Assembly (NCBI RefSeq): GCF_006345805.1
Contig: NC_043006.1
Span: 51,708,001-51,772,000 of the forward strand
Origin: Octopus sinensis
Taxonomy: Eukaryota
Direction: 5' to 3'
DNA length: 64,000 nt
The notes beneath the pieces were generated by a model. The model had not been told where the DNA came from. It saw nothing but the letters and a program-made list of their open reading frames with translations, and made no database searches. Numbering within the stretch: the first letter of the stretch is position 1; the number at the start of each line of letters is the position of its first letter. This document shows, in pieces, positions 1 to 64,000 of the stretch. The translations under genes were made by a program, and so were the position numbers.

Positions 1-269
1 TCGCAGACGTGAGGAAACGCTCAGAGCTTGGGGAATACGAAAAAACGTTAATGAGTACGGGTTATCTCCCTTAAACTGAGAGATAATAAAAATTTTTTTA
101 AATGGCCTAATGATCAAACGGGGAGATCCAATTTTCTAGTAAGTAGCATTTGAAGTGGATACATTTAGAAAATACTTCTTTACGGCTGTTTAATGCGCCA
201 GGCTTCTTAAAATATTTAAGAATTTTGGCTCTGTCCGCGATACAGATTTTCCATTAATACAAAATCAGG

Positions 270-445
270 TGATTCGCCAACACTGCACCTGATTTTCTCC
301 CCTCCATGCACACGCAAGCACGTATCTGACTCATACACTGTTCACTTTCCAGACATTTGTACATTACTGCACATGCTTTATACGTACTTTTGACAAGTTG
401 TGGTGCACCTGAGCTCTGTATACAATAATTTCATTATTATTATTA
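270..445 (+). mobile_element. 3' terminal fragment of the CR1-clade LINE with (TTA)n tail
   Basis: gattcgccaacact...gcacctgagctctgtatacaataatttcattattatt matches the 3' end of the copy at 8800-8958. Confidence 0.8.
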
Positions 446-464
446 CACGGGCCCGGAAAATCAA

Positions 465-997
465 TTAATTTCCACTTGACATCACTCGAAGTCCTTTGAT
501 CTTTGAGGTACCACTCATGGCGGGCCAGGGACGTGACAAACCGTCTTTCTGGAACTCTGAAGGAGGACTAGTGGTTAAAAAAACGTTTCTTGAACGAAGT
601 ACTCGCCGAACCAATATATTTATAAACATCGATGTGGCCCTATTCGCACTCCTGGCAACATACGGCTCGGGGCTGGTCATCTCATCGGTGTCGAAGATGA
701 ATGTTTGGTCCTCAACTGAGGTGGCGGAACTGGGAATGGCAGATACCCCCTCCAAGTCGTTGATTCTTGATAGATCATTATTTCCAGGTGCGGCGTCTAT
801 ACTGGTCACTCTATCTGCATCTATTGTTTGTTCATTATCTGTGGCGGTGGTATCGAGATCTTCGGTGACGCTCTCTGAGATGCTGGTCCCGGTTTGGTTA
901 TTATCTCTGGGCGTGGCAACTGGATTGGTGTGAGACGTGGTTAATCTGCTGTCCGATGTTTCATTACTGTTATTACAGATATTAGGTCTAGGTATCG
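465..997 (-). other. Orphan stop-free frame (~177 codons, T/S/D/N-rich), no ATG at its 5' end; possible exon or retroelement fragment
   Basis: ORF track 465..809 extended by hand to an upstream TAA near 998-1000; GC visibly higher than the flanks; no recognisable domain. Confidence 0.25.
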
Positions 998-1014
998 CAT
1001 TGGACAGTTATTAC

Positions 1015-1118
1015 ATACCCTTCAAGAGGCAACCTGCCTCTTCCCTTGCATTGTGGATACTTGATAAAGTATTTTTTATGTTATGCAAAGGAGGAGGCAG
1101 GTTGCTCTTGTAGGGTAT
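1015..1118. repeat. Inverted repeat / hairpin with ~37-bp arms
   Basis: atacccttcaagaggcaacctgcctcttcccttgcat pairs with atgcaaaggaggaggcaggttgctcttgtagggtat. Confidence 0.85.
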
Positions 1119-1698
1119 ATAATAACTCTACAGTACGATTCTCAATTCATATTGTAATGTTTTAAAAATATCTAACATAGTTAATATTAAAATATAGAAA
1201 CGTATTTTTTCGAAAAATCTTTCTTACGAAGTTACCTTAGCCTTATCTCCCCTTCATTGTTACCTTATTCAACATTTCAAATAAACTCTTTTATCACTGT
1301 ACGTTTTTTTTCAATATTTTTAACCACAGCACGTATTTTCTCTCTCAATTCTGTAATATTAACAACTATTCTTTTTTTTTTAATCCTTCCGCTTAGACTT
1401 ATTTCACACAAACGAATATAATGCTTTTTAACTAATAATAAAACTTTTTTCCCCATTATATTAACTTAATAATCACTCCCCAACAACCCTAAATATTTTT
1501 GTCTTTTAAATTTCAAGTAACTTATATAAAATTATACTAACTACTTATATTTCTTATTCTAGAAATTAAAAAAAAATTTCTTTTTAATATACACCATAAT
1601 TTATTTTCATTTTTTTTCATTGTATACCATGCTTTATATGGAATGTAAATCACTATATTGCTTATCTTCATATAGAGAGATTATTTTTTAAAACATTT

Positions 1699-3251
1699 TC
1701 TATATATATATAAAAGAGGCTTTGGGTCAAAATTGTGTGCACATTTTGCTACGTCAGAGGTTGGCAGCCAGACCAGTGGTCGGATCGAGCTGAAAATTGA
1801 CACAGGCATAGAAGGCGTGATGAGGCAGAGAGTTGAGTAGGTTAAACTCGCCATCTGGAAATATGCTGTTGCTATGGTGAAAAGAGTGATTTTTTATCGA
1901 TTCAAGGGGGCTCTAAGCCCCTCCAGATTGGTATCTAACGCTCAACAGCATGCACTTTGGGCTGTTGTGCTTTATAATCATGAATTTTGTCGCGAAATTC
2001 AGGCTACTAAGCAAAGATTTTTCATTGTTGAAAAAACGAGTTTTCTTTTAATTTTTTTTTCTGATCACATTGTAAGCCTCTTCAGGAAAAGAAATTACAT
2101 CTGCATGTAGCCCTTGAGAAGGGCTATAATTCACATTTTTAGTCGCTGTGAAATTTTGCTTTTAAGCTCGAAAAAAGTTTGAAAATTAAACAAAAATGTT
2201 GAATTTTTCCTGGCACGTAATACTTCAAATGACGTCATCGTTGTGAGATGCAACTTTGCTGCAAAAGCATTATCGATTTTTTTCACGGCTGCATAAACTT
2301 ATGAAACCAAAAGCGCTAGCAAGCTCATGCAAGCTGCCGATAACTAATCTTTCTTTTTATAAAAGTGAAAGGATTTTGTCTGTTTATTTCTGCTGTCCAC
2401 TTACGACGGTAATTCAATTGACTAGGAAAACTACGTATACATGATGAATATCCAATACCAAACTATCTTAATCTACATATTTAAACTGCATTAAACTTTA
2501 CCTATTCTGAGTTACTTGAAAGGTGATGTCCCTTTCCCTCTCTTCTGTTTGTTGATACCTTTTTTTTAAAACTTTGATATCGTTGTTTCACTTTAAGTAT
2601 GCTTATTTACCCATCCATTATGATATTTCGACTACTATCCATTGTTTCAAATACGTTTTAGCATTGTCATTCTAGCCTTTTTTAAAAACTCACATATGAT
2701 TCGTCCCAACGAATCAACCTTTAAATAAGAGTTTTGCTTCCACTAGCGAAAGCTATACGTATCTTTCAGGAAGCTCCATAACAGTTTAACTTTATGCAGC
2801 ATTCATTGTTAGTTTATGTGCACGCTATGTGGGAAGATAGAATGAAGGGGCTTTTGTTAGCTTTTCTCTCCGAAAAAGAAAAAAAAAGAAACTCGCAGAG
2901 GGGAAGTTTCAACATTTTCGTTCAATTTCCTTACACCATTTATGTGGCTGTTTCTGACAAGAAATTTCGCTTTCGTGTAGAACAACTATATTTTGTAGTC
3001 ATTATCCGTAATCTACTCCCAAAACACTTCAGTAGCTCTACTTTACATCGCTTGCAAACTTATATGTTCAATGATCATTAAGAGTGCAACGACCTCCATA
3101 ATAACCAGCCTTCAGTTTGATTTTCCGTTCCTAGGTTAATCGGAAACAGATTGCCGTGCTACACATAAACCTTCTCGGTAGTTCAATTATTTGGTGAAAA
3201 AAATACCACGAAAGCAACTTAAACTGTCCAAAGGACGGGTGCGTTTGCTAG
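1699..3251 (+). mobile_element. Putative non-autonomous Helitron-like element
   Basis: 5' TCTATATATATATAAAAG; 3' small hairpin ctgtcc-aaa-ggacgg followed by gtgcgtttgCTAG|T; no coding capacity. Confidence 0.45.
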
Positions 3252-3794
3252 TTCACTTATATTTCATAATATCCGTTAGCCGCGTCAGTTATAGTTCATG
3301 CACAACTAGACTCAACACTACCTAAGCATGTTTTTATATTTCATCTTTCATAATATTATGAATATCTGAATATGTTATATGACACTCACTCCACCTAGAC
3401 TTCTGTAACAATATAATATCCTTCTGATTTATTCTTTTTGATGTATTCTTCTTTCGCACTGAGGAGAACAGTAATATGTAAATAATTTAATTATGATTTT
3501 AATTAAATTAATTTTTGATTTTTTTCCATGTTTATTACATGTTAATATTACCATTGGAAACGATCGTATGCATGGATTAAAATTTTATAAGACTTCTAAC
3601 GCCCTCTCTTCTCCTTCTTTAACTGTTTGTTGAGTTTATATGGGATACGTGCTCTATAAATGCTCATAACAAACCTTATACTTGTAGCATTTTCATATTT
3701 AAAAATAATACTTACAATAGTAAGCTACCGATGAAGAATCATTAGAAATCTTTGGAACCCTGCAAAGTAAAGGATGAAATAGAACTCATATATA

Positions 3795-6480
3795 TAATAA
3801 TAATAATAATTGTGTACAGTGCTCAGGTGCATTACAACTAATCTAAAGTGTATATATAATCGGCGGATTTCGGAAAGCATGAGGGCCTTAAAGGATGCAG
3901 TGTCATGGCAGTCAACAACTGACGCAGGCAGTTTATTCCATGCTTCAGCAACTCTGAGCGTGAAAAATGTTTCCGAAAGTCATGGGAGCTGTGTTGTTTT
4001 CTGACTTTGTAGGCATGTCCACGTGTGTTAGACACATGGAGATCAAAAAGGTGTTCAGTGTTGTTGTTGGTGAGGTGGTTGATAACTTTGTGGGTGTTTA
4101 CCAAGTCCGTCGCCAGACGCCGGAGCTTCAGTGAATCCATGCCCAGGGAAACAAGGCGCTCAGAATATGGTAGGTGTCTGATGGAGGGTATGCGTTTGGT
4201 TGCACGTCTCTGGACAGATTCCAGGAGGTCAATGTTCTGAGCAAGATAGGGGTTCCAAACCGATGATGCGAATTCCAAGTGTGGTCGTACCATAGCTGTA
4301 TATAGTTTTAAATAGATGGCTGGAGAGCGGCTAACAAAAGTCTTGCTGAGTGATGCCAAGACACCCTCGGCCTTCTTGACAATTTTAGAGATATGCTTTG
4401 TCCAACGCAAATCACTGCTGACAGTGATGCCTAGGTCACGCTCGCAAGAGGATTTCTTGATATCAGTGTTGTGGAGGGAGTATGTGAACGCAGGGTTTTT
4501 TCTCCTAAAATGTATGGTGGTACAGTTGCCAGTCTGTGATCCATTGCTGCATTGTGTCTAGGTCTGATTGCAGGAAAGAGTTGTAGACATCAGGATCTGT
4601 CCTCTTGATTTCAAGGTACAACTTGATGTCGTCTGCATATTTCAATACTGTGGCATTCTTTAGATTGGCATCTATGTCATTAATGTATGCCACAAACAAG
4701 AGGGGACCAAGAACAGATCCCTGTGGTACACCCGATGACATCTCATATGGTGTAGAGTGCTGTCCTAGAACTGTGACTACCTCCTTTCGGCTGAGGATGA
4801 AGGATTTCAACCAGTTAAAAAGGTCATCCCTCACACCCATTGCAGAGAGTTTCACCATAATCCTTTTGTGTGGCACAGAGTTGAAAGCTTTAGCAAAGTC
4901 AAGGTAGACAACATCCACCCATGAGCCACTGTCAGTGATCTGAGTAATGTCCTCAAGGAACTCGACAAGCTGATCACTGCAGCTGGAGTTAGGGACAAAT
5001 CCATATTGTGAGGGTCGGATGAGACTGTGAGAGTTCCAGAAGTTCCAGAGTGTTTCTCTGACACACGATTCCATCAGTTTTGCAATACAGCTAGTGAGAC
5101 TGACTGGGCGATAGTTGACAGGTGATGTGCGGTCGCCCTTTTTGAACAGAGGAATGACACTGGCAGTTTTCCACTGCTCCGGACTAGCACCATTGTTGAG
5201 ACAGTACTGGAAGAAAATAGAAAGCTGGTGTAAAAGGAAGTACCTGCCACGTTTGAGAAGCAGGTATGTAACTCCATCGAGACCAGGGGAGGCATAGTTG
5301 CGCTTATTTTGAAGGTGACGTCGCAGCATTGCAGGTGTAAATTCCATAGTTGTTATGGAATTTGCTGTTAGTGATGGTGAAGATGGTACATTTTGACTTT
5401 CAACAGTGAATATGTTTGCATAGCACTCGGCAATGAGTTCTGCGCATTCCTTGGGGTCGTCAGTGATCTGGTTTGTGTGAGGGTTGCGAAGAAGGCCCAC
5501 TGGAGAGTGAGGTCTATGCTTTGAATGCACATATTTCCAGAAAACCTTGCTGTCAGGATTGGCTGCTATGCACTGTTCAAATTCAAGCACTGCTTTTTTT
5601 GTTACTTGCTTGAGATGGTTGGAGGATTTATTCCGCTTCTTCCTGTTGGCGTCTGATTTATGCAACTTGTATTCCCGTTCAGCAGTCCGACGTTCCTTCC
5701 TGGCAAGTCGGACCGCTGAAGTTTCCCAAATTGCCCTTTTGGGGCGGTTCTTCTTTTTCTGTTTACGTGGCACTGATGCTGCACATGCTGCCCATATTGA
5801 GTCCAGGATACTCTGGAGTATAGCATTCACATCTCCAGAGTTGTAGAATTCACGCCAGTTTGGGTGCTGTAGTTCAGTGTGGTACAGGTTCCAATCTGCT
5901 CTCTTCCAATCGAAGGAAGCAGATTGGAGATGGTTCAGGTTTTTGTTGCCCGCAAGAGCCAGATTGGCGATGATCATAGCATGATCAGAGTCACCTAGAG
6001 GTTCCTCCGTAGTGCAATTGATAACCGCTTCAGGAGTTGTGGTGAAGAGCAGGTCCAAGGTGTTGTCGCCTCTTGTTGGAGAGGTGACTACTTGTGACCA
6101 GTTTGAGTCCAGCACAAGCTCAACAAAATCGTTTGCACTCTGTGGCCAATGGAAGGTTTCCCAATTGATCTCAGGATGATTGAAATCGCCTGCAATAAAA
6201 ACATAAGTGGCTGTTTTCCTGGCAGCAGCTCGGAGGATATTGCAAAGCTGTGTGTCCTGATGGTAATTTGGGGGACGATAAACAACGCCAAGCAGGAGTG
6301 TTGACATGGTCATACGTACGTCACAGAAAAAAACTTCTTGTGATTCGTTCAAATCGGCACAAGGAATTACCGAAAAATTTGAACGAACGTAGACCATCAC
6401 ACCACCACCACGGCGGTTAATGCGGTCCTTACGGAAGAGGTTGTACCCCGTGATGTTGAAAACTCCATCACAGAGTATCA
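3795..6480 (-). mobile_element. CR1-clade LINE, 5'-truncated within the APE domain, with (AAT)n tail
   Basis: APE motifs (GYNLFRKDR..RGGGV, GDFNHPEINW, SDH) and RT motifs (YRPVSLTS, YLDFAKAF, GVPQGSVLGPLLF, YADD); C-terminus LRRLATDL. Confidence 0.93.
3838..6480 (-). pseudogene. Disrupted ORF2 (APE-RT) of the CR1-clade LINE
   Basis: ORFs 4505..6640 and 3838..4410 are broken near 4500-4520; the N-terminal HTHT run comes from a microsatellite. Confidence 0.88.
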
Positions 6481-6481
6481 C

Positions 6482-6500
6482 ATATGTATGTATGTATGTA

Positions 6501-6575
<75 letters not shown>
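6482..6575. repeat. (TATG)n(TG)n microsatellite
   Basis: Direct reading. Confidence 0.97.
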
Positions 6576-7520
6576 ACAGACATGACAGAAGTAAATAGAC
6601 ACCCCATAAAACATCGTTTTATGTTTATTCTAATTTGCAAAAGTTTATATATTTTTTATTTGACATCTGGTAGTTTCAAGTAACTTCTATTGCATCACTT
6701 GCTGCACTTTTCTGCGGGAGAGGTGTGTGCAGCATTTTTCTTTTGTTACGTTTGGGGAATATTGTATTGTATTGTATCAGTAACTTTTGTCATGGGGTTT
6801 AGTTTCACTATTCTGTTGTATTAGTGTTTGCATTGTGTGTTGCTTGTGCAGTACAGGTTGTGTTCTTCTATTGGGTATCGGGCTTCTATGGTACATATTA
6901 TGGGGTTTGTTCACTTTATTGAGTACTTATTGTATGAGTTTATTCCTGTATGATTTTGGGGGAAGTGTTGTACTGTAGCATGCGTTAACCACTTTACTGT
7001 AGTCATGGTTATCCGTCTCTCGCTCGTTTTTGGTTTTATTATTCATTTGGACAGTGACATTAAAAGATGGGTCGGCCTTTACAGGGTTTATTTTGACAAA
7101 ACACCGCATCTGGACATGTGTTGAAGTTTCTTTCGAATTGTGATTACCCGGGGCTCACTGGACGAGATTCAGTACTATTACTTTCTCCTTTATTCATTGT
7201 TCTCTATTTCTAGATTTTCCCCCCTAACACTGATCATAGTTGTTCCTTTATAGTTCAGAGGAATGAGGCTCGTTGCCTCTTTGGTTGAAGACATTTAAAT
7301 AATGTATGTGTCCATGTGTGGGTAGAATAAACTTTATAATTATTATTAGTGCATAAGCAAGAAACTGGGAAACAACAGTGTGCATATGTACAGAGGATTT
7401 GTAGAAATATGGATGCATATGTGACTATAAGTTTACTCACAGTTTTTGTATAGAGGTATTGCAGTCCACGTGTTTACATTTTCATGCACGTTTTGCTGTG
7501 GCAGCGTACCCGAGTGAAAC

Positions 7521-7523
<3 letters not shown>

Positions 7524-7559
<36 letters not shown>
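7524..7559. repeat. (TA)n microsatellite
   Basis: Direct reading. Confidence 0.97.
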
Positions 7560-7561
<2 letters not shown>

Positions 7562-8958
7562 AGCTGCATCGCCAAACTGATGGAATCCTGTATCAGAGAA
7601 ACCCCCTGGAACTTCTGGAAGTCTCACAGCCTCATCCAGCCGTCACAATTCGGATTTATTCCTAACTCCAGCTGCTGTAATCAACTCATCGAGTTTCTTG
7701 AAGATGTTACCCAAATCACTGATCGCGGATCCTGGGTGGATGTTGTTTACCTGGACTTTGCTAAGGCTTTTAACTCTGTGCCACACAAAAGACTTATGGT
7801 GAAGCTTTCTGCGTTGGGTGTAAGAGACGAACTCTATAACTGGTTAAAGTCCTTTATTTTCGGCCGAAAAGAGGTTGTCACAGTTCTAGGACAGCACTCT
7901 TCGCCCTATGAGATGACATCTGGTGTGCCGCAGGGATCTGTTCTTGGCCCCCTTTTATTTGTTGCATATGTTAATGACATAGATGCCAACTTAAAGAATG
8001 CCACAGTGCTGAAATATGCAGATGACATCAAGCTGTACCTCGAAATAAAGAGGTCAAATCCTATACACTATGGATCTCTATTGCAAGCAGACCTGGACAC
8101 AATGCAGCAGTGGATCATGGACTGGCAACTCAAGCTGGCTGTGGACAAATGTACCACCATGCATTTTGGGAGGAGAAACCCAGCGTCCACCTACTCCCTC
8201 CACAACACTAGTCTCAAAAAGTCTTCAAGTGAACGTGACCTGGGTGTTATTGTCGACAGCGATTTGCGTTGGACAAAACACATCGGTAAAATTGTCAAGA
8301 AGGCTGAGGGTGTCTTGGCATCACTCACCAAATCCTTTGTGAGCCGCTCTCCGGCTATCTATCTGCGGCTGTATATAGCTATGGTAAGACCTCACCTGGA
8401 GTTTGCATCGCCGGTCTGGAGCCCCTATCTTGCCCAGGACATCAATCGTCTGGAAGCCGTTCAGCGACGTGCAACCAAAAGAATACCCTCCATCAGGCAT
8501 TTGCCATATCCTGAACGCCTTACCTCCCTGGGCATGGACACATTGAAACTCCGACGTCTGGCAGCTGACTTGGCAGACACCCATAAAATTATCAACCATC
8601 GCACAAACAATAACTCTGAGCACCTCTTCAAACTCCACCCATCTAACACCCGTGGACATATTTACAAAGTAAGAAAACAGCACAGCTCCCATGACTTCAG
8701 GAAACATTTTTTCACGCTGAGAGTTGCTGAAGCGTGGAACAAACTGCCGACATCGGTTGTTAGTTGTCGGAGCACTGCTTCCTTCAAGACTTCCATGCTT
8801 CCTGAGATTCGCCAACACTACACTTGATTTTCTCCCCTCCATACACCCAGACATTTCTACACTACTGCATGTACTTTATATGCACTTTCTGACAAGTTGT
8901 GGTGCACCTGAGCACTGTATACAATAATTTCATTATTATTATATTATTATTATTATTA
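7559..8958 (+). mobile_element. CR1-clade LINE, 5'-truncated RT half with uninterrupted frame to the stop at 8827, 3' UTR and (TTA)n tail
   Basis: ORF 7484..8827 carries YLDFAKAF, GVPQGSVLGPLLF, YADD and FFTLRVAEAWNKLP; same family as 3795-6480. Confidence 0.93.
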
Positions 8959-8960
8959 TA

Positions 8961-9531
8961 TGTAACGGTGGACTTAATTAGTGTAACAGCATATTGTAAG
9001 ATGTGAAAGATGAACAATGCATGAAGTTTTAAGGAAATATTTATTTTTACCGGTTACATTATACAATACCTTGCCTCGACGGGCAGGTGATAAAATCGTA
9101 AAGCATGCGAAGTAAAGATAGATATAGATTTTCCTTGCATAATTTGTGTTTGCGTTCTCGTCATTGTTTAGTAGCAATTACAGAGAGAGAGAGAGAATGA
9201 GGTTGTAAGAGAACAGAATTAGAGCTAGTGTCTTTCTTTTCCCCTCTGGTCGTTTGTCTGCCTGCTTCCATGATTCTAGTGGTCGGTTCACTAACTGATG
9301 TTAGCTCTCTCTAAACTCAAGAGTTTGTCCCCAAGGTGACTAACTCAGTTGTCTCCAAGTCACTAACTGGTTTTTGCTTGTGGGTCTTGCTTTTATAACT
9401 ATCCAGAAGGATAGACATATCGTTGAGAAAAATGGGCTTCGTTGGTGGTACTGCGATATCTCTATTCTAGCTTTTGGTGAAGTAGAAATGGTGAAGGCAT
9501 TATTTCGGCCTAGCTAAAGGCATCTGGCATA
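8961..9531 (-). mobile_element. Possible solo LTR
   Basis: Plus strand begins TGTAACGG, like the TGTAACGAA LTR end at 10376; minus-strand TATA-like (~9392) and AATAAA-like (~9040) motifs; TSD imperfect. Confidence 0.35.
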
Positions 9532-10375
9532 TGTAAAACTGCTGTCACTGAAAAAAAACAAAACAAAACATTGTTCCACCGTGAGAAGAGTCCTATTGAA
9601 TGTTAATTTAAATCTGGCTATGGTGGATCGAATCCACTTCATACCTGCAAGATGCACTACATATATATATACTCCATATAAGAAAAATCTTTCGGTTTAC
9701 TGAGATGCCTTGTATTAAAACATGATCTTCTTTCATTGTTCTTGTGGCTTCTTCATTCCTGCTTCGTGATGGTTTCAGATTTGATATATCTTCCCAGACA
9801 GCTCACTATCCTTCCCTGCACGCATCCGTGTGTGGGTTATATAAACTTTATAATTATCGTTGATGTATAAGCGAGAATCCGAGAAACAGCAATATGCATA
9901 TGTATAGAGGATTTGTAGAGATATGGTTGCATACATCATAAAATGTTTACTCACAGTTTTGCAATTTTGGTACAGAGATATTGTAGCCCACATGTTTACA
10001 TTTCCACGCATGTCTTGCTGTGGCGGCGCATATGAAGGAAGCTATTTTTTTTATATTATTATATGATGAAAACTCTCAGCTCATTTTGCTGGGTATGATG
10101 GAAAATGTTAGCTGTTCACAGCCAGCAGACTAAGGTGACGCTTGCTTACTGGCCATGCTTCAAGAACCCTATGAAGAATTCTTGCAGTGACACCAGACTT
10201 CTTCACATGCTTCAACAATGGTTCCACGGTATTTTTTATATACCACCCTAAGCTGTTTTCCTCTGTTTCTATACAATCCTGGCAACTGATGAAACCTTTC
10301 TCACCCTCCCTATCCCCATTCAGTTTTCTTTCAAGAACCTTTCGAATACTTTTCTTGTACTATTTGGGACACTCT

Positions 10376-10871
10376 TGTAACGAAATGTGAATATCTTCTC
10401 TGGACCTTTTGGGGGTGCGAGAAGCAATCACTTTCCGTTGCTTTAATAATCCAGATTCTACCAGTCAAAGAAACACAAAACGCAGACGTAAATAATATAT
10501 ATCTACTTTATTCTCTTATGTGGTAACAGATAATTGGTGTATCTGGCATCCCTTTGGTATAGATGTGTCTCAGCTGAACCTTATCGCTGTAGAATAAGAA
10601 AGTGTTCAAATGCAAAACGACACTTGTCAAAGATGGCGTCCGGAGAAAGGAAGATGATGTGGTCGGCAACAATTTGGTTAAAGCCTTCGGCCGACTGCTA
10701 TCAAAAATGGACAGAGAGAATATACGTGTTGTACCTTCGATAGCCATGTCTCAAGTCGATGACTGCTGCTGGTCAACGTCCTACGATCCCCTTGCCTCGG
10801 CTAACTGCCACGTAGGCAAATGGTCCTTCTTCCGGGGCTTCGCGCATGCGCCGCTGTATAGCGTCACTACA
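10376..10871 (-). repeat. 3' LTR of the non-autonomous element
   Basis: TGTAACGAA...CACTACA; near-identical to 12337-12836. Confidence 0.9.
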
Positions 10872-12314
10872 GAGCTCCACCCCAGTGCGAAGCACGACAC
10901 AAAATTCCCTGTAGTGACTATAAAACTCAAGGTGGACACCAGATAACCAAATAGCACACAATATAATAAAAATGGCAAAATTTTACATCATACATAAGAA
11001 ATTCACCAAAAGGAAAAAATACTCAAAATGAGCAAAATTCAAAAGTGCATGCATGAAAGTGGATACGTCACAAAGTAAAAAGCCTTCCGCTGACCAGCGG
11101 AAGGAAAGCAAAACTCACAGTTAATGTACCTAGGCGAAATTAAATCCAACTCCTCTAAAGGTGGTTGGTCCTGCGAAATAGCAGTTAAATCAATTGCTGC
11201 AGGAGAGGAAATGGAATCGACAGATAGATCGCTAGTAACACAAAGGCAAAAGTGCAAGCATGCTGGTGTGATGCGCGACACAGATAATTTTCTCTGTTAA
11301 TTACGTGACCAACAGGGGTCTAACAGGGAAAAGAATTAAGCTAACGCAAACGTGTTGCAAAAACAAGGCAATACACGTGCGAAGCAAAGGCGCATGAAAT
11401 GCAATAGGGCTTGCCAGACCGAAAAAACAGCAATGAATATGCCAGTGGTTGAGCGATTATATGCCTCGTTCGTACAGGAACAAAAGTATGGCATGTCGGC
11501 GCGTTATAATGGACAAACAACCCTCTCTATGTATACGTGACCCCTAGGGTCTATAGAAATGAGGTGTGTCCACAAAAGGCAAATTTAGCATGGAAAAAAC
11601 AAGCGAGAAAAGCATGTGTGACGTATGTATGTGAGAGAGATAGCATTTATGTGTGTGTACGTGTGTGCGACAGAAATACATACAAGGTGAATGCGAGCAA
11701 AAATAAAAATACAGCGCATAGAAAAAGTCTCTCAGGGCTATCTCAGACAATGGAGTTAATTTACCAGTCCGTAATAGCCTGATGCACAATAGCAGTTCGT
11801 TCTGTAACAGAATGTTGAAATCACAAATGCAGATGCCGGTTGAACACAATGTGTAGCGGTTGTAGCTTCGATGCTGTGACAGGTTAAATCGTTACAGAAG
11901 AATCTCGCAGATAGACTGTGCTGTAAATCCTTGGCGCGCTATGCACGAACAGCGTGAAAGCTAAAGTTCCGCGAGTTGCTATGTACATCTTGGTCGACGG
12001 TGTTGAAAGGCGACGGTGGTGGAGGCGACTGTGGTGTGGACTTGAGACAACATTGTTCTTAGTGTTGATGGCGACGAAGATAACGACGACGTGAAGTTCT
12101 AAGACGACGATGATGATGACGAAGGCAGAGAAAAAGCATCGATGATATGATGGCGTCCGTCATTATGTTGAAGAATAAAAAAGAGGCTCCTTCTATAACT
12201 GTTTGTGGTGACAGGAAAACAAATCGTCGAAAGATGAATGCGTAGAGTTAATCGTGTTCCGACTTGCAGAAAACTGGATTTCTTTGTTGTTAAGTGATCT
12301 CTGGGTTTAGACCA

Positions 12315-12335
12315 GAATCACGTCGGGGGTCACCA
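12315..12335 (-). promoter_or_regulatory. Primer binding site complementary to the tRNA-Trp 3' end
   Basis: Minus strand TGGTGACCCCCGACGTGATTC directly after the 5' LTR; animal tRNA-Trp ends in AUCACGUCGGGGUCACCA (one extra base here). Confidence 0.85.
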
Positions 12336-12336
12336 G

Positions 12337-12836
12337 TGTAACGAACTAGTGTGAATATCTTCTCTGGACCTTTTGGGGGTGCGAGAAGCAATCACTATCC
12401 GTTGCTTTAATAATCCAGATTCTCTACCAGTCAGAAACAACAAGACGCAGACGTAAAATATATATATCTACTTTATTCTCTTATGTGGTAACAGATAATT
12501 GGTGTATCTGGCATCCCTTTGGTATAGATGTGTCTCAGCTGAACCTTATCGTTGTAGAATAAGAAAGTGTTCAAATGCAAAACGACACTTGTCAAAGATG
12601 ACGTCCGGAGAAAGGAAGATGATGTGGTCGGCAACAATTTGGTTAAAGCCTTCGGCCGACTGCTATCAAAAATGGACAGAGAGAATATACGTGTTGTACC
12701 TTCGATAGCCATGTCTCAAGTCGATGACTGCTGCTGGTCAACGTCCTACGATCCCCTTGCCTCGGCTAACTGCCACGTAGGCAAATGGTCCTTCTTCCGG
12801 GGCTTCGCGCATGCGCCGCTGTATAGCGTCACTACA
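12337..12836 (-). repeat. 5' LTR of the non-autonomous element
   Basis: TGTAACGAA...CACTACA; adjacent to the PBS. Confidence 0.9.
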
Positions 12837-12857
12837 CTCTCATTTCATTTTTTTGTT

Positions 12858-13320
12858 TATTATTATTATTATTATTGAGTGAGAGAACAGTGCATGCCAT
12901 CAAAGTGACACTGGGTTAAAATATACAAAGCCCAGTATACCCATGGTGACTACCCGTCTGATAATGATACACCAGGCACATGCATTACAACCATATGTGC
13001 GCGACATGGTGATATCATGTCAAGATAAACAGCACATGACCTTGCAAGTGGGGCCCAGTTAGAATTTTCTTTAGGTTGAGTAGTCTAACCCGCTCAAATG
13101 GTCCCTGAATAAGGTTTGTTTAAGGATGTTGAACGAAAAACCCATATTTCCAAAGGTGAATTATCCAAATCCCAAAGAATTCCTCTCAACTATGGCTATG
13201 ATGCTTCCCCACTACTTCTGTTCGTGATCAGAGATAGACATATCATCAGCCACTAAGGGACATGCTCAGCTGGTTAAGGTCAAACAAGTGACAAGCAAAT
13301 CTGTGGTATTGAGCAGAATA
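12858..13320 (-). mobile_element. SINE-like family A, 5'-truncated, (AAT)n tail
   Basis: Colinear with copies at 15064, 23787, 53976 and 55428. Confidence 0.85.
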
Positions 13321-13323
13321 TTA

Positions 13324-13354
<31 letters not shown>

Positions 13355-13384
13355 GGTTATTGTTATTGTTGTTGTTGCTGTTGT

Positions 13385-13830
13385 TGTTCTCCTTGGTACA
13401 ATATGAAGAAGTTTAACTGTATAAGAATAAATTTTGGGGCATATTTTCATACAGGAAGAAAACAGTGAAATAGAAAATTCAGAAAAAGAAAAGGTTTGTT
13501 GTTAGTTTTTCCTCTTTTTTCTGATTTTCATCTATTTTTTCATCTGTTTCATGCTTTAAGACAAGTTTTAGAATCCAGTCATCAGAGTTTTTCAGGTAAG
13601 TGTTTAGGCCAATTGTGGCAATCTTCATTGTCAATTCAAGTTGTAAAAGTCCACGGCCACCCTCTTTTCTTAGTAAGTAAAGTCGTTCTACATCTGTCTT
13701 ATGGTGGTTCATTCTATTCTCCTGACAATCCTTGATGTCTCTAAGTGACAAACTTTCTGCAGGAGCTCTACTGGGCATTCTATTCCAGTCTCCTTCAGCC
13801 ATTTGTCTATATCTTTGCTTACTGTTTCCC
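13385..13830 (-). mobile_element. Chimeric repeat: R4/Dong ORF fragment joined to a recurrent non-coding tail
   Basis: ERLYLLRKEGGRGLLQLE..KIATIGL matches 29560-29740; the tail recurs at 15675 and 33310. Confidence 0.65.
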
Positions 13831-13864
13831 ACACAACAATTATTATTACTGTTATTTTCATTAT

Positions 13865-15025
13865 AATCTTTCAGTTCTATTTCCATTTCTTGCTGAGTGT
13901 CTTCTTGACACCTAGGGCAGAAAAACGCACTGTATACATATGTAGGCCATTAAAATAAACACCAGATTGTTCATTTACAAAGTCATGTGATAGAAAAAAA
14001 AGGGGAAGAAAGACAGAGAAAAAATAAAAATAAAATATAAAAAGGTAGACAAAGAAAATAAAATGGAAAAAAAAAAAGAAAACTCACAGCAACAATGCTC
14101 TTCTCAGTACGTGTGACGTACCAGTTAAAACAATCCTTTGCACTTCCTGCATAGATGGTAAGCCAGGGATCATTCTTAAATAATTTTCAGATCCCTTTTT
14201 TGATCATTCCAAGTGCTCCTACAATCATTGGTATCGTAACCGTCTTGAGATGCCACATCTTTTCGATTTCGATTAACAACTTTATATTTTCTGAGCTTAT
14301 CAAATTCTTTTGCTGAGATATTATGGTCTCCAGGCTATGCTCATGTCAATCAATAAACAAACTTTATTGTTTTGGTCTTCCACAACAATATCTGGTTTAT
14401 TTGTTTTGATGGACCAATCTGTACATACTGGGAAGTCCCAAAGAATAGTTACATTTTCTCCCTTAGTTACAGCCTCAGGGTGATGCTTTTACCATTTGTC
14501 AGCAGTTTTGATTTTATAATGCCGACACATTGTCCAATGAAGATATTGGCCAACTCTGTTATGTCTTGATTTGTACTCTACAGGTGCTAAAACCTTACAT
14601 CCAGAGATTAGGTGGTCCATTGTTTCAATCCCATCATTGCAGTATCAGTGCTTTAAGTCTACATAATTTTTTATCACATTGGCTTCATAGCTCCGGGTTA
14701 ATAAGCTCTGATCATGGGCAGCCAAGATAAAGCCTTCAGTCTCTGCCTTTAGTCCTGAGCTCCTGATGGGTGTACTTCTGGACACTAGCTTGTTTGCTAC
14801 GGGCCACATATTTGCCAGGCAGAGGTTTTTGTTCTCACCTATCATTCAATTGTTGAAAAGCATTTTGCTTTGCTATTGTTTTCACCTTCTTTGCAACTAC
14901 AATTGCTGCACTTCCATCATGCTGTTCAACCTGGGTATTATGCATAAATTCATTTGAAAATTTTTTGCTCTTCTTCATAACAGAATGAAGCTTCTTGTAT
15001 CTTTCATGGTTTTCAACGAGTATCA
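13865..15025 (-). mobile_element. R4/Dong retrotransposon 3' fragment (degenerate CCHC-RLE region)
   Basis: SSGLKAETEGFILAAHDQSL; C-terminal IVLTGTSHVLRRALLL-stop. Confidence 0.85.
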
Positions 15026-15063
15026 TCATCATCATCATCATTATTATTATTATTATTATTATT

Positions 15064-15604
15064 GAGTGAGAGAGCAGTTCATGCCATCAAAGTGAAACTG
15101 GGGTAAAATATACGAAGCCCAATATACCCATCATGACTACCCGTCTGATAAAGGTACACCAGGCACATGCATCACAACCATATGTGCGCGACATGGTGAT
15201 CTCATATCAAGATAAACAGCACATGACCTTGCAGGTGGGGCCCAGTTAGAATTTTCTTCAGGTTGAGTAGCCCATCCCGCTCAAAAGGTCCCTGAATAAG
15301 GGTTGTTTAAGGATGCTGAAAGAACCACCCATGTTTCCAGAGGTGAATTATCAAACCTCAAAGAATTCCTCTCAACACATGGCTATGATGCTCCCCCACT
15401 ACTTCTGCTCGTGATCAGAGATGCACATATCGTCAGCCACTAAGGGACATGGTCAACTGGTTAAGGTCAAACAAGTGACAAGCAAATCTGTGGTATTGAG
15501 CAGAATATTTGCTGTAGCCCATCTTTTATACCAAGACAAAACAATGTACATGATAACACTTCCAATCAGTTAAGATCAGAAGCCATGAGAGCCACTGCCT
15601 GGTA
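15064..15604 (-). mobile_element. SINE-like family A, full-length (~540 bp), flanked by (TTA)n on both sides
   Basis: Minus 5' TACCAGGCAGTGGCTCTCATGG through 3' CTGCTCTCTCACTC(AAT)n. Confidence 0.88.
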
Positions 15605-15648
<44 letters not shown>

Positions 15649-15674
15649 GTTTATGTATTGAAACAGTTTTAATA

Positions 15675-15945
15675 TTGTTCTCCATGGTACAATATGGATA
15701 AGTTTAACTGTATAAGAATAATTTTCGGGACTTATTTTCACACAGGAAGAAGATAGTGAAACAGTAATTGAATATAATCAAAAGGTTTGTTGTTACTTTT
15801 TCCTTTTTTTTTTCTATTTTTTCATTTGTTACTGAGTATGTAGTTTTCTTGTTTTTATGCTTCAAGACAAATTTTAGTATCTAGTCCTCAGAGTTTTTCA
15901 GGTAAGTGTCTTGGCCAATTGCAGCAATCTTCATTGTCAATTCAA
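15675..15945 (-). mobile_element. Second copy of the chimeric Dong-fragment plus tail repeat
   Basis: ggtacaatatggataagtttaactgtataagaataattt...gtttttcaggtaagtgt..ggccaattg shared with 13385-13640. Confidence 0.65.
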
Positions 15946-15984
15946 TATTTTTACTATTATTTAATATGTCCCACAATATCCAAT

Positions 15985-17240
15985 ATTGTGATGTTGTTGG
16001 TTGAAGATATTGTGTCTACCAGGGATTTGTACTGCCTGTCAAGTTACAACAAGCACCTGAGACAGGCAATACTTTACGCAATATGCATGCAGTTCCAAGT
16101 AATGCCAATGTTTGCAATACATCTAGATTATAGGGTATTTCTAAAGCCTCCAGATGTTTCTTCAAGTTGGGTGGTATTAAACCCAATGCTCCAATGACAA
16201 TAGGGACACCCTTTATATTTGACTCTCATAGCTGTCACATCTTGGTGATCTCAATTCTCAAGTCTTCATATTTATCAATATTTTCTCTTTCTTTCATGAT
16301 GATATGTTGATCTTCTAGCACTGCCATGTCGATTATTAGGTACTCACGTTTGTCCCTCCTAAAGGTTACTATATCTGGCCTTCGGTGCTCTAACACCTTG
16401 TCTGTTTCGAAGTTAAAGTCCCAGAGGATTTTTGCCTTCCCCTTTTTGTCCATTACCTTTTCCTGTGTATTTTGGTACCAAGCACCCATTACCTTATAAT
16501 ACTTCCGGCATAGTAACGAGTGAAGGTTTTGGGCTACTTTGTCGTGTCTGCGTGTGTACTCTTTCTGCTCAAGACTTTCACAAGCACTAGCAGTGTGAGT
16601 CACTCTTTCGACCTTTTTCCTACACATTCTGCAGAGGTTCGTTGCACTTATGTAGTATATATCCTTTTTCACTGAGTTGTTATTCAATACTTGATCCTGG
16701 GCAACGATAGTTAGGCTTTCAATCTTCTTTTCTAGGTCACCCTTGCTGAGCCATCTCCATGATGCTTCCTGGTCATTTAAGTTGTTAGTTTCACAGTGGA
16801 ACTGACTATGTAATTCCACTCGGAGTAGAGTTTCTTCTTTCTCGTTGGCTATTCATGATTGGAATTCATTTGCACTCTCAAGTCCATTTTTGGTAAATCG
16901 TTCTGTATTAGCAGCCTACTGTAGCAAGTCTTGTTGGCTGTTTACCAAATATTCTGTCATGTTTCTTCTGTCACTGTTGATGCACTACTGTACGCTAATC
17001 AACTCACATCCACCGTTGCACCTCTTCATGTAGAGCCTGTGTACATTTGCCTTAAGGTGGAGGGTACCATGCATTGTCCTTGTCTTTCGGGTAGTGTGAT
17101 TGAGTTGGTTAATCTCAGCTCGTGTCCATTTCATGAGGGGTGCGCTATAACGGACTACAGCAATAGTCCATATGTTGATGGCAATCACAAGTTTCCTGGA
17201 GTTTTGTTTTCAAGAGAAGTTTGAGGCGCTTCAAATATTC
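15985..17240 (-). mobile_element. R4/Dong 3' fragment (post-RT, CCHC, RLE)
   Basis: CRMCRKKVERVTHTASAC, RHDKVAQNLH, ILWDFNFETDKVLEHRRPDIV. Confidence 0.88.
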
Positions 17241-17284
17241 TTCTTCTTCTTCTTCTTCTTCTTCTTCTTCTCTATTATTATTGT

Positions 17285-20200
17285 CTTTGCACAGCTTCTA
17301 ACGCTGGAGATGTACTACGGTACCAGCTGTTCACTACCAGTGAACTAAGGTAACACCTCTTATTTTTCGAGCACCATCCAGAGTATTTGAGCGGTTCCAA
17401 GCAGTACTATTTTCTGCAAATGCTCCACCCTTATTGCAGCCCCTATTTGTTCCATGTGCTTCTCAAGAGTTTTACTCACTGTTCCCAGGGATCCGACAAT
17501 TATTGGTACTACTACCACCTTTTCAGCAACCACAGCTGCTTAACTTCCCAAGCTAACCTGTGATATCTATCGAGTTTTTTTTTCTTCCTTATTGAATACC
17601 TTGTTGTCAGCTGGGCATGCTATATCTCTGATCCAGCATCGTTTGCTTTCTTTCTCAATTAACACTATGCCTGGTTTCCTATTTTCTATCTCATGGTCAC
17701 ACTGAATTATAAAATCCCAAAGGATCTTTGCATTATCATTTTCAATGATGCCTTTGGGTTTATGTTCGTATCACTTTTTTGCTGTCATGTCCATACTTGT
17801 TGCAAAGTGTCCAATGGACAATCCTTGCTATGTTGTCACGATGTCTCTTATATTCTTTCTGAGCTAGTGGCATACATTGACTGGTAATATGTCATATGGT
17901 TTCACCATTTTGTCTACAAATTCTGCACTTATCACTTTCAAATGTGTTGTCTATTCTGTATTTGATGTAATTGGTTCTTAATGCTTGCTCTTGAGCATCA
18001 CAGATTAGAGCCTCCGTTTCTGGTTTTAAAGCACTTTTAGTCATCCATAGCCATCTTTTTTCTGTCTGTCTTATCTTCAACATCGCTATGAAATTGTCCA
18101 TGCATTCTTTTCTTTACCCACCTATTTTCAGTTTCATTCATTCTCAAGTGCTTGTACAGTGATTTATCTTTGCAATCTTCCATCCTACACAATCCTGACC
18201 TTCTTACTTCTAATAATAGCAGTCCTGTGGCATATTTTACATACCATGTTATGTTGTTTTCTTCTGCTCTAATGCTGTGTTGTGTTCACATCAACTCAGT
18301 CCTCTTCCCCCTCTTTTTCTTGGTACATACAGTCTGTCAGTGTCACTTTTTGGGTGGAGAATCCCATATCTAGTCAGCAACTCTCTTGTCTTTCTGTCTA
18401 AGCTGTTTAGTTCGTATACTATCCATGTGATTACCCCTGCTTCATATCTAAGTAGTGAAACCGCCCAGGTGTTGATAACTTCGATCTTATTCCGTCCGTT
18501 TAATTTCGACTTAAAGATCAGTCTCAGCCTGCTCAAGTGCTCCACCTTAAATTTTTCTGTCATTTCTTTCTCCATCAATTTATCCATTTCCAATATCCAC
18601 AAGTACTTATAGCTCGTCTTTTCTATCTGCTTCATAACACCCCTCTCCCGACGATATCGTTAGCCCATCCATACATTCGATTTTCCCTCTCTTCAAGACT
18701 AACACACCACACTTTTTCAGTCTGAACTCCATTCTGATATCAGCACTGAAAGTATACACTGTATCAACGAGGAAACTAACCTGCTATTCATCTTCACCAT
18801 AAAGTTTGAGGTCATCCATAAATAATAAGTGGTTGACTTTTTTCTGGGTGGCTTTTGAATACATACCCAGAATCAGTGTTAATGGCATCATACACTGTAC
18901 AAAGACCAGTGGGGATAGGCAGTCCCCTTGGAAAATGCCTCTCCTGATTTCTGTTGTCCCTAAACTTCTTCCGTATGCTGTCAGTTCCATCCTCCACATC
19001 ACCATACTTTTTCCAAGCAACCGCTCAATATTAAGTGCAATACGAAATAGGTCCATACATTCCATAATCCAAGAATGTACGATCATATCGTACGCCTTAC
19101 AATAATCGATCCCTGTGTGGCTAAGTTAGTTTTCGTCCTCTTGCAGTCTCTAAGTACAGTTTTGTCTACCAGGGTTTGTTCCTTGGTACTTCTGTACTTA
19201 TGTTTGCAACACTTCTGCTCATGTGGCAGGACTCCATTTTTTCTAGATATCCGTACATTGACAGTGCGACTATTCCAGTCAATAACTTTTACATAATTGG
19301 CAAGCAGGATATTGGCATGTAATTGTCTACCGTATTGCCTTTTTCGATGTTTTTTAAGCACAGCACAGTCCTACCCATCATCAACTACTCTGTTGTTACT
19401 TGGTTAGCATTTAACAAGGTGTTGAGGTGCGCAGCTATTCGTGCATGACATTCACCAAATCTTTTGAACCAGTAGCCTTGAACTCCATCTGGTCCTGGGG
19501 CCTTCCAGTTGCCCGTTTCTTTGCTGATTTCCTTCACTTCCCTAACTGAAATGACTAGTTCTGCCTGTTTCGGACAGATTACTGTTTCTTTTAGTTCTTG
19601 CAAACATTTAGCATTGATGTTTCAATGTTACCTGGCATCAACTTTTCATCTGTACACTCTCCATTTATTTCTTTGTAGCATCTCTTCTTATCTACTCTGA
19701 ATAACCTATTCTGCTGGTATCCCTTCATTCTTTGGTCGTATCTTACCATCTTTGACTTCTTTGTAACAAGGCGCTGTTTCAGTTACTCCATTACCAATTT
19801 CAGGCCCTTTCTTTCAATACCATACTTCCTATTTAGTGCCCTGTATTTTTGTTCGCTTTTAAGCTTCCCCTTCTCTTTTCCGTCTAACACAGAAATTCTT
19901 TTGAGTGCATATTTAACTCCGCCTGTATTCTTCCTTTCCGCCATGGATCCTTTCTTTTGTCACTCCCATTATATTGCCTTTTCTTGACGTCAACACCCAC
20001 ATTTTCTACTACAACAATACTTGCTGCCTGGATCAAATTGTTTGTTTCTGTGTTGTTGCTTGTTCTGATGTATTTCAGAATTTCATGCATATTTCTCGTT
20101 TCTTGGTTCAATTTCCACTGATCAACATTTTTAAGGTTGCAAATAATGTCGCTATCGTTTTCTTGTAGGCTTGTCTTTATTCTGTCTACATTGCCCTATG

Positions 20201-20878
20201 CCCATCTGTCATTACACCATTAGTTTTATTGTCCTCTTCCAAACAGTTACATGTCTCTCATCAAGAAAACTATCACTGTTCCTTTCCTGTGGTTTATTAG
20301 AGATTACAGCCCTGTTTTCTGCTATGAGATTACTTTTATCAGTAGGAACTGTATTTTCATTGTCTCCTCTACTATTGTTTTCCAGTACTCGTTTTTTGAT
20401 AGCTTTGAGCTCTACTTCTGTGAACCAATGATTTTTTTCTTATTGTTCCAGCTTGATCAAATAATCTATGTTCCGTGAGTTGAAACAATCCTTTTTCTCT
20501 CCATTGGTCATACATATGTTGCTGGTATCCCCTAAGATGAACACCATTTTCGTCTACAGGGTTGCTCAGGTAGTAATACTTCATGATCACAGCATTAACT
20601 TGTTTGTTCCATCTGCGCTGTGTGTGCTGGTCCCTTGCTGGATAACGACAGGCTGGAGTCGGACCAGTTTCTCCGAGCCTGCCAGGTGTAAAACTATCAT
20701 CATCAAGGGCTTCAGTTTCATTACCATCGTTATTCACAATATTTTGTTTTTTCATAGTCACTCACTTGAGGTAGTGATTATCAGGTTGCGCAATTACCAG
20801 TGTTTTTATTATGACACCATCACTAGATGTATCACCAATCAGAGCATAGGGAGATTCCAACCGCTTCCTTTCATAATT
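17285..20878 (-). mobile_element. Near full-length, heavily degenerate R4/Dong retrotransposon
   Basis: N-terminal RRWNKQVN motif, NWKAPGPDGVQGYW, GIFQGDCLSPL, LLFMDDLKL, CRICRQNGETI; 5' UTR and 3' end both bounded by simple-repeat tracts. Confidence 0.88.
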
Positions 20879-21064
20879 ATTATTATCATCACTGATATTA
20901 TTTTCATTTTTTTACTATTTGCCATTGTTAATATTTCCTCTGATCTGACATAAGTTTGGGTTAAATTATTATTATCATTATTATTATCACTATTATTACC
21001 ACCACCATCATCATCATCATTTATTATTATTATTATTATCATTATTATGTTTTTGTTGTTGTTG

Positions 21065-21232
21065 TCATATACACTCAATAGATTAAACTGTTGAAAAGAA
21101 AAAATCTTAACATCAGACTACATCAAATAACCTTCAATGCCAATAACCCTTCTATCAGGCTAAAACAAGTAATCTTAGATGCTAAGAACCTTCCTAAGTA
21201 TCTTAGCTGTCCCTAATAACACTGTTTCCAGG
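21065..21232 (-). mobile_element. R4/Dong extreme 3' fragment
   Basis: Minus strand LETVLLGTAKILRKVLSI-stop, then UTR and (AAT)n-type tract. Confidence 0.75.
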
Positions 21233-21306
21233 TTATTTCACATACTTTCAGCGAATGTGACATCGAAATCATGCGTAAACAGCTCCTTTCCCCAGAAAAG
21301 GAAAAA

Positions 21307-21415
21307 TTTGGCTGCTATTTCTTGCACGCCCTTTTACCACGTAACAGGTATTTTGCATGCTTTATCGCACATAGCTGTTACATGGTAGAAGGACGTGCTA
21401 GAAATAGCAGCCAAA
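21307..21415. repeat. Hairpin / MITE-like inverted repeat, 41-bp arms, 27-nt spacer
   Basis: tttggctgctatttcttgcacgcccttttaccacgtaacag versus ctgttacatggtagaaggacgtgctagaaatagcagccaaa; 4 mismatches counted by hand. Confidence 0.85.
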
Positions 21416-21789
21416 TATTTGGAGGTGAGATACGTTGAATGCACTCGAAAAAACCTATGGAAAACAATTATTTATTACAAACGGGTCATTTTGACTTTAA
21501 AATATTCTCTAAATATGCCCCCCCGCCCCCAAATTTTTGTAATGGTATTTACTTGAAAATAATAATAAAAAGACATTAAAATATTGTCTGTTTAAAAGCT
21601 AAAATATAATACTTACTGTACAAACAACTTACATTTTTGAAATCACATTCACTTAAAAATATTTCTTAATGATTAAAATATTGTTTTTAACAAAAGCGAA
21701 AATAGAAACATTTACTGTAAGAACCAGATTGTATGTTTTCGTGGTCAAGTCACTGTATCTAATCTAAAGGTAAGAGTTTCTTCCCTTCC

Positions 21790-21955
21790 AGGGTTAAGTT
21801 AGCCTGTCGTTATCCAGCAAGGGACCAGCACACACAGCGCAGATGGAACAAACAAGTTAATGCTGTGATCATGAAGTGTTACTACCTGAGCAACCCTGTA
21901 GACAAAAATGGTGTTCATCTTAGGGGATACCAGCAACATATGTATGACCAATGCA
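21790..21955 (-). mobile_element. Isolated R4/Dong N-terminal fragment
   Basis: Shares sequence with the N-terminal segment at ~20500-20650, but the blocks are rearranged (part reads in the opposite sense). Confidence 0.55.
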
Positions 21956-22164
21956 CTGTTTTGGGTATTTATACCCTAAAAACTGCTAATATCTCAACAA
22001 CCACTAGTCCAATTTAAGCGAAACTTTTTTTATTCCGTTCGTATTCACATTTCATGGGACACCAAATTCATTGTATTTTCGCATTATGCTCCAGTTTGGC
22101 TGGGCAACACTGCAAGCAAGCAAGCCAGCAAGATTCAAGCTCACTTTTAATGTATTGTAGATAA

Positions 22165-23575
22165 TCTTGCTACTCCTGCCCTTGGATAGAGTCCACCATA
22201 TTGAATTCCCTCCTAGTTCTTCTGTCTAGCTTTGTTAATCCAGTTTTTGTCCAATATACAAAAGCTGCTGAGTATCTAAGTAATGATATTGCCCAAGTAT
22301 TTACAACCTTCACTAGATTCGGACCAGTTAGATTTGACTTCATTAGCTTCCTCACCTTCCTGATGCACTCTCTCTCAATTTTCGTTTTCATTTCTGTAGT
22401 TAGTACCCTGTCAGATTCTAATACTCCTAGATACTTATAACTCTCTCCTCCTTTCAATGATTTTAATGTTTGGCCATCTGGTAATTAAATGCCTTCGCTG
22501 TTGATACCTGTCCCCTTCGCATGACTAGTATTGCACACTTATCTATGCCAAATTCCTTGCCTACATCTTTGCTGAAGAGTCTTACAGTCTGTATTAAGGA
22601 ATTGATCTCTTCATTCTTATTAAAAAGCTTCAGATCATCCATGTAGAGCAAATGGTTATTTTTTCCATTACTGTTTCTGAACCAATACCCTGCCTTTGCC
22701 TTCCTTAATACTAAACTGAGAGGGAACAAACATAAGACAAATATTAAAGAGGACAACGAGTTCCCCTGGAAAATTCCTCTTTTGATATTAACTTTCCCTA
22801 AGTGTGTGTCTCCTGAGTAGAGATATACTTTCCATTTCTTCATGCTAAAGGTAATCAATTCTCTTATGTTGTCTGCTATACTGAATATACTCAGATATTC
22901 ACTTATCCATGAGTGTGGGATCATGTCATAGGCTTTCCTATAATCTATCCATGCTGTTGTTAGATTTTTCTTTCTAGCTTTTCTTTCATTTAGAACTGCT
23001 TTGTCTATGTATAATAGATTATGCGTTTCTCTAGCCTTCTTCCTGCAACCTTTCTGTTCTGGCGGTAAATTCTGATTGTCAAAGTGCTTGTAAATGCTTT
23101 CTGAAAGCATTCCTGTTAACAGCTTCCACACTAATGCTAAGCAAAGGATTGGTCTATAGATTCTACCTGTCTTACCTTTGCTTTTATCTTTCATGATGAG
23201 TATTGTCCTCCCTCTAGTCATCCAATCTGGTATTATTCCTTCATTAAGGCAATCTTGAAGTTGTTCCCGCAGCCTTCCATGTAAACTATTAAATTTATTT
23301 ATGTAGTACCCTTGAACTAAATCTGGTCCTGGGCCTTTCCAAATTGGCATTTTTCTAGCACTTTACTCATTAATGCACTAGTTAGTCTTAGATCTGGTTG
23401 CTTCTCACTCACTAATTCTTCCCTCACTTTCTTTAACCATACTGCATCTCCATTATGATTGGCTGGCTTATTTGTTAATATTACTCCAGAACTTTCTAAC
23501 TTCTTCTGCATTAGGTTTTTCATCTTCAGTACTTTGTTCTCCACTATTTATTTTGTTATAAGATCTCCTCTGGTC
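22165..23575 (-). mobile_element. R4/Dong RT fragment
   Basis: WKGPGPDLVQGYY, WIDYRKAYDMIPHSW, GIFQGNSLS, LLYMDDLKL, YKYLGVLE. Confidence 0.9.
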
Positions 23576-23579
23576 TTAG

Positions 23580-23743
23580 CATGCTGGAAAAAATGCTTAG
23601 TGATATTTTGTCCATCTTTCTGTTCTGAGTTCAAATTCTGCCAAACCTGACTTTGCCTTTCATCCTTTCAGGGCGATAAAATGAGAACCAGTTGAACAGA
23701 GGTGTTGATGTAATTTCAGACCTTGTGCCCATAGTAGAAAGGG

Positions 23744-23750
<7 letters not shown>
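23580..23750 (+). mobile_element. tRNA-derived SINE fragment (type C)
   Basis: B-box-like GAGTTCAAATTC; shared with 35170 and 48410. Confidence 0.7.
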
Positions 23751-23786
<36 letters not shown>

Positions 23787-24346
23787 GCGAGAGAGCAGTG
23801 CATGCCATCAAGGTGACAATGGGGTACAAATATACAAAACCCAATATACCCACCTGATAAGGGTACACCAGGCACATGCATCACAACCATATGTGCATGT
23901 CATGGTGATTTAAGGATGTCAAACAAAACACCCATGTTTCCAGAGGTGAATTATTCAAACACCAAAGAATTCCTCTCAACACATGGCTACGATGCTCCCC
24001 CACTACTTCTGCTCATGATCAGAGATGCACATATCATCAGCCACAAAGGCCATGCCCAACTGGTTAAGGTCAAGCAACTGACAAGCAAATCTGTGGTACT
24101 GAGCAGAATATTTGCTGTAGCCCATTTTTTATACCAAGACAAAACAATGTACATGATAACATCTCCAAGCAGTTAAGATCAAAAGCCATGAGAGCCACTG
24201 CTTGGCACTGCATATTCTCCTCCCCCTCCTTCTTCTTGAAAGAGCAGTGCATGCCACCAAAGTGAAACTGGGGTAAAATATACGAAGCCCAGTATGCCCA
24301 TCATGACTACCTGAGAGCCATGAAAGCCACTGCCTGGTAATGCATA
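23787..24346 (-). mobile_element. SINE-like family A copy (23787-24216) plus internally deleted mini-copy (24240-24346)
   Basis: Two 5' ends (gagagccactgc.tgg) and two 3' ends (gagagcagtgcatgcca) in tandem. Confidence 0.82.
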
Positions 24347-24364
24347 TTATTATTATTATCATTA

Positions 24365-27300
24365 TTCAGTAGTTTTATTTTTTTATAGCGTGCTTTCACT
24401 TTACTACCGAGTGCAGCTCTGTGTGTCTTGGGTATGTGCTGTGATTTTTGTGATGCTCTTATGGTTATTGTATGGAAAGTGTTCTGCGTAGGATGTGTGC
24501 AGTGCCTAGTAGTGCAATTTTCTGTATGTTATATGTGTTTGTAAGTCCTGGTGTTTTTGTTACGTATTTGTCTGAATATTTTTTTATCATGCCTAATGCA
24601 CCTACTATGATAGGAATTGTTTCTGTTTTTAGATTCCACATTCTGGTTACCTCCATTTCAAGGTCTTTGTATTTTGAAAGTTTCTCCATTTCTTTTAGAG
24701 ACATGTTGTCATCTGCCGGTATTGATACATCAATTAGAAAGCATTTTTTTCCTTCATGATCTCTGACAACTATATCTGGTCTGTTGGCCTTAATTTCTCT
24801 ATCTGTGTGTATCGGCATATCCCAGAGTATGGTTGCTTTCTCGTTTTCTGTGACCTTTTCTGGTGTGTGCCTATACCATCTTTTTTCTGTTGTTATTCCA
24901 TAATGTTGGCATAGCTTCCAGTGTATGTAGGTTCCAACTCTGTCATGTCTGTGAATATATTCCTTCTTAGCCAGGACTGGGCAGCCAGAGATAATATGAT
25001 TTATTGTTTCTTGTCCATCTCCACATATTCTGCAGTTACTTGTTATATTTCTTTTCATTACATGTTTTTGGTAATTTCTGGTGGGGAGGCTTTGGTCTTG
25101 TGCTGCAATTAAAAATCCCTCTGTCTCTGCTTTGAGTCCTGAGCTTCTCAAGAATTGTTGCTGGGATTTTTCTTTGTCTATTTCTTTTGCATTTAGTTTA
25201 GTCCAGTATTTACCGTGGAGGGGTTTTTCTTGCCATCGTTTTATCATGGTTCTTTGCTGTTCTAGTTTTAGTTTGGATTTCATTTGTTTTATAGCTTTTG
25301 TTGTTTCTTCATCTTCTTCTTCTTTATATTTGTTAGGTGGTATGATTTCTTGTTTGTATTTGTCAGCTTCCTTAAATACTGAGAACAGTTTTTTGTTTTG
25401 CTCGTGTTTTGCCGCTATTTGTATCAGTTTTCCTTCCTTCTGAAGTAGATATTTTTGCAGTCCTATGGTGGTTATTTTATAGTAGTTTTCCAGCTGTAGA
25501 AGGCCTCTACCACCTTCTATACGTTGTATATATAGTCTTTCTATGTCAGATTTTGGGTGATGCATCCTAGACCCTGTCATTATTTTTCTTGTTTTCCTAT
25601 CTATTTTGGTCAGTTCATTTAGTGTCCAGTTAAGGATATTGTAGCTGTAACTTATAACTGGGACAGCTAAAGTGTTAATACCTATTATCTTGTTTTTAGC
25701 ATTGAGCTCTGTTTTTAATATTGATGTAACTCATCTATAATATTCTTTTTTTATTTTCTCTTTCATTTGTGTGTGTTGTGTCTTATCTAGTTCATGGATT
25801 CCTAAGTATTTGTAAGTTTGGCTTTGGTCTAATTCTTTTATTTCATTGGTTTTATCTAGTGTGATGTTGCTACTCTTAACTAGTTTTCCTCTTTTCATGG
25901 TTACTTTGGCGCATTTTTCTAATCCAAATTTCATATCTATTTCTTTGGTAAATCCATGAACTGTCTTTAATAGTGTTTCCAGCTGTTTGTCATTTGCAGC
26001 ATATAGTTTTAGGTCATCCATATATAAAACGTGGCTGATCGTTTTGCCGTAACATTTATATCCGCATCCAGTTCTATTTAGCATATCAGATAGAGGTGAC
26101 AGTGCCAAGCAGAAAAGGAGTGGAGAGAGCGTGTCTCCCTGGAATATTCCTCTTCTAATGGGGATGGCTTTGGTTTTCATGAGTTCCTCTTTTGTTTGGA
26201 GCTGTAGCACTGTTTGCCATTTATTCATAGAGTGCCCAATGAATTTTATAATTGTTGGTGCTACTTTGTTAATGGCTAGTGTTTCGAGGATCCATGTGTG
26301 GGGGATGCTATCAAACGCCTTTTTTTAGTCAATCCAGGCCATACTGAGGCCTTTCTTCTTTCTGTGGCTGTCTTCAGTTATGGCTTTATTGATCATTAGT
26401 TGATCTTTACAGCCGTATGAGCCTTTGCGGCATCCTTTCTGCTCTTCTGGAAACATGTTGTTTTCGTCTAGGTGCTTGTTCAACCTTTGCGATATCACTG
26501 CAGTAAATGCCTTGTACATCGTAGGGAGACAGGTTATTGGTCTGTAGTTTTCTGGTTTTGCTATCTCATTTGATTTGGGAATTAAGATGGTTTTCCCCTT
26601 CGTGAGCCTATTCAGGCATTGTCTCTGGCTCTGCTAGTATGTTGTTAAAATTTTCAGCCAGCTTTTTGTGCATTCCTGTTAGATATTTCAACCAGAAGTT
26701 GGGGATCTTGTCATGCCCAGATGCCTTCCAGTTGCTTAGTCTTTGCAGTGCCTGGGTGGCCTCTTCAGTTGTTATGGGGGTCCAAAGTTGCTCAGATGCT
26801 GAGTTTGTTATTTCAATACTCCTTTTTTTTGGTTGTTCGTTCGCCGATCATATTTCTCTCCAGAATTCTTCCACTTCTTCTGCTGTTGGTGCTGCAGTGA
26901 TTTCTATTTTATTTTTGCCAAGTTCTTGGTTGAACTTTTTGGGGTTGGAGTTGAACTTTTTGTTTTGTTCAATGAAGCGCTGGCATTTCTCGTACCGGCG
27001 GATCCTTTGAGCTTTGGCAAGGATATCTTGCTTTAGCTTTTCTTTTATCTCAGGTAAATCTTTTTGTGTGATGTTGTATTTGCGGAGTATTTTTGTTTTC
27101 TTTTTGTTGCTCAGTAGCGTTGATTGTCTACTGATTTCATTAAGAATCGACAGATCTTTTCTTATTTTTTGTATTTTGTTTTGGATGTTATTTATCCACA
27201 GGGTTTGTTTGGGTGGTGGTACTCCTGTTTGGACGGGTTTGAGTGAGTATCCAGCTTCTTTTGTGGCTGCAGTGGCTGCTGCGTATACTAAGTTATTTAG

Positions 27301-28375
27301 CTCAGTGATATCGCTTTTTGTTTCAGTGGCTATTAGTTCCGTGACAGCTAGGTTAATGCTGTTTATAATTGGTGTTGTTGTTTCGTCTATTCTGATTTTT
27401 GGGAGGTATGGTCGATGGTCCATTTTGAGCTCTGTGGTTTTTAGTTCTTTGATTATTCTACTTTTTATATTATCATATTCATTAGGCTCCCCTTCATTGT
27501 TTCCAGGTTTTAGATTTGTGTCGTTTTCTTTCTTATTTGTATGTTTGTTTGTCGTGTTACGTTTGTCTTCGTGTTTTACTGTTTCAGTGTTTATATTATT
27601 GGGCATTGTTGTCTGGCTTCTATCTACATTTTCCTGATGTATTTTTTCTTTTAGATGTTCTATTTCTATTTCTGATATTTTTTTTGCGTTGAGAATATAT
27701 CTCCGTATATTTGCTAGTTTGTTAGGGTTCATTGCTATATCCAAGTCTATATTTATGTTGTTTTCCTTCCATATTTTATATGTATGTGTTGTTGTGTTTT
27801 TATTCTTTGGGTAGAGCACTGCTGTAAAATAGGTATGTAGGATAGAAATGTATTCCTCACGTGTCCATTTATGTCTTTTGGGTTTTATTTGCGGAACATG
27901 AGGAACAACGTCCGGCCCATTATTTTGACGGTCGTCATTTTCGTAGAGTACTGGTCCATTCATTTCTGTTGTCACATTGTTTTGCACGTGTAGTTTTTCA
28001 TACATTTTATGTTGTAAGTTTAATGTATGTACTTCCCGATTGCTTTTCTTGGGTTGAATAATATCGGTGTTATTTAATTTCTTCGTAGTTTTTTTGTACA
28101 TAGTGTTTGGGGTCGGAGATGATCTGGTGTTGATGGGTCATAATGTTTCGTGCATGTTTACATGTGTTGTGTTCGAGGTGGAGATGATATCGAGTTAAAA
28201 TACATCATTTCGTTTCGAAAATAGTAATTAATTTCAATGGGTATCACTTACTCAGATATAGTCCAATCCTTTGTCAGTAAATTTTTGGCTCCATACGATG
28301 TCTTTGTATTCGATGTTTGTGGATAGATTTTGGAGCGCTGTTTTAACGCTCTCACATGTTTAACGTCCCCGGTGT
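24365..28375 (-). mobile_element. Full-length R4/Dong retrotransposon (~4 kb; single ORF: N-terminal domain, RT, CCHC, RLE)
   Basis: RHKWTREE; YMDDLKL; CRICGDGQETINHIISGC; RHDRVG; RPDIVV...FLIDVSIP..KE.EKLSKY; bounded by (AAT)n at both ends. Confidence 0.95.
24465..28101 (-). pseudogene. Dong polyprotein ORF with three nonsense codons (26848, 26325, 25731) and one +1 frameshift (~26610)
   Basis: Hand translation across ORF-track pieces 26848..28101, 26325..26519, 25731..26228 and 24465..25580. Confidence 0.88.
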
Positions 28376-28376
28376 A

Positions 28377-28431
<55 letters not shown>

Positions 28432-28434
<3 letters not shown>

Positions 28435-31304
28435 GTTTGACTTTTGCTTTATATTTGTACAAGTTGGCTCCAAATCTCACCCAGAGACCTCAAGAGACAA
28501 CAGGGTTGGAAGTTCATGTTGTTGTTATGCCTAGTGTGCCATATATTTGGGGGGTGGGGATGTTGTACTAATGAATGTCTAAAAAAAAAGGTTTTTTTTT
28601 TTTTTTTAAACCGAAAATTATGTTTGTTTTAAACCTTGAGATTACATAGAGAGTATTTTGCGTAGGATATGAGCAGTTCCCATGAGCACTATCTTTTGAA
28701 CTTCTGCCATTTTTGGGTTTCCTGGTATCTGAGTTAGGTAGCTATCAGCCCCTTTTGCTATCATTCCCAGGGCACCTATGACAACAGGTATTGTTTTAGT
28801 CTTCAGCTTCCACATTTTGCTGATTTCTATTTCAAGATCTTTATATTTGCTCAGTTTTTGGTAGGTCTTGACAGATACGTTTATATCGATTGGGACAGTC
28901 ATATCAATGAGGAGGCATGTTCTTTGTTTGAAGTTTTTCAATATGATGTCTGGCCTATTTGCATCTATCTTCCTGTCAGTTTGAATGGTGAAGTTCCAGA
29001 GGAGTGAGATGTGGTCATTTTCAAGCACTGCGGGTGGTTTGTGTTCCTACCAGTTTTTTTCATGGGGCAAATCCAGGTTTTTACAGATTACCCAGTGAAT
29101 ATATTGTGCAGCTCTATCGTGCCTGTTGAGATACTCTGTAGGCGCTAGAAGACTGCACTTGGAGACCACATGGTCAATGGTTTCATTTTGTTGCTTGCAT
29201 ACACGACACGTTGGACTGCTTCTGATCTTTAATATGTTGGCCTGGTAGTTTCTTGTTGGTAGGCATTGATCTTGAGCTGCTATGATAAACCCCTCTGTTT
29301 CAGATTTTAAGCCAGAGGCCATTAGCCATTGATGGGTCAGGGCTTTGTCGATATCTGCATTATTCGCTCTCTTTGGGTATTTGCCATAGAGAGGTTTTTC
29401 TTGCCATTTATTATTCAGAATATCTAAGGCCGCAGTTTTGGCACGGGTTTTCATGCGCCTAGCTTTTTCTGTGCTTGTTTCTTGTATATCTATCTCTAAT
29501 TCCGAAATTGGTTGTATTCGGAATTCACTTAGATATTCCTTTGCCTGTTTTGTGACTGAGTATGATGCTTTCTTGTTTTCATGTTTTGAGACAAGTTTTA
29601 GCATCCAGTCCTCAGAGTTTTTCAGGTAGGTGTCTAGGCCAATTGTAGCAATCTTCATTGTTATTGCCAGTTGCAAAAGACCACGGCCTCCCTCTTTTCT
29701 TGGCAGATAGAGTCGTTCTGTATCTGCCTTAGGGTGGTGCATTCTATGCATTGTCAACAGTTTCCTTATTTTTCTGTCGAGCTGACATATTTCAGTAATT
29801 GACCAGTTAACAATATTGAAACTGTAAGTCACGACTGGTATAGCTAATGCATTGATTGCTTCGATCCTGTTTCTTGCATTCAGCTCTGTCTTGAGTATTG
29901 CTCTCACTCTTCGATAGCATTCTCTCCTGATCCTTTCCTTCATCTCTGAATGCCTTATTCCGTTCCCTTCAATTATCCCTAGGTACTTGTAGCTCTCCGC
30001 TGGGTCTAGTTCTTTTATGACATTCTGTTGGTCAAGGTTAACGTTAGATGTTTCTGTCATTTTTCCTTTGATAAAGGTAGCCTTTGCACATTTATCGAGG
30101 CCAAATTGCATTCTGATGTCGTCACTGAATTGTTTGACTATCGCTAGTAAGCCCTTGAGTTGTTGATCATTTTTTGCAAAAAGCTTTAAATCATCCATGT
30201 AAACGAGATGATTTATATTTTTATCAAACATTTTATACCCGTACTGCGCATCATTGAGCAGCTTTGAGAGAGGTATTAAGGATAAACAAAAGAGGAGTGG
30301 TGACAGTGAGTCACCCTGGAAAATGCCACACGAAATTTTTACATCACCAGCATTTAGGGATTCACTGTCACTGTTCAGAGTTAGTGTGGTTCTCCATGAT
30401 CTCATACTTACAGTCAAGAAGTTTCGCAGAGTTGGTGCTATCTTATACATTTCAAGGCATTTCCTAATCCAGCTATGTGGTAGGCTATCAAAAGCCTTTT
30501 TATAGTCTATCCAGGCTATTGATAAGTTTTTGTGTCGTTTGTGACAATCTTCTAAGATCATCTTATTGATGAGTAGTTGGTCTTTACAGCCGTAGGATCC
30601 ACGTTTACATCCTTTCTGTTCATTAGGGAATATGCTGCTGTCTGTTAAAAAACTATAGGTATATTCCGTCAGGACAGATGTTAGTGTTTTGTACATAGTT
30701 GTTAAGCAGGTTATGGGTCTATAGTTTTTTGGTTCATTTGTTTCTTCACTTTTTGGAAGCAGGAATGTTAACCCATTAACTAGCCAAGGAGGCATCCTAC
30801 TAGGGTGTTGCAAAACATCATTGTACAGTTCTGTTAGCAGTTCATGGCTCTCTGGGAAGGCATTCAGCCAGAAGTTAGGAATTTTATCCTTTCCTGGAGA
30901 CTTCCATTTGCTTGACCTCCTGAGAGCAGATCTTATATCTTCTACCTTGACACCCTCCACTTTTGCTCTTCTAAGGGGTCCAGTTCTGTAGATATTCTGT
31001 CAATCCAGGGGGCCTTTTCGTTGTGTGTTTTTTCTTCTGCCCAGATTTTATTCCAAAATCTCTGCACTTCTTCTTTTGATGGTACAGACCCTGCAGTAAA
31101 CGCTGTTTTTCCTATCTTCCTGTAAAAATTCTTGGTGTTATTTTTGAACATGTTGTTGTCCTTGAAAAATCTAACACGCTTTTCATACCTCGCTATGCGG
31201 GCAGCTTTGGCAGATACCTTTTGTTTGATGGTTTCTATGGTGGCATCAATATCAAGTATAGTTTTCATATTGTATTTTTTCAGTAATTTTTGGGTTTTTG
31301 TAGG

Positions 31305-31305
<1 letters not shown>
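28432..31305 (-). mobile_element. 5'-truncated R4/Dong retrotransposon, second family, nearly intact
   Basis: ORFs 30942..31379, 29047..30960 and 28642..29028; one frameshift (~30950) and one TAG (29047); RT, CCHC and RLE motifs present. Confidence 0.95.
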
Positions 31306-31367
<62 letters not shown>

Positions 31368-31368
<1 letters not shown>

Positions 31369-33200
31369 CTTCGTAACACAGTGTAAGTAAAAATGCACCA
31401 GAGTTTTTAGTCATGTGTCAAATCACAACAAGGACATTAGGCAGATAATAATTTCCTTAAGATGTGTGCCGTGTCCAATAAGGCTGCATTTTGCAAGACA
31501 TCAATCTTGCATAGAATTTCCAGTTGCCTTAAGAAGTCTTGAATTTTCAATGGGATTGAGCCCAATGCTTCGATCATCACTGGTATCACTTTTACATTAC
31601 CTTGTCACATTCCATACAGTCTTGCCATTTCCACTTTCAGTTCGGAGTACTTGGTGATTTTTTTAACCTCTTTATTCACAACATTCATGTCATTTGGTAT
31701 GGCTACATCAATGATCTGACAGTATTTGTCTCTCTTATTCAATACAACAATATCCAGCTGACAGTGTTTGATTACACAATCCCTTTGAAAATCATAGTCA
31801 CTGAGTATCGTTACTTTTCCATCCTCCTGCATAACTTTACTTGGTACATGCTCATACCAGTTCTCTGTTACTTCGTATTGGTATTTATGGCATAAGAGCC
31901 AATGAAGATACACACACATTTTATTGTGGCGGCACTTGTATTCTTTTTGTGTGAGGCTCTCACATCCACTTACCATATGGGTCACATTTTCCACACACTT
32001 TCCACAGAGTTTGCATTTCTGGGTGTCAGAAGTTTTATAGATGTTATACTTCATGAATTGGTAGCAAGAGCCTAGCCTTGTGCAGCAATGATCAGGCTTT
32101 CGGTGGTATGCTTCAAATCACCTCCCTCAAGCCATGCTCACGATGCTGTATTATCCTTAACGTCCTGTCTATTCCTTTCAAACTGTCTATGCATTGTCAT
32201 TTCAGGAAGGTCTTCTTTTCTCTTCTCCTCAGCTCTTGGTTAAACTCTTCCTTGCCTATCATTTCATCTGCATTTACACCCATATCTTTTGCGGTGTATT
32301 GCAGCAGATCTTCATCACTATTATATAATATAAATACTTGGCAAGCGGTCTCCTTTCACTCCTTATACAATTGTCTATACTAATTAGTCCTCTGCCACCA
32401 TTCTTTCTTTTCATATACAGTCTCATTACGTTTGCTTTAGGGTGTAGTGCCCCATACAGCGTCATCAACTTTCTCGTCCTTCTATCCAGTATTGATATTT
32501 CCTCCTTAGTCCCTTTGAGGGTGGACGCACTATATCTGACCACTGCAACTGCCTAGATATTCATTGTGGTAATCAAATTTTTGGCATTCAATTTGGATTT
32601 CAACACCGTCTTCACCCTTTTTTGATATGCCCCGCTGACTTTGACTTTCATTTCTCTGTGTAGAATGTCATCCAGCTCCCAAATCCCTAAATATCTATAC
32701 CCACTACTGTCGGGTTCACTCATGGTCTCTCCTGATGGTAACTGCAATTCTCTGCAGGTTGCTTTCTTCCCTCTTTTCATATTAAGTACTGAGCATTTGG
32801 TAATCCCAAATTCCATGCCAATGTCCCTACCACACCTCTGGACTGTTTTGGTTAAGGAATCTATCTGTTTTTCAGATTTCCGAAACAATTTCAGATCACC
32901 CATAAACAGAAGATGGTTCAATGATGGGCCTTTCTTCCCACATCGGTAACCCATCTTAACTTTCCCTAAGTGTCATTGTTATGGGTATTAGTGAAATTAC
33001 AAATAGTAATGGAGAAAATGAGTCACCTTGGAAGATTCCCCATTGAAATTCTCCAAGGAATACATTACTTGAGTACAATTTGGTTTTCCACTCTCATGCT
33101 ATGCGTCAGAAAATTTGTGATGTTGTCAGCAACACCAAATATCTGCAGGCACTCAACGATCCAAGAATGAGGCATCATATCATATGCCTTCTAAAAGTCA
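31368..33200 (-). mobile_element. 5'-truncated degenerate R4/Dong retrotransposon, third family
   Basis: LNHLLFMGDLKLF, RLYMKRKNGGRGLIS, CKLCGKCVENVTHMVSGC, AALLDTAHILRKLLSA-stop. Confidence 0.88.
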
Positions 33201-33309
33201 ATCCAAGCCATAGACATATTTATATGATGTTTTTTGTTTTTTTTTTAATGTTTTTTAATTATTATTATTATTATATGTTCATGTGTTCAGACATAGTTTA
33301 ATATTCTTC

Positions 33310-33460
33310 TTCTTCTTGGTATGATATGAAGAAGTTTAATTGCACAAGAATAATTTTTGGGAGTTATTTTCATTTAGGAAGAAAATAAAGATTTCTTTTG
33401 GAAGTTAATTAAATCAAAGTTATCACCTAAAAAGGTTTGTTGTTAGATAAGTTTTCTTTT
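33310..33460 (-). repeat. Third copy of the chimeric-repeat tail
   Basis: ggtatgatatgaagaagtttaattgcacaagaataattt...aaaaggtttgttgtta. Confidence 0.6.
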
Positions 33461-33619
33461 CTTTTCCTGTTTTTGTTTTGTGTTTTTTTTTTTGCGTTTG
33501 CACACATTTAAAATAAGGTGATGATTAATGCCCATCAAATCAAGAACTATGAAGGTGACTTGATTACAGACTTGTCCCCTGAATCCTTCTCTAGCTGAGC
33601 ATTCCTAATCTTGTAGGCT

Positions 33620-33865
33620 CATAGGTGCTGGTGCCATGTAAAAAGCACCTGTTCTGGTGCCATATGAATGCACCCATACTGGTGTTGTGTAAAAGCACCC
33701 AGTACACTCTGTAAAGTGGTTGACATTAGGAAGGACATTCAGCTTTAGAAACCATGCCAAAACTGACTTGGAGCCTGGGAAGCTCTTCAGCTGGCCTGCT
33801 CGTGTCAAACCATCCAACCCATGCCAGCATGGAAAATGGACGTTAAATGATAATGATGGTGATGG
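33620..33865 (+). mobile_element. RTE LINE 3' UTR fragment
   Basis: Ends ccaacccatgccagcatggaaaatggacgttaaatgat, as at 59480-59535. Confidence 0.75.
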
Positions 33866-35038
33866 ATATATTAATTTTGGAGTATTGATATTATGAATGG
33901 TATGTTTTGATTCTTGATGATGATAGTAAACCTTGTTCAAGGCTCTGTGAGTCATGATATAACTGTAAATACTGTGAATTCTATAGGTCGACTGTCTATA
34001 AACACTTATATAAATGCTATCATCATATTAAGCCATCTGACAGGTTAAGGAAGACTGTTACCCCTGCAGGCTATAGCAAATAATCCATAGATGGGTTGTT
34101 TCCTCCATCTCTATCTACCACCCATACTGAAATAGCCCTTGCATCATTTCTTTCTAGCCACTTGGAGGGTGTGTGTTGCCTTATGCTTATCTCTAACATA
34201 AAAGTTGGTCACAAAGGTTTTTATGTCCCTTAACCCAACTGGTATGCCCACCTATTTCTTTCTATGATCATCTGTATGGTGTATCTAATTGCACTAAATG
34301 TTTTCAGCTAATCCTGTTGCCTCATAGATACATCCCTTTGGAACTCCTCCTTTGTCAGCATTTTTCTTATAAAAATGCAGAAATCTAAGTCTGTATCAAT
34401 CGGAGACAGTCAAGAGTGGACACAGGTGCTATACATTCTTTTCTGACTAAATGATTTTAAAAGATCATTTTGTAACTTTGCTTAAATCATGTAACAATTA
34501 GTTTTGTAATATTTAGATAACTCCTACACTGACTAAATAATTAAAAAGAAGTAATTTTTAACTGTGCTTAAATCTTGAATTAATTAGCTATACATTAACT
34601 GCTTCATTTTCTCTAGCTATCTTCTTTCACTGGCAAAGTTGTTATTTGGTAAGTCTATTGTTAACTACATCTAATTGAAGTATTTTGTATCTATTGCTAG
34701 CAGCACTCTAACTTTCATTCTCAGCTAAAGAAACTAACAACACAGCAGAACATTACTATAGCATCAATTAGTTCAAACTCTCTGTGTGAATGTTTTTTTT
34801 TTTATTCCATGTAAATTTGTTTTTCCTCGTCACCACTGTTGTAAAGTGGCCTTTTGCCACTGTTGTATCTGTCTTTTAACGATGGTTGTCGTTCTGACAG
34901 ATATTGTTATATTCGAAAGTCGTCGATAGAATGGTTCTATCTGCCACTGCATGGCCTCCAGTCATACAGTGTTATTATCCTCAAAATGTTGGATTGATAT
35001 AACGTCCACTCAGTATCACAGTATAATTACTTTTTCAG

Positions 35039-35110
35039 CACAGACATGACTATCAACACAGTCTACACATACTTTTGACCTTCCAACCTTCTCCTGTCGA
35101 CTGGCTACTG
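35039..35110 (+). other. Candidate 5' exon of the CFAP119-like gene (unresolved)
   Basis: tttttcag acceptor, TG|gtatat donor; ATG at 35046 is in phase with exon 36245 but there is an in-frame TGA at 35076-35078. Confidence 0.4.
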
Positions 35111-35169
35111 GTATATTTATAATGGTTGGTTGCTACCACTTTTTACCAGGAGGGGTGTACAGTTTCACT

Positions 35170-35380
35170 ATACAACACAGAATCATTAGCATGCCGGGCA
35201 AAATGCTTAGCAGCAATTTGTCCATCTTCGAACATTCTGAGTTCAAATTCCACCAAAGTTGACTCTGCTTTTCATCCTTTCAGAGTCAATAAAATAAGTA
35301 CCAGCTGAGCACGGGACAATGTAACCAACTTACCAATTCCCTTGAAATTGCTGGCCTTGTGCCAAAATTTGAAACCAATA
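35170..35380 (+). mobile_element. tRNA-derived SINE (type C)
   Basis: ctgagttcaaattcc...tttcatcctttc; shared with 23580 and 48410. Confidence 0.7.
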
Positions 35381-35606
35381 TTTTTTGGTAAATGAATGAA
35401 CACTACAAAATCCTATTATGACCAGTTAATAGTTATCTTTAATCATGCAGTATCAAATAGTTAACTCCATTTGGATACTATTGCACTGAAGAAATATATA
35501 TACATTTATAATTATATTTAGAGAAAGACATTTTTACTTTTTGCAATTTATTTAAATAATATTTTAGAAAAGAGAATTTATTAGTATAGAAAAAGTTCTG
35601 CATATA

Positions 35607-36168
35607 TTGGGTTGTCCGGAAAGTTTGTGCCGATTTTTAAAGGAAAGAAAAAGATCAATAAATACTTACCATTACATTTTTAATCAACCAAATATGAACC
35701 ATTTTGTTGCACAATGCATCTCCATCTTTCCTTTAACTTGAAAATACCCTCTTCCCAGAATTGAGGTGATTTCATGGCAAAGAATACATCAAGGTACCTT
35801 TTTATGTCATCCAAGGAATTGAAATTCTTACCGTTAAGACTATTCTGCAGAGACCTGAATAAGTGGAAATCTGAAGGAGCAATATCTGGTGAATATGGAG
35901 GGTGGGGTAACACATCCCAGCCGAACTGCAGCAATTTTTGTCTGGTTCCCAAAGCATCAAGTGCTGAAAATGAACTTATCTTCCATTTTAAAGGGTTACA
36001 GAATTAACACAGGTTATAGGAACATAAACCTTCTTCCACGAAAAGATAGCTTAAACTGTGCTCTAAATGGAGGTGTAGTCAAATCCTATTTTATGGACTC
36101 AACCATGTTTTAAAATAAGTCGAAAGGTAAGCTACTATAAATCGGCACAAATTTTCCGGACAACCCAA
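35607..36168 (-). mobile_element. Internally deleted mariner element (562 bp) with TIRs and TA TSD
   Basis: TIR ttgggttgtccggaaa...; WDVLPHPPYSPDIAPSDFHLFRSLQNSL transposase C-terminus. Confidence 0.93.
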
Positions 36169-36244
36169 TAAATGGAATGTTTTGGGATTTCTTGAATAGT
36201 ATATATAATTTTATCTTTTGTTGTTTATGTTGAAATAACCACAG

Positions 36245-36310
36245 GAATGACTTGAATGCTGACCAAGCACAAGAACTCTTAGATGCTCCAACACTGATTG
36301 ATGTGAGAGA
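36245..36310 (+). CDS. CFAP119: CFAP119/CCDC189-like coding exon (NDLNADQAQELLDAPTLIDVR), phase 2 to 2
   Basis: cag|G...GA|gtaagt; phase matches the next exon. Confidence 0.78.
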
Positions 36311-36349
36311 GTAAGTATTTATTTTAAATATTACATTTCATCATAAAGG

Positions 36350-36515
36350 CATAGGAGTGGCTATGTGGCAAGTAGCTTGCTTATGAACCAGATGGTTCCG
36401 GGTTCAGTCCCACTGCGTGGCACCTACGTGTCTTCTACTATAGCCTCAGGCTGTCCAAAGCCTTGTCAGTGGATTTGGTAGATGGAAACTGAAAGAAGCC
36501 CGTCGTATATATGTA
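36350..36515 (+). mobile_element. tRNA-derived SINE (type B), 5' half
   Basis: A-box-like TGGCTATGTGG, B-box-like GGTTCAGTCCC. Confidence 0.85.
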
Positions 36516-36519
36516 TATA

Positions 36520-36720
36520 TATATGGAGCCGTCTGTTGAGGCATGGTTTCAATGACTGGATGCCCTTCCTCATGCCACCCACTTAACAGAGTGTGCTCTG
36601 GGTGTTTTTTATGTGCCACTGGCACAGGTATGTTCATGCAACACCAGCATGGGTGTGTCAATACAGCACTGGCATGGTTGCTTTTTGTGTGGCACCAGTA
36701 CCTGTAAGGACAAGCCTGTA
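36520..36720 (-). mobile_element. RTE 3' UTR-related fragment
   Basis: Reverse complement contains gtggcacataaaaacaccc and ggaagggcatccag, as in 59210-59410. Confidence 0.6.
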
Positions 36721-37579
36721 TGTGTGTAAGACAGCAATTTTACTTAGCTTGACATAGCAAATTGCCACATCTTCCATCCCTTGTTATTTCCTCAGTGAGC
36801 CCCAGTATCTGAAGATCTGAAACAAACAAAAAAATAGATAGGATGTTCAGGAATAGAACATGTCAGTTTCATGAAGGCTGATGCAGGAAAAGAACAAAAC
36901 TGAGTCTATAAAATACTTTTATACATTGTTTACATTTTATATCATTGCTATAAAATTTACTCAGAAATGTTCTTGTGACTGTTCCTCCTTCCTTAAAATT
37001 CTTAGCTTTTATGCATACCCTAGGATTAGGTAATGGGTAAACATGCCAAGGTGCCCTACCAGAAACATCAAAACAGTTTTAGCAATAAAATTAGTGGTAC
37101 TTGAATCTCTTTTAACATTTTTAATATTGTTGTACTTGAGGATGGTCATCTTTTGCCAATTAAACACACACACACTACTTAGTTGATCTTCATTTTAGCT
37201 TTAGTATTATTATTTTTAGCTTATTTGTCTGTCAAAGGTCTTTTGTCACACATTCTGTGATCTCTTAAGCAACTCCTAAGGACAACATTGAATAGACAGA
37301 GCAAGAGGGGACACATGGCACAGAGAGTCATTGAGGATGTTGCAGAATATGATAAAAGAAATTTAACAGGCAAATAAACTGAAAATGATGATGATGATGA
37401 TGATGATGATGAAGAAACTAAAGAGAAGATCAAAAAATGGTGTGTGTTTAATTGGCAAAAGATTACCATTCCTAAATATAGCAATATCTGTTTCAATCTT
37501 GCCAAACAAATACATAAAACATTAAAAAAAAAAAACAGTTTTAATATTTTCTCTTTCAATTCTTTTTGTTGTTCTTTAG

Positions 37580-37749
37580 TATCCTTGCTGAAATCTTCGA
37601 TCTCACTAATTATGAGGAAGATCTCCAAGAAGAGATTCTGCTTCACTTGTATGTATATGCTATACAATATGCAAGGGATAAAGAATTCTCAACTAGACAG
37701 TTGTCTGTTTATTTTTCAATTGTGAAAGATGTTCATGAATTCTGTGTGG
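37580..37749 (+). CDS. CFAP119: CFAP119-like coding exon (ILAEIFDLTNYEEDLQEEILLHLYVYAIQYARDKEFSTRQLSVYFSIVKDVHEFCV), phase 2 to 1
   Basis: ctttag acceptor, G|gtaagt donor; resembles the C1a-32/CLAMP helix region as recalled from vertebrate CFAP119. Confidence 0.85.
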
Positions 37750-38249
37750 GTAAGTCTATTTTATTTTATCTGTTTATGTCTTTTAGTCACTTTGGTTTTG
37801 ATGTTGTTATCGACAATTTCTAGACAGAGATTCTGTTGGATATTAATGTATGACAAAGTTGGTCAATTATATATTATGGAAACGATAGTTCTTGTATCAA
37901 AGATATGTTAGGGATACCACATACTTAGTTCCAGTACTAGAGAATATATTAGGGACCATCATACACAGTCTCAGTACCACAAATATATTAGGGGTCACCA
38001 GATTCAGTATCACAAATATGTTAGGAAGTAACATGCACATGTGCATGTGTGTGCGCATGCACACAACACATGCAGGGTCCCTACATTACAGATATGTTTC
38101 GGTTTTATCTGATACCATATCATATAATCCATAGTATATGATCTGGCAATTTTACTCTTCACTGTTTACATGTATAAGTTCTAATATCATGTTGCTACCT
38201 TCTGAGTAGATGATCATCATAAATCAACTGCAGTGCCACTGGACTGGCT

Positions 38250-38490
38250 CTTGTAAAAAGCACCATTTGAGCATGGCTGTTGCCAGTACTGCCTGACTGG
38301 CCCGCGTGCCGGTGGCATCACCCACTACATTCTCTCAGAGTAGTTGGCATTAGGAAGGGCATCCAGCTGGAGAAACTCTGCCAGATCAGATTGGAGCCTG
38401 GTGCAGCCATCTAGTTCGCCAGTCCTCAGACAAATTGTCCGACCCATGCTAGCATGGAAAGCGGATGTTAAACGATGATGTTGATGATAA
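38250..38490 (+). mobile_element. RTE LINE 3' UTR fragment with (GAT)n tail
   Basis: ggaagggcatccagctg...gccagatcaga.tggagcctggtgcag...gttaaacgatgatg. Confidence 0.8.
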
Positions 38491-39106
38491 TTGCTTTGAT
38501 AATTAGATATTTGCCTGAGGTATTTTCCTACATAAACTACATAGTTATTGAACTCACAATCTGTCAATATATGTCTAGTCAATCTCATTATATTATGTAT
38601 ACACAGTGTAGGACAGTATCAAAATCCCTTGCCTGCTGCAGTATTAGTTAACATAACAACAGGATGCTTATTTGTATAGTATAGGACTATGTGTACACAA
38701 TATAGGACACTATATCGATATAGTATAGAATACTGTATGTCCCATATTTGATGGCTTATAACCCACGCTTAAAGTAATTGTTTCAGAGAGTCAACAATAA
38801 ACACTAGGTCATGGTTTGGATTTCTGATAAGTGGTGGTTTAGGTGCTGCAAACATCTTTTTTACAAAACTGTTTTCTAGAATTGTTACTAGGTTTTTTAC
38901 AAGGTAACAACATGTAGCAATAGCACTTCGTATGAATGATATCTGTCAGATGGAAAATTATACCGCAATACTTGACCATATACATTAACATAGCAATCAG
39001 TTGTATACTAAACACCATGTCTCATGTTTGTTATACTGTGTTGCATTCATTTGAAACCAACAACTATTGAGGTAAAGCACCTTAATAAAAATTAAATTTT
39101 CAGTGT

Positions 39107-39545
39107 AAGAGTGGCTGTGTGGTAAGTAGCTTGCTTACCAACCACATGGGTCCGGGTTCAGTCCCACTGCGTGGCACCTTGGGCAAGTGTCTTCTATAGC
39201 CTCGGGCCAACCAAAGCCTTGTGAGTGGATTTGGTAGATGGAAACTGAAAGTGGCCTGTTGTATATATGTGTATATACGATGGGCCTCTTTCAGTTTATA
39301 TATATATATGTATATGTATGTGTGTGTGTATATGTTTGTGTGTCTGTGTTTGTCCCCCCAACATTGCTTGACAACTGATGCTGGTGTGTTTACGTCCCTT
39401 TAACTTAGCAGTTCAGCAAAAGAGACTGATAGGATAAGTACTAGGCTTACAAAGAATAAGTCCTGGTGTCACTTTGCTTGACTAAAGGCCGTGCTCCAGC
39501 ATGGCCATAGTCAAATGACTGAAACAAGTAAAAGAGTAAAAGTGT
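39107..39545 (+). mobile_element. tRNA-derived SINE (type B), full-length
   Basis: A/B boxes, CORE-like CCTTGGGCAAGTG, internal (TA/TG)n, 3' gaaacaagtaaaagagtaaaag. Confidence 0.88.
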
Positions 39546-40702
39546 GATGGACTCTCCTGTCAAAGATGACGTATGAGTGTTCAGTGTTTACTGAACAACC
39601 TGCACAAATGATATGTTTATAGTGATTAAATGTTTTTGCTGTACATTAGCTCATTCTCTCCATCAAATACCCATTGCCTGTACAGGTACATAAGTGCGTT
39701 ATGTGTCAGGTGTTGAAATGATTGCAGAGCAATGTGAAATGAAGTGTTTTAGCTCAAGAGTACAATGCACCGCTTAGTCCAGGAATTGAAACCATGATCT
39801 AGCAATTGTGATTGCAACACCCAAACCATTAGGCTATGTGCCTTCAGTATAACGTTTATTTAATTGATACAAACAGACTGCTTTTGGTTGAATAGTCATT
39901 CTAATTTGATGATATAAGACACCTAATCTAGTATAATATGACATAATGTAATGTTATACAATGCTGGTTAACAATTAATTTAAAATGGTGATATTTATAT
40001 AAAATTAAAGTAACTTTATATTTTAAATTTTACTTTTACTCGTAATTAGAGTACTTTTGAGACAAAAATTCCAGCTATCAATAAATAAAAGATAACTATC
40101 ATTAAATAAATGTTTTTATGAAATCAATCTAGATTAATGATTGTTTCAGAATTTAATTGACTTACACATATTGGTGTATTTCAATAAAAAATATATTAAA
40201 GGAGTTAATTTTTTTTTTTTTGGAAATAGGATTTCCTAATGATGTGAATTTTGAAATAAGTTGATTGTGGGGAATAGTTACAAATGTCAAGTGAAAACAG
40301 GATTTTAAAATTTCTTCAAAGGTGAAATCAGCCTATCTGGTCTACGTCTAATTTAGAAAAAACAACCTCCAACACTTAATATTTATATTTTAAGTCAACC
40401 AATACAATTTTTCTAACCATGTTCATTTGGTCTACATAAAACAAAACTACCAACACTTAACATTTAAACTAAGTATAATTTCACTAATAACGTTTAGTGA
40501 AACACATCCAGCATTTAGAGTCTAATCTAAAGAAAAAATTGCACCAAAAATGTTTATTTTATATAGTTTAAACAAGAACAACCAATTATTAAATTTTAAG
40601 TTAAACAATACAATGTCATTTACTATTTAATTTCATAGCAACAAATCATTTTAATATGTCAAGACATTGCACTTCATCCAAAATCTATTTTATCCTTTTC
40701 AG

Positions 40703-40773
40703 AAAACTCCTTTGTTAGAATCGAAGAAACGTTCGACTATTTTGAAGATCTCCTCATCCGTCATTGTATCCTC
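40703..40773 (+). CDS. CFAP119: CFAP119-like coding exon (ENSFVRIEETFDYFEDLLIRHCIL), phase 1 to 0
   Basis: ccttttcag acceptor, gtaagt donor; phases consistent. Confidence 0.85.
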
Positions 40774-40924
40774 GTAAGTTAAGCTCCCACTAATATCTGT
40801 CATACTATAACATTTCCTCTAATACAAATCATACAGTCTATGACACTCCTCAATTATGTCACTTTATCTATGACACTCCTCATAGCTTAAATACTTCTAA
40901 CACACTCTTTAACATATGTTACTC

Positions 40925-41129
40925 TCTTTTACTCTTTTACTTTTTCAGTCATTTGACTGTGGCCATGCTGCAGCACTGCCTTTAGTCAAGCAAATCGACC
41001 CCAGGACTTATTCTTTGTAAGCTTATTACTTATTCTATTGGTCTCTTTTGCCGAACCGCTAAATTATGGGGATATAAACACACCAGCATCGGTTGTCAAG
41101 CAATGTTGGGGGGACAAACACAGACACAG

Positions 41130-41164
<35 letters not shown>

Positions 41165-41305
41165 CAATGGGCTCCTTTCAGTTTCCATCTACCAAATCCA
41201 CTCACAAGGCTTTGGTCGGCCCGAGGCTATAGTAGAAGACACTTGCCCAAGGTGCCACGCAGACTGAACCCGGAACCATGTGGTTCGTAAGCAAGCTACT
41301 TACCA
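40925..41305 (-). mobile_element. tRNA-derived SINE (type B), reverse orientation
   Basis: Reverse complement of the 39107-39545 family. Confidence 0.88.
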
Positions 41306-41514
41306 CAAACTTCTTCTCATGTCGCTTATATTCCCTATGACACACTCTCTACTATATGTCACAGTGTCCGATTAGTTACACTCTCCTTACTGTATGCCAC
41401 ACTACCGATGTCAGTTGCACATTGTTTATGACATGTCCCTTATATATGTCACAGTATACGTAGAAAATAATATATTTTGCATTATCTGTGACTTCTCTAA
41501 TACAAGGCCCACAC

Positions 41515-41740
41515 ACACATATATGTATGTGTGCATGTATGACTGTGTGTCTGTGTCTCACCAACATTGTTTGACAACCAATGCTGGTGTGTTTATGTCC
41601 CTGTAACTTTGTGGTTTGGCAAAAAGAGACTGATAGAATAAGCACTAGACTTACAAAGAATAAGTCCTGGAGTCAATTTGCTCAACTAAAGGTGGTGCTT
41701 CAGCAAATGACTGAAACAAGTAAAAGGATAAAAGAATAAA
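41515..41740 (+). mobile_element. SINE type B, 3' half
   Basis: ttgacaacc.atgctggtgtgttta...acaaagaataagtcctgg. Confidence 0.8.
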
Positions 41741-42399
41741 ATGATCATAGTGATGATGATGATGTGTCCAATTAACACCTGCATTTGTATATGTTTTTAC
41801 TATGTTACTCTGTACTGCCTTCTAAAATGTTTATATATTCTGAGACGTAACTGCTGCTTTGCTGATCTATTTTATGTATGTCTCTATATATTGGAATATT
41901 AAAGAATATTAAATAATAAGTGACTTTTCCTTTTAACATATTAATTAGATACTGCCTGGATTATTCATTCTCTGATTTGATTAAAAATCAACTAAAATGA
42001 CATGTTTCTTGTGTTTTGTCCTGGTTTAATGACAGGTGTTGTATCTGAGTCAAACTGTGCATTGTTATTTTGTCAGGAAAATTAGTCTTCATTAGACAAG
42101 TTCCATTGATCTTCCATTTGTTCACTTAATATCGTTTGGCTGAAATAATCCTAGTTTTCTTTGTATCTCTCTTCATTTTCTTTCTTTCTACCACTATCTT
42201 TGCTACTTGTCTTTGTAGTCTTGTACTTTGTCTTGTGTATTTGTGTTTTTCTTGTGATAAACACACATTTCTCAAAACATGGTGTATAGTCTTTGGCAGA
42301 CAAAATTTCTCTAAAGATTTTCGATACTGATCCTGCTTGAGTAATTGTGTCACCTCTGTTCAGACAGCAGACAAGTTCTTTCATCCTTATATGGTATTT

Positions 42400-43000
42400 C
42401 AGACTTTGTGAACATTTAGAATCTGATACCCCTTTTTGCTTCTTTCTTGCAGAATTAAAGATTGGTTTACTCTGACCTGGTGAAGTCGAATAGGCTGTTG
42501 CATAAATTTGAAGTTGTTGTTGCAGGGATTAAATGTCTTGTGAACTTTTATAATCACATCTCAATACTTGGTCATCACAAGGGTGTTGCCTATGTTTTTT
42601 CAGTGCAGTGTGAGGAACCATCTGTAGTTGCAATGCTGCATGTTCCATATTGTTCAGTGCAAGGGATCTAAGATCTCACAGAATTTGTATCCAATTGGAA
42701 GGCTACTGGATTGTTAGCAGATGTAAAGAACATGTTAGCAGCACAGAACTCCAGAATGAAGATGTGGCTTGTTGAGGGGAAGTCTACTGCAAATCTGTGT
42801 TCTCTTTCCAGCTGTGGCTGGACAATTTTATATCTTCTGTTGGTGATATTCTAGTTTACATGGAGTTAATGCCTCTTGTGGAGAACTATCAGTTGTCAAC
42901 ACTTTCCAGAGGTACTGTTGTGATTTTAAAGAGAGTTTTGAGTAGCCATGTAAGGAACTACTCTGATTTTCAGTGTGAGGATTTGTAGCATGTGATGATC
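42400..43000 (-). pseudogene. Highly degenerate LINE endonuclease (APE, RTE-like) remnant
   Basis: Minus-strand LEFCAANMF-like motif with many stops. Confidence 0.4.
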
Positions 43001-43196
43001 AGGTGTATTTTGAGTCATCCTAGATAATGAGGGATATTTTGTGGTGGAGAGGGAGGAAGGGTTATACGCTATAAAATCTTAAGATAGATGAATAATGTGC
43101 CAGGAAGCTTTTGTATATGTTACTGTTGAGTTGCCTGTTTGCCTCCCTACAGGTCATTATTCTGGTTCCTCACAATGTTAGTAAGTGTATGCATAT

Positions 43197-43415
43197 ATCA
43201 TCATCATCATTTAACGTCTGCTTTCCATGCTTGCATGGGTTAGACAATTTGACTGAGGACTAGTGAACCAGATGACTGTACCAGACTCCAATCTGATCTG
43301 GCAGAGTTTCTACAGCTGGATGCCCTTCCTAATGCCAACCACTCTGAGAGTGTAGTGGGTGCTTTTACATTCCACCAGCATGAGGGTCAGTCAGGCAGTA
43401 CTGGCAACGGTCATG
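43197..43415 (-). mobile_element. RTE LINE 3' UTR fragment
   Basis: (CAT)n tttaacgtc.gctttccatg...ctggatgcccttcc. Confidence 0.8.
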
Positions 43416-43480
43416 CTCAAATGGGGCTTTATATATATATATACACACATATACATATACACATATATATACATATACAC

Positions 43481-43514
<34 letters not shown>

Positions 43515-43736
43515 TTCGTTTTTGTAATTGGTTTGCGAGATTTTTATGTGAATTTGTGTTGAGGCATATTTCACAAAACAACTATTGAAGAGGTTGCAAG
43601 AAGCAATGAAAATTTTTTAGCCAAAATAAATATATATGAATGGAAATCGAACTGGTGAGTGTGTTAATTAATAAGGCTTTAAAACAGAATGAAATGACTC
43701 TCCCCAGACATAATATGTATATATATATGTGTGTGT

Positions 43737-43985
43737 GTGGAGGCATGTGGCTTAGTGGTTAGGGTGTCAGAACCATGATCGTAAGATTGCGGTTTCAATT
43801 CCTGGAGCGGGCAATGCATTGTGTTCTTGAGCAAAACATTTCATTTCACATTGCTCCAGTCCACTCAGACGGCAAAAATGAGTAACGCTGTGATGGACTG
43901 GCGTCCCGTCCAGCTGGGGAACACATACGCCATAGAAACCAGGAAACCGGGCCCATGAGCATGGCTAGACTTTAAAAAGGCCGCA
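43737..43985 (+). mobile_element. tRNA-derived SINE (type D)
   Basis: A-box TGGCTTAGTGG, B-box-like GGTTTCAATTCC, tgtgttcttgagcaa core. Confidence 0.85.
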
Positions 43986-43995
43986 TTTATTTATT

Positions 43996-44035
<40 letters not shown>

Positions 44036-44823
44036 ATAATGTTTTTATTCTTTCATAATTGGTTAATGGATTCCTTGGTTAACTGGTTGTTGGATTGCTT
44101 ATATATCAACTATGCAGCTTTCAGAATGTTTTAGCAAAATTAGCCCCTTAACCTGACATGCCTATCATACAAGAAAGGTATTGGTTTCTCATCAGTGATA
44201 TTATATCCACAGCATATTATAGGCTATTATCAAGATGGTGATCCTATATTCTGTGTACCTGTAAAATATTATGAATGCTGGTCCTTTATGGAACACTGTA
44301 AATTCCTTTTCAATGAGTGTTCCAATTATGTCCATAACTTCTTGGTTGTATTTTATAATGATGGTTATCAAATACCTTTTTGTTACCTGTGTTTGCATTA
44401 TCATTTCTATTTGTGTGAGTTGCATTGTGTATAGTGTATGATCTATAGAAAAGTGCTTGAACTTGTTGGATCTTATCTGGTGGTTGCTTGCTACTTAGCT
44501 AACAGAGTATATTAGATGTAGATTAGCTGGATGTTGGAAAATAGCTAATTTGGCAATTTTTCTGCTGATGTATATGTTTTACTATTTATGAGTGTCCTCT
44601 AATATATTAATTACACATAATATATAAATTACATATAACACTTTCTTTCTGAGACATATCACAGTCATTGTATAAATTGATTGGATTACATAACCCTTGG
44701 CACACCCTATCTGTTTTAAGAAACAGGATGACTGCAATCCGACCCCATCTGAGCATAAAGAGGATCAGGTTTTACTAAACAGCAATAACTGACTGCTATT
44801 TATTTATTGGTTTGTATTTCTAG

Positions 44824-44940
44824 CGTCCAGCATTTAGCATGGAACTGTTTTCAATACCAGAAGCAAAAAAAATAGCCTTCCACATGGTTGACACATATTT
44901 TAGACACTTTAAACTTTACAAGTATGCATTCACTCCTCAG
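44824..44940 (+). CDS. CFAP119: CFAP119-like coding exon (RPAFSMELFSIPEAKKIAFHMVDTYFRHFKLYKYAFTPQ), phase 0 to 0
   Basis: ttctag acceptor, CAG|gtaagt donor; TYFRHFKLYKY.FTPQ is the family signature. Confidence 0.92.
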
Positions 44941-45082
44941 GTAAGTCTGTTCTCTTTATGTATTGATCTCTTCTAAATCACTCTAATTTGTTCCCTACTA
45001 TGGCAAGATATGAAGAGATATGTCTATTTGGCCTACTATATACTTCAGGCTAGAGATTCAAATTTCATTTTGAAAGTGATTC

Positions 45083-45119
<37 letters not shown>

Positions 45120-45239
45120 CTTATAATTCTGTTTCAGTCTGCATACATATTTAAAAGTGTATATGTATATATATACCTGCACACACATCTATATACTCAC
45201 ACATATATACATATACATACACACATGTACTGCTGTGAG

Positions 45240-45572
45240 CCCCATCGGTCATGACAGACCATGCAATTGCACCTAGAAAGTTACCCTCCCAAGCACAAGT
45301 CCGGGCAAGGTTGTTTATAGAAGACCAGCAGTCGCCCATGCATACCGGCCTCCCCTCTCCACGCCACCAGTGTTATCTAAGGGAAAGGCAATGGCTGATA
45401 CAGCTTGGCACCTGTGACGTCGCAACTCATTTCTGCAGCTGAGTGAACTGGAGCAACATGAAATAAAGTGTCTTGCTCAAGAACACAACACGCAGCCCAG
45501 TCCGGGATTCGAGCTCACAACATCACGATCGTAAGCTTGACGCTCTAACCACTGAGCCATGCACCTTCACAC
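45240..45572 (-). mobile_element. tRNA-derived SINE (type D-related), reverse orientation
   Basis: Minus strand TGGCTCAGTGG, GCTCGAATCC, tgtgttcttgagcaagacac. Confidence 0.85.
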
Positions 45573-45613
45573 ATATATATACTCACACATATATGCATAT
45601 ACATACACACATG

Positions 45614-45651
<38 letters not shown>

Positions 45652-45959
45652 AATGCATACATACACAGTTTCTCCACATCTTAGCTTCTCTCTCTCACCA
45701 CTATCTGAAGAAGGAAAATGTCTGAAATGTTTTTTCAGTTAATTCTTCTATAAGCATCAAACTAATATTACTAATTGTGAACTTATCCTGTTTTGTTGTT
45801 GTGCTTGTATTATTAGTTGTTGTTTGCCATATGGCATATGGCAAAGAATATATATAATGGTGCTTTTTATATATATTCTTTGCCTTATACTTATATATTG
45901 TTGTGTATACACAAATATATGCATGTATGATTCCTGTAGATATAGTTTTGAATTACGTT

Positions 45960-46135
45960 GAAGAGTCTGTAAGGTGGCTTACTCTGCAAGGTTGATGTTA
46001 GAAAGGGCATCCAACCATAAAAACCTTGCCAAAACAGACAATGAAGCCTAATGCGGTCTTCTGCCCAGCCAACCCTTGTCAAACTGTCAAACCCTGTCAG
46101 AATGGAAAATGGACATTAAATGATGATGATGATGG
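45960..46135 (+). mobile_element. RTE-type 3' fragment with (GAT)n tail
   Basis: aagggcatccaacc...atggaaaatggacattaaatgatgatgat. Confidence 0.7.
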
Positions 46136-46204
46136 CAGCACACACACACATACACACACACATACGCACGCACACACACACACGCACACACATACACATG
46201 CACA

Positions 46205-47090
46205 CAGAGTATTTGAGCTAAATTTGATGACTCATGTCTCTTTGTTTCAGGAACAGCTTGATATATTGGTAACTAGTCAATGGTGTTGGAGAGCATAAAG
46301 GTTAAAATTGTAGTTGAGAAAAAGTTACCTGACATGGAGGCCTGGAATCCATCTGAATATGGAAAAATGTATCATGATAATCTGCGCTGGATATCATGAC
46401 TGTTGCTCAATGTTCTGTGAACACTGTAAAGGTTGTAAGATGTGACATGGACAACTGCAACAGAGACTACAAAGCTATTGTCTGCAAGAAGGGACACAGC
46501 TGGTGTTCTTACTTTGTCTGTATGTTGAAACTCATCTAATAACTGATGAACAGTGCCTTAGGCTCAATTCAGATGGCTATGTGAAGCTGCTAGAGACTGT
46601 GGTCAGACCCTGGTTGGAGGGGGTTGCTGCTGGAAGGTATGCCTATGGAAGCAGGATTCACCACCTTACTGTAGCTCTGGAAAGGGTCAGAAGCGGTTGT
46701 CAGAGAACTTCTATAACTTCTTCAGCCCTAATTTCTGGCCTCCTAATTCCTTCATATAATCCATCATATGGATTATGATGCCCTTGATTACTATGTGTGG
46801 GGCACAGTTGAGAAAGATATCAACTACTGTGACTGCAACAGCAAGGCTCAGATCAATGACATGTTTCGAAGACCTTCTCAGAGGCACTATGAGAAATGCA
46901 TGTGCAAGGTTCCAGAGCTGTCTTGAGGCTGTGATGGAAGTTGAGGGTAGCTATTTTGAGTAAACAGTTATCTCCCTGCCATAATCTATCTGATATCTTT
47001 TGATTTTTTAAAAACACCTTTATATTTGGATGGGATATTGTATTTTCCTTTCCTTCTATGCAAACTGTCAAATTTATCCTGTACACCCTG
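46205..47090 (+). mobile_element. Degenerate Tc1/mariner-superfamily element, maT (DD37D)-like
   Basis: LRLNSDGYVKLLETVVRPWL, NFWPPNS, LDYYVWG, CLEAVMEVEGSYFE; imperfect TIRs CAG.GT....TAAATTTGA. Confidence 0.8.
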
Positions 47091-47095
47091 TGTGA

Positions 47096-47140
<45 letters not shown>

Positions 47141-47217
47141 AGAAGGTTTGGAGATAATGTACAGGTATTTTATATTAGAAGAAATGAGATACTCAGAAAT
47201 TCGAATGGTTTTATATT

Positions 47218-47427
47218 TACAGATATTTATTTGTATATTAAATGTTTTTATACATCATATATCATATCTCATATATTAGCACTTTCGTCCATTCTAGTGG
47301 AGTTGTCAAATTGAACTGTAAGAACTTAGTTCAATTTGACAACTCCGCTAGAATGGACGAAAGCGCTAATATATGATATATGATATATGATGTATAAAAA
47401 CACGTAATATACAAATAAATATCTGTA
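47218..47427. repeat. Long palindrome: 100-bp arms, 10-nt loop
   Basis: Arms 47218-47317 and 47328-47427; 95/100 complementary by hand count. Confidence 0.95.
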
Positions 47428-47514
47428 TATATATATATTTGTGATTTATGTATTTGTTTCCACAGCACAGATGTTAATTTATGAATATTTTGTTGATCAC
47501 TTTACCAATATTAG

Positions 47515-47572
47515 GTATTGCTGGATTTAGTTTTGAGCTACGTTGGGGAGACTACCTCTGCTGCAACCCAAG
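47515..47572 (+). CDS. CFAP119: CFAP119-like coding exon (VLLDLVLSYVGETTSAATQ), phase 0 to 1
   Basis: ttag acceptor, G|gtaaat donor; follows FTPQ as a V.LDL.L.Y.G motif. Confidence 0.82.
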
Positions 47573-48409
47573 GTAAATGGCAATTGCTTATGTTTTCTCC
47601 GTAGTCATATGTGATGCATGATTCTACAAATTTATACAACAATAGAAATTATACCTTTATAATGCTTTGTAGTTAACTATGAAATGTTGATATGCATAGA
47701 TAATTTTTCTCAGACTGAAGCCTCAGAACTCACCTCAGCTCATGATATAGTGGTTTATATAATTTTATAAATACTATTTATTTAGTTTTTGTTGATGTAA
47801 CCTATCATTGGTTTCCTCTATGAAATGATAAGCCTTCATGAAATATATCAGAGTTGTGTATTTAAGAATGGTCAATGTGTTGGTTCCTCTTTTATGCCTT
47901 AATCAGTGGAAGGATGGCACAAATGACAAGCTGTAGAGCCTCTAAGACTGGTAGGAAGTGTAAGAATAAATAATAACTCATGGGTTGCTATACTAATATG
48001 CCTTAACTCAGTAATGCAACTTTTGTAAATTTAGTTAACTAGTGAGCAAAAGATATTATTTTGTATAACAAGTATTCTCACCTTTCAAACTGCAGTCAGT
48101 AATTTTGGTCCTTGCTAAAAGATTCTTCTCCAACTTTGTGGTGTTCTCTTTTCTTCCTCTTCTAAACAATGATGTCTTTACAATCAGTACTACTATGGAG
48201 AAAGCCTCTATTTTTGTGCTTGCTTTGCATCTAACTCCACACTACATGCCTTAGCCATTCTTCTCCAGATGCTTGAAGCAAACGAGGTCACTTACCCGGA
48301 CAACTTATCTTTCATTACACTTAAGTGTAGCACCCCAAAACTTATCTCTTATACTCCCCAAACTCTACAATACAATCTCTCACTCTGTATGAAGATATAC
48401 TCTGACATT

Positions 48410-48645
48410 TGTGAAGGTGGCGAGCTGGCAGAAACATTAGTATACCAGGCAAAATGCTTTGCGGTATTTTGTCTGCCGTTACGTTCTGAGTTTAAATTCC
48501 ACCGAGGTCAACTTTGCCTTTCATCTTTTTGAGGTCGATAAATTAAGTACCAGTTACGCACTGGGGTCGATATAATCGACTTAATCCGTTTGTCTAACCT
48601 TGTTTGTCTCCTCTGTGTTTAGTCCCTTGTGGGTAGTAAAGAAGT
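48410..48645 (+). mobile_element. tRNA-derived SINE (type C)
   Basis: gagctggcagaaac...ctgagtttaaattcc...tttcatc. Confidence 0.75.
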
Positions 48646-48679
48646 AGATATACTCTGACATTTGAAGCACAACTCAGCG

Positions 48680-49950
48680 TGTCCCATTTTAAAGAAAGGC
48701 AACCCCTTCGATCCAGCCGACTTAGGCAACAGAGATTGCCATTAATTTTGATGTTCTCCAACACCTTGAATATCTTCCCATCCTAAGTGGCCACCAGCTT
48801 AGCTCCCACAGACCCAGACTTAGTGGTGACCCACTTTCTTATGTCACATATCAGTGATTTCTCGGTTTAGAGGAGAAGTTTAGAAAAAGCAATGTTGTCG
48901 TCCTAGACATCAGTAATGCCTTCAGACATGTCTGACATGAAACTGGTATGAAAATCTCATATCAGAACATCCTACTTACGGGTTCCACCCATCTCTCATA
49001 TCTTGAATCAACAACTTCCTATTAGATTGCACCATTACAGCATGTTTTGATGGAGCTCTTTCTTTCTTTCTCTCAATCAACTCTGATGTTGCTCAGAGTT
49101 CTGTTTTGTTCCCAACTCTCTTCTTTCTATACTTCAATGACCCTTTTGCTGTTGCATCCACCAATAGCCACTTTTATGTAGGTGACATCACTTCATTCTT
49201 CCTTCATTTTCTGCAGCCATTTATCATCCACGCAGCCTAGATATCACACACCAAATCTGTATTGATTCTGTAAATAGTCACTGTAAGAGAATCCTTCAGG
49301 GAGGTGATGCCAACCTTGTTTCTTTTAACAGCAAAAAACTCAAGCACTACTCATATCCTGAAAATACCACTGCTCTTTCCCCACCCACTAAATTTGAATG
49401 ATACTCAGCTTCAGGCCTCACAGTTGCTGCAAATACTGGGTCTCACTATCACAGAGGATCTTTCCTGGGGAAATACATTAGCATAGCTTGGACAGTCTCA
49501 CATTTCTCTTTAAGGCTAGAAAATATTTCAACTCCCAATAGCTGGTGAAGTCCACAATGGAGGGCTACTCCTATGTCCAGGATGATGTTTGCTGCTACTA
49601 TGCGCACCAGACAGTAACCAGTGAAGTGCTACTTTGACTAGTTGGCATTCAATCACTTATGGACATGCATCAGCCTCTGGTAGATATACTGTCTTTTCTC
49701 TTTGTGCTTTCTGTCTCTACTGCAATGGCCTATGTTGTTTCTTGGAGCTACCTGATTTTGTATACCACCACCACTCAGCTCCACCTCTGACTCATTCTTT
49801 TTTTTTCCATCACCACTCATGCTTGGTGTGCCCAACCACTTCAGTTCTACACTAATCATTATGTCCAGCCCTTTCTCCCAAGAATATTGACTCTCTGGAA
49901 TCTTCTCCTTGCTTGTGTCATTCCCATAGGAGTTGACCTGCTAAAGTTTA
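48680..49950 (+). pseudogene. Highly degenerate non-LTR reverse transcriptase remnant
   Basis: LDISNAF, VAQSSVLFPTLF and LQILGLTITEDLSW remnants with many frameshifts. Confidence 0.6.
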
Positions 49951-50213
49951 AATAGAACCTTAACCATATCTAACTCATCATTCTCAGAGAGACTGTTGAG
50001 ATTATGGGTAATGCTCCTTTCTCCAGACAGATCCAACTCTACACACACACACACACACACATGTGTCTGTCTGTCCATCTATCTGTCTGTCTGTGTATAT
50101 ATAATAAATACTGTGACTTGTATGTTTACTCTGCGTGAACTCTGCTAAATCCTGGCTTATAGGTAGAAACAGTTGGAAGAATTGCAACAATATATTAAGA
50201 CATACTTTAAATA

Positions 50214-50780
50214 TTGGGTTGTCCGGAAAGTTCGTGCTGATTTATAGTAGCTTGTGTTTTGACTTATTTTAGAACATGGTTGAGTCCATAAAATAGGATT
50301 TGACTACACCTCCATTTAGGGTACAGTTTAAGCTATCTTTTCATGGAAGAAGGTTTATGTTCCTATAACCTGTGTTAATTCTGTAACCTTTTAAAATGGA
50401 AGATAAGAAAGTTCATTTTCGGCTCTTGATGCTTTGGGAACCAGACAAAAACTGCTGCAGCTCGGCTGGGATGTGTTACCCCACACTCCATATTTACCAG
50501 ATATTGCTCCTTCGGATTTCCATTTATTCAGGTCTCTGCAGAATAGTCTTAATAGTAAAAATTTCAGTTCCTAGGATGACGTAAAAAGATACTGTGATGA
50601 ATTCTTTGCCATGAAATCACCTCAATTCTGGGAAGAGGTTTATTTTCAAGTTAAAGGAAAGATGGAGACACATTGTGCAACAAGATGGTTCATATTTGGT
50701 TGATTAAAAATGTAATGGCAAGTATTTATTGACCTTTTTCTTTCCTTTAAAAATCGGCACAAACTTTCTGGACAACCCAA
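50214..50780 (+). mobile_element. Second copy of the internally deleted mariner, opposite orientation, TA TSD
   Basis: Same TIRs and same internal deletion as 35607-36168. Confidence 0.93.
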
Positions 50781-51438
50781 TAATTTCACCAGTACGAACT
50801 CTTTTAAAATATGCAAGGGTTAAACTGTGATCTTAAACTGGATGATGGATTAAGCATTCAGAATAAGATCAGGTACTGTCTGCCAGGTTTTCTCACAGTT
50901 TTTGTTAGATTCTGTCAAAAATACTGGGTGAACATGACGCTATGCTAGAAGACACTTGACTAAGATGCTGTGCACTGAAATCAAGCTTGTAACTAAGTGA
51001 CTGAGGATTTATACAGCCAAACTTGTATATGTGAATTTAACTAATAATATTTGACTTTATGATTTTGTGATTTAATAATGTTACATTCTGGTGACTGAGT
51101 TAAATTATTCCATCTGTTGACTAGGATTGTTCACAATTTCTACATTTTACTTCTGTATGCCTATGTAAACCAATAATTCTATTGTTATAAGTTATAAGTT
51201 ATCTCTTCTAGAATGTAATGATGGTACTACATAAAAAAAAAAGAAATAACAACAAAAAGACACTCATAAATAAGTAAAACTAAATCGAGGGTAGTTTAAA
51301 TAATATTTTGTTTGTAAGGTGTTTATTTATAGTAAATAGTTGTGAATCAGATGTAAAATGGCTATCTTTCTGAAACATTGTTTTGGAAAATTCTTCAAGA
51401 CACCTTCTCTTTTTCCTTTTTTAAATTTCAAATTTAAG

Positions 51439-51543
51439 ACCCGGATGTTTCATTGGAGGAAGATAAATCTGAAGCTGAAGGTTCCAAAGAAGAAATTTTA
51501 AGTCCTGAAAAACAAATGGAATTGTTAAGGATTTCTGAAAAAG
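51439..51543 (+). CDS. CFAP119: CFAP119-like coding exon (DPDVSLGEDKSEAEGSKEEILSPEKQMELLRISEK), phase 1 to 1
   Basis: ttaag acceptor, G|gtttgt donor; acidic linker, phases consistent. Confidence 0.72.
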
Positions 51544-52345
51544 GTTTGTTAGCTAACACTTTAAATAGATAGAGATAATTTTCCATACTTTTAACTTAAT
51601 AGTTAGACTATATATCTACAATATTTATATATACACTAGATTTTGATTTTTTGATTGGTATCAAAACAAAGAGTCATGGAACTGCTAGTACAAGGAAATT
51701 AATAAGGAAATTTATGAGAGTGAGGGCCTTCTTCATACAGACTCAACAGAGGGACTAGCCACTGAAGTTTCTATCTATGCAGTCAAAAACGTGGTAGTTG
51801 GACTACTTTGTAATATTGTGGTCATGTACAATCTATTACATTATATAACACAATATTGCAATAACCTATATGTAGTTGCTCATTATATCTTGTCTCCTGT
51901 TAAGTTACATAACACAATTTTGTATTATAAAATTTCTCTGATGTTCCGACATCCCTCTCCCTTCTACATCACTTGTCATTTCTCATCATCTCTCACCTCT
52001 TCTCCACCATTCTTGAAATTCTTGTGCCAGCAATAAATAGATGCTCAGCTCAAAGAAGTTAATTTATAAGCAGTGTGAAGCATTTCATAAGTTTTTGTAG
52101 TGGTTTTGCTCAGTTTAACAAAACTTTATTGCATAGCAAGCTTCTAAATTGTCTTCACATCCTGATTTGTTTGCATTCTGCAAACTAGTCCACTATGACA
52201 AACAGTGTTTAGTGGGGTCTGTTCAAAATACTCTTAAATCCAGCTCCTTCAATCTGGAATATAAAAAAAGTTGACAGGTCAGCTTGTTAGCTGTAGTTGG
52301 CATCAATCAGTCTTGAGAGGCCATGGATCTGTGCCTGAATAAAGC

Positions 52346-52548
52346 ATGGAAACATGCAAATGCTTTTGTATGTAATTATGTCATACCCGGTTACAGTGAA
52401 TCAAGATTAAAAAAAATAGCAAATGAAATAGCTAAGATTAGCAAAGATAGTCAAACCTACACGCATAATTTTAGCAAACAATATATTAGATGACAGAATT
52501 CTTTTAGTGATTAACTGGCACCGACATTTCGCTGGCATTTCATCTGCT
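52346..52548 (+). mobile_element. Penelope-like fragment
   Basis: Near-identical to ~59545-59745. Confidence 0.85.
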
Positions 52549-52769
52549 GTGGCTGTACAAGCCCACAAATGGAGTGGCAGTCATGCATACAGTGACTGCA
52601 TTTCAAGGAGCTCTCTGCTGGTGCTGCTGGGTTTTTCTTCTGTTGAGTGCACTTACCTTGTATTATGCTATGTTGTACATACATTATACAATAGAGTAAA
52701 AAAAGAATTGCAAATAGAGTTATGTAATGTGAATATGTTTCCCAGGTAGCTTATTGAAAACATTTGATC

Positions 52770-53110
52770 ATGCATCTTAGTCAGAATACTGAGCTCATTT
52801 GGCTCCTTATTGATATCCCATTGGTTGTTAAGATTGTCTGACTACTTATCCTTATTTATTGACTGGGATATTTAAACATACTGGGTGAGTCGAAAGTAGT
52901 GCCCAATTCCTGTTTTAGAGTTGATATGTATGACTTCCCAGTTGGGAGGTACTTTTGATTCATAATTCTTGTTTTATTGTTTGGGATATCAAAGTGTATT
53001 AACAACATGATACTTGGTCCAGATTTAGTAACATTCAAAACTGTCAGCAAGACAACACAAAGAAAGGCATGATTTTCCCAGAAACTGGGTGCTACTTTTG
53101 TGGCTACTAC
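52770..53110 (-). pseudogene. Degenerate R4/Dong RLE remnant
   Basis: PSIMLLIHFDIP...K...EL spacing resembles RPDI..ID.AIP..KE. Confidence 0.4.
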
Positions 53111-53299
53111 TTGTACTCACCCTGCATTTTATATCTTAGTCAAAATGAAGAGGCACTTCCCTTGATCTTTGCAAACTTCAAAGACTGCAGAGATTGATAC
53201 AGTCGATGTTCTGTTTAAATGTTGATTTCTGGAGAAAAATTTGTGTGGTCAGTGTTTGAGATCATCACATTACCTGCCTCTTAATGATAACTAAACAAT

Positions 53300-53650
<351 letters not shown>

Positions 53651-53660
53651 CACATTCTAG

Positions 53661-53842
53661 AAAAAGCCAGGGCATACCTGAGAAACCTGATTACAGAATT
53701 CTTACAAGGAAAGATCAAGGAAATACAATTGTCAGTTCAAGGAAAGTTGAAAGATTCTGAAAAAATGGTGCATGCTAAACTGGATGAAGCAGGTTACCTC
53801 AAACGAGGAAGACATAGATTAGGCAAATCTGCAAGACACTAG
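53661..53842 (+). CDS. CFAP119: CFAP119-like last coding exon (EKARAYLRNLITEFLQGKIKEIQLSVQGKLKDSEKMVHAKLDEAGYLKRGRHRLGKSARH-stop)
   Basis: ttctag acceptor, phase 1, TAG at 53840-53842; coiled-coil-like C-terminus with basic tail. Confidence 0.83.
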
Positions 53843-53852
53843 CAAAAATCTA

Positions 53853-53858
53853 AATAAA
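53853..53858 (+). terminator. Candidate polyadenylation signal AATAAA
   Basis: 10 nt after the stop codon of the last exon. Confidence 0.5.
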
Positions 53859-53914
53859 TTACCATAACAATATAAATGGAAATATGTGATGGCATTTTAT
53901 TCTTTGCTACAGTA

Positions 53915-53951
<37 letters not shown>

Positions 53952-53975
53952 GTAATAATAATAATAATAATAATT

Positions 53976-54423
53976 ATATGCAGTACCAGGCAGTGGCTCT
54001 CATGGCTTTTGATCTTAACTGATTGAAAGTATTATTATGTACATTGTTTTGTCTTGGTATAAAAGATGGGCTAGAGCAGATATTCTACTCAATACCACAG
54101 ATTTGCTTGTCAGTTGCTCAACCTTAACCAGTTGACCATGTCCCTCAGTGGCTGATGATATGTGCATCTCTGATCATGAGTAGAAGTAGTAGGGGAGCAT
54201 CATAGCCATGTGTTGAGAAGAATTCTTTGGGGTTTGAATAATTCATCTCTGGAAACATTGGTGTTTTGCTCCTCATCTTTAAACAATCTTTATTCAGTGA
54301 CCTTTTGAGCAGGATGGGCTACTCAACCTGAAGGAAATTCTAACTGGGCCTCACCTGCAAGGTTATGTGCTGTTCATGTTGATATAAGATCACTATGTTG
54401 TGCACAGATGGTTGTGATGCATG
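53976..54423 (+). mobile_element. SINE-like family A, plus strand, 3'-truncated, preceded by (AAT)n
   Basis: atatgcagtaccaggcagtggctctcatgg... Confidence 0.88.
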
Positions 54424-54479
54424 TTGAGCGATTGCTTGGAAAAAGTATGGCAAAGTGGAGGACGGAACTTTCTAGCATT

Positions 54480-55345
54480 TTTCTTATGCTTTCGTTTTGC
54501 AATTCCCCTCTACTCAGTCGATCAACATGTCCTAAATTTCTTTTTAACTCTGTTTCTCACAAATGCGCCTATGTCAGTATGGTTTTTTACGTTCTGTTTG
54601 TTCTCTTCTTTTGTATCTAACTCTATCTGTGGCAACCAAAGCTGAAACCCAAATAATCTTGTTAGATGCAGTTATATTTCTCATCTAGTATAGCCCAAAT
54701 ACCAAATCTATCTTTTGGGTTTCAACTTTGAGCATGCGTCGATCAATGTACCTCAGATTGATGTGGGGAGGGTGCTTGATCCTGGTCTTCTCTAATATAT
54801 TGGCACAGCATCCTCACTGTGTCTTGGTCATCATCATATTCTTGTGATACAGCTCTTCCCATTACTTCTGCTTCATTTACTGAGAATGAATTTACATTTG
54901 CACTTTGCTCTACGCCTTCACTGCTGCCGTTCATTTCTCTTTCCTCGATGATCACGTTATCTGTTGGTGAAGTATTATTTCTATTTTCAACTTTCCTTTT
55001 TATCTCTTCAATTTCCACGTCTGTTAACCACCCTTTTGCTCTTATTGCTCTTGCTTGGTTGGCTAACCATTTTGAAGGGTCCTATTTCATTCCATTTTAC
55101 TGTCATACATTGTTGAAACCCCCTTCTACTGGGTTCATACCTGATCCAGCAGTCAATTCCTGTTCGGTTTGCCTCCTTATCCCACCTTCTTCTCTGCCTC
55201 TGACTTTGTGTATAAGCAGTCTCTGGATGATGATCGGGCCTGCGCTGCTCAACCACAGGGCACTTGCTGGGCGAAAGGCTTTCACTTTTGGTTCCAGCCT
55301 CATTAACACCATTATTTGATACATTTGTATTAGACATTTTCATTC
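54480..55345 (-). mobile_element. R4/Dong N-terminal fragment
   Basis: RRRWDKEAN...DCWIRYEPSRRGF...EIEEIKRK, the same N-terminal motif class as 20372..20761. Confidence 0.7.
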
Positions 55346-55427
55346 AACATTGAGGTTTGTGCTTTAAGGTTAGCCACCAACCAGTATTTTTATCGAGACA
55401 CCATCTCTAGTAAGATCATCAACTATT

Positions 55428-55850
55428 GAGTGAGAGAGCAGTGCATACCATGAAAGTGACACTGGGGTAAAATATACAAAGCCCAGTGTACCTATCATGA
55501 CTATCTGTCTGATTAGGGTACATCAGGTACATGTGCGCGACATGGTTATCTCATATCAAGATAAGCAGCACATGATTTTGCAAGTGGGATCCAGTTAGAA
55601 TTTTCTTCAGGTCGAGTAGCCCATCCCACTCAAAAGGTCCCTGAATTAATGTTGTTTAGGGAACGAAACACCCATGTTTCTAAAGGTGAATTATCCAAAC
55701 CCCAAAGACACATGACTATGATGCTTCCCCACTACTTCTGCTTGTGAGCAGAGATGCACATATCGTCAGCCACTGAGGTATATGCTCAGCTGGTTAAGGT
55801 CGAGCAACTGACAAGCAAATCTGTGGTATTGAGCAGAATATTTGCTGTAG

Positions 55851-55852
<2 letters not shown>
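55428..55852 (-). mobile_element. SINE-like family A, 5'-truncated
   Basis: ttgagtgagagagcagtgcat...gagcagaatatttgctgtag. Confidence 0.88.

Positions 55853-55931
<79 letters not shown>
55853..55931. repeat. (TTA)n microsatellite; others at 15604-15645, 23745-23785, 28376-28431, 31306-31367, 56271-56339 and 60560-60627
   Basis: Direct reading. Confidence 0.97.
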
Positions 55932-55932
<1 letters not shown>

Positions 55933-56269
55933 TATGTTTGACTTTTGCTTTACATTTGTACAAATTGGCTCCAAGTCTCACCCAGAGACCTCAAGAGACA
56001 AGTTAGAAGTTCATGTTGGTGTTATGCCTAGGGTGCCATATATTTGGTTTTAAACTTAGTGTTGTACTACTGAAAGTCTAAAAAATCATACGAAAATTAT
56101 ATTTGTTTTAAAACTTGAGATTACATAGAAAGTATTTTGCGTAGGATATGAGCAGTTCCCATGAGCACTATCTTTTGAATTTCTGCCATTTTGGGGGTTT
56201 CCTGGTATCTGAGTTTGCTATCCTTCCCAGGGCACCTGTGACAACAGGTATTGTTTTAGTCTTCAGGTT

Positions 56270-56270
<1 letters not shown>
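55932..56270 (-). mobile_element. R4/Dong 3' fragment, same family as 28432-31305
   Basis: 3' UTR and IVLMGTAHILRKIL end closely match 28432-28805. Confidence 0.88.
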
Positions 56271-56339
<69 letters not shown>

Positions 56340-56341
<2 letters not shown>

Positions 56342-56880
56342 TTTAAAAAGGATTGACGTAACTCTTCACAAAGGTAAACAGTCAAGACGAAGAGCGCGAT
56401 TCGATTGTAAGATATTTTATTAGTTGAATGATATTTCAACAGTACGTCTGTCTTTGTCAAGTTCAAAATAAGAAGTGATAAAAATTCAAAATTACAGAAA
56501 TTTAAACGTAAAGTATGAACGAGAGCAACCAGTGTCCTCACGTTGATGGAATGACATCATCATCAACGCTAGTTTTTGAAAAACTAGACGTAAATTTTAT
56601 GTTGGACTTTATGACGTGGGCTTGCAAAATAACTCTGCCACTATTCTGCCTCAAGAAAACTTGACTTTTTTGTCCAACATAAAATTTACGTCTAGTTTTA
56701 CAAAAACTAACGTTGAATTTTTGGACACAAAAGTCAAGTTTTCTGGAGACAGAATAGTGACGGAGTTATTTTGCAAGCCCACGTCATCCCACATTTATCT
56801 CCACTGCCTCTTCGATCATCCACATCATCTTATTCGAAATCCCAATTTTTGAGGATAAAACGGATTTGTAATCAAGAAAT
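56340..56880 (+). mobile_element. Penelope-like element, left part: inverted pLTR (56340-56590, minus strand) plus RT fragment (~56600-56880, plus strand)
   Basis: IKFT...VEFLDTKVK...TELFCKPT..HIYLH...HP and QFLRIKRICNQE; 56380-56560 is the reverse complement of 60380-60560. Confidence 0.88.
56424..56466 (-). ncRNA. Minimal type I hammerhead ribozyme motif (inverted pLTR copy)
   Basis: TTGAAC TTGACAA A GACAG acgta CTGTT GAAA TATC ATTCAA; the first 3' stem I base is G to A. Confidence 0.6.
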
Positions 56881-59535
56881 TTGATGAGAGGGAGGAGGAG
56901 CTACAGACGTCGGACATAGAAGGTAGCTGGAAATTCCTACGGGACAGCTTGCTGAGTGCCACAGACCAAGTCTGTGGATGGTGCAAAGTCCCTTCCAGAC
57001 CTAGAGTTACGTCGTGGTAGAATAGTGCAGTAGACAAAGCCATTAGTGCAAGGAAACAGGCCTGGAGAGCCTGGAGGGATGGGGGTAGCAGGGAACCGTA
57101 CCAAGTAGCCAAAAGGGAGGCCGGGCGGCAGGTATACATAGCCAAAGATATAGCAGAAAAGAAGAAGTTTGCCAATGTCCAGCGACGTGAGGACCAAAGA
57201 ACTGAGGTATTTCGGATTGCTAGACAGTGTGTGAGAGAAAATAGTGATGTCACAGGAGAGAAATGTGTCCGCATGGATGATGGGGCACTTGCTTTTAATG
57301 TTGGTGAAAAGAAAGAGGCTTGGAGAAGCCATTATGAAAGACTGGTGAATGTGGAGAATGAATGGGAGGAGGAGAGTCTGCCAAATGTTGACCCAGTAGA
57401 GGGACCAGCTATCCAAATAGACAGCTCCCTTGTAGTTAAGGCAATTAAGGGTATGAAACCAGGTAAAGCCCCCAGCCCATCAAGTATCACTGCTGAGATG
57501 CTTAAAACAGCTGGTTATGTGGGCTATGGCCTAGTCACCCGCATTGTAAACCAGGTAGTTTATAATGGAGTCATACCCAATGACTGGCGTAGCAGCACCA
57601 TAGTCAACTGCTACAAGGGTAAGGGTGATGCTCTAGATAGAAATAACTACAGGGGTATTAAACTGTTGGATCAGGTGATGAAGGTCACAGAGAGAGTCAT
57701 AACCCATCTCATTAGGGAGAGAATTTGCTTAGATGAGATGCAGTTCGGTTTTGTGCCGGGTAGAAGCACCACTGATGCTATATTTCTGGTCCGACAACTG
57801 CAGGAGAAGTACCTAGCTAAAGATAAACCCCTCTACATAGCTTTTGTGGACTTGGAGAAAGCCTTTGACAGGGTTCCCCGATCCCTTATCTGGTGGTCGA
57901 TGCGGAAACTGGAGATTGACGAATGGCTAATAAGTGCTGTACAGGCTCTATACAGAGAGGCTGTCAGCAAGGTTAGGATTGGCAACGAATATAGTGAAGA
58001 ATTCCGGGTAGAAGTAGGTGTACACCAAGGCTCAGCCCTCGGTCCCCTTTTATTCATCATACTCCTCCAGGCAATAACAGAGGAATTCAAAACAGGATGC
58101 CCCTGGGAGCTCCTCTATGCTGATGACCTGGCTCTCATAGCAGAATCACTACCGGAACTAGAAAAGAAATTTCGGGTGTGGAAACAAGGGTTAGAATCAA
58201 AGGGCCTTAGAATAAATGTAGCGAAGACCAAAGTTATAGTAAGCAGAAAGGCAAACTTAGCACACACCCCATCGGGCAGGTGGCCCTGCTCGATCTGTAG
58301 GAAAGGTGTAGGTAGAAACTCCATAAGATGCACCCAGTGTAAGCTATGGACGCATAAGAGGTGCAGCAACATCAAAGGGAAATTAACTGATAAGATAGCT
58401 TTCATGTGCGGCAGATGCACAGGGACAATAGACACCACAAATACTCAGAAAACAGATTCCATCACACTCCAGGGGGAGAAACTAGAAGTAGTTGATAGTT
58501 TCCGCTACCTGGGTGACCAAGTTAGTAGTGGAGGTGGATGCTCAGACAGTGTCACCACTAGAATACGAATATACTGGGCAAAGTTTAGAAAGCTCCTACC
58601 CCTACTGGCGACAAAGGGTCTCTCACTCAGAGTGAAAGGTAGATTGTATGATGCATGTGTGCGAACTGCCATGCTTCACGGTAGTGAAACATGGGCCGTG
58701 ACAGCAGAGGACATGCGTAGACTTGAAAGAAGTGAAGCTAGCATGATCCGCTGGATGCGTAATGTCAGTGTGAATGCGCGACAGAGTGTAAGCACCCTGA
58801 GAGAAATGCTAGACATAAGAAGCATCAGATGCGGTGTGCAAGAGCGACGCTTGCGATGGTATGGTCATGTACTGCGGATGGATGAGGAGAAATGTGTGAA
58901 GAAGTGCCGCTCCCAAACAGTTGAAGGAATCAGGGGTGAGGTAGACCCAGGAAGACATGGGATGAGGTAGTCAAACATGACCTCAGAGCGTTGGACCTCA
59001 CTGAGGCAATGGCGAAGGACCTAGATCTCTGGAGATGTGCTGTGACTACAAAGACCCGGGATGCTTCCGGCACCAGTTCCGCATAGCCCCTGCCCGTTCA
59101 AAGTACCTTGGATCCCGGAACATCTCGCTGTGCTTGAGGAGACCTGTTGAGACAAGTGCATGTACATGAACATCGAAACAAATATCAATGGAAATAGTAG
59201 TTGTGATACCTGTGCCGGTGGCACATAAAAAGCACCATCCGAACGTGGCCGTTGCCAGCGCCGCCTCGACTGTCTTCTGTGCCGGTGGCACATAAAAAGC
59301 ACCATCCGAACGTGGCCGATGCCAGACCCCCCCCTGGCACCTGTGCAGGTGGCACGTAAAAAGCACCCATTACACTCGCGGAGGGTTGGCGTAAGGAAGG
59401 GCATCCAGCTGTAGAAACACTGCCAGATCAGACTGGAGCCTGGTGCAGCTCCTGGCTTCCCAGACCCCGGTCGAACCGTCCAACCCGTGCTAGCGCGGAA
59501 AACGGACGTTAAACGATGATGATGATGATGATGAT
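56881..59535 (+). mobile_element. 5'-truncated RTE-clade LINE with (GAT)n tail, nested in the Penelope element
   Basis: RT ORF 57231..58970; 3' end acggacgttaaac(gat)n. Confidence 0.93.
57231..58970 (+). CDS. RTE reverse transcriptase (no APE) with C4HC3 finger; C-terminal frameshift near 58935
   Basis: NNYRGIKLL, FVDLEKAFDRVPR, GVHQGSALGPLLF, YADD, FRYLG, RRLRWYGHVLRM. Confidence 0.88.
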   Translation: MRENSDVTGEKCVRMDDGALAFNVGEKKEAWRSHYERLVNVENEWEEESLPNVDPVEGPAIQIDSSLVVKAIKGMKPGKAPSPSSITAEMLKTAGYVGYGLVTRIVNQVVYNGVIPNDWRSSTIVNCYKGKGDALDRNNYRGIKLLDQVMKVTERVITHLIRERICLDEMQFGFVPGRSTTDAIFLVRQLQEKYLAKDKPLYIAFVDLEKAFDRVPRSLIWWSMRKLEIDEWLISAVQALYREAVSKVRIGNEYSEEFRVEVGVHQGSALGPLLFIILLQAITEEFKTGCPWELLYADDLALIAESLPELEKKFRVWKQGLESKGLRINVAKTKVIVSRKANLAHTPSGRWPCSICRKGVGRNSIRCTQCKLWTHKRCSNIKGKLTDKIAFMCGRCTGTIDTTNTQKTDSITLQGEKLEVVDSFRYLGDQVSSGGGCSDSVTTRIRIYWAKFRKLLPLLATKGLSLRVKGRLYDACVRTAMLHGSETWAVTAEDMRRLERSEASMIRWMRNVSVNARQSVSTLREMLDIRSIRCGVQERRLRWYGHVLRMDEEKCVKKCRSQTVEGIRGEVDPGRHGMR

Positions 59536-60560
59536 AGGGGATTACTGGAAACATGCAAATGCTTTTGTATGTAATTATGTCAAACGCGGTTACAGTGAAT
59601 CACGGTTAAAGAAAATAGCAAATGAAATAGCTAAGATTAGCAAAGATAATCAAATCTACACGCATAATTTTAGCAAGCACAATACATTAGATGACAGAAT
59701 TCTTTTAGTGATTAACTGGCACCGACATTTCGCTGGCATTTCAAAAGTGTTGTCTGCAAGTTACCAGCATGTGGCGAAAAAATATCCTCGTTTCAAACAG
59801 ATATTTCCTCAGCCGCCTATTGTAGCCTTTAGACGGAATAAGAATATAAGAGAATTATTGACCTCTATAACTGACTCAAAGAAAACGAACACTTGAGTAT
59901 CTGCACGCTGTACCTTAAAGAACAGCCGCAAGAGAGGTAAGCTCTGCTCATCGTGCAACAACATAAGTGAAATGGATTCCATCAGAAATCATAACAGAAA
60001 TTTATGTTGGTTGTACAACACAGAACAATTAAACAAAAGGTTTAATGGGCACAGATTCGACGTCAGGCACAATAACAGTAGTTTGATAGAACTTGCTGAA
60101 CATTTCGTTTCAAGCGGCTGCAATTGTGAAAAAGACTTGAAAGTACATATTCTCAGAAAATATTCTGTATCTGTTTCCACTTTCACTTTTCAGAATGTGT
60201 GAAGAGAAATATTTGCGGGTTTATTAACATCACGCCCTTGAGGAATGAATAAGATGACAGGAGAATATCATCAAATTTATACACAACTGTTTGATTAAAT
60301 ATTCTTCTTTCTCTCTTTTTCTTTCCTTTTTTTCTGTCTTTTTTCTTTTCGCCTGTTATAAAACTGTAACTTAAAAACTGATGATGTCATTCCATCAACG
60401 TGTGGACACTGGTTGCTCTCGTTCATACTTTACGTTTAAATTTCTATAATTTTGAATTTTTATCACTTCTTATTTTGAACTTGACAAAGACAGACGTACT
60501 GTTGAAATATCGTTCAACTAATAAACTATCTCACAATCGAATCGCGCTCTTCGTCTTGAC
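59536..60560 (+). mobile_element. Penelope-like element, right part: RT thumb, degenerate GIY-YIG endonuclease, 3' pLTR
   Basis: DYWKHANAF..YVKRGYS, PPIVAFRRNKNIRELL, YVGCTT/EQLNKRFNGHR, LAEHF. Confidence 0.88.
60475..60517 (+). ncRNA. Minimal type I hammerhead ribozyme motif, U3-A8 core variant
   Basis: Stem I TTGAAC/GTTCAA; core TTGACAA; A; stem II GACAG/CTGTT; GAAA; palindromic ATAT stem III; predicted cleavage after C60511. Confidence 0.72.
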
Positions 60561-60607
<47 letters not shown>

Positions 60608-60627
60608 TATTATTATTATTATTATTA

Positions 60628-60988
60628 TCTCCTCTATATATATAAACGGCAAAATGTCTGCGTGTGTGTCTTTTATACAAATCCACAATTTTTCAGTTAG
60701 AGGGCTCGCACTTTCTATGGTCATTCAAAATCGTCCAACGGTGGTCGTGCACATCTTTACATTCCCCCAGTCACCCCTCAAAGGCATTAAAAAATCAATA
60801 GAAGTGACTTTTTTGTGAATTTTCTATCCAAAACCCAACCAAAATGCCCGAAACTTGATACGCCAGTTGAATGCCAGCTAACTGTATGTGATTGGTCGGA
60901 GATTTGGACAGTACTCGCGTGTGCACGCACGCAGCTGTATATGCATGCACTAGCACTATGACCCGGCGTTGCTGGGTCATAGTGCTAG
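60628..60988 (+). mobile_element. Non-autonomous Helitron-like element (361 bp)
   Basis: A|TC...TCTATATATATAAA 5' end; 3' hairpin then CTAG|T; inserted between A and T. Confidence 0.75.
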
Positions 60989-61016
60989 TTATTATTATTA
61001 TTATTGTTGTTGTTGT

Positions 61017-61370
61017 TGTTATTATTAGCATTATTATTTTGCTTTCGCTCAGGTTCGGTCTTATTCCTGGTAGGATTTATATGGGTAACAGTCTGCTATC
61101 TGTAAACTTAGGTATCAATAAGTTTTCAGCAGACTTTCAAGTGCTTAGAACCCTCTTGATATGTTCTAACTCTTTCGTCTGACTATTTATTACGCCCACT
61201 CCAGTATAGCTCTATTGTTAGTCAGACAAGTAAGACCATGACTATCTATGACCATCTGTTTCGTACTCTCTACCACACTGACACTGACTGACAGTATTTA
61301 TAATGATTAACACATACCACTTGTTTCGGGGGGGGGGGAGTGTACCATTATTACTATCATCCCCATAATA
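61017..61370 (-). repeat. Probable 3' LTR of the Gypsy element
   Basis: Minus-strand PPT AAAAAGGGGAGA abuts 61370; TATAAA and AATAAA in the correct order; left boundary approximate. Confidence 0.6.
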
Positions 61371-64000
61371 TCTCCCCTTTTAAATTTTTCTCTTTTTTTT
61401 AGGGAGTGTAATTTTATTTCTTTTATTAGTAATTTTTTACACCACCCCACCTTTTGAGTTTTTTTCGTACGATTGCAAATTTGATATATTTTCGTTTAGC
61501 ATCGACTCCCAAGAACTCCGTTCATTTTCTTTTTTTACGCTTGTGCATCTGGATTCAATTATTTGTAGTGGTGTTGGTACTTGAAAAATATCATATAACC
61601 ATTCTATTGGTTCGTGAATTCTTTTGGGTTCGCTCTCATCGAATCTTGTTTTAGTTGGTTCATGTGTCTCTTGTATATTCCTTTTCTTCCTTTTACTATG
61701 TATAGCATTTTTCCTATGCGTTTGGTAATCACGCCATCTTCCCAACTTTGTTTTCTGATCTTAAATGTCCTCATAAATATATTTTCACCAATTGTGAAAA
61801 ATCTTGCTGTATTATCCATTGCAATTTTTTTTCTTACCAGGTAGCAATTTGATGAAGTTTCCTTGCAAACATCAGCTCCGCTGGTGACATACCTGTTGGT
61901 GTATTTGGATTTGGTGTCACACGGTATACTCTTAATTGTTGTAGAGCTACCTCACCCGTGACTTCCTTGTTTGACTTTATTAGGGCTCTCTTGAACATAT
62001 CGACAAAGCGTTCTGCTTGTCCGTTAGGTTGTAGGATGGGATGGTGCCGTAGTTACATGTTCTACAGCGAATGTTTTACAAAACTTTTTAAATTCAAAAG
62101 ACATAAGTTGCTTCCCATTGTCAGACTCTTTCGCGTCTGGGATACCAAATCTCGCAAACAACTCATGTAAAAAAATTTGTCGCAGTTGAGGAGCTTGGCT
62201 GTTTACACTTACAAATTTCTGGTCATTCAGAGAAAGTATCAACTACCACTAAGTAGTATGAACCGTTTAAAGGATCAGCGAAATCGTTGTGTAGTGTCAA
62301 CCACAGAACATCTACCTTTAGCTAAGGTTCTCTTTTTATCGTTGGTAATTTTACTACTAGAGCACATCCTCTACAGCCTTTCACTAAATTTTCGATTTCT
62401 TTATCCATTTTTGGCCAATACTCGTAGCTACGCATTAAGCTTTCATACTCGAAATACCAGGATGTCCAACATGAAATTCCCTCAACATTTTGTTTTTTAA
62501 TGTTCCAGGTATTACTACTCTCTGTGCCTACGTCAGTAAGCCATTACAAATTGAGTATAGGTTCACGTCTTGGTTTCGTTTCGCACCAATCCTGTTCCTA
62601 TTTACTTTTCCTGACCACAGTATTTTTTTCATTTCTGTTATGAATTTGTCCTCTCCCGAATTCCATTTTATGTCTTTTAGGGTTACCAGTAATTCGCGTA
62701 CCACATTCCACATTGTATTTTTTAAAATTTCTCCTTCTGATCTTAGAAGCTGCGATTACCATATCTTTGAATGGTTCGCAGTGTTTGAAATCAATATGGA
62801 CAAACCATCTGCATGCCCAAGTGTTTTTGACGGGAAATATTTCATTTTATAATCCTAATTCAATAATGTAGTGCTCCATTGCTGTAGTCTATTTGCTGTG
62901 TGTGTTGGTATTCCTTTTCTAGAGCCATATATTGACAGTAGTGGGCGATGGTCAGTTTGTAGACAGAAACTTCTTCCATGAATAAATCTATGGCATTTTT
63001 ATTACATTACATATGATTGCTAACGCTTCCTTTTCTATTTTTACTTCCATCGTCATATTTGTGCAGGAGCACGGCTCCTACACCGTAATCACTTGCATCT
63101 GTAGCCAATATAATATCCAACTTTGAATCAAAATACGTTAACGATAAGTTCAATGTTAAAATACTTTTTAATTTGCCAAATACCTTCTGGCATTTATCAG
63201 TCCTGCGCCATTTTGCATTTTTCTTTAACAAATCATTGAGCGGGACCCTTACATTATGTCTATTGGGAATGTAAATTTGACAGTAAATCTAAAATGCTTG
63301 TAGTATAGTCACATTATTTGGCTCGGGCATATTTTTTATAGCAGTTATTCTGGATGGATCCGGTTTCCGTTCGTTTTTATCTATTATGTCTCAAGTATTT
63401 AATTTTTTTCAGAAAAAATCGCGTTTTACTTCCGTTAACATGAAACCGTATTCTCCTATCTTTTCGAATACCCTCTTTAACATGTTTTACATGTTGTTCA
63501 TGTTATCGTCTAAATAGGCGGTAGCAAAATCACAGCCACCCTGCATTGTATCCATTATTTGCTGAAATATGGAAGGAGCCACTTTTACACCGAAGGGAAG
63601 CCGCTTAAATTTAAATAAGCCACGGTGTGTATTAATGGCTAATAAGTGAGCATTCTTCTTCTACTTCGATTTGTAGATATGCTTCCAAGAGATCCAATTT
63701 TGAGAAGAATTATCCTCCATTCAATTTCGCAAACATTTCCTCAGGGCTCGGCAATGGGTGGTTATGTGAGATTAGGCAATCATTCAACCCCGTTGAAAAA
63801 CTGCACAAACTCTTAACTTTTTCCTTTTCTTTTTCATGTAGACCGTAGGCGCTTGCCCAGTCTGAGTGGTCCGTCTTCTCGATTATTCCTAGGCTTCCAA
63901 GTCTTTCAAGTTCCTTATTTAACTGTTCTATTGCCGCAAAGGTACATTCCGTTTTGGCTTAAATACAAATGTTGCACTTTGTTTTAATATAATTTTTGCC
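61371..64000 (-). mobile_element. Degenerate Gypsy/Ty3 pol (RT, RNase H, integrase), running off the window end
   Basis: INTHRGLFKFKRLPFGVKVAPSIFQQIMD, ATDASDYGVGAVL, LFARFGIPD..SDNG..FKKFC; many stops and frameshifts. Confidence 0.9.

What the first reader, a model, noticed from the sequence alone, without database searches (positions are those of the whole stretch)
60470..60524. Minimal hammerhead ribozyme with a compensatory U3-A8 catalytic core in the Penelope 3' pLTR
Seen: TTGAAC-[TTGACAA]-A-GACAG-acgta-CTGTT-[GAAA]-TATC-GTTCAA, with perfect 6-bp stem I (extendable by TTATT/AATAA), 5-bp stem II closed by G-U, and palindromic ATAT stem III. Established: Penelope-like elements carry minimal type I hammerheads with palindromic stem III thought to cleave as dimers, and core positions 3 and 8 form a Watson-Crick pair for which C3-G8 to U3-A8 swaps retain activity. 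Inference: the two apparent core mutations are a covarying pair, so this may be a functional non-canonical ribozyme family that CUGANGA-based searches miss. Caveat: two of the three deviations are also explicable as CpG decay.
Basis: partly seen in the sequence, partly recalled or inferred. Interest (0 to 1): 0.8.

Follow-up and report, generated by a model that had tools for sequence, protein, structure and literature searches.

The report
Penelope-element hammerhead with U3-A8 core
This is a real minimal hammerhead ribozyme motif at the 3' end of a dead Penelope-like retrotransposon; its unusual U3-A8 core is inherited across the lineage rather than mutational decay, but the same variant was described in 2011 and 2014, so it is a new example of a known thing.

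Summary
Window 60475-60517 (+) reads TTGAAC|TTGACAA|A|GACAG-acgta-CTGTT|GAAA|UA|U-C|GTTCAA. That is a type I minimal hammerhead with a 6-bp stem I, a 5-bp stem II and a palindromic AUAU helix III. An inverted second copy lies at 56466-56424 (-).

The motif sits about 215 nt downstream of a decayed GIY-YIG endonuclease remnant, 49 nt before the 3' end of a 5'-truncated Penelope-like element (PLE). That element was inserted, together with an inverted partial copy, into an (ATT)n microsatellite.

Eleven homologous hammerheads were found in two PLE families whose endonuclease proteins are about 33% identical. All 11 have A8 and 10 have U3. Position 7 is U in the sister family, which rules out CpG decay as the source of A8 there. 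Stems I and II are kept by compensatory changes, while the catalytic core is invariant. U3-A8 is therefore the lineage consensus, not decay.

Natural U3-A8 hammerheads were reported by Perreault et al. 2011. U3-A8 minimal hammerheads in PLEs (about 1,300 in Schistosoma) were reported by Cervera & de la Peña 2014. This is a new member of a known kind.

Catalysis was not tested. This copy is a relic with no same-strand partner, and its AUAU helix III is very weak.

The parts
60475..60517 (+). Minimal type I hammerhead, copy 1: stem I, U3-A8 core, A bulge, 5-bp stem II, GAAA, palindromic AUAU. The predicted cleavage site is after C60511. The stem I extension spans 60470-60524.
   Evidence: model R1, 61.7 bits
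56424..56466 (-). Hammerhead copy 2, inverted. It is identical to copy 1 except G1.1 to A at 56429 (CpG to CpA), which breaks the innermost stem I pair.
   Evidence: 60.6 bits
60379..60560 (+). 3'-terminal non-coding segment of the forward PLE copy, shared at 97% with the inverted copy. The element body ends at ...CGTCTTGAC, with no tail.
56351..56562 (-). 3'-terminal segment of the inverted partial PLE copy (56562-56381) plus a 30-nt PLE 'tail', TGTTTACCTTTGTGAAGAGTTACGTCAATC (56380-56351). The tail is also present in the related locus L001.
   Evidence: the tail is a published PLE signature (PMC8557442, PMC11167929)
59534..60260 (+). Decayed C-terminal part of the PLE ORF: linker with a Cys-rich motif and a GIY-YIG endonuclease remnant. 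It has in-frame stops and the GIY segment is deleted.
   Evidence: 31-34% identity to PLE endonuclease proteins, E 3e-25
56658..56828 (+). Upstream piece of the same forward PLE ORF (post-RT region, FLDTKVKF...KPTSS). It is separated from the rest by a ~2.7-kb later insertion.
   Evidence: 51% identity, E 5e-12
56612..56683 (-). Short inverted duplicate of the FLD...KPTS ORF piece. It belongs to the inverted partial copy.
   Evidence: (I12)
56829..59533 (+). Later insertion that splits the PLE. It holds a LINE-type RT ORF (57231-58970; RVT_1 + PHD) and a SINE-like repeat (about 59021-59535). It is not part of the PLE.
56272..56339 (.). Left half of the (ATT)n target microsatellite.
60561..60628 (.). 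Right half of the (ATT)n target microsatellite. It has the same + strand polarity as the left half.
52347..52542 (+). A separate fragment of the same PLE family, 95% identical to 59546-59743. It has no hammerhead attached.

Best explanation
The motif is the minimal type I hammerhead that Penelope-like elements carry near their 3' end, in a PLE lineage where the core Watson-Crick pair C3-G8 has been replaced by U3-A8.

Inferred mechanism in active elements:
- Two copies of the motif, in a tandem transcript or on two RNAs, pair through the palindromic A15.1-U-A-U16.1 to build a 4-bp helix III.
- G12 then acts as general base on the 2'-OH of C17.
- The ribose 2'-OH of residue 8 acts as general acid. 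Residue 8 is held in place by pairing with residue 3, here A8 with U3.
- The chain is cut between C17 and G1.1 (window 60511|60512).

What is shown:
- the motif and its position in a PLE;
- conservation of the core, with compensatory change in the stems, across two PLE families;
- U3-A8 as the lineage consensus.

What is inferred: catalysis, dimer dependence, and any role in processing PLE RNA.

At this locus the motif is a fossil. The element is 5'-truncated, its ORF is broken and interrupted, and it has no same-strand partner. The RNA that was reverse-transcribed into these copies was uncut at this site, because the sequence is continuous across C17|G1.1.
For: Motif and statistics.

Folding: the minimum-free-energy structure equals the hammerhead stems, and RNAalifold predicts the same stems on its own.

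PLE context:
- GIY-YIG remnant 59534-60260 and post-RT piece 56658-56828.
- A 30-nt tail on one copy only, an adjacent inverted 5'-truncated copy and a microsatellite target. These match published PLE hallmarks (PMC8557442; PMC11167929; PMC4209133 mentions dual minimal hammerheads on opposite strands).

Comparative evidence:
- L001/L002, 74% identical overall, keep U3, A8 and U11.1.
- ENA loci L005, L006, L008 and L009 carry the same architecture 190-300 nt downstream of PLE endonuclease ORFs.
- Of 11 hammerheads, A8 is in 11 and U3 in 10. G5, A6, A9, the bulged A, G12-A14, A15.1 and U16.1 are invariant.
- 96% of stem cells are paired, against 31-52% when the partners are slid. Six pairs show changes on both sides.
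- P0003, next to one such hammerhead, represents a cluster of 100 member sequences at 90% identity, which suggests a recently active family.

Literature: natural U3-A8 variants exist and exchanges at these positions are active in vitro (PMC3088659). A C3G/G8C double mutant partly rescues a PLE hammerhead (PMC11167929).
Against: - No cleavage data exist for this sequence.
- Helix III would be an all-A/U 4-bp duplex. The AUAU self-duplex is +1.6 kcal/mol, against -1.7 for ACGU and -2.5 for AGCU. PLE minimal hammerheads already cleave poorly in vitro even as dimers.
- Only two or three copies of the window's own family were reachable, and all are decayed. The two window copies probably arose in one insertion event. 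L001 has U4 to C and a broken 1.1-2.1 pair.
- No intact young copy from the window's genome was examined.
- Hammerhead mutants did not affect PLE insertion in vitro, and no RNA-seq reads end at the cut site in Anolis.
- Naiad PLEs thrive without hammerheads.
- The fold energy z-score is weak, at -1.43.
Confidence: 0.85

Rival explanations
1. It is a decayed canonical hammerhead. The ancestral core was CUGACGA, and C3 to U, G8 to A (CpG decay) and C11.1 to U (CpG decay) are independent neutral mutations in a dead copy.
For: The window has CpG depletion, with observed/expected 0.47. G8 and C11.1 would both sit in CpG dinucleotides. Copy 2 shows a fresh CpG to CpA change at position 1.1. The element is clearly dead.
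Against: U3 and A8 are shared by a copy only 74% identical. They are also shared by a sister PLE family in another assembly, where position 7 is U, so A8 cannot be a CpG product there. No copy out of 11 has G8. C3 to U is not a CpG change. This explanation remains plausible only for U11.1.
Confidence: 0.04
2. It is a hammerhead-derived but catalytically inert RNA structure. It would be retained because the PLE RT/EN protein recognises the 3'-terminal RNA fold, for example to position internal initiation of reverse transcription 49-79 nt downstream. In that case U3-A8 merely reflects relaxed catalytic constraint.
For: - Hammerhead catalytic mutants do not affect PLE insertion in vitro, and RT initiates at defined internal sites close to the hammerhead (PMC11167929).
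- The inserted copies were templated by RNA uncut at this site.
- The 30 nt upstream of stem I are as conserved as the hammerhead itself, 87% against 86%, with flanks at 68-76%.
- Helix III is extremely weak.
Against: Every catalytically essential base (G5, A6, A9, G12, A13, A14, A15.1, U16.1, and H17 never G) is invariant across families whose stems have turned over by compensatory change. That pattern is expected for catalysis and not required for a protein-binding hairpin junction. Positions 3 and 8 remain Watson-Crick complementary rather than drifting.
Confidence: 0.1
3. It is a chance resemblance to the hammerhead consensus in AT-rich repetitive DNA.
For: Short relaxed descriptors do hit by chance. 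A weak hit with a 3-bp stem I lies at 43579-43623, and most of the 120 metagenome pattern matches fail the stem test.
Against: There were 0 hits in 60 shuffles for the full descriptor. The motif has a homologous position downstream of PLE endonuclease ORFs in several loci, and covariation supports the stems.
Confidence: 0.01

Closest known systems
U3-A8 minimal hammerheads of Schistosoma mansoni Cercyon PLEs (Cervera & de la Peña 2014, PMC4209133)
   Same: Both are minimal type I hammerheads in a PLE terminal region with U3-A8 in place of C3-G8. Both have an extra nucleotide between A9 and 10.1 and a palindromic helix III. Both occur mostly as single or opposite-strand copies linked to truncated PLEs.
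   Different: The host and PLE family differ. Here the GIY-YIG element carries a Cys-rich linker and sits in a window that is unverified but presumed to be cephalopod. Here stem II is 5 bp and stem I 6 bp, whereas Schistosoma has 7-8 bp and 4-5 bp. Here helix III is AUAU only and 11.1 is U.
Canonical-core PLE minimal hammerheads (CUGANGA) that cleave as dimers (Cervera & de la Peña 2014; Lünse, Weinberg & Breaker 2017, the latter cited from memory and via PMC6765202)
   Same: The architecture is the same, down to bulge A, 5-bp stem II, 5-nt loop and GAAAUAUC. It was found here in metagenome contigs L018 and L084 with CTGATGA and in L008:7207-7248 with CTGACGA.
   Different: The core pair is C3-G8. 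Helix III palindromes are often ACGU or AGCU, which are more stable.
Natural U3-A8 hammerheads outside PLEs (Perreault et al. 2011, PMC3088659) and engineered C3/G8 exchanges (Przybilski & Hammann 2007, cited there)
   Same: The compensatory core pair is the same, and exchanges at these positions were shown active in vitro.
   Different: Those are full hammerheads with a stable helix III and tertiary loop contacts, not minimal dimer-dependent motifs in retrotransposons.
Metazoan non-LTR retrozymes (Cervera & de la Peña 2020, PMC7229834; Li et al. 2026 bioRxiv 10.64898/2026.07.22.740005)
   Same: Both are type I hammerheads related to PLE pLTRs.
   Different: Retrozymes are short tandem non-coding repeats that form circular RNAs. 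Here the motif is attached to a PLE coding remnant and no tandem array is present.

Membership tests
Hammerhead ribozyme (type I, minimal PLE form) | Core box 1: C3 U4 G5 A6 N7 G8 A9, with 3 and 8 Watson-Crick paired | tested here: met
   The box reads U3 U4 G5 A6 C7 A8 A9. Positions 3 and 8 are U-A, a published natural covariant. The strict CUGANGA string is not met.
Hammerhead ribozyme (type I, minimal PLE form) | Core box 2: G12 A13 A14, the A15.1-U16.1 pair, and a cleavage-site nucleotide H17 (not G) | tested here: met
   GAAA at 60504-60507, U16.1 at 60510 and C17 at 60511. These are invariant in 11 of 11 homologues, with H17 either C or U.
Hammerhead ribozyme (type I, minimal PLE form) | Helices I and II flanking the core, supported by covariation | tested here: met
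   Stem I is 6 bp and stem II 5 bp. 96% of cells are paired and 6 pairs changed on both sides. Slid controls give 31-52%. RNAalifold predicts the same stems.
Hammerhead ribozyme (type I, minimal PLE form) | Extra unpaired nucleotide between A9 and 10.1 (Cervera & de la Peña 2014) | tested here: met
   A60488; present as A in 11 of 11 homologues.
Hammerhead ribozyme (type I, minimal PLE form) | G10.1-C11.1 closing pair of helix II | tested here: inconclusive
   The pair is G-U in the window copies and L001. Across the 11 homologues it is G-C in 5 and G-U in 6. U11.1 is consistent with CpG decay of C11.1-G12.
Hammerhead ribozyme (type I, minimal PLE form) | Very short, palindromic helix III that allows dimer formation | tested here: met
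   A15.1-U-A-U16.1 (AUAU) is self-complementary. As a duplex it is weak, +1.6 kcal/mol.
Hammerhead ribozyme (type I, minimal PLE form) | Site-specific self-cleavage after position 17 | not testable with these tools
   This needs in vitro transcription and cleavage assays.
Hammerhead ribozyme (type I, minimal PLE form) | Match to the Rfam hammerhead covariance models | tested here: not met
   No hammerhead hit at gathering score or at E up to 10. A canonical-core minimal hammerhead used as control is also missed, so this test is uninformative for minimal forms.
Penelope-like element (EN+ with C-terminal GIY-YIG) | GIY-YIG endonuclease domain C-terminal to the RT | tested here: met
   Remnant at 59534-60157, 31-34% identical to proteins with Pfam GIY-YIG hits. 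The GIY segment is deleted and stops are present. Pfam itself finds nothing on the window fragment.
Penelope-like element (EN+ with C-terminal GIY-YIG) | PLE-type reverse transcriptase | tested here: not met
   Only a 57-aa post-RT piece survives, at 56658-56828, because the copy is 5'-truncated. The RT ORF at 57231-58970 is a LINE inserted later. Related loci L006 and L009 do have RVT_1 ORFs upstream of the endonuclease.
Penelope-like element (EN+ with C-terminal GIY-YIG) | Optional 30-40 bp tail at one end; an adjacent inverted 5'-truncated copy; bias toward microsatellite targets | tested here: met
   The 30-nt tail is on the inverted copy and on L001 only. An inverted partial copy is present. 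(ATT)n lies on both sides. These are described in PMC8557442 and PMC11167929.
Penelope-like element (EN+ with C-terminal GIY-YIG) | Direct pseudo-LTRs (partial tandem), each carrying a hammerhead | tested here: not met
   There is no direct repeat of the 3' segment in the window. The only other copy is inverted.

The most novel reading that the evidence does not exclude
A whole clade of GIY-YIG Penelope-like elements has permanently fixed the U3-A8 core together with an all-A/U AUAU helix III. The clade spans at least two families whose endonuclease proteins are about 33% identical and which come from different hosts. If these RNAs still cleave, the clade would be a natural, long-lived alternative hammerhead core. 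It could show how much of the C3-G8 requirement is purely geometric, and whether PLE hammerheads depend on a protein or RNA partner to dimerise.
Probability: 0.3. Interest if true: 0.4.

Novelty: new member of a known kind. Interest (0 to 1): 0.25.

Why it matters
It adds a further PLE lineage, presumed to be molluscan or cephalopod, to the known natural U3-A8 hammerheads. It also shows by comparison that the pair is stably inherited rather than transitional. The practical point is for annotation. CUGANGA string searches (as used for 'HHR_core' in PMC8557442) and the Rfam models do not see these motifs, so PLE hammerhead censuses undercount them. It does not open a new question, because the variant, its PLE association and its in vitro tolerance are all published.

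Tried and rejected
- Rfam found no hammerhead hit at gathering score on the whole window, or in E-value mode on 401-nt and 76-nt stretches. The only hits were weak chance matches to the c-di-GMP-I-UAU riboswitch and mir-6. The canonical minimal hammerhead used as control was also missed.
- A protein search with the spurious ORF that spans the hammerhead (60400-60561), intended to pull more genomic copies, found nothing.
- An exact or degenerate DNA scan of the metagenome contigs for this family's hammerhead gave 0 matches.
Only 3 passed the stem test, and these had CTGATGA or CTGATAA cores from an unrelated family. Model R1 found nothing convincing in the first 100 of those loci, the ones it was run on.
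- Loci L003, L004, L007, L010 and L011 end before a hammerhead or lack one.
- The organism behind the Logan and ENA accessions could not be identified from the literature, so the 'cephalopod' label is unverified.
- Lünse et al. 2017 is not held in the library.
- I considered whether the RT ORF at 57231-58970 belongs to the PLE and rejected the idea. It has LINE-type motifs plus a PHD finger, and it splits the PLE ORF.
- I considered a retrozyme tandem array and rejected it, because there are no tandem copies.

Full report
**1. Observation**

- Stem I 5' strand: 60475-60480, TTGAAC.
- Core: 60481-60487, TTGACAA, which is U3 U4 G5 A6 C7 A8 A9.
- Extra A: 60488.
- Stem II: GACAG (60489-60493), loop ACGTA, CTGTT (60499-60503). 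The closing pair is G10.1-U11.1.
- G12 A13 A14 A15.1: 60504-60507.
- U-A: 60508-60509. U16.1: 60510. C17: 60511.
- Stem I 3' strand: 60512-60517, GTTCAA.
- TTATT (60470-60474) and AATAA (60520-60524) can extend stem I across a CT bulge.

A descriptor requiring the core (canonical or U3-A8), both stems and a palindromic helix III gave no hit in 60 dinucleotide-preserving shuffles of the 64-kb window on both strands, against one observed. The minimum-free-energy fold of the 55-, 121- and 186-nt contexts is precisely stems I and II around an open core. The energy z-score is modest, at -1.43.

That copy lies in a 186-nt inverted repeat that is 97% identical (56377-56562 against 60379-60564). Within the hammerhead, copy 2 differs only by G1.1 to A, a CpG to CpA change.

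**2. What surrounds it**

The frame starting at 59402 encodes a decayed protein with in-frame stops. It aligns at 31-34% identity with proteins from public assemblies that carry Pfam GIY-YIG and HTH_animal hits and sit next to RVT_1 ORFs. This is the linker plus GIY-YIG endonuclease end of a Penelope-like element (PLE). The GIY segment is deleted.

The next piece of the same ORF upstream lies at 56658-56828 (51% identity). The forward copy is therefore split by about 2.7 kb of later insertion. That insertion holds a LINE-type RT ORF (57231-58970; RVT_1 + PHD) and a SINE-like repeat.

To the left lies an inverted partial copy. It comprises an ORF piece at 56683-56612 (-) and the 3' terminal segment at 56562-56381 (-). 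That segment is followed by a 30-nt extension, TGTTTACCTTTGTGAAGAGTTACGTCAATC. The forward copy lacks this extension, but a related locus (L001) has it.

The + strand reads (ATT)n on both outer sides, at 56272-56339 and 60561-60628. The composite therefore looks like a single insertion into one microsatellite.

All of these are published PLE hallmarks:
- an optional 30-40 bp tail at one end, an adjacent inverted 5'-truncated copy and a microsatellite bias (Craig et al. 2021, PMC8557442);
- the tail corresponding to two internal reverse-transcription start sites (Frangieh et al. 2024, PMC11167929);
- dual minimal hammerheads on opposite strands near truncated PLEs (Cervera & de la Peña 2014, PMC4209133).

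The 'Penelope' context is therefore right. The label '3' pLTR' is loose, because no direct repeat and no same-strand partner hammerhead exist in the window. The hammerhead lies about 215 nt after the ORF remnant. Its cut site is 49 nt before the element end, or 79 nt with the tail.

**3. Is U3-A8 covariation or decay?**

I retrieved related loci through the endonuclease remnant.

- L001/L002 are Logan contigs 74% identical to 60201-60545. They carry TTGAAC|TCGACAA|A|GACGG-tctta-CTGTT|GAAA|TATC|TTTCAG. U3, A8 and U11.1 are shared. U4 has become C, pair 10.4 changed from A-U to G-U, and pair 1.1-2.1 is broken.
- Four 20-kb ENA loci (L005, L006, L008, L009) come from an assembly whose PLE endonuclease proteins are about 33% identical to the window remnant. 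A descriptor scan and a covariance model built here (R1) found eight more hammerheads of the same architecture there. They lie 190-300 nt downstream of endonuclease ORFs or in inverted copies. The typical form is TTATGA|TTGATAA|A|GGTTG-aatta-CAGCC|GAAA|TA|TT|TCATGA.

Over the 11 hammerheads:
- A8 is present in 11 and U3 in 10. One copy has C3·A8. None has G8.
- In the sister family position 7 is U, so A8 there cannot be the product of C7pG8 decay.
- G5, A6, A9, the bulged A, G12-A14, A15.1 and U16.1 are invariant, and H17 is C or U.
- The stems have turned over by compensation. 96% of cells are paired, against 31-52% with slid partners. Six pairs changed on both sides, and 0 of 500 shuffles reach the covariation score. 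RNAalifold predicts the same stems unaided.
- P0003, the endonuclease protein next to one U3-A8 hammerhead, stands for a cluster of 100 sequences at 90% identity. This suggests a family that was active recently.

It is not met in anything I could reach.

Three caveats apply. The two window copies probably arose in one insertion event and are not independent. Only L001 adds a second sample of the window's own family. All three are decayed. U11.1 (5 C against 6 U across the set, preceding G12) may well be CpG decay.

**4. Mechanism**

By homology with the hammerhead, G12 would deprotonate the 2'-OH of C17. The 2'-OH of residue 8 would protonate the leaving group. Residue 8 is positioned by its Watson-Crick pair with residue 3 (Martick & Scott 2006, as summarised in PMC3884650, and PMC11167929). 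A U-A pair preserves this geometry.

Perreault et al. 2011 state that C3-G8 covaries to U3-A8 in several natural hammerheads, and that such exchanges had already been shown active in vitro by Przybilski & Hammann 2007 (PMC3088659).

Helix III is a single A-U pair with a 2-nt loop, so a monomer cannot form it. Two motifs can pair AUAU with AUAU. That duplex on its own is unfavourable, at +1.6 kcal/mol, against -1.7 for ACGU and -2.5 for AGCU. Published PLE minimal hammerheads cleave poorly in vitro even as dimers. I therefore expect weak, partner-dependent activity at best.

The copies are continuous across C17|G1.1, so the template RNA was not cut at this site. This agrees with the finding that unprocessed RNA is the insertion substrate and that hammerhead mutants do not impair insertion in vitro.

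A structural, non-catalytic role, such as marking the 3' region for the RT, is the main live rival. Two observations favour it. The 30 nt upstream of stem I are as conserved as the hammerhead, 87% against 86%, with flanks at 68-76%. The reverse-transcription start sites also lie close by. The invariance of every catalytic base, while the stems covary, argues for selection on catalysis.

**5. Comparison with what is known, and novelty**

Cervera & de la Peña 2014 described exactly this. They found minimal hammerheads in PLE terminal repeats, including a variant with 'U3-A8 instead of C3-G8' in Schistosoma mansoni Cercyon elements. A dedicated descriptor retrieved about 1,300 copies. [quoted passage not shown] The G10.1-C11.1 pair is met only in part.

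The same architecture with a canonical core also exists. It appears as CTGATGA in metagenome contigs L018 and L084 and as CTGACGA in L008.

Rfam detects none of these, including the canonical control. The database miss therefore reflects the minimal architecture, not the U3-A8 pair.

I found no paper that links PLE hammerheads with U3-A8 to cephalopods. I also could not verify the organism of the window or of the related contigs.

Verdict: a real feature, correctly read, and a new member of a known kind. What is added is comparative evidence that the U3-A8 pair is stably fixed across a PLE clade. Interest is low to moderate.

Noticed in passing
window 56272-56339 and 60561-60628: The + strand reads (ATT)n on both outer sides of the inverted-plus-forward PLE composite. 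The two hammerhead copies therefore probably entered in one insertion event into a single microsatellite and are not independent samples.
   Followed up: partly
window 56351-56380 (-); L001 about 1795-1825: A 30-nt PLE 'tail' (TGTTTACCTTTGTGAAGAGTTACGTCAATC) is present on the inverted copy and in L001 but absent from the forward copy. This fits the two internal reverse-transcription start sites reported for an Anolis PLE.
   Followed up: partly
window 56563-56716: The inverted partial copy is scrambled. After the FLD...KPTS piece comes sequence that lies upstream of it in the forward copy, and this is then joined to the 3' terminal 186 nt near an AAAAACT/TGA microhomology. This suggests template switching during insertion.
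   Followed up: no
window 56829-59533: A later insertion splits the PLE ORF. It holds a 579-aa LINE-type RT ORF (57231-58970; RVT_1 + PHD finger) and a SINE-like repeat with a 67-nt tandem (59208-59367). The repeat has 73-81% identical relatives at about 33736, 38358, 43197 and 46006.
   Followed up: partly
window 52347-52542: This is another fragment of the same PLE family, 95% identical to 59546-59743. It ends abruptly and has no hammerhead attached.
   Followed up: no
window 53915-55931: A second inverted-repeat structure (arms 54066-54406 and 55532-55855, 82-89% complementary) is flanked by (AAT)n on the left and (ATT)n on the right. Neither the descriptor nor model R1 found a hammerhead. 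It is possibly another head-to-head retroelement pair in a microsatellite.
   Followed up: no
window 4505-6640 (-), 7484-8827 (+), 22463-23350 (-), 29047-30960 (-): There are several LINE-type RT ORFs (RVT_1, with Exo_endo_phos or zf-RVT). The window is repeat-dense eukaryotic DNA with 38% GC and CpG observed/expected of 0.47.
   Followed up: partly
L008:7207-7248 (-), L009:9438-9482 (-), and L018/L084: Minimal hammerheads with a canonical core (CTGACGA, CTGAGGA, CTGATGA) coexist with the U3-A8 family in the same assembly or in other metagenomes. Their helix III palindromes are ACGU, AGCU or AUAU.
   Followed up: partly
window 43579-43623 (+): A weak hammerhead-like hit (TTGAAGA core, 3-bp stem I, non-palindromic helix III). 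It is judged to be a chance match.
   Followed up: no
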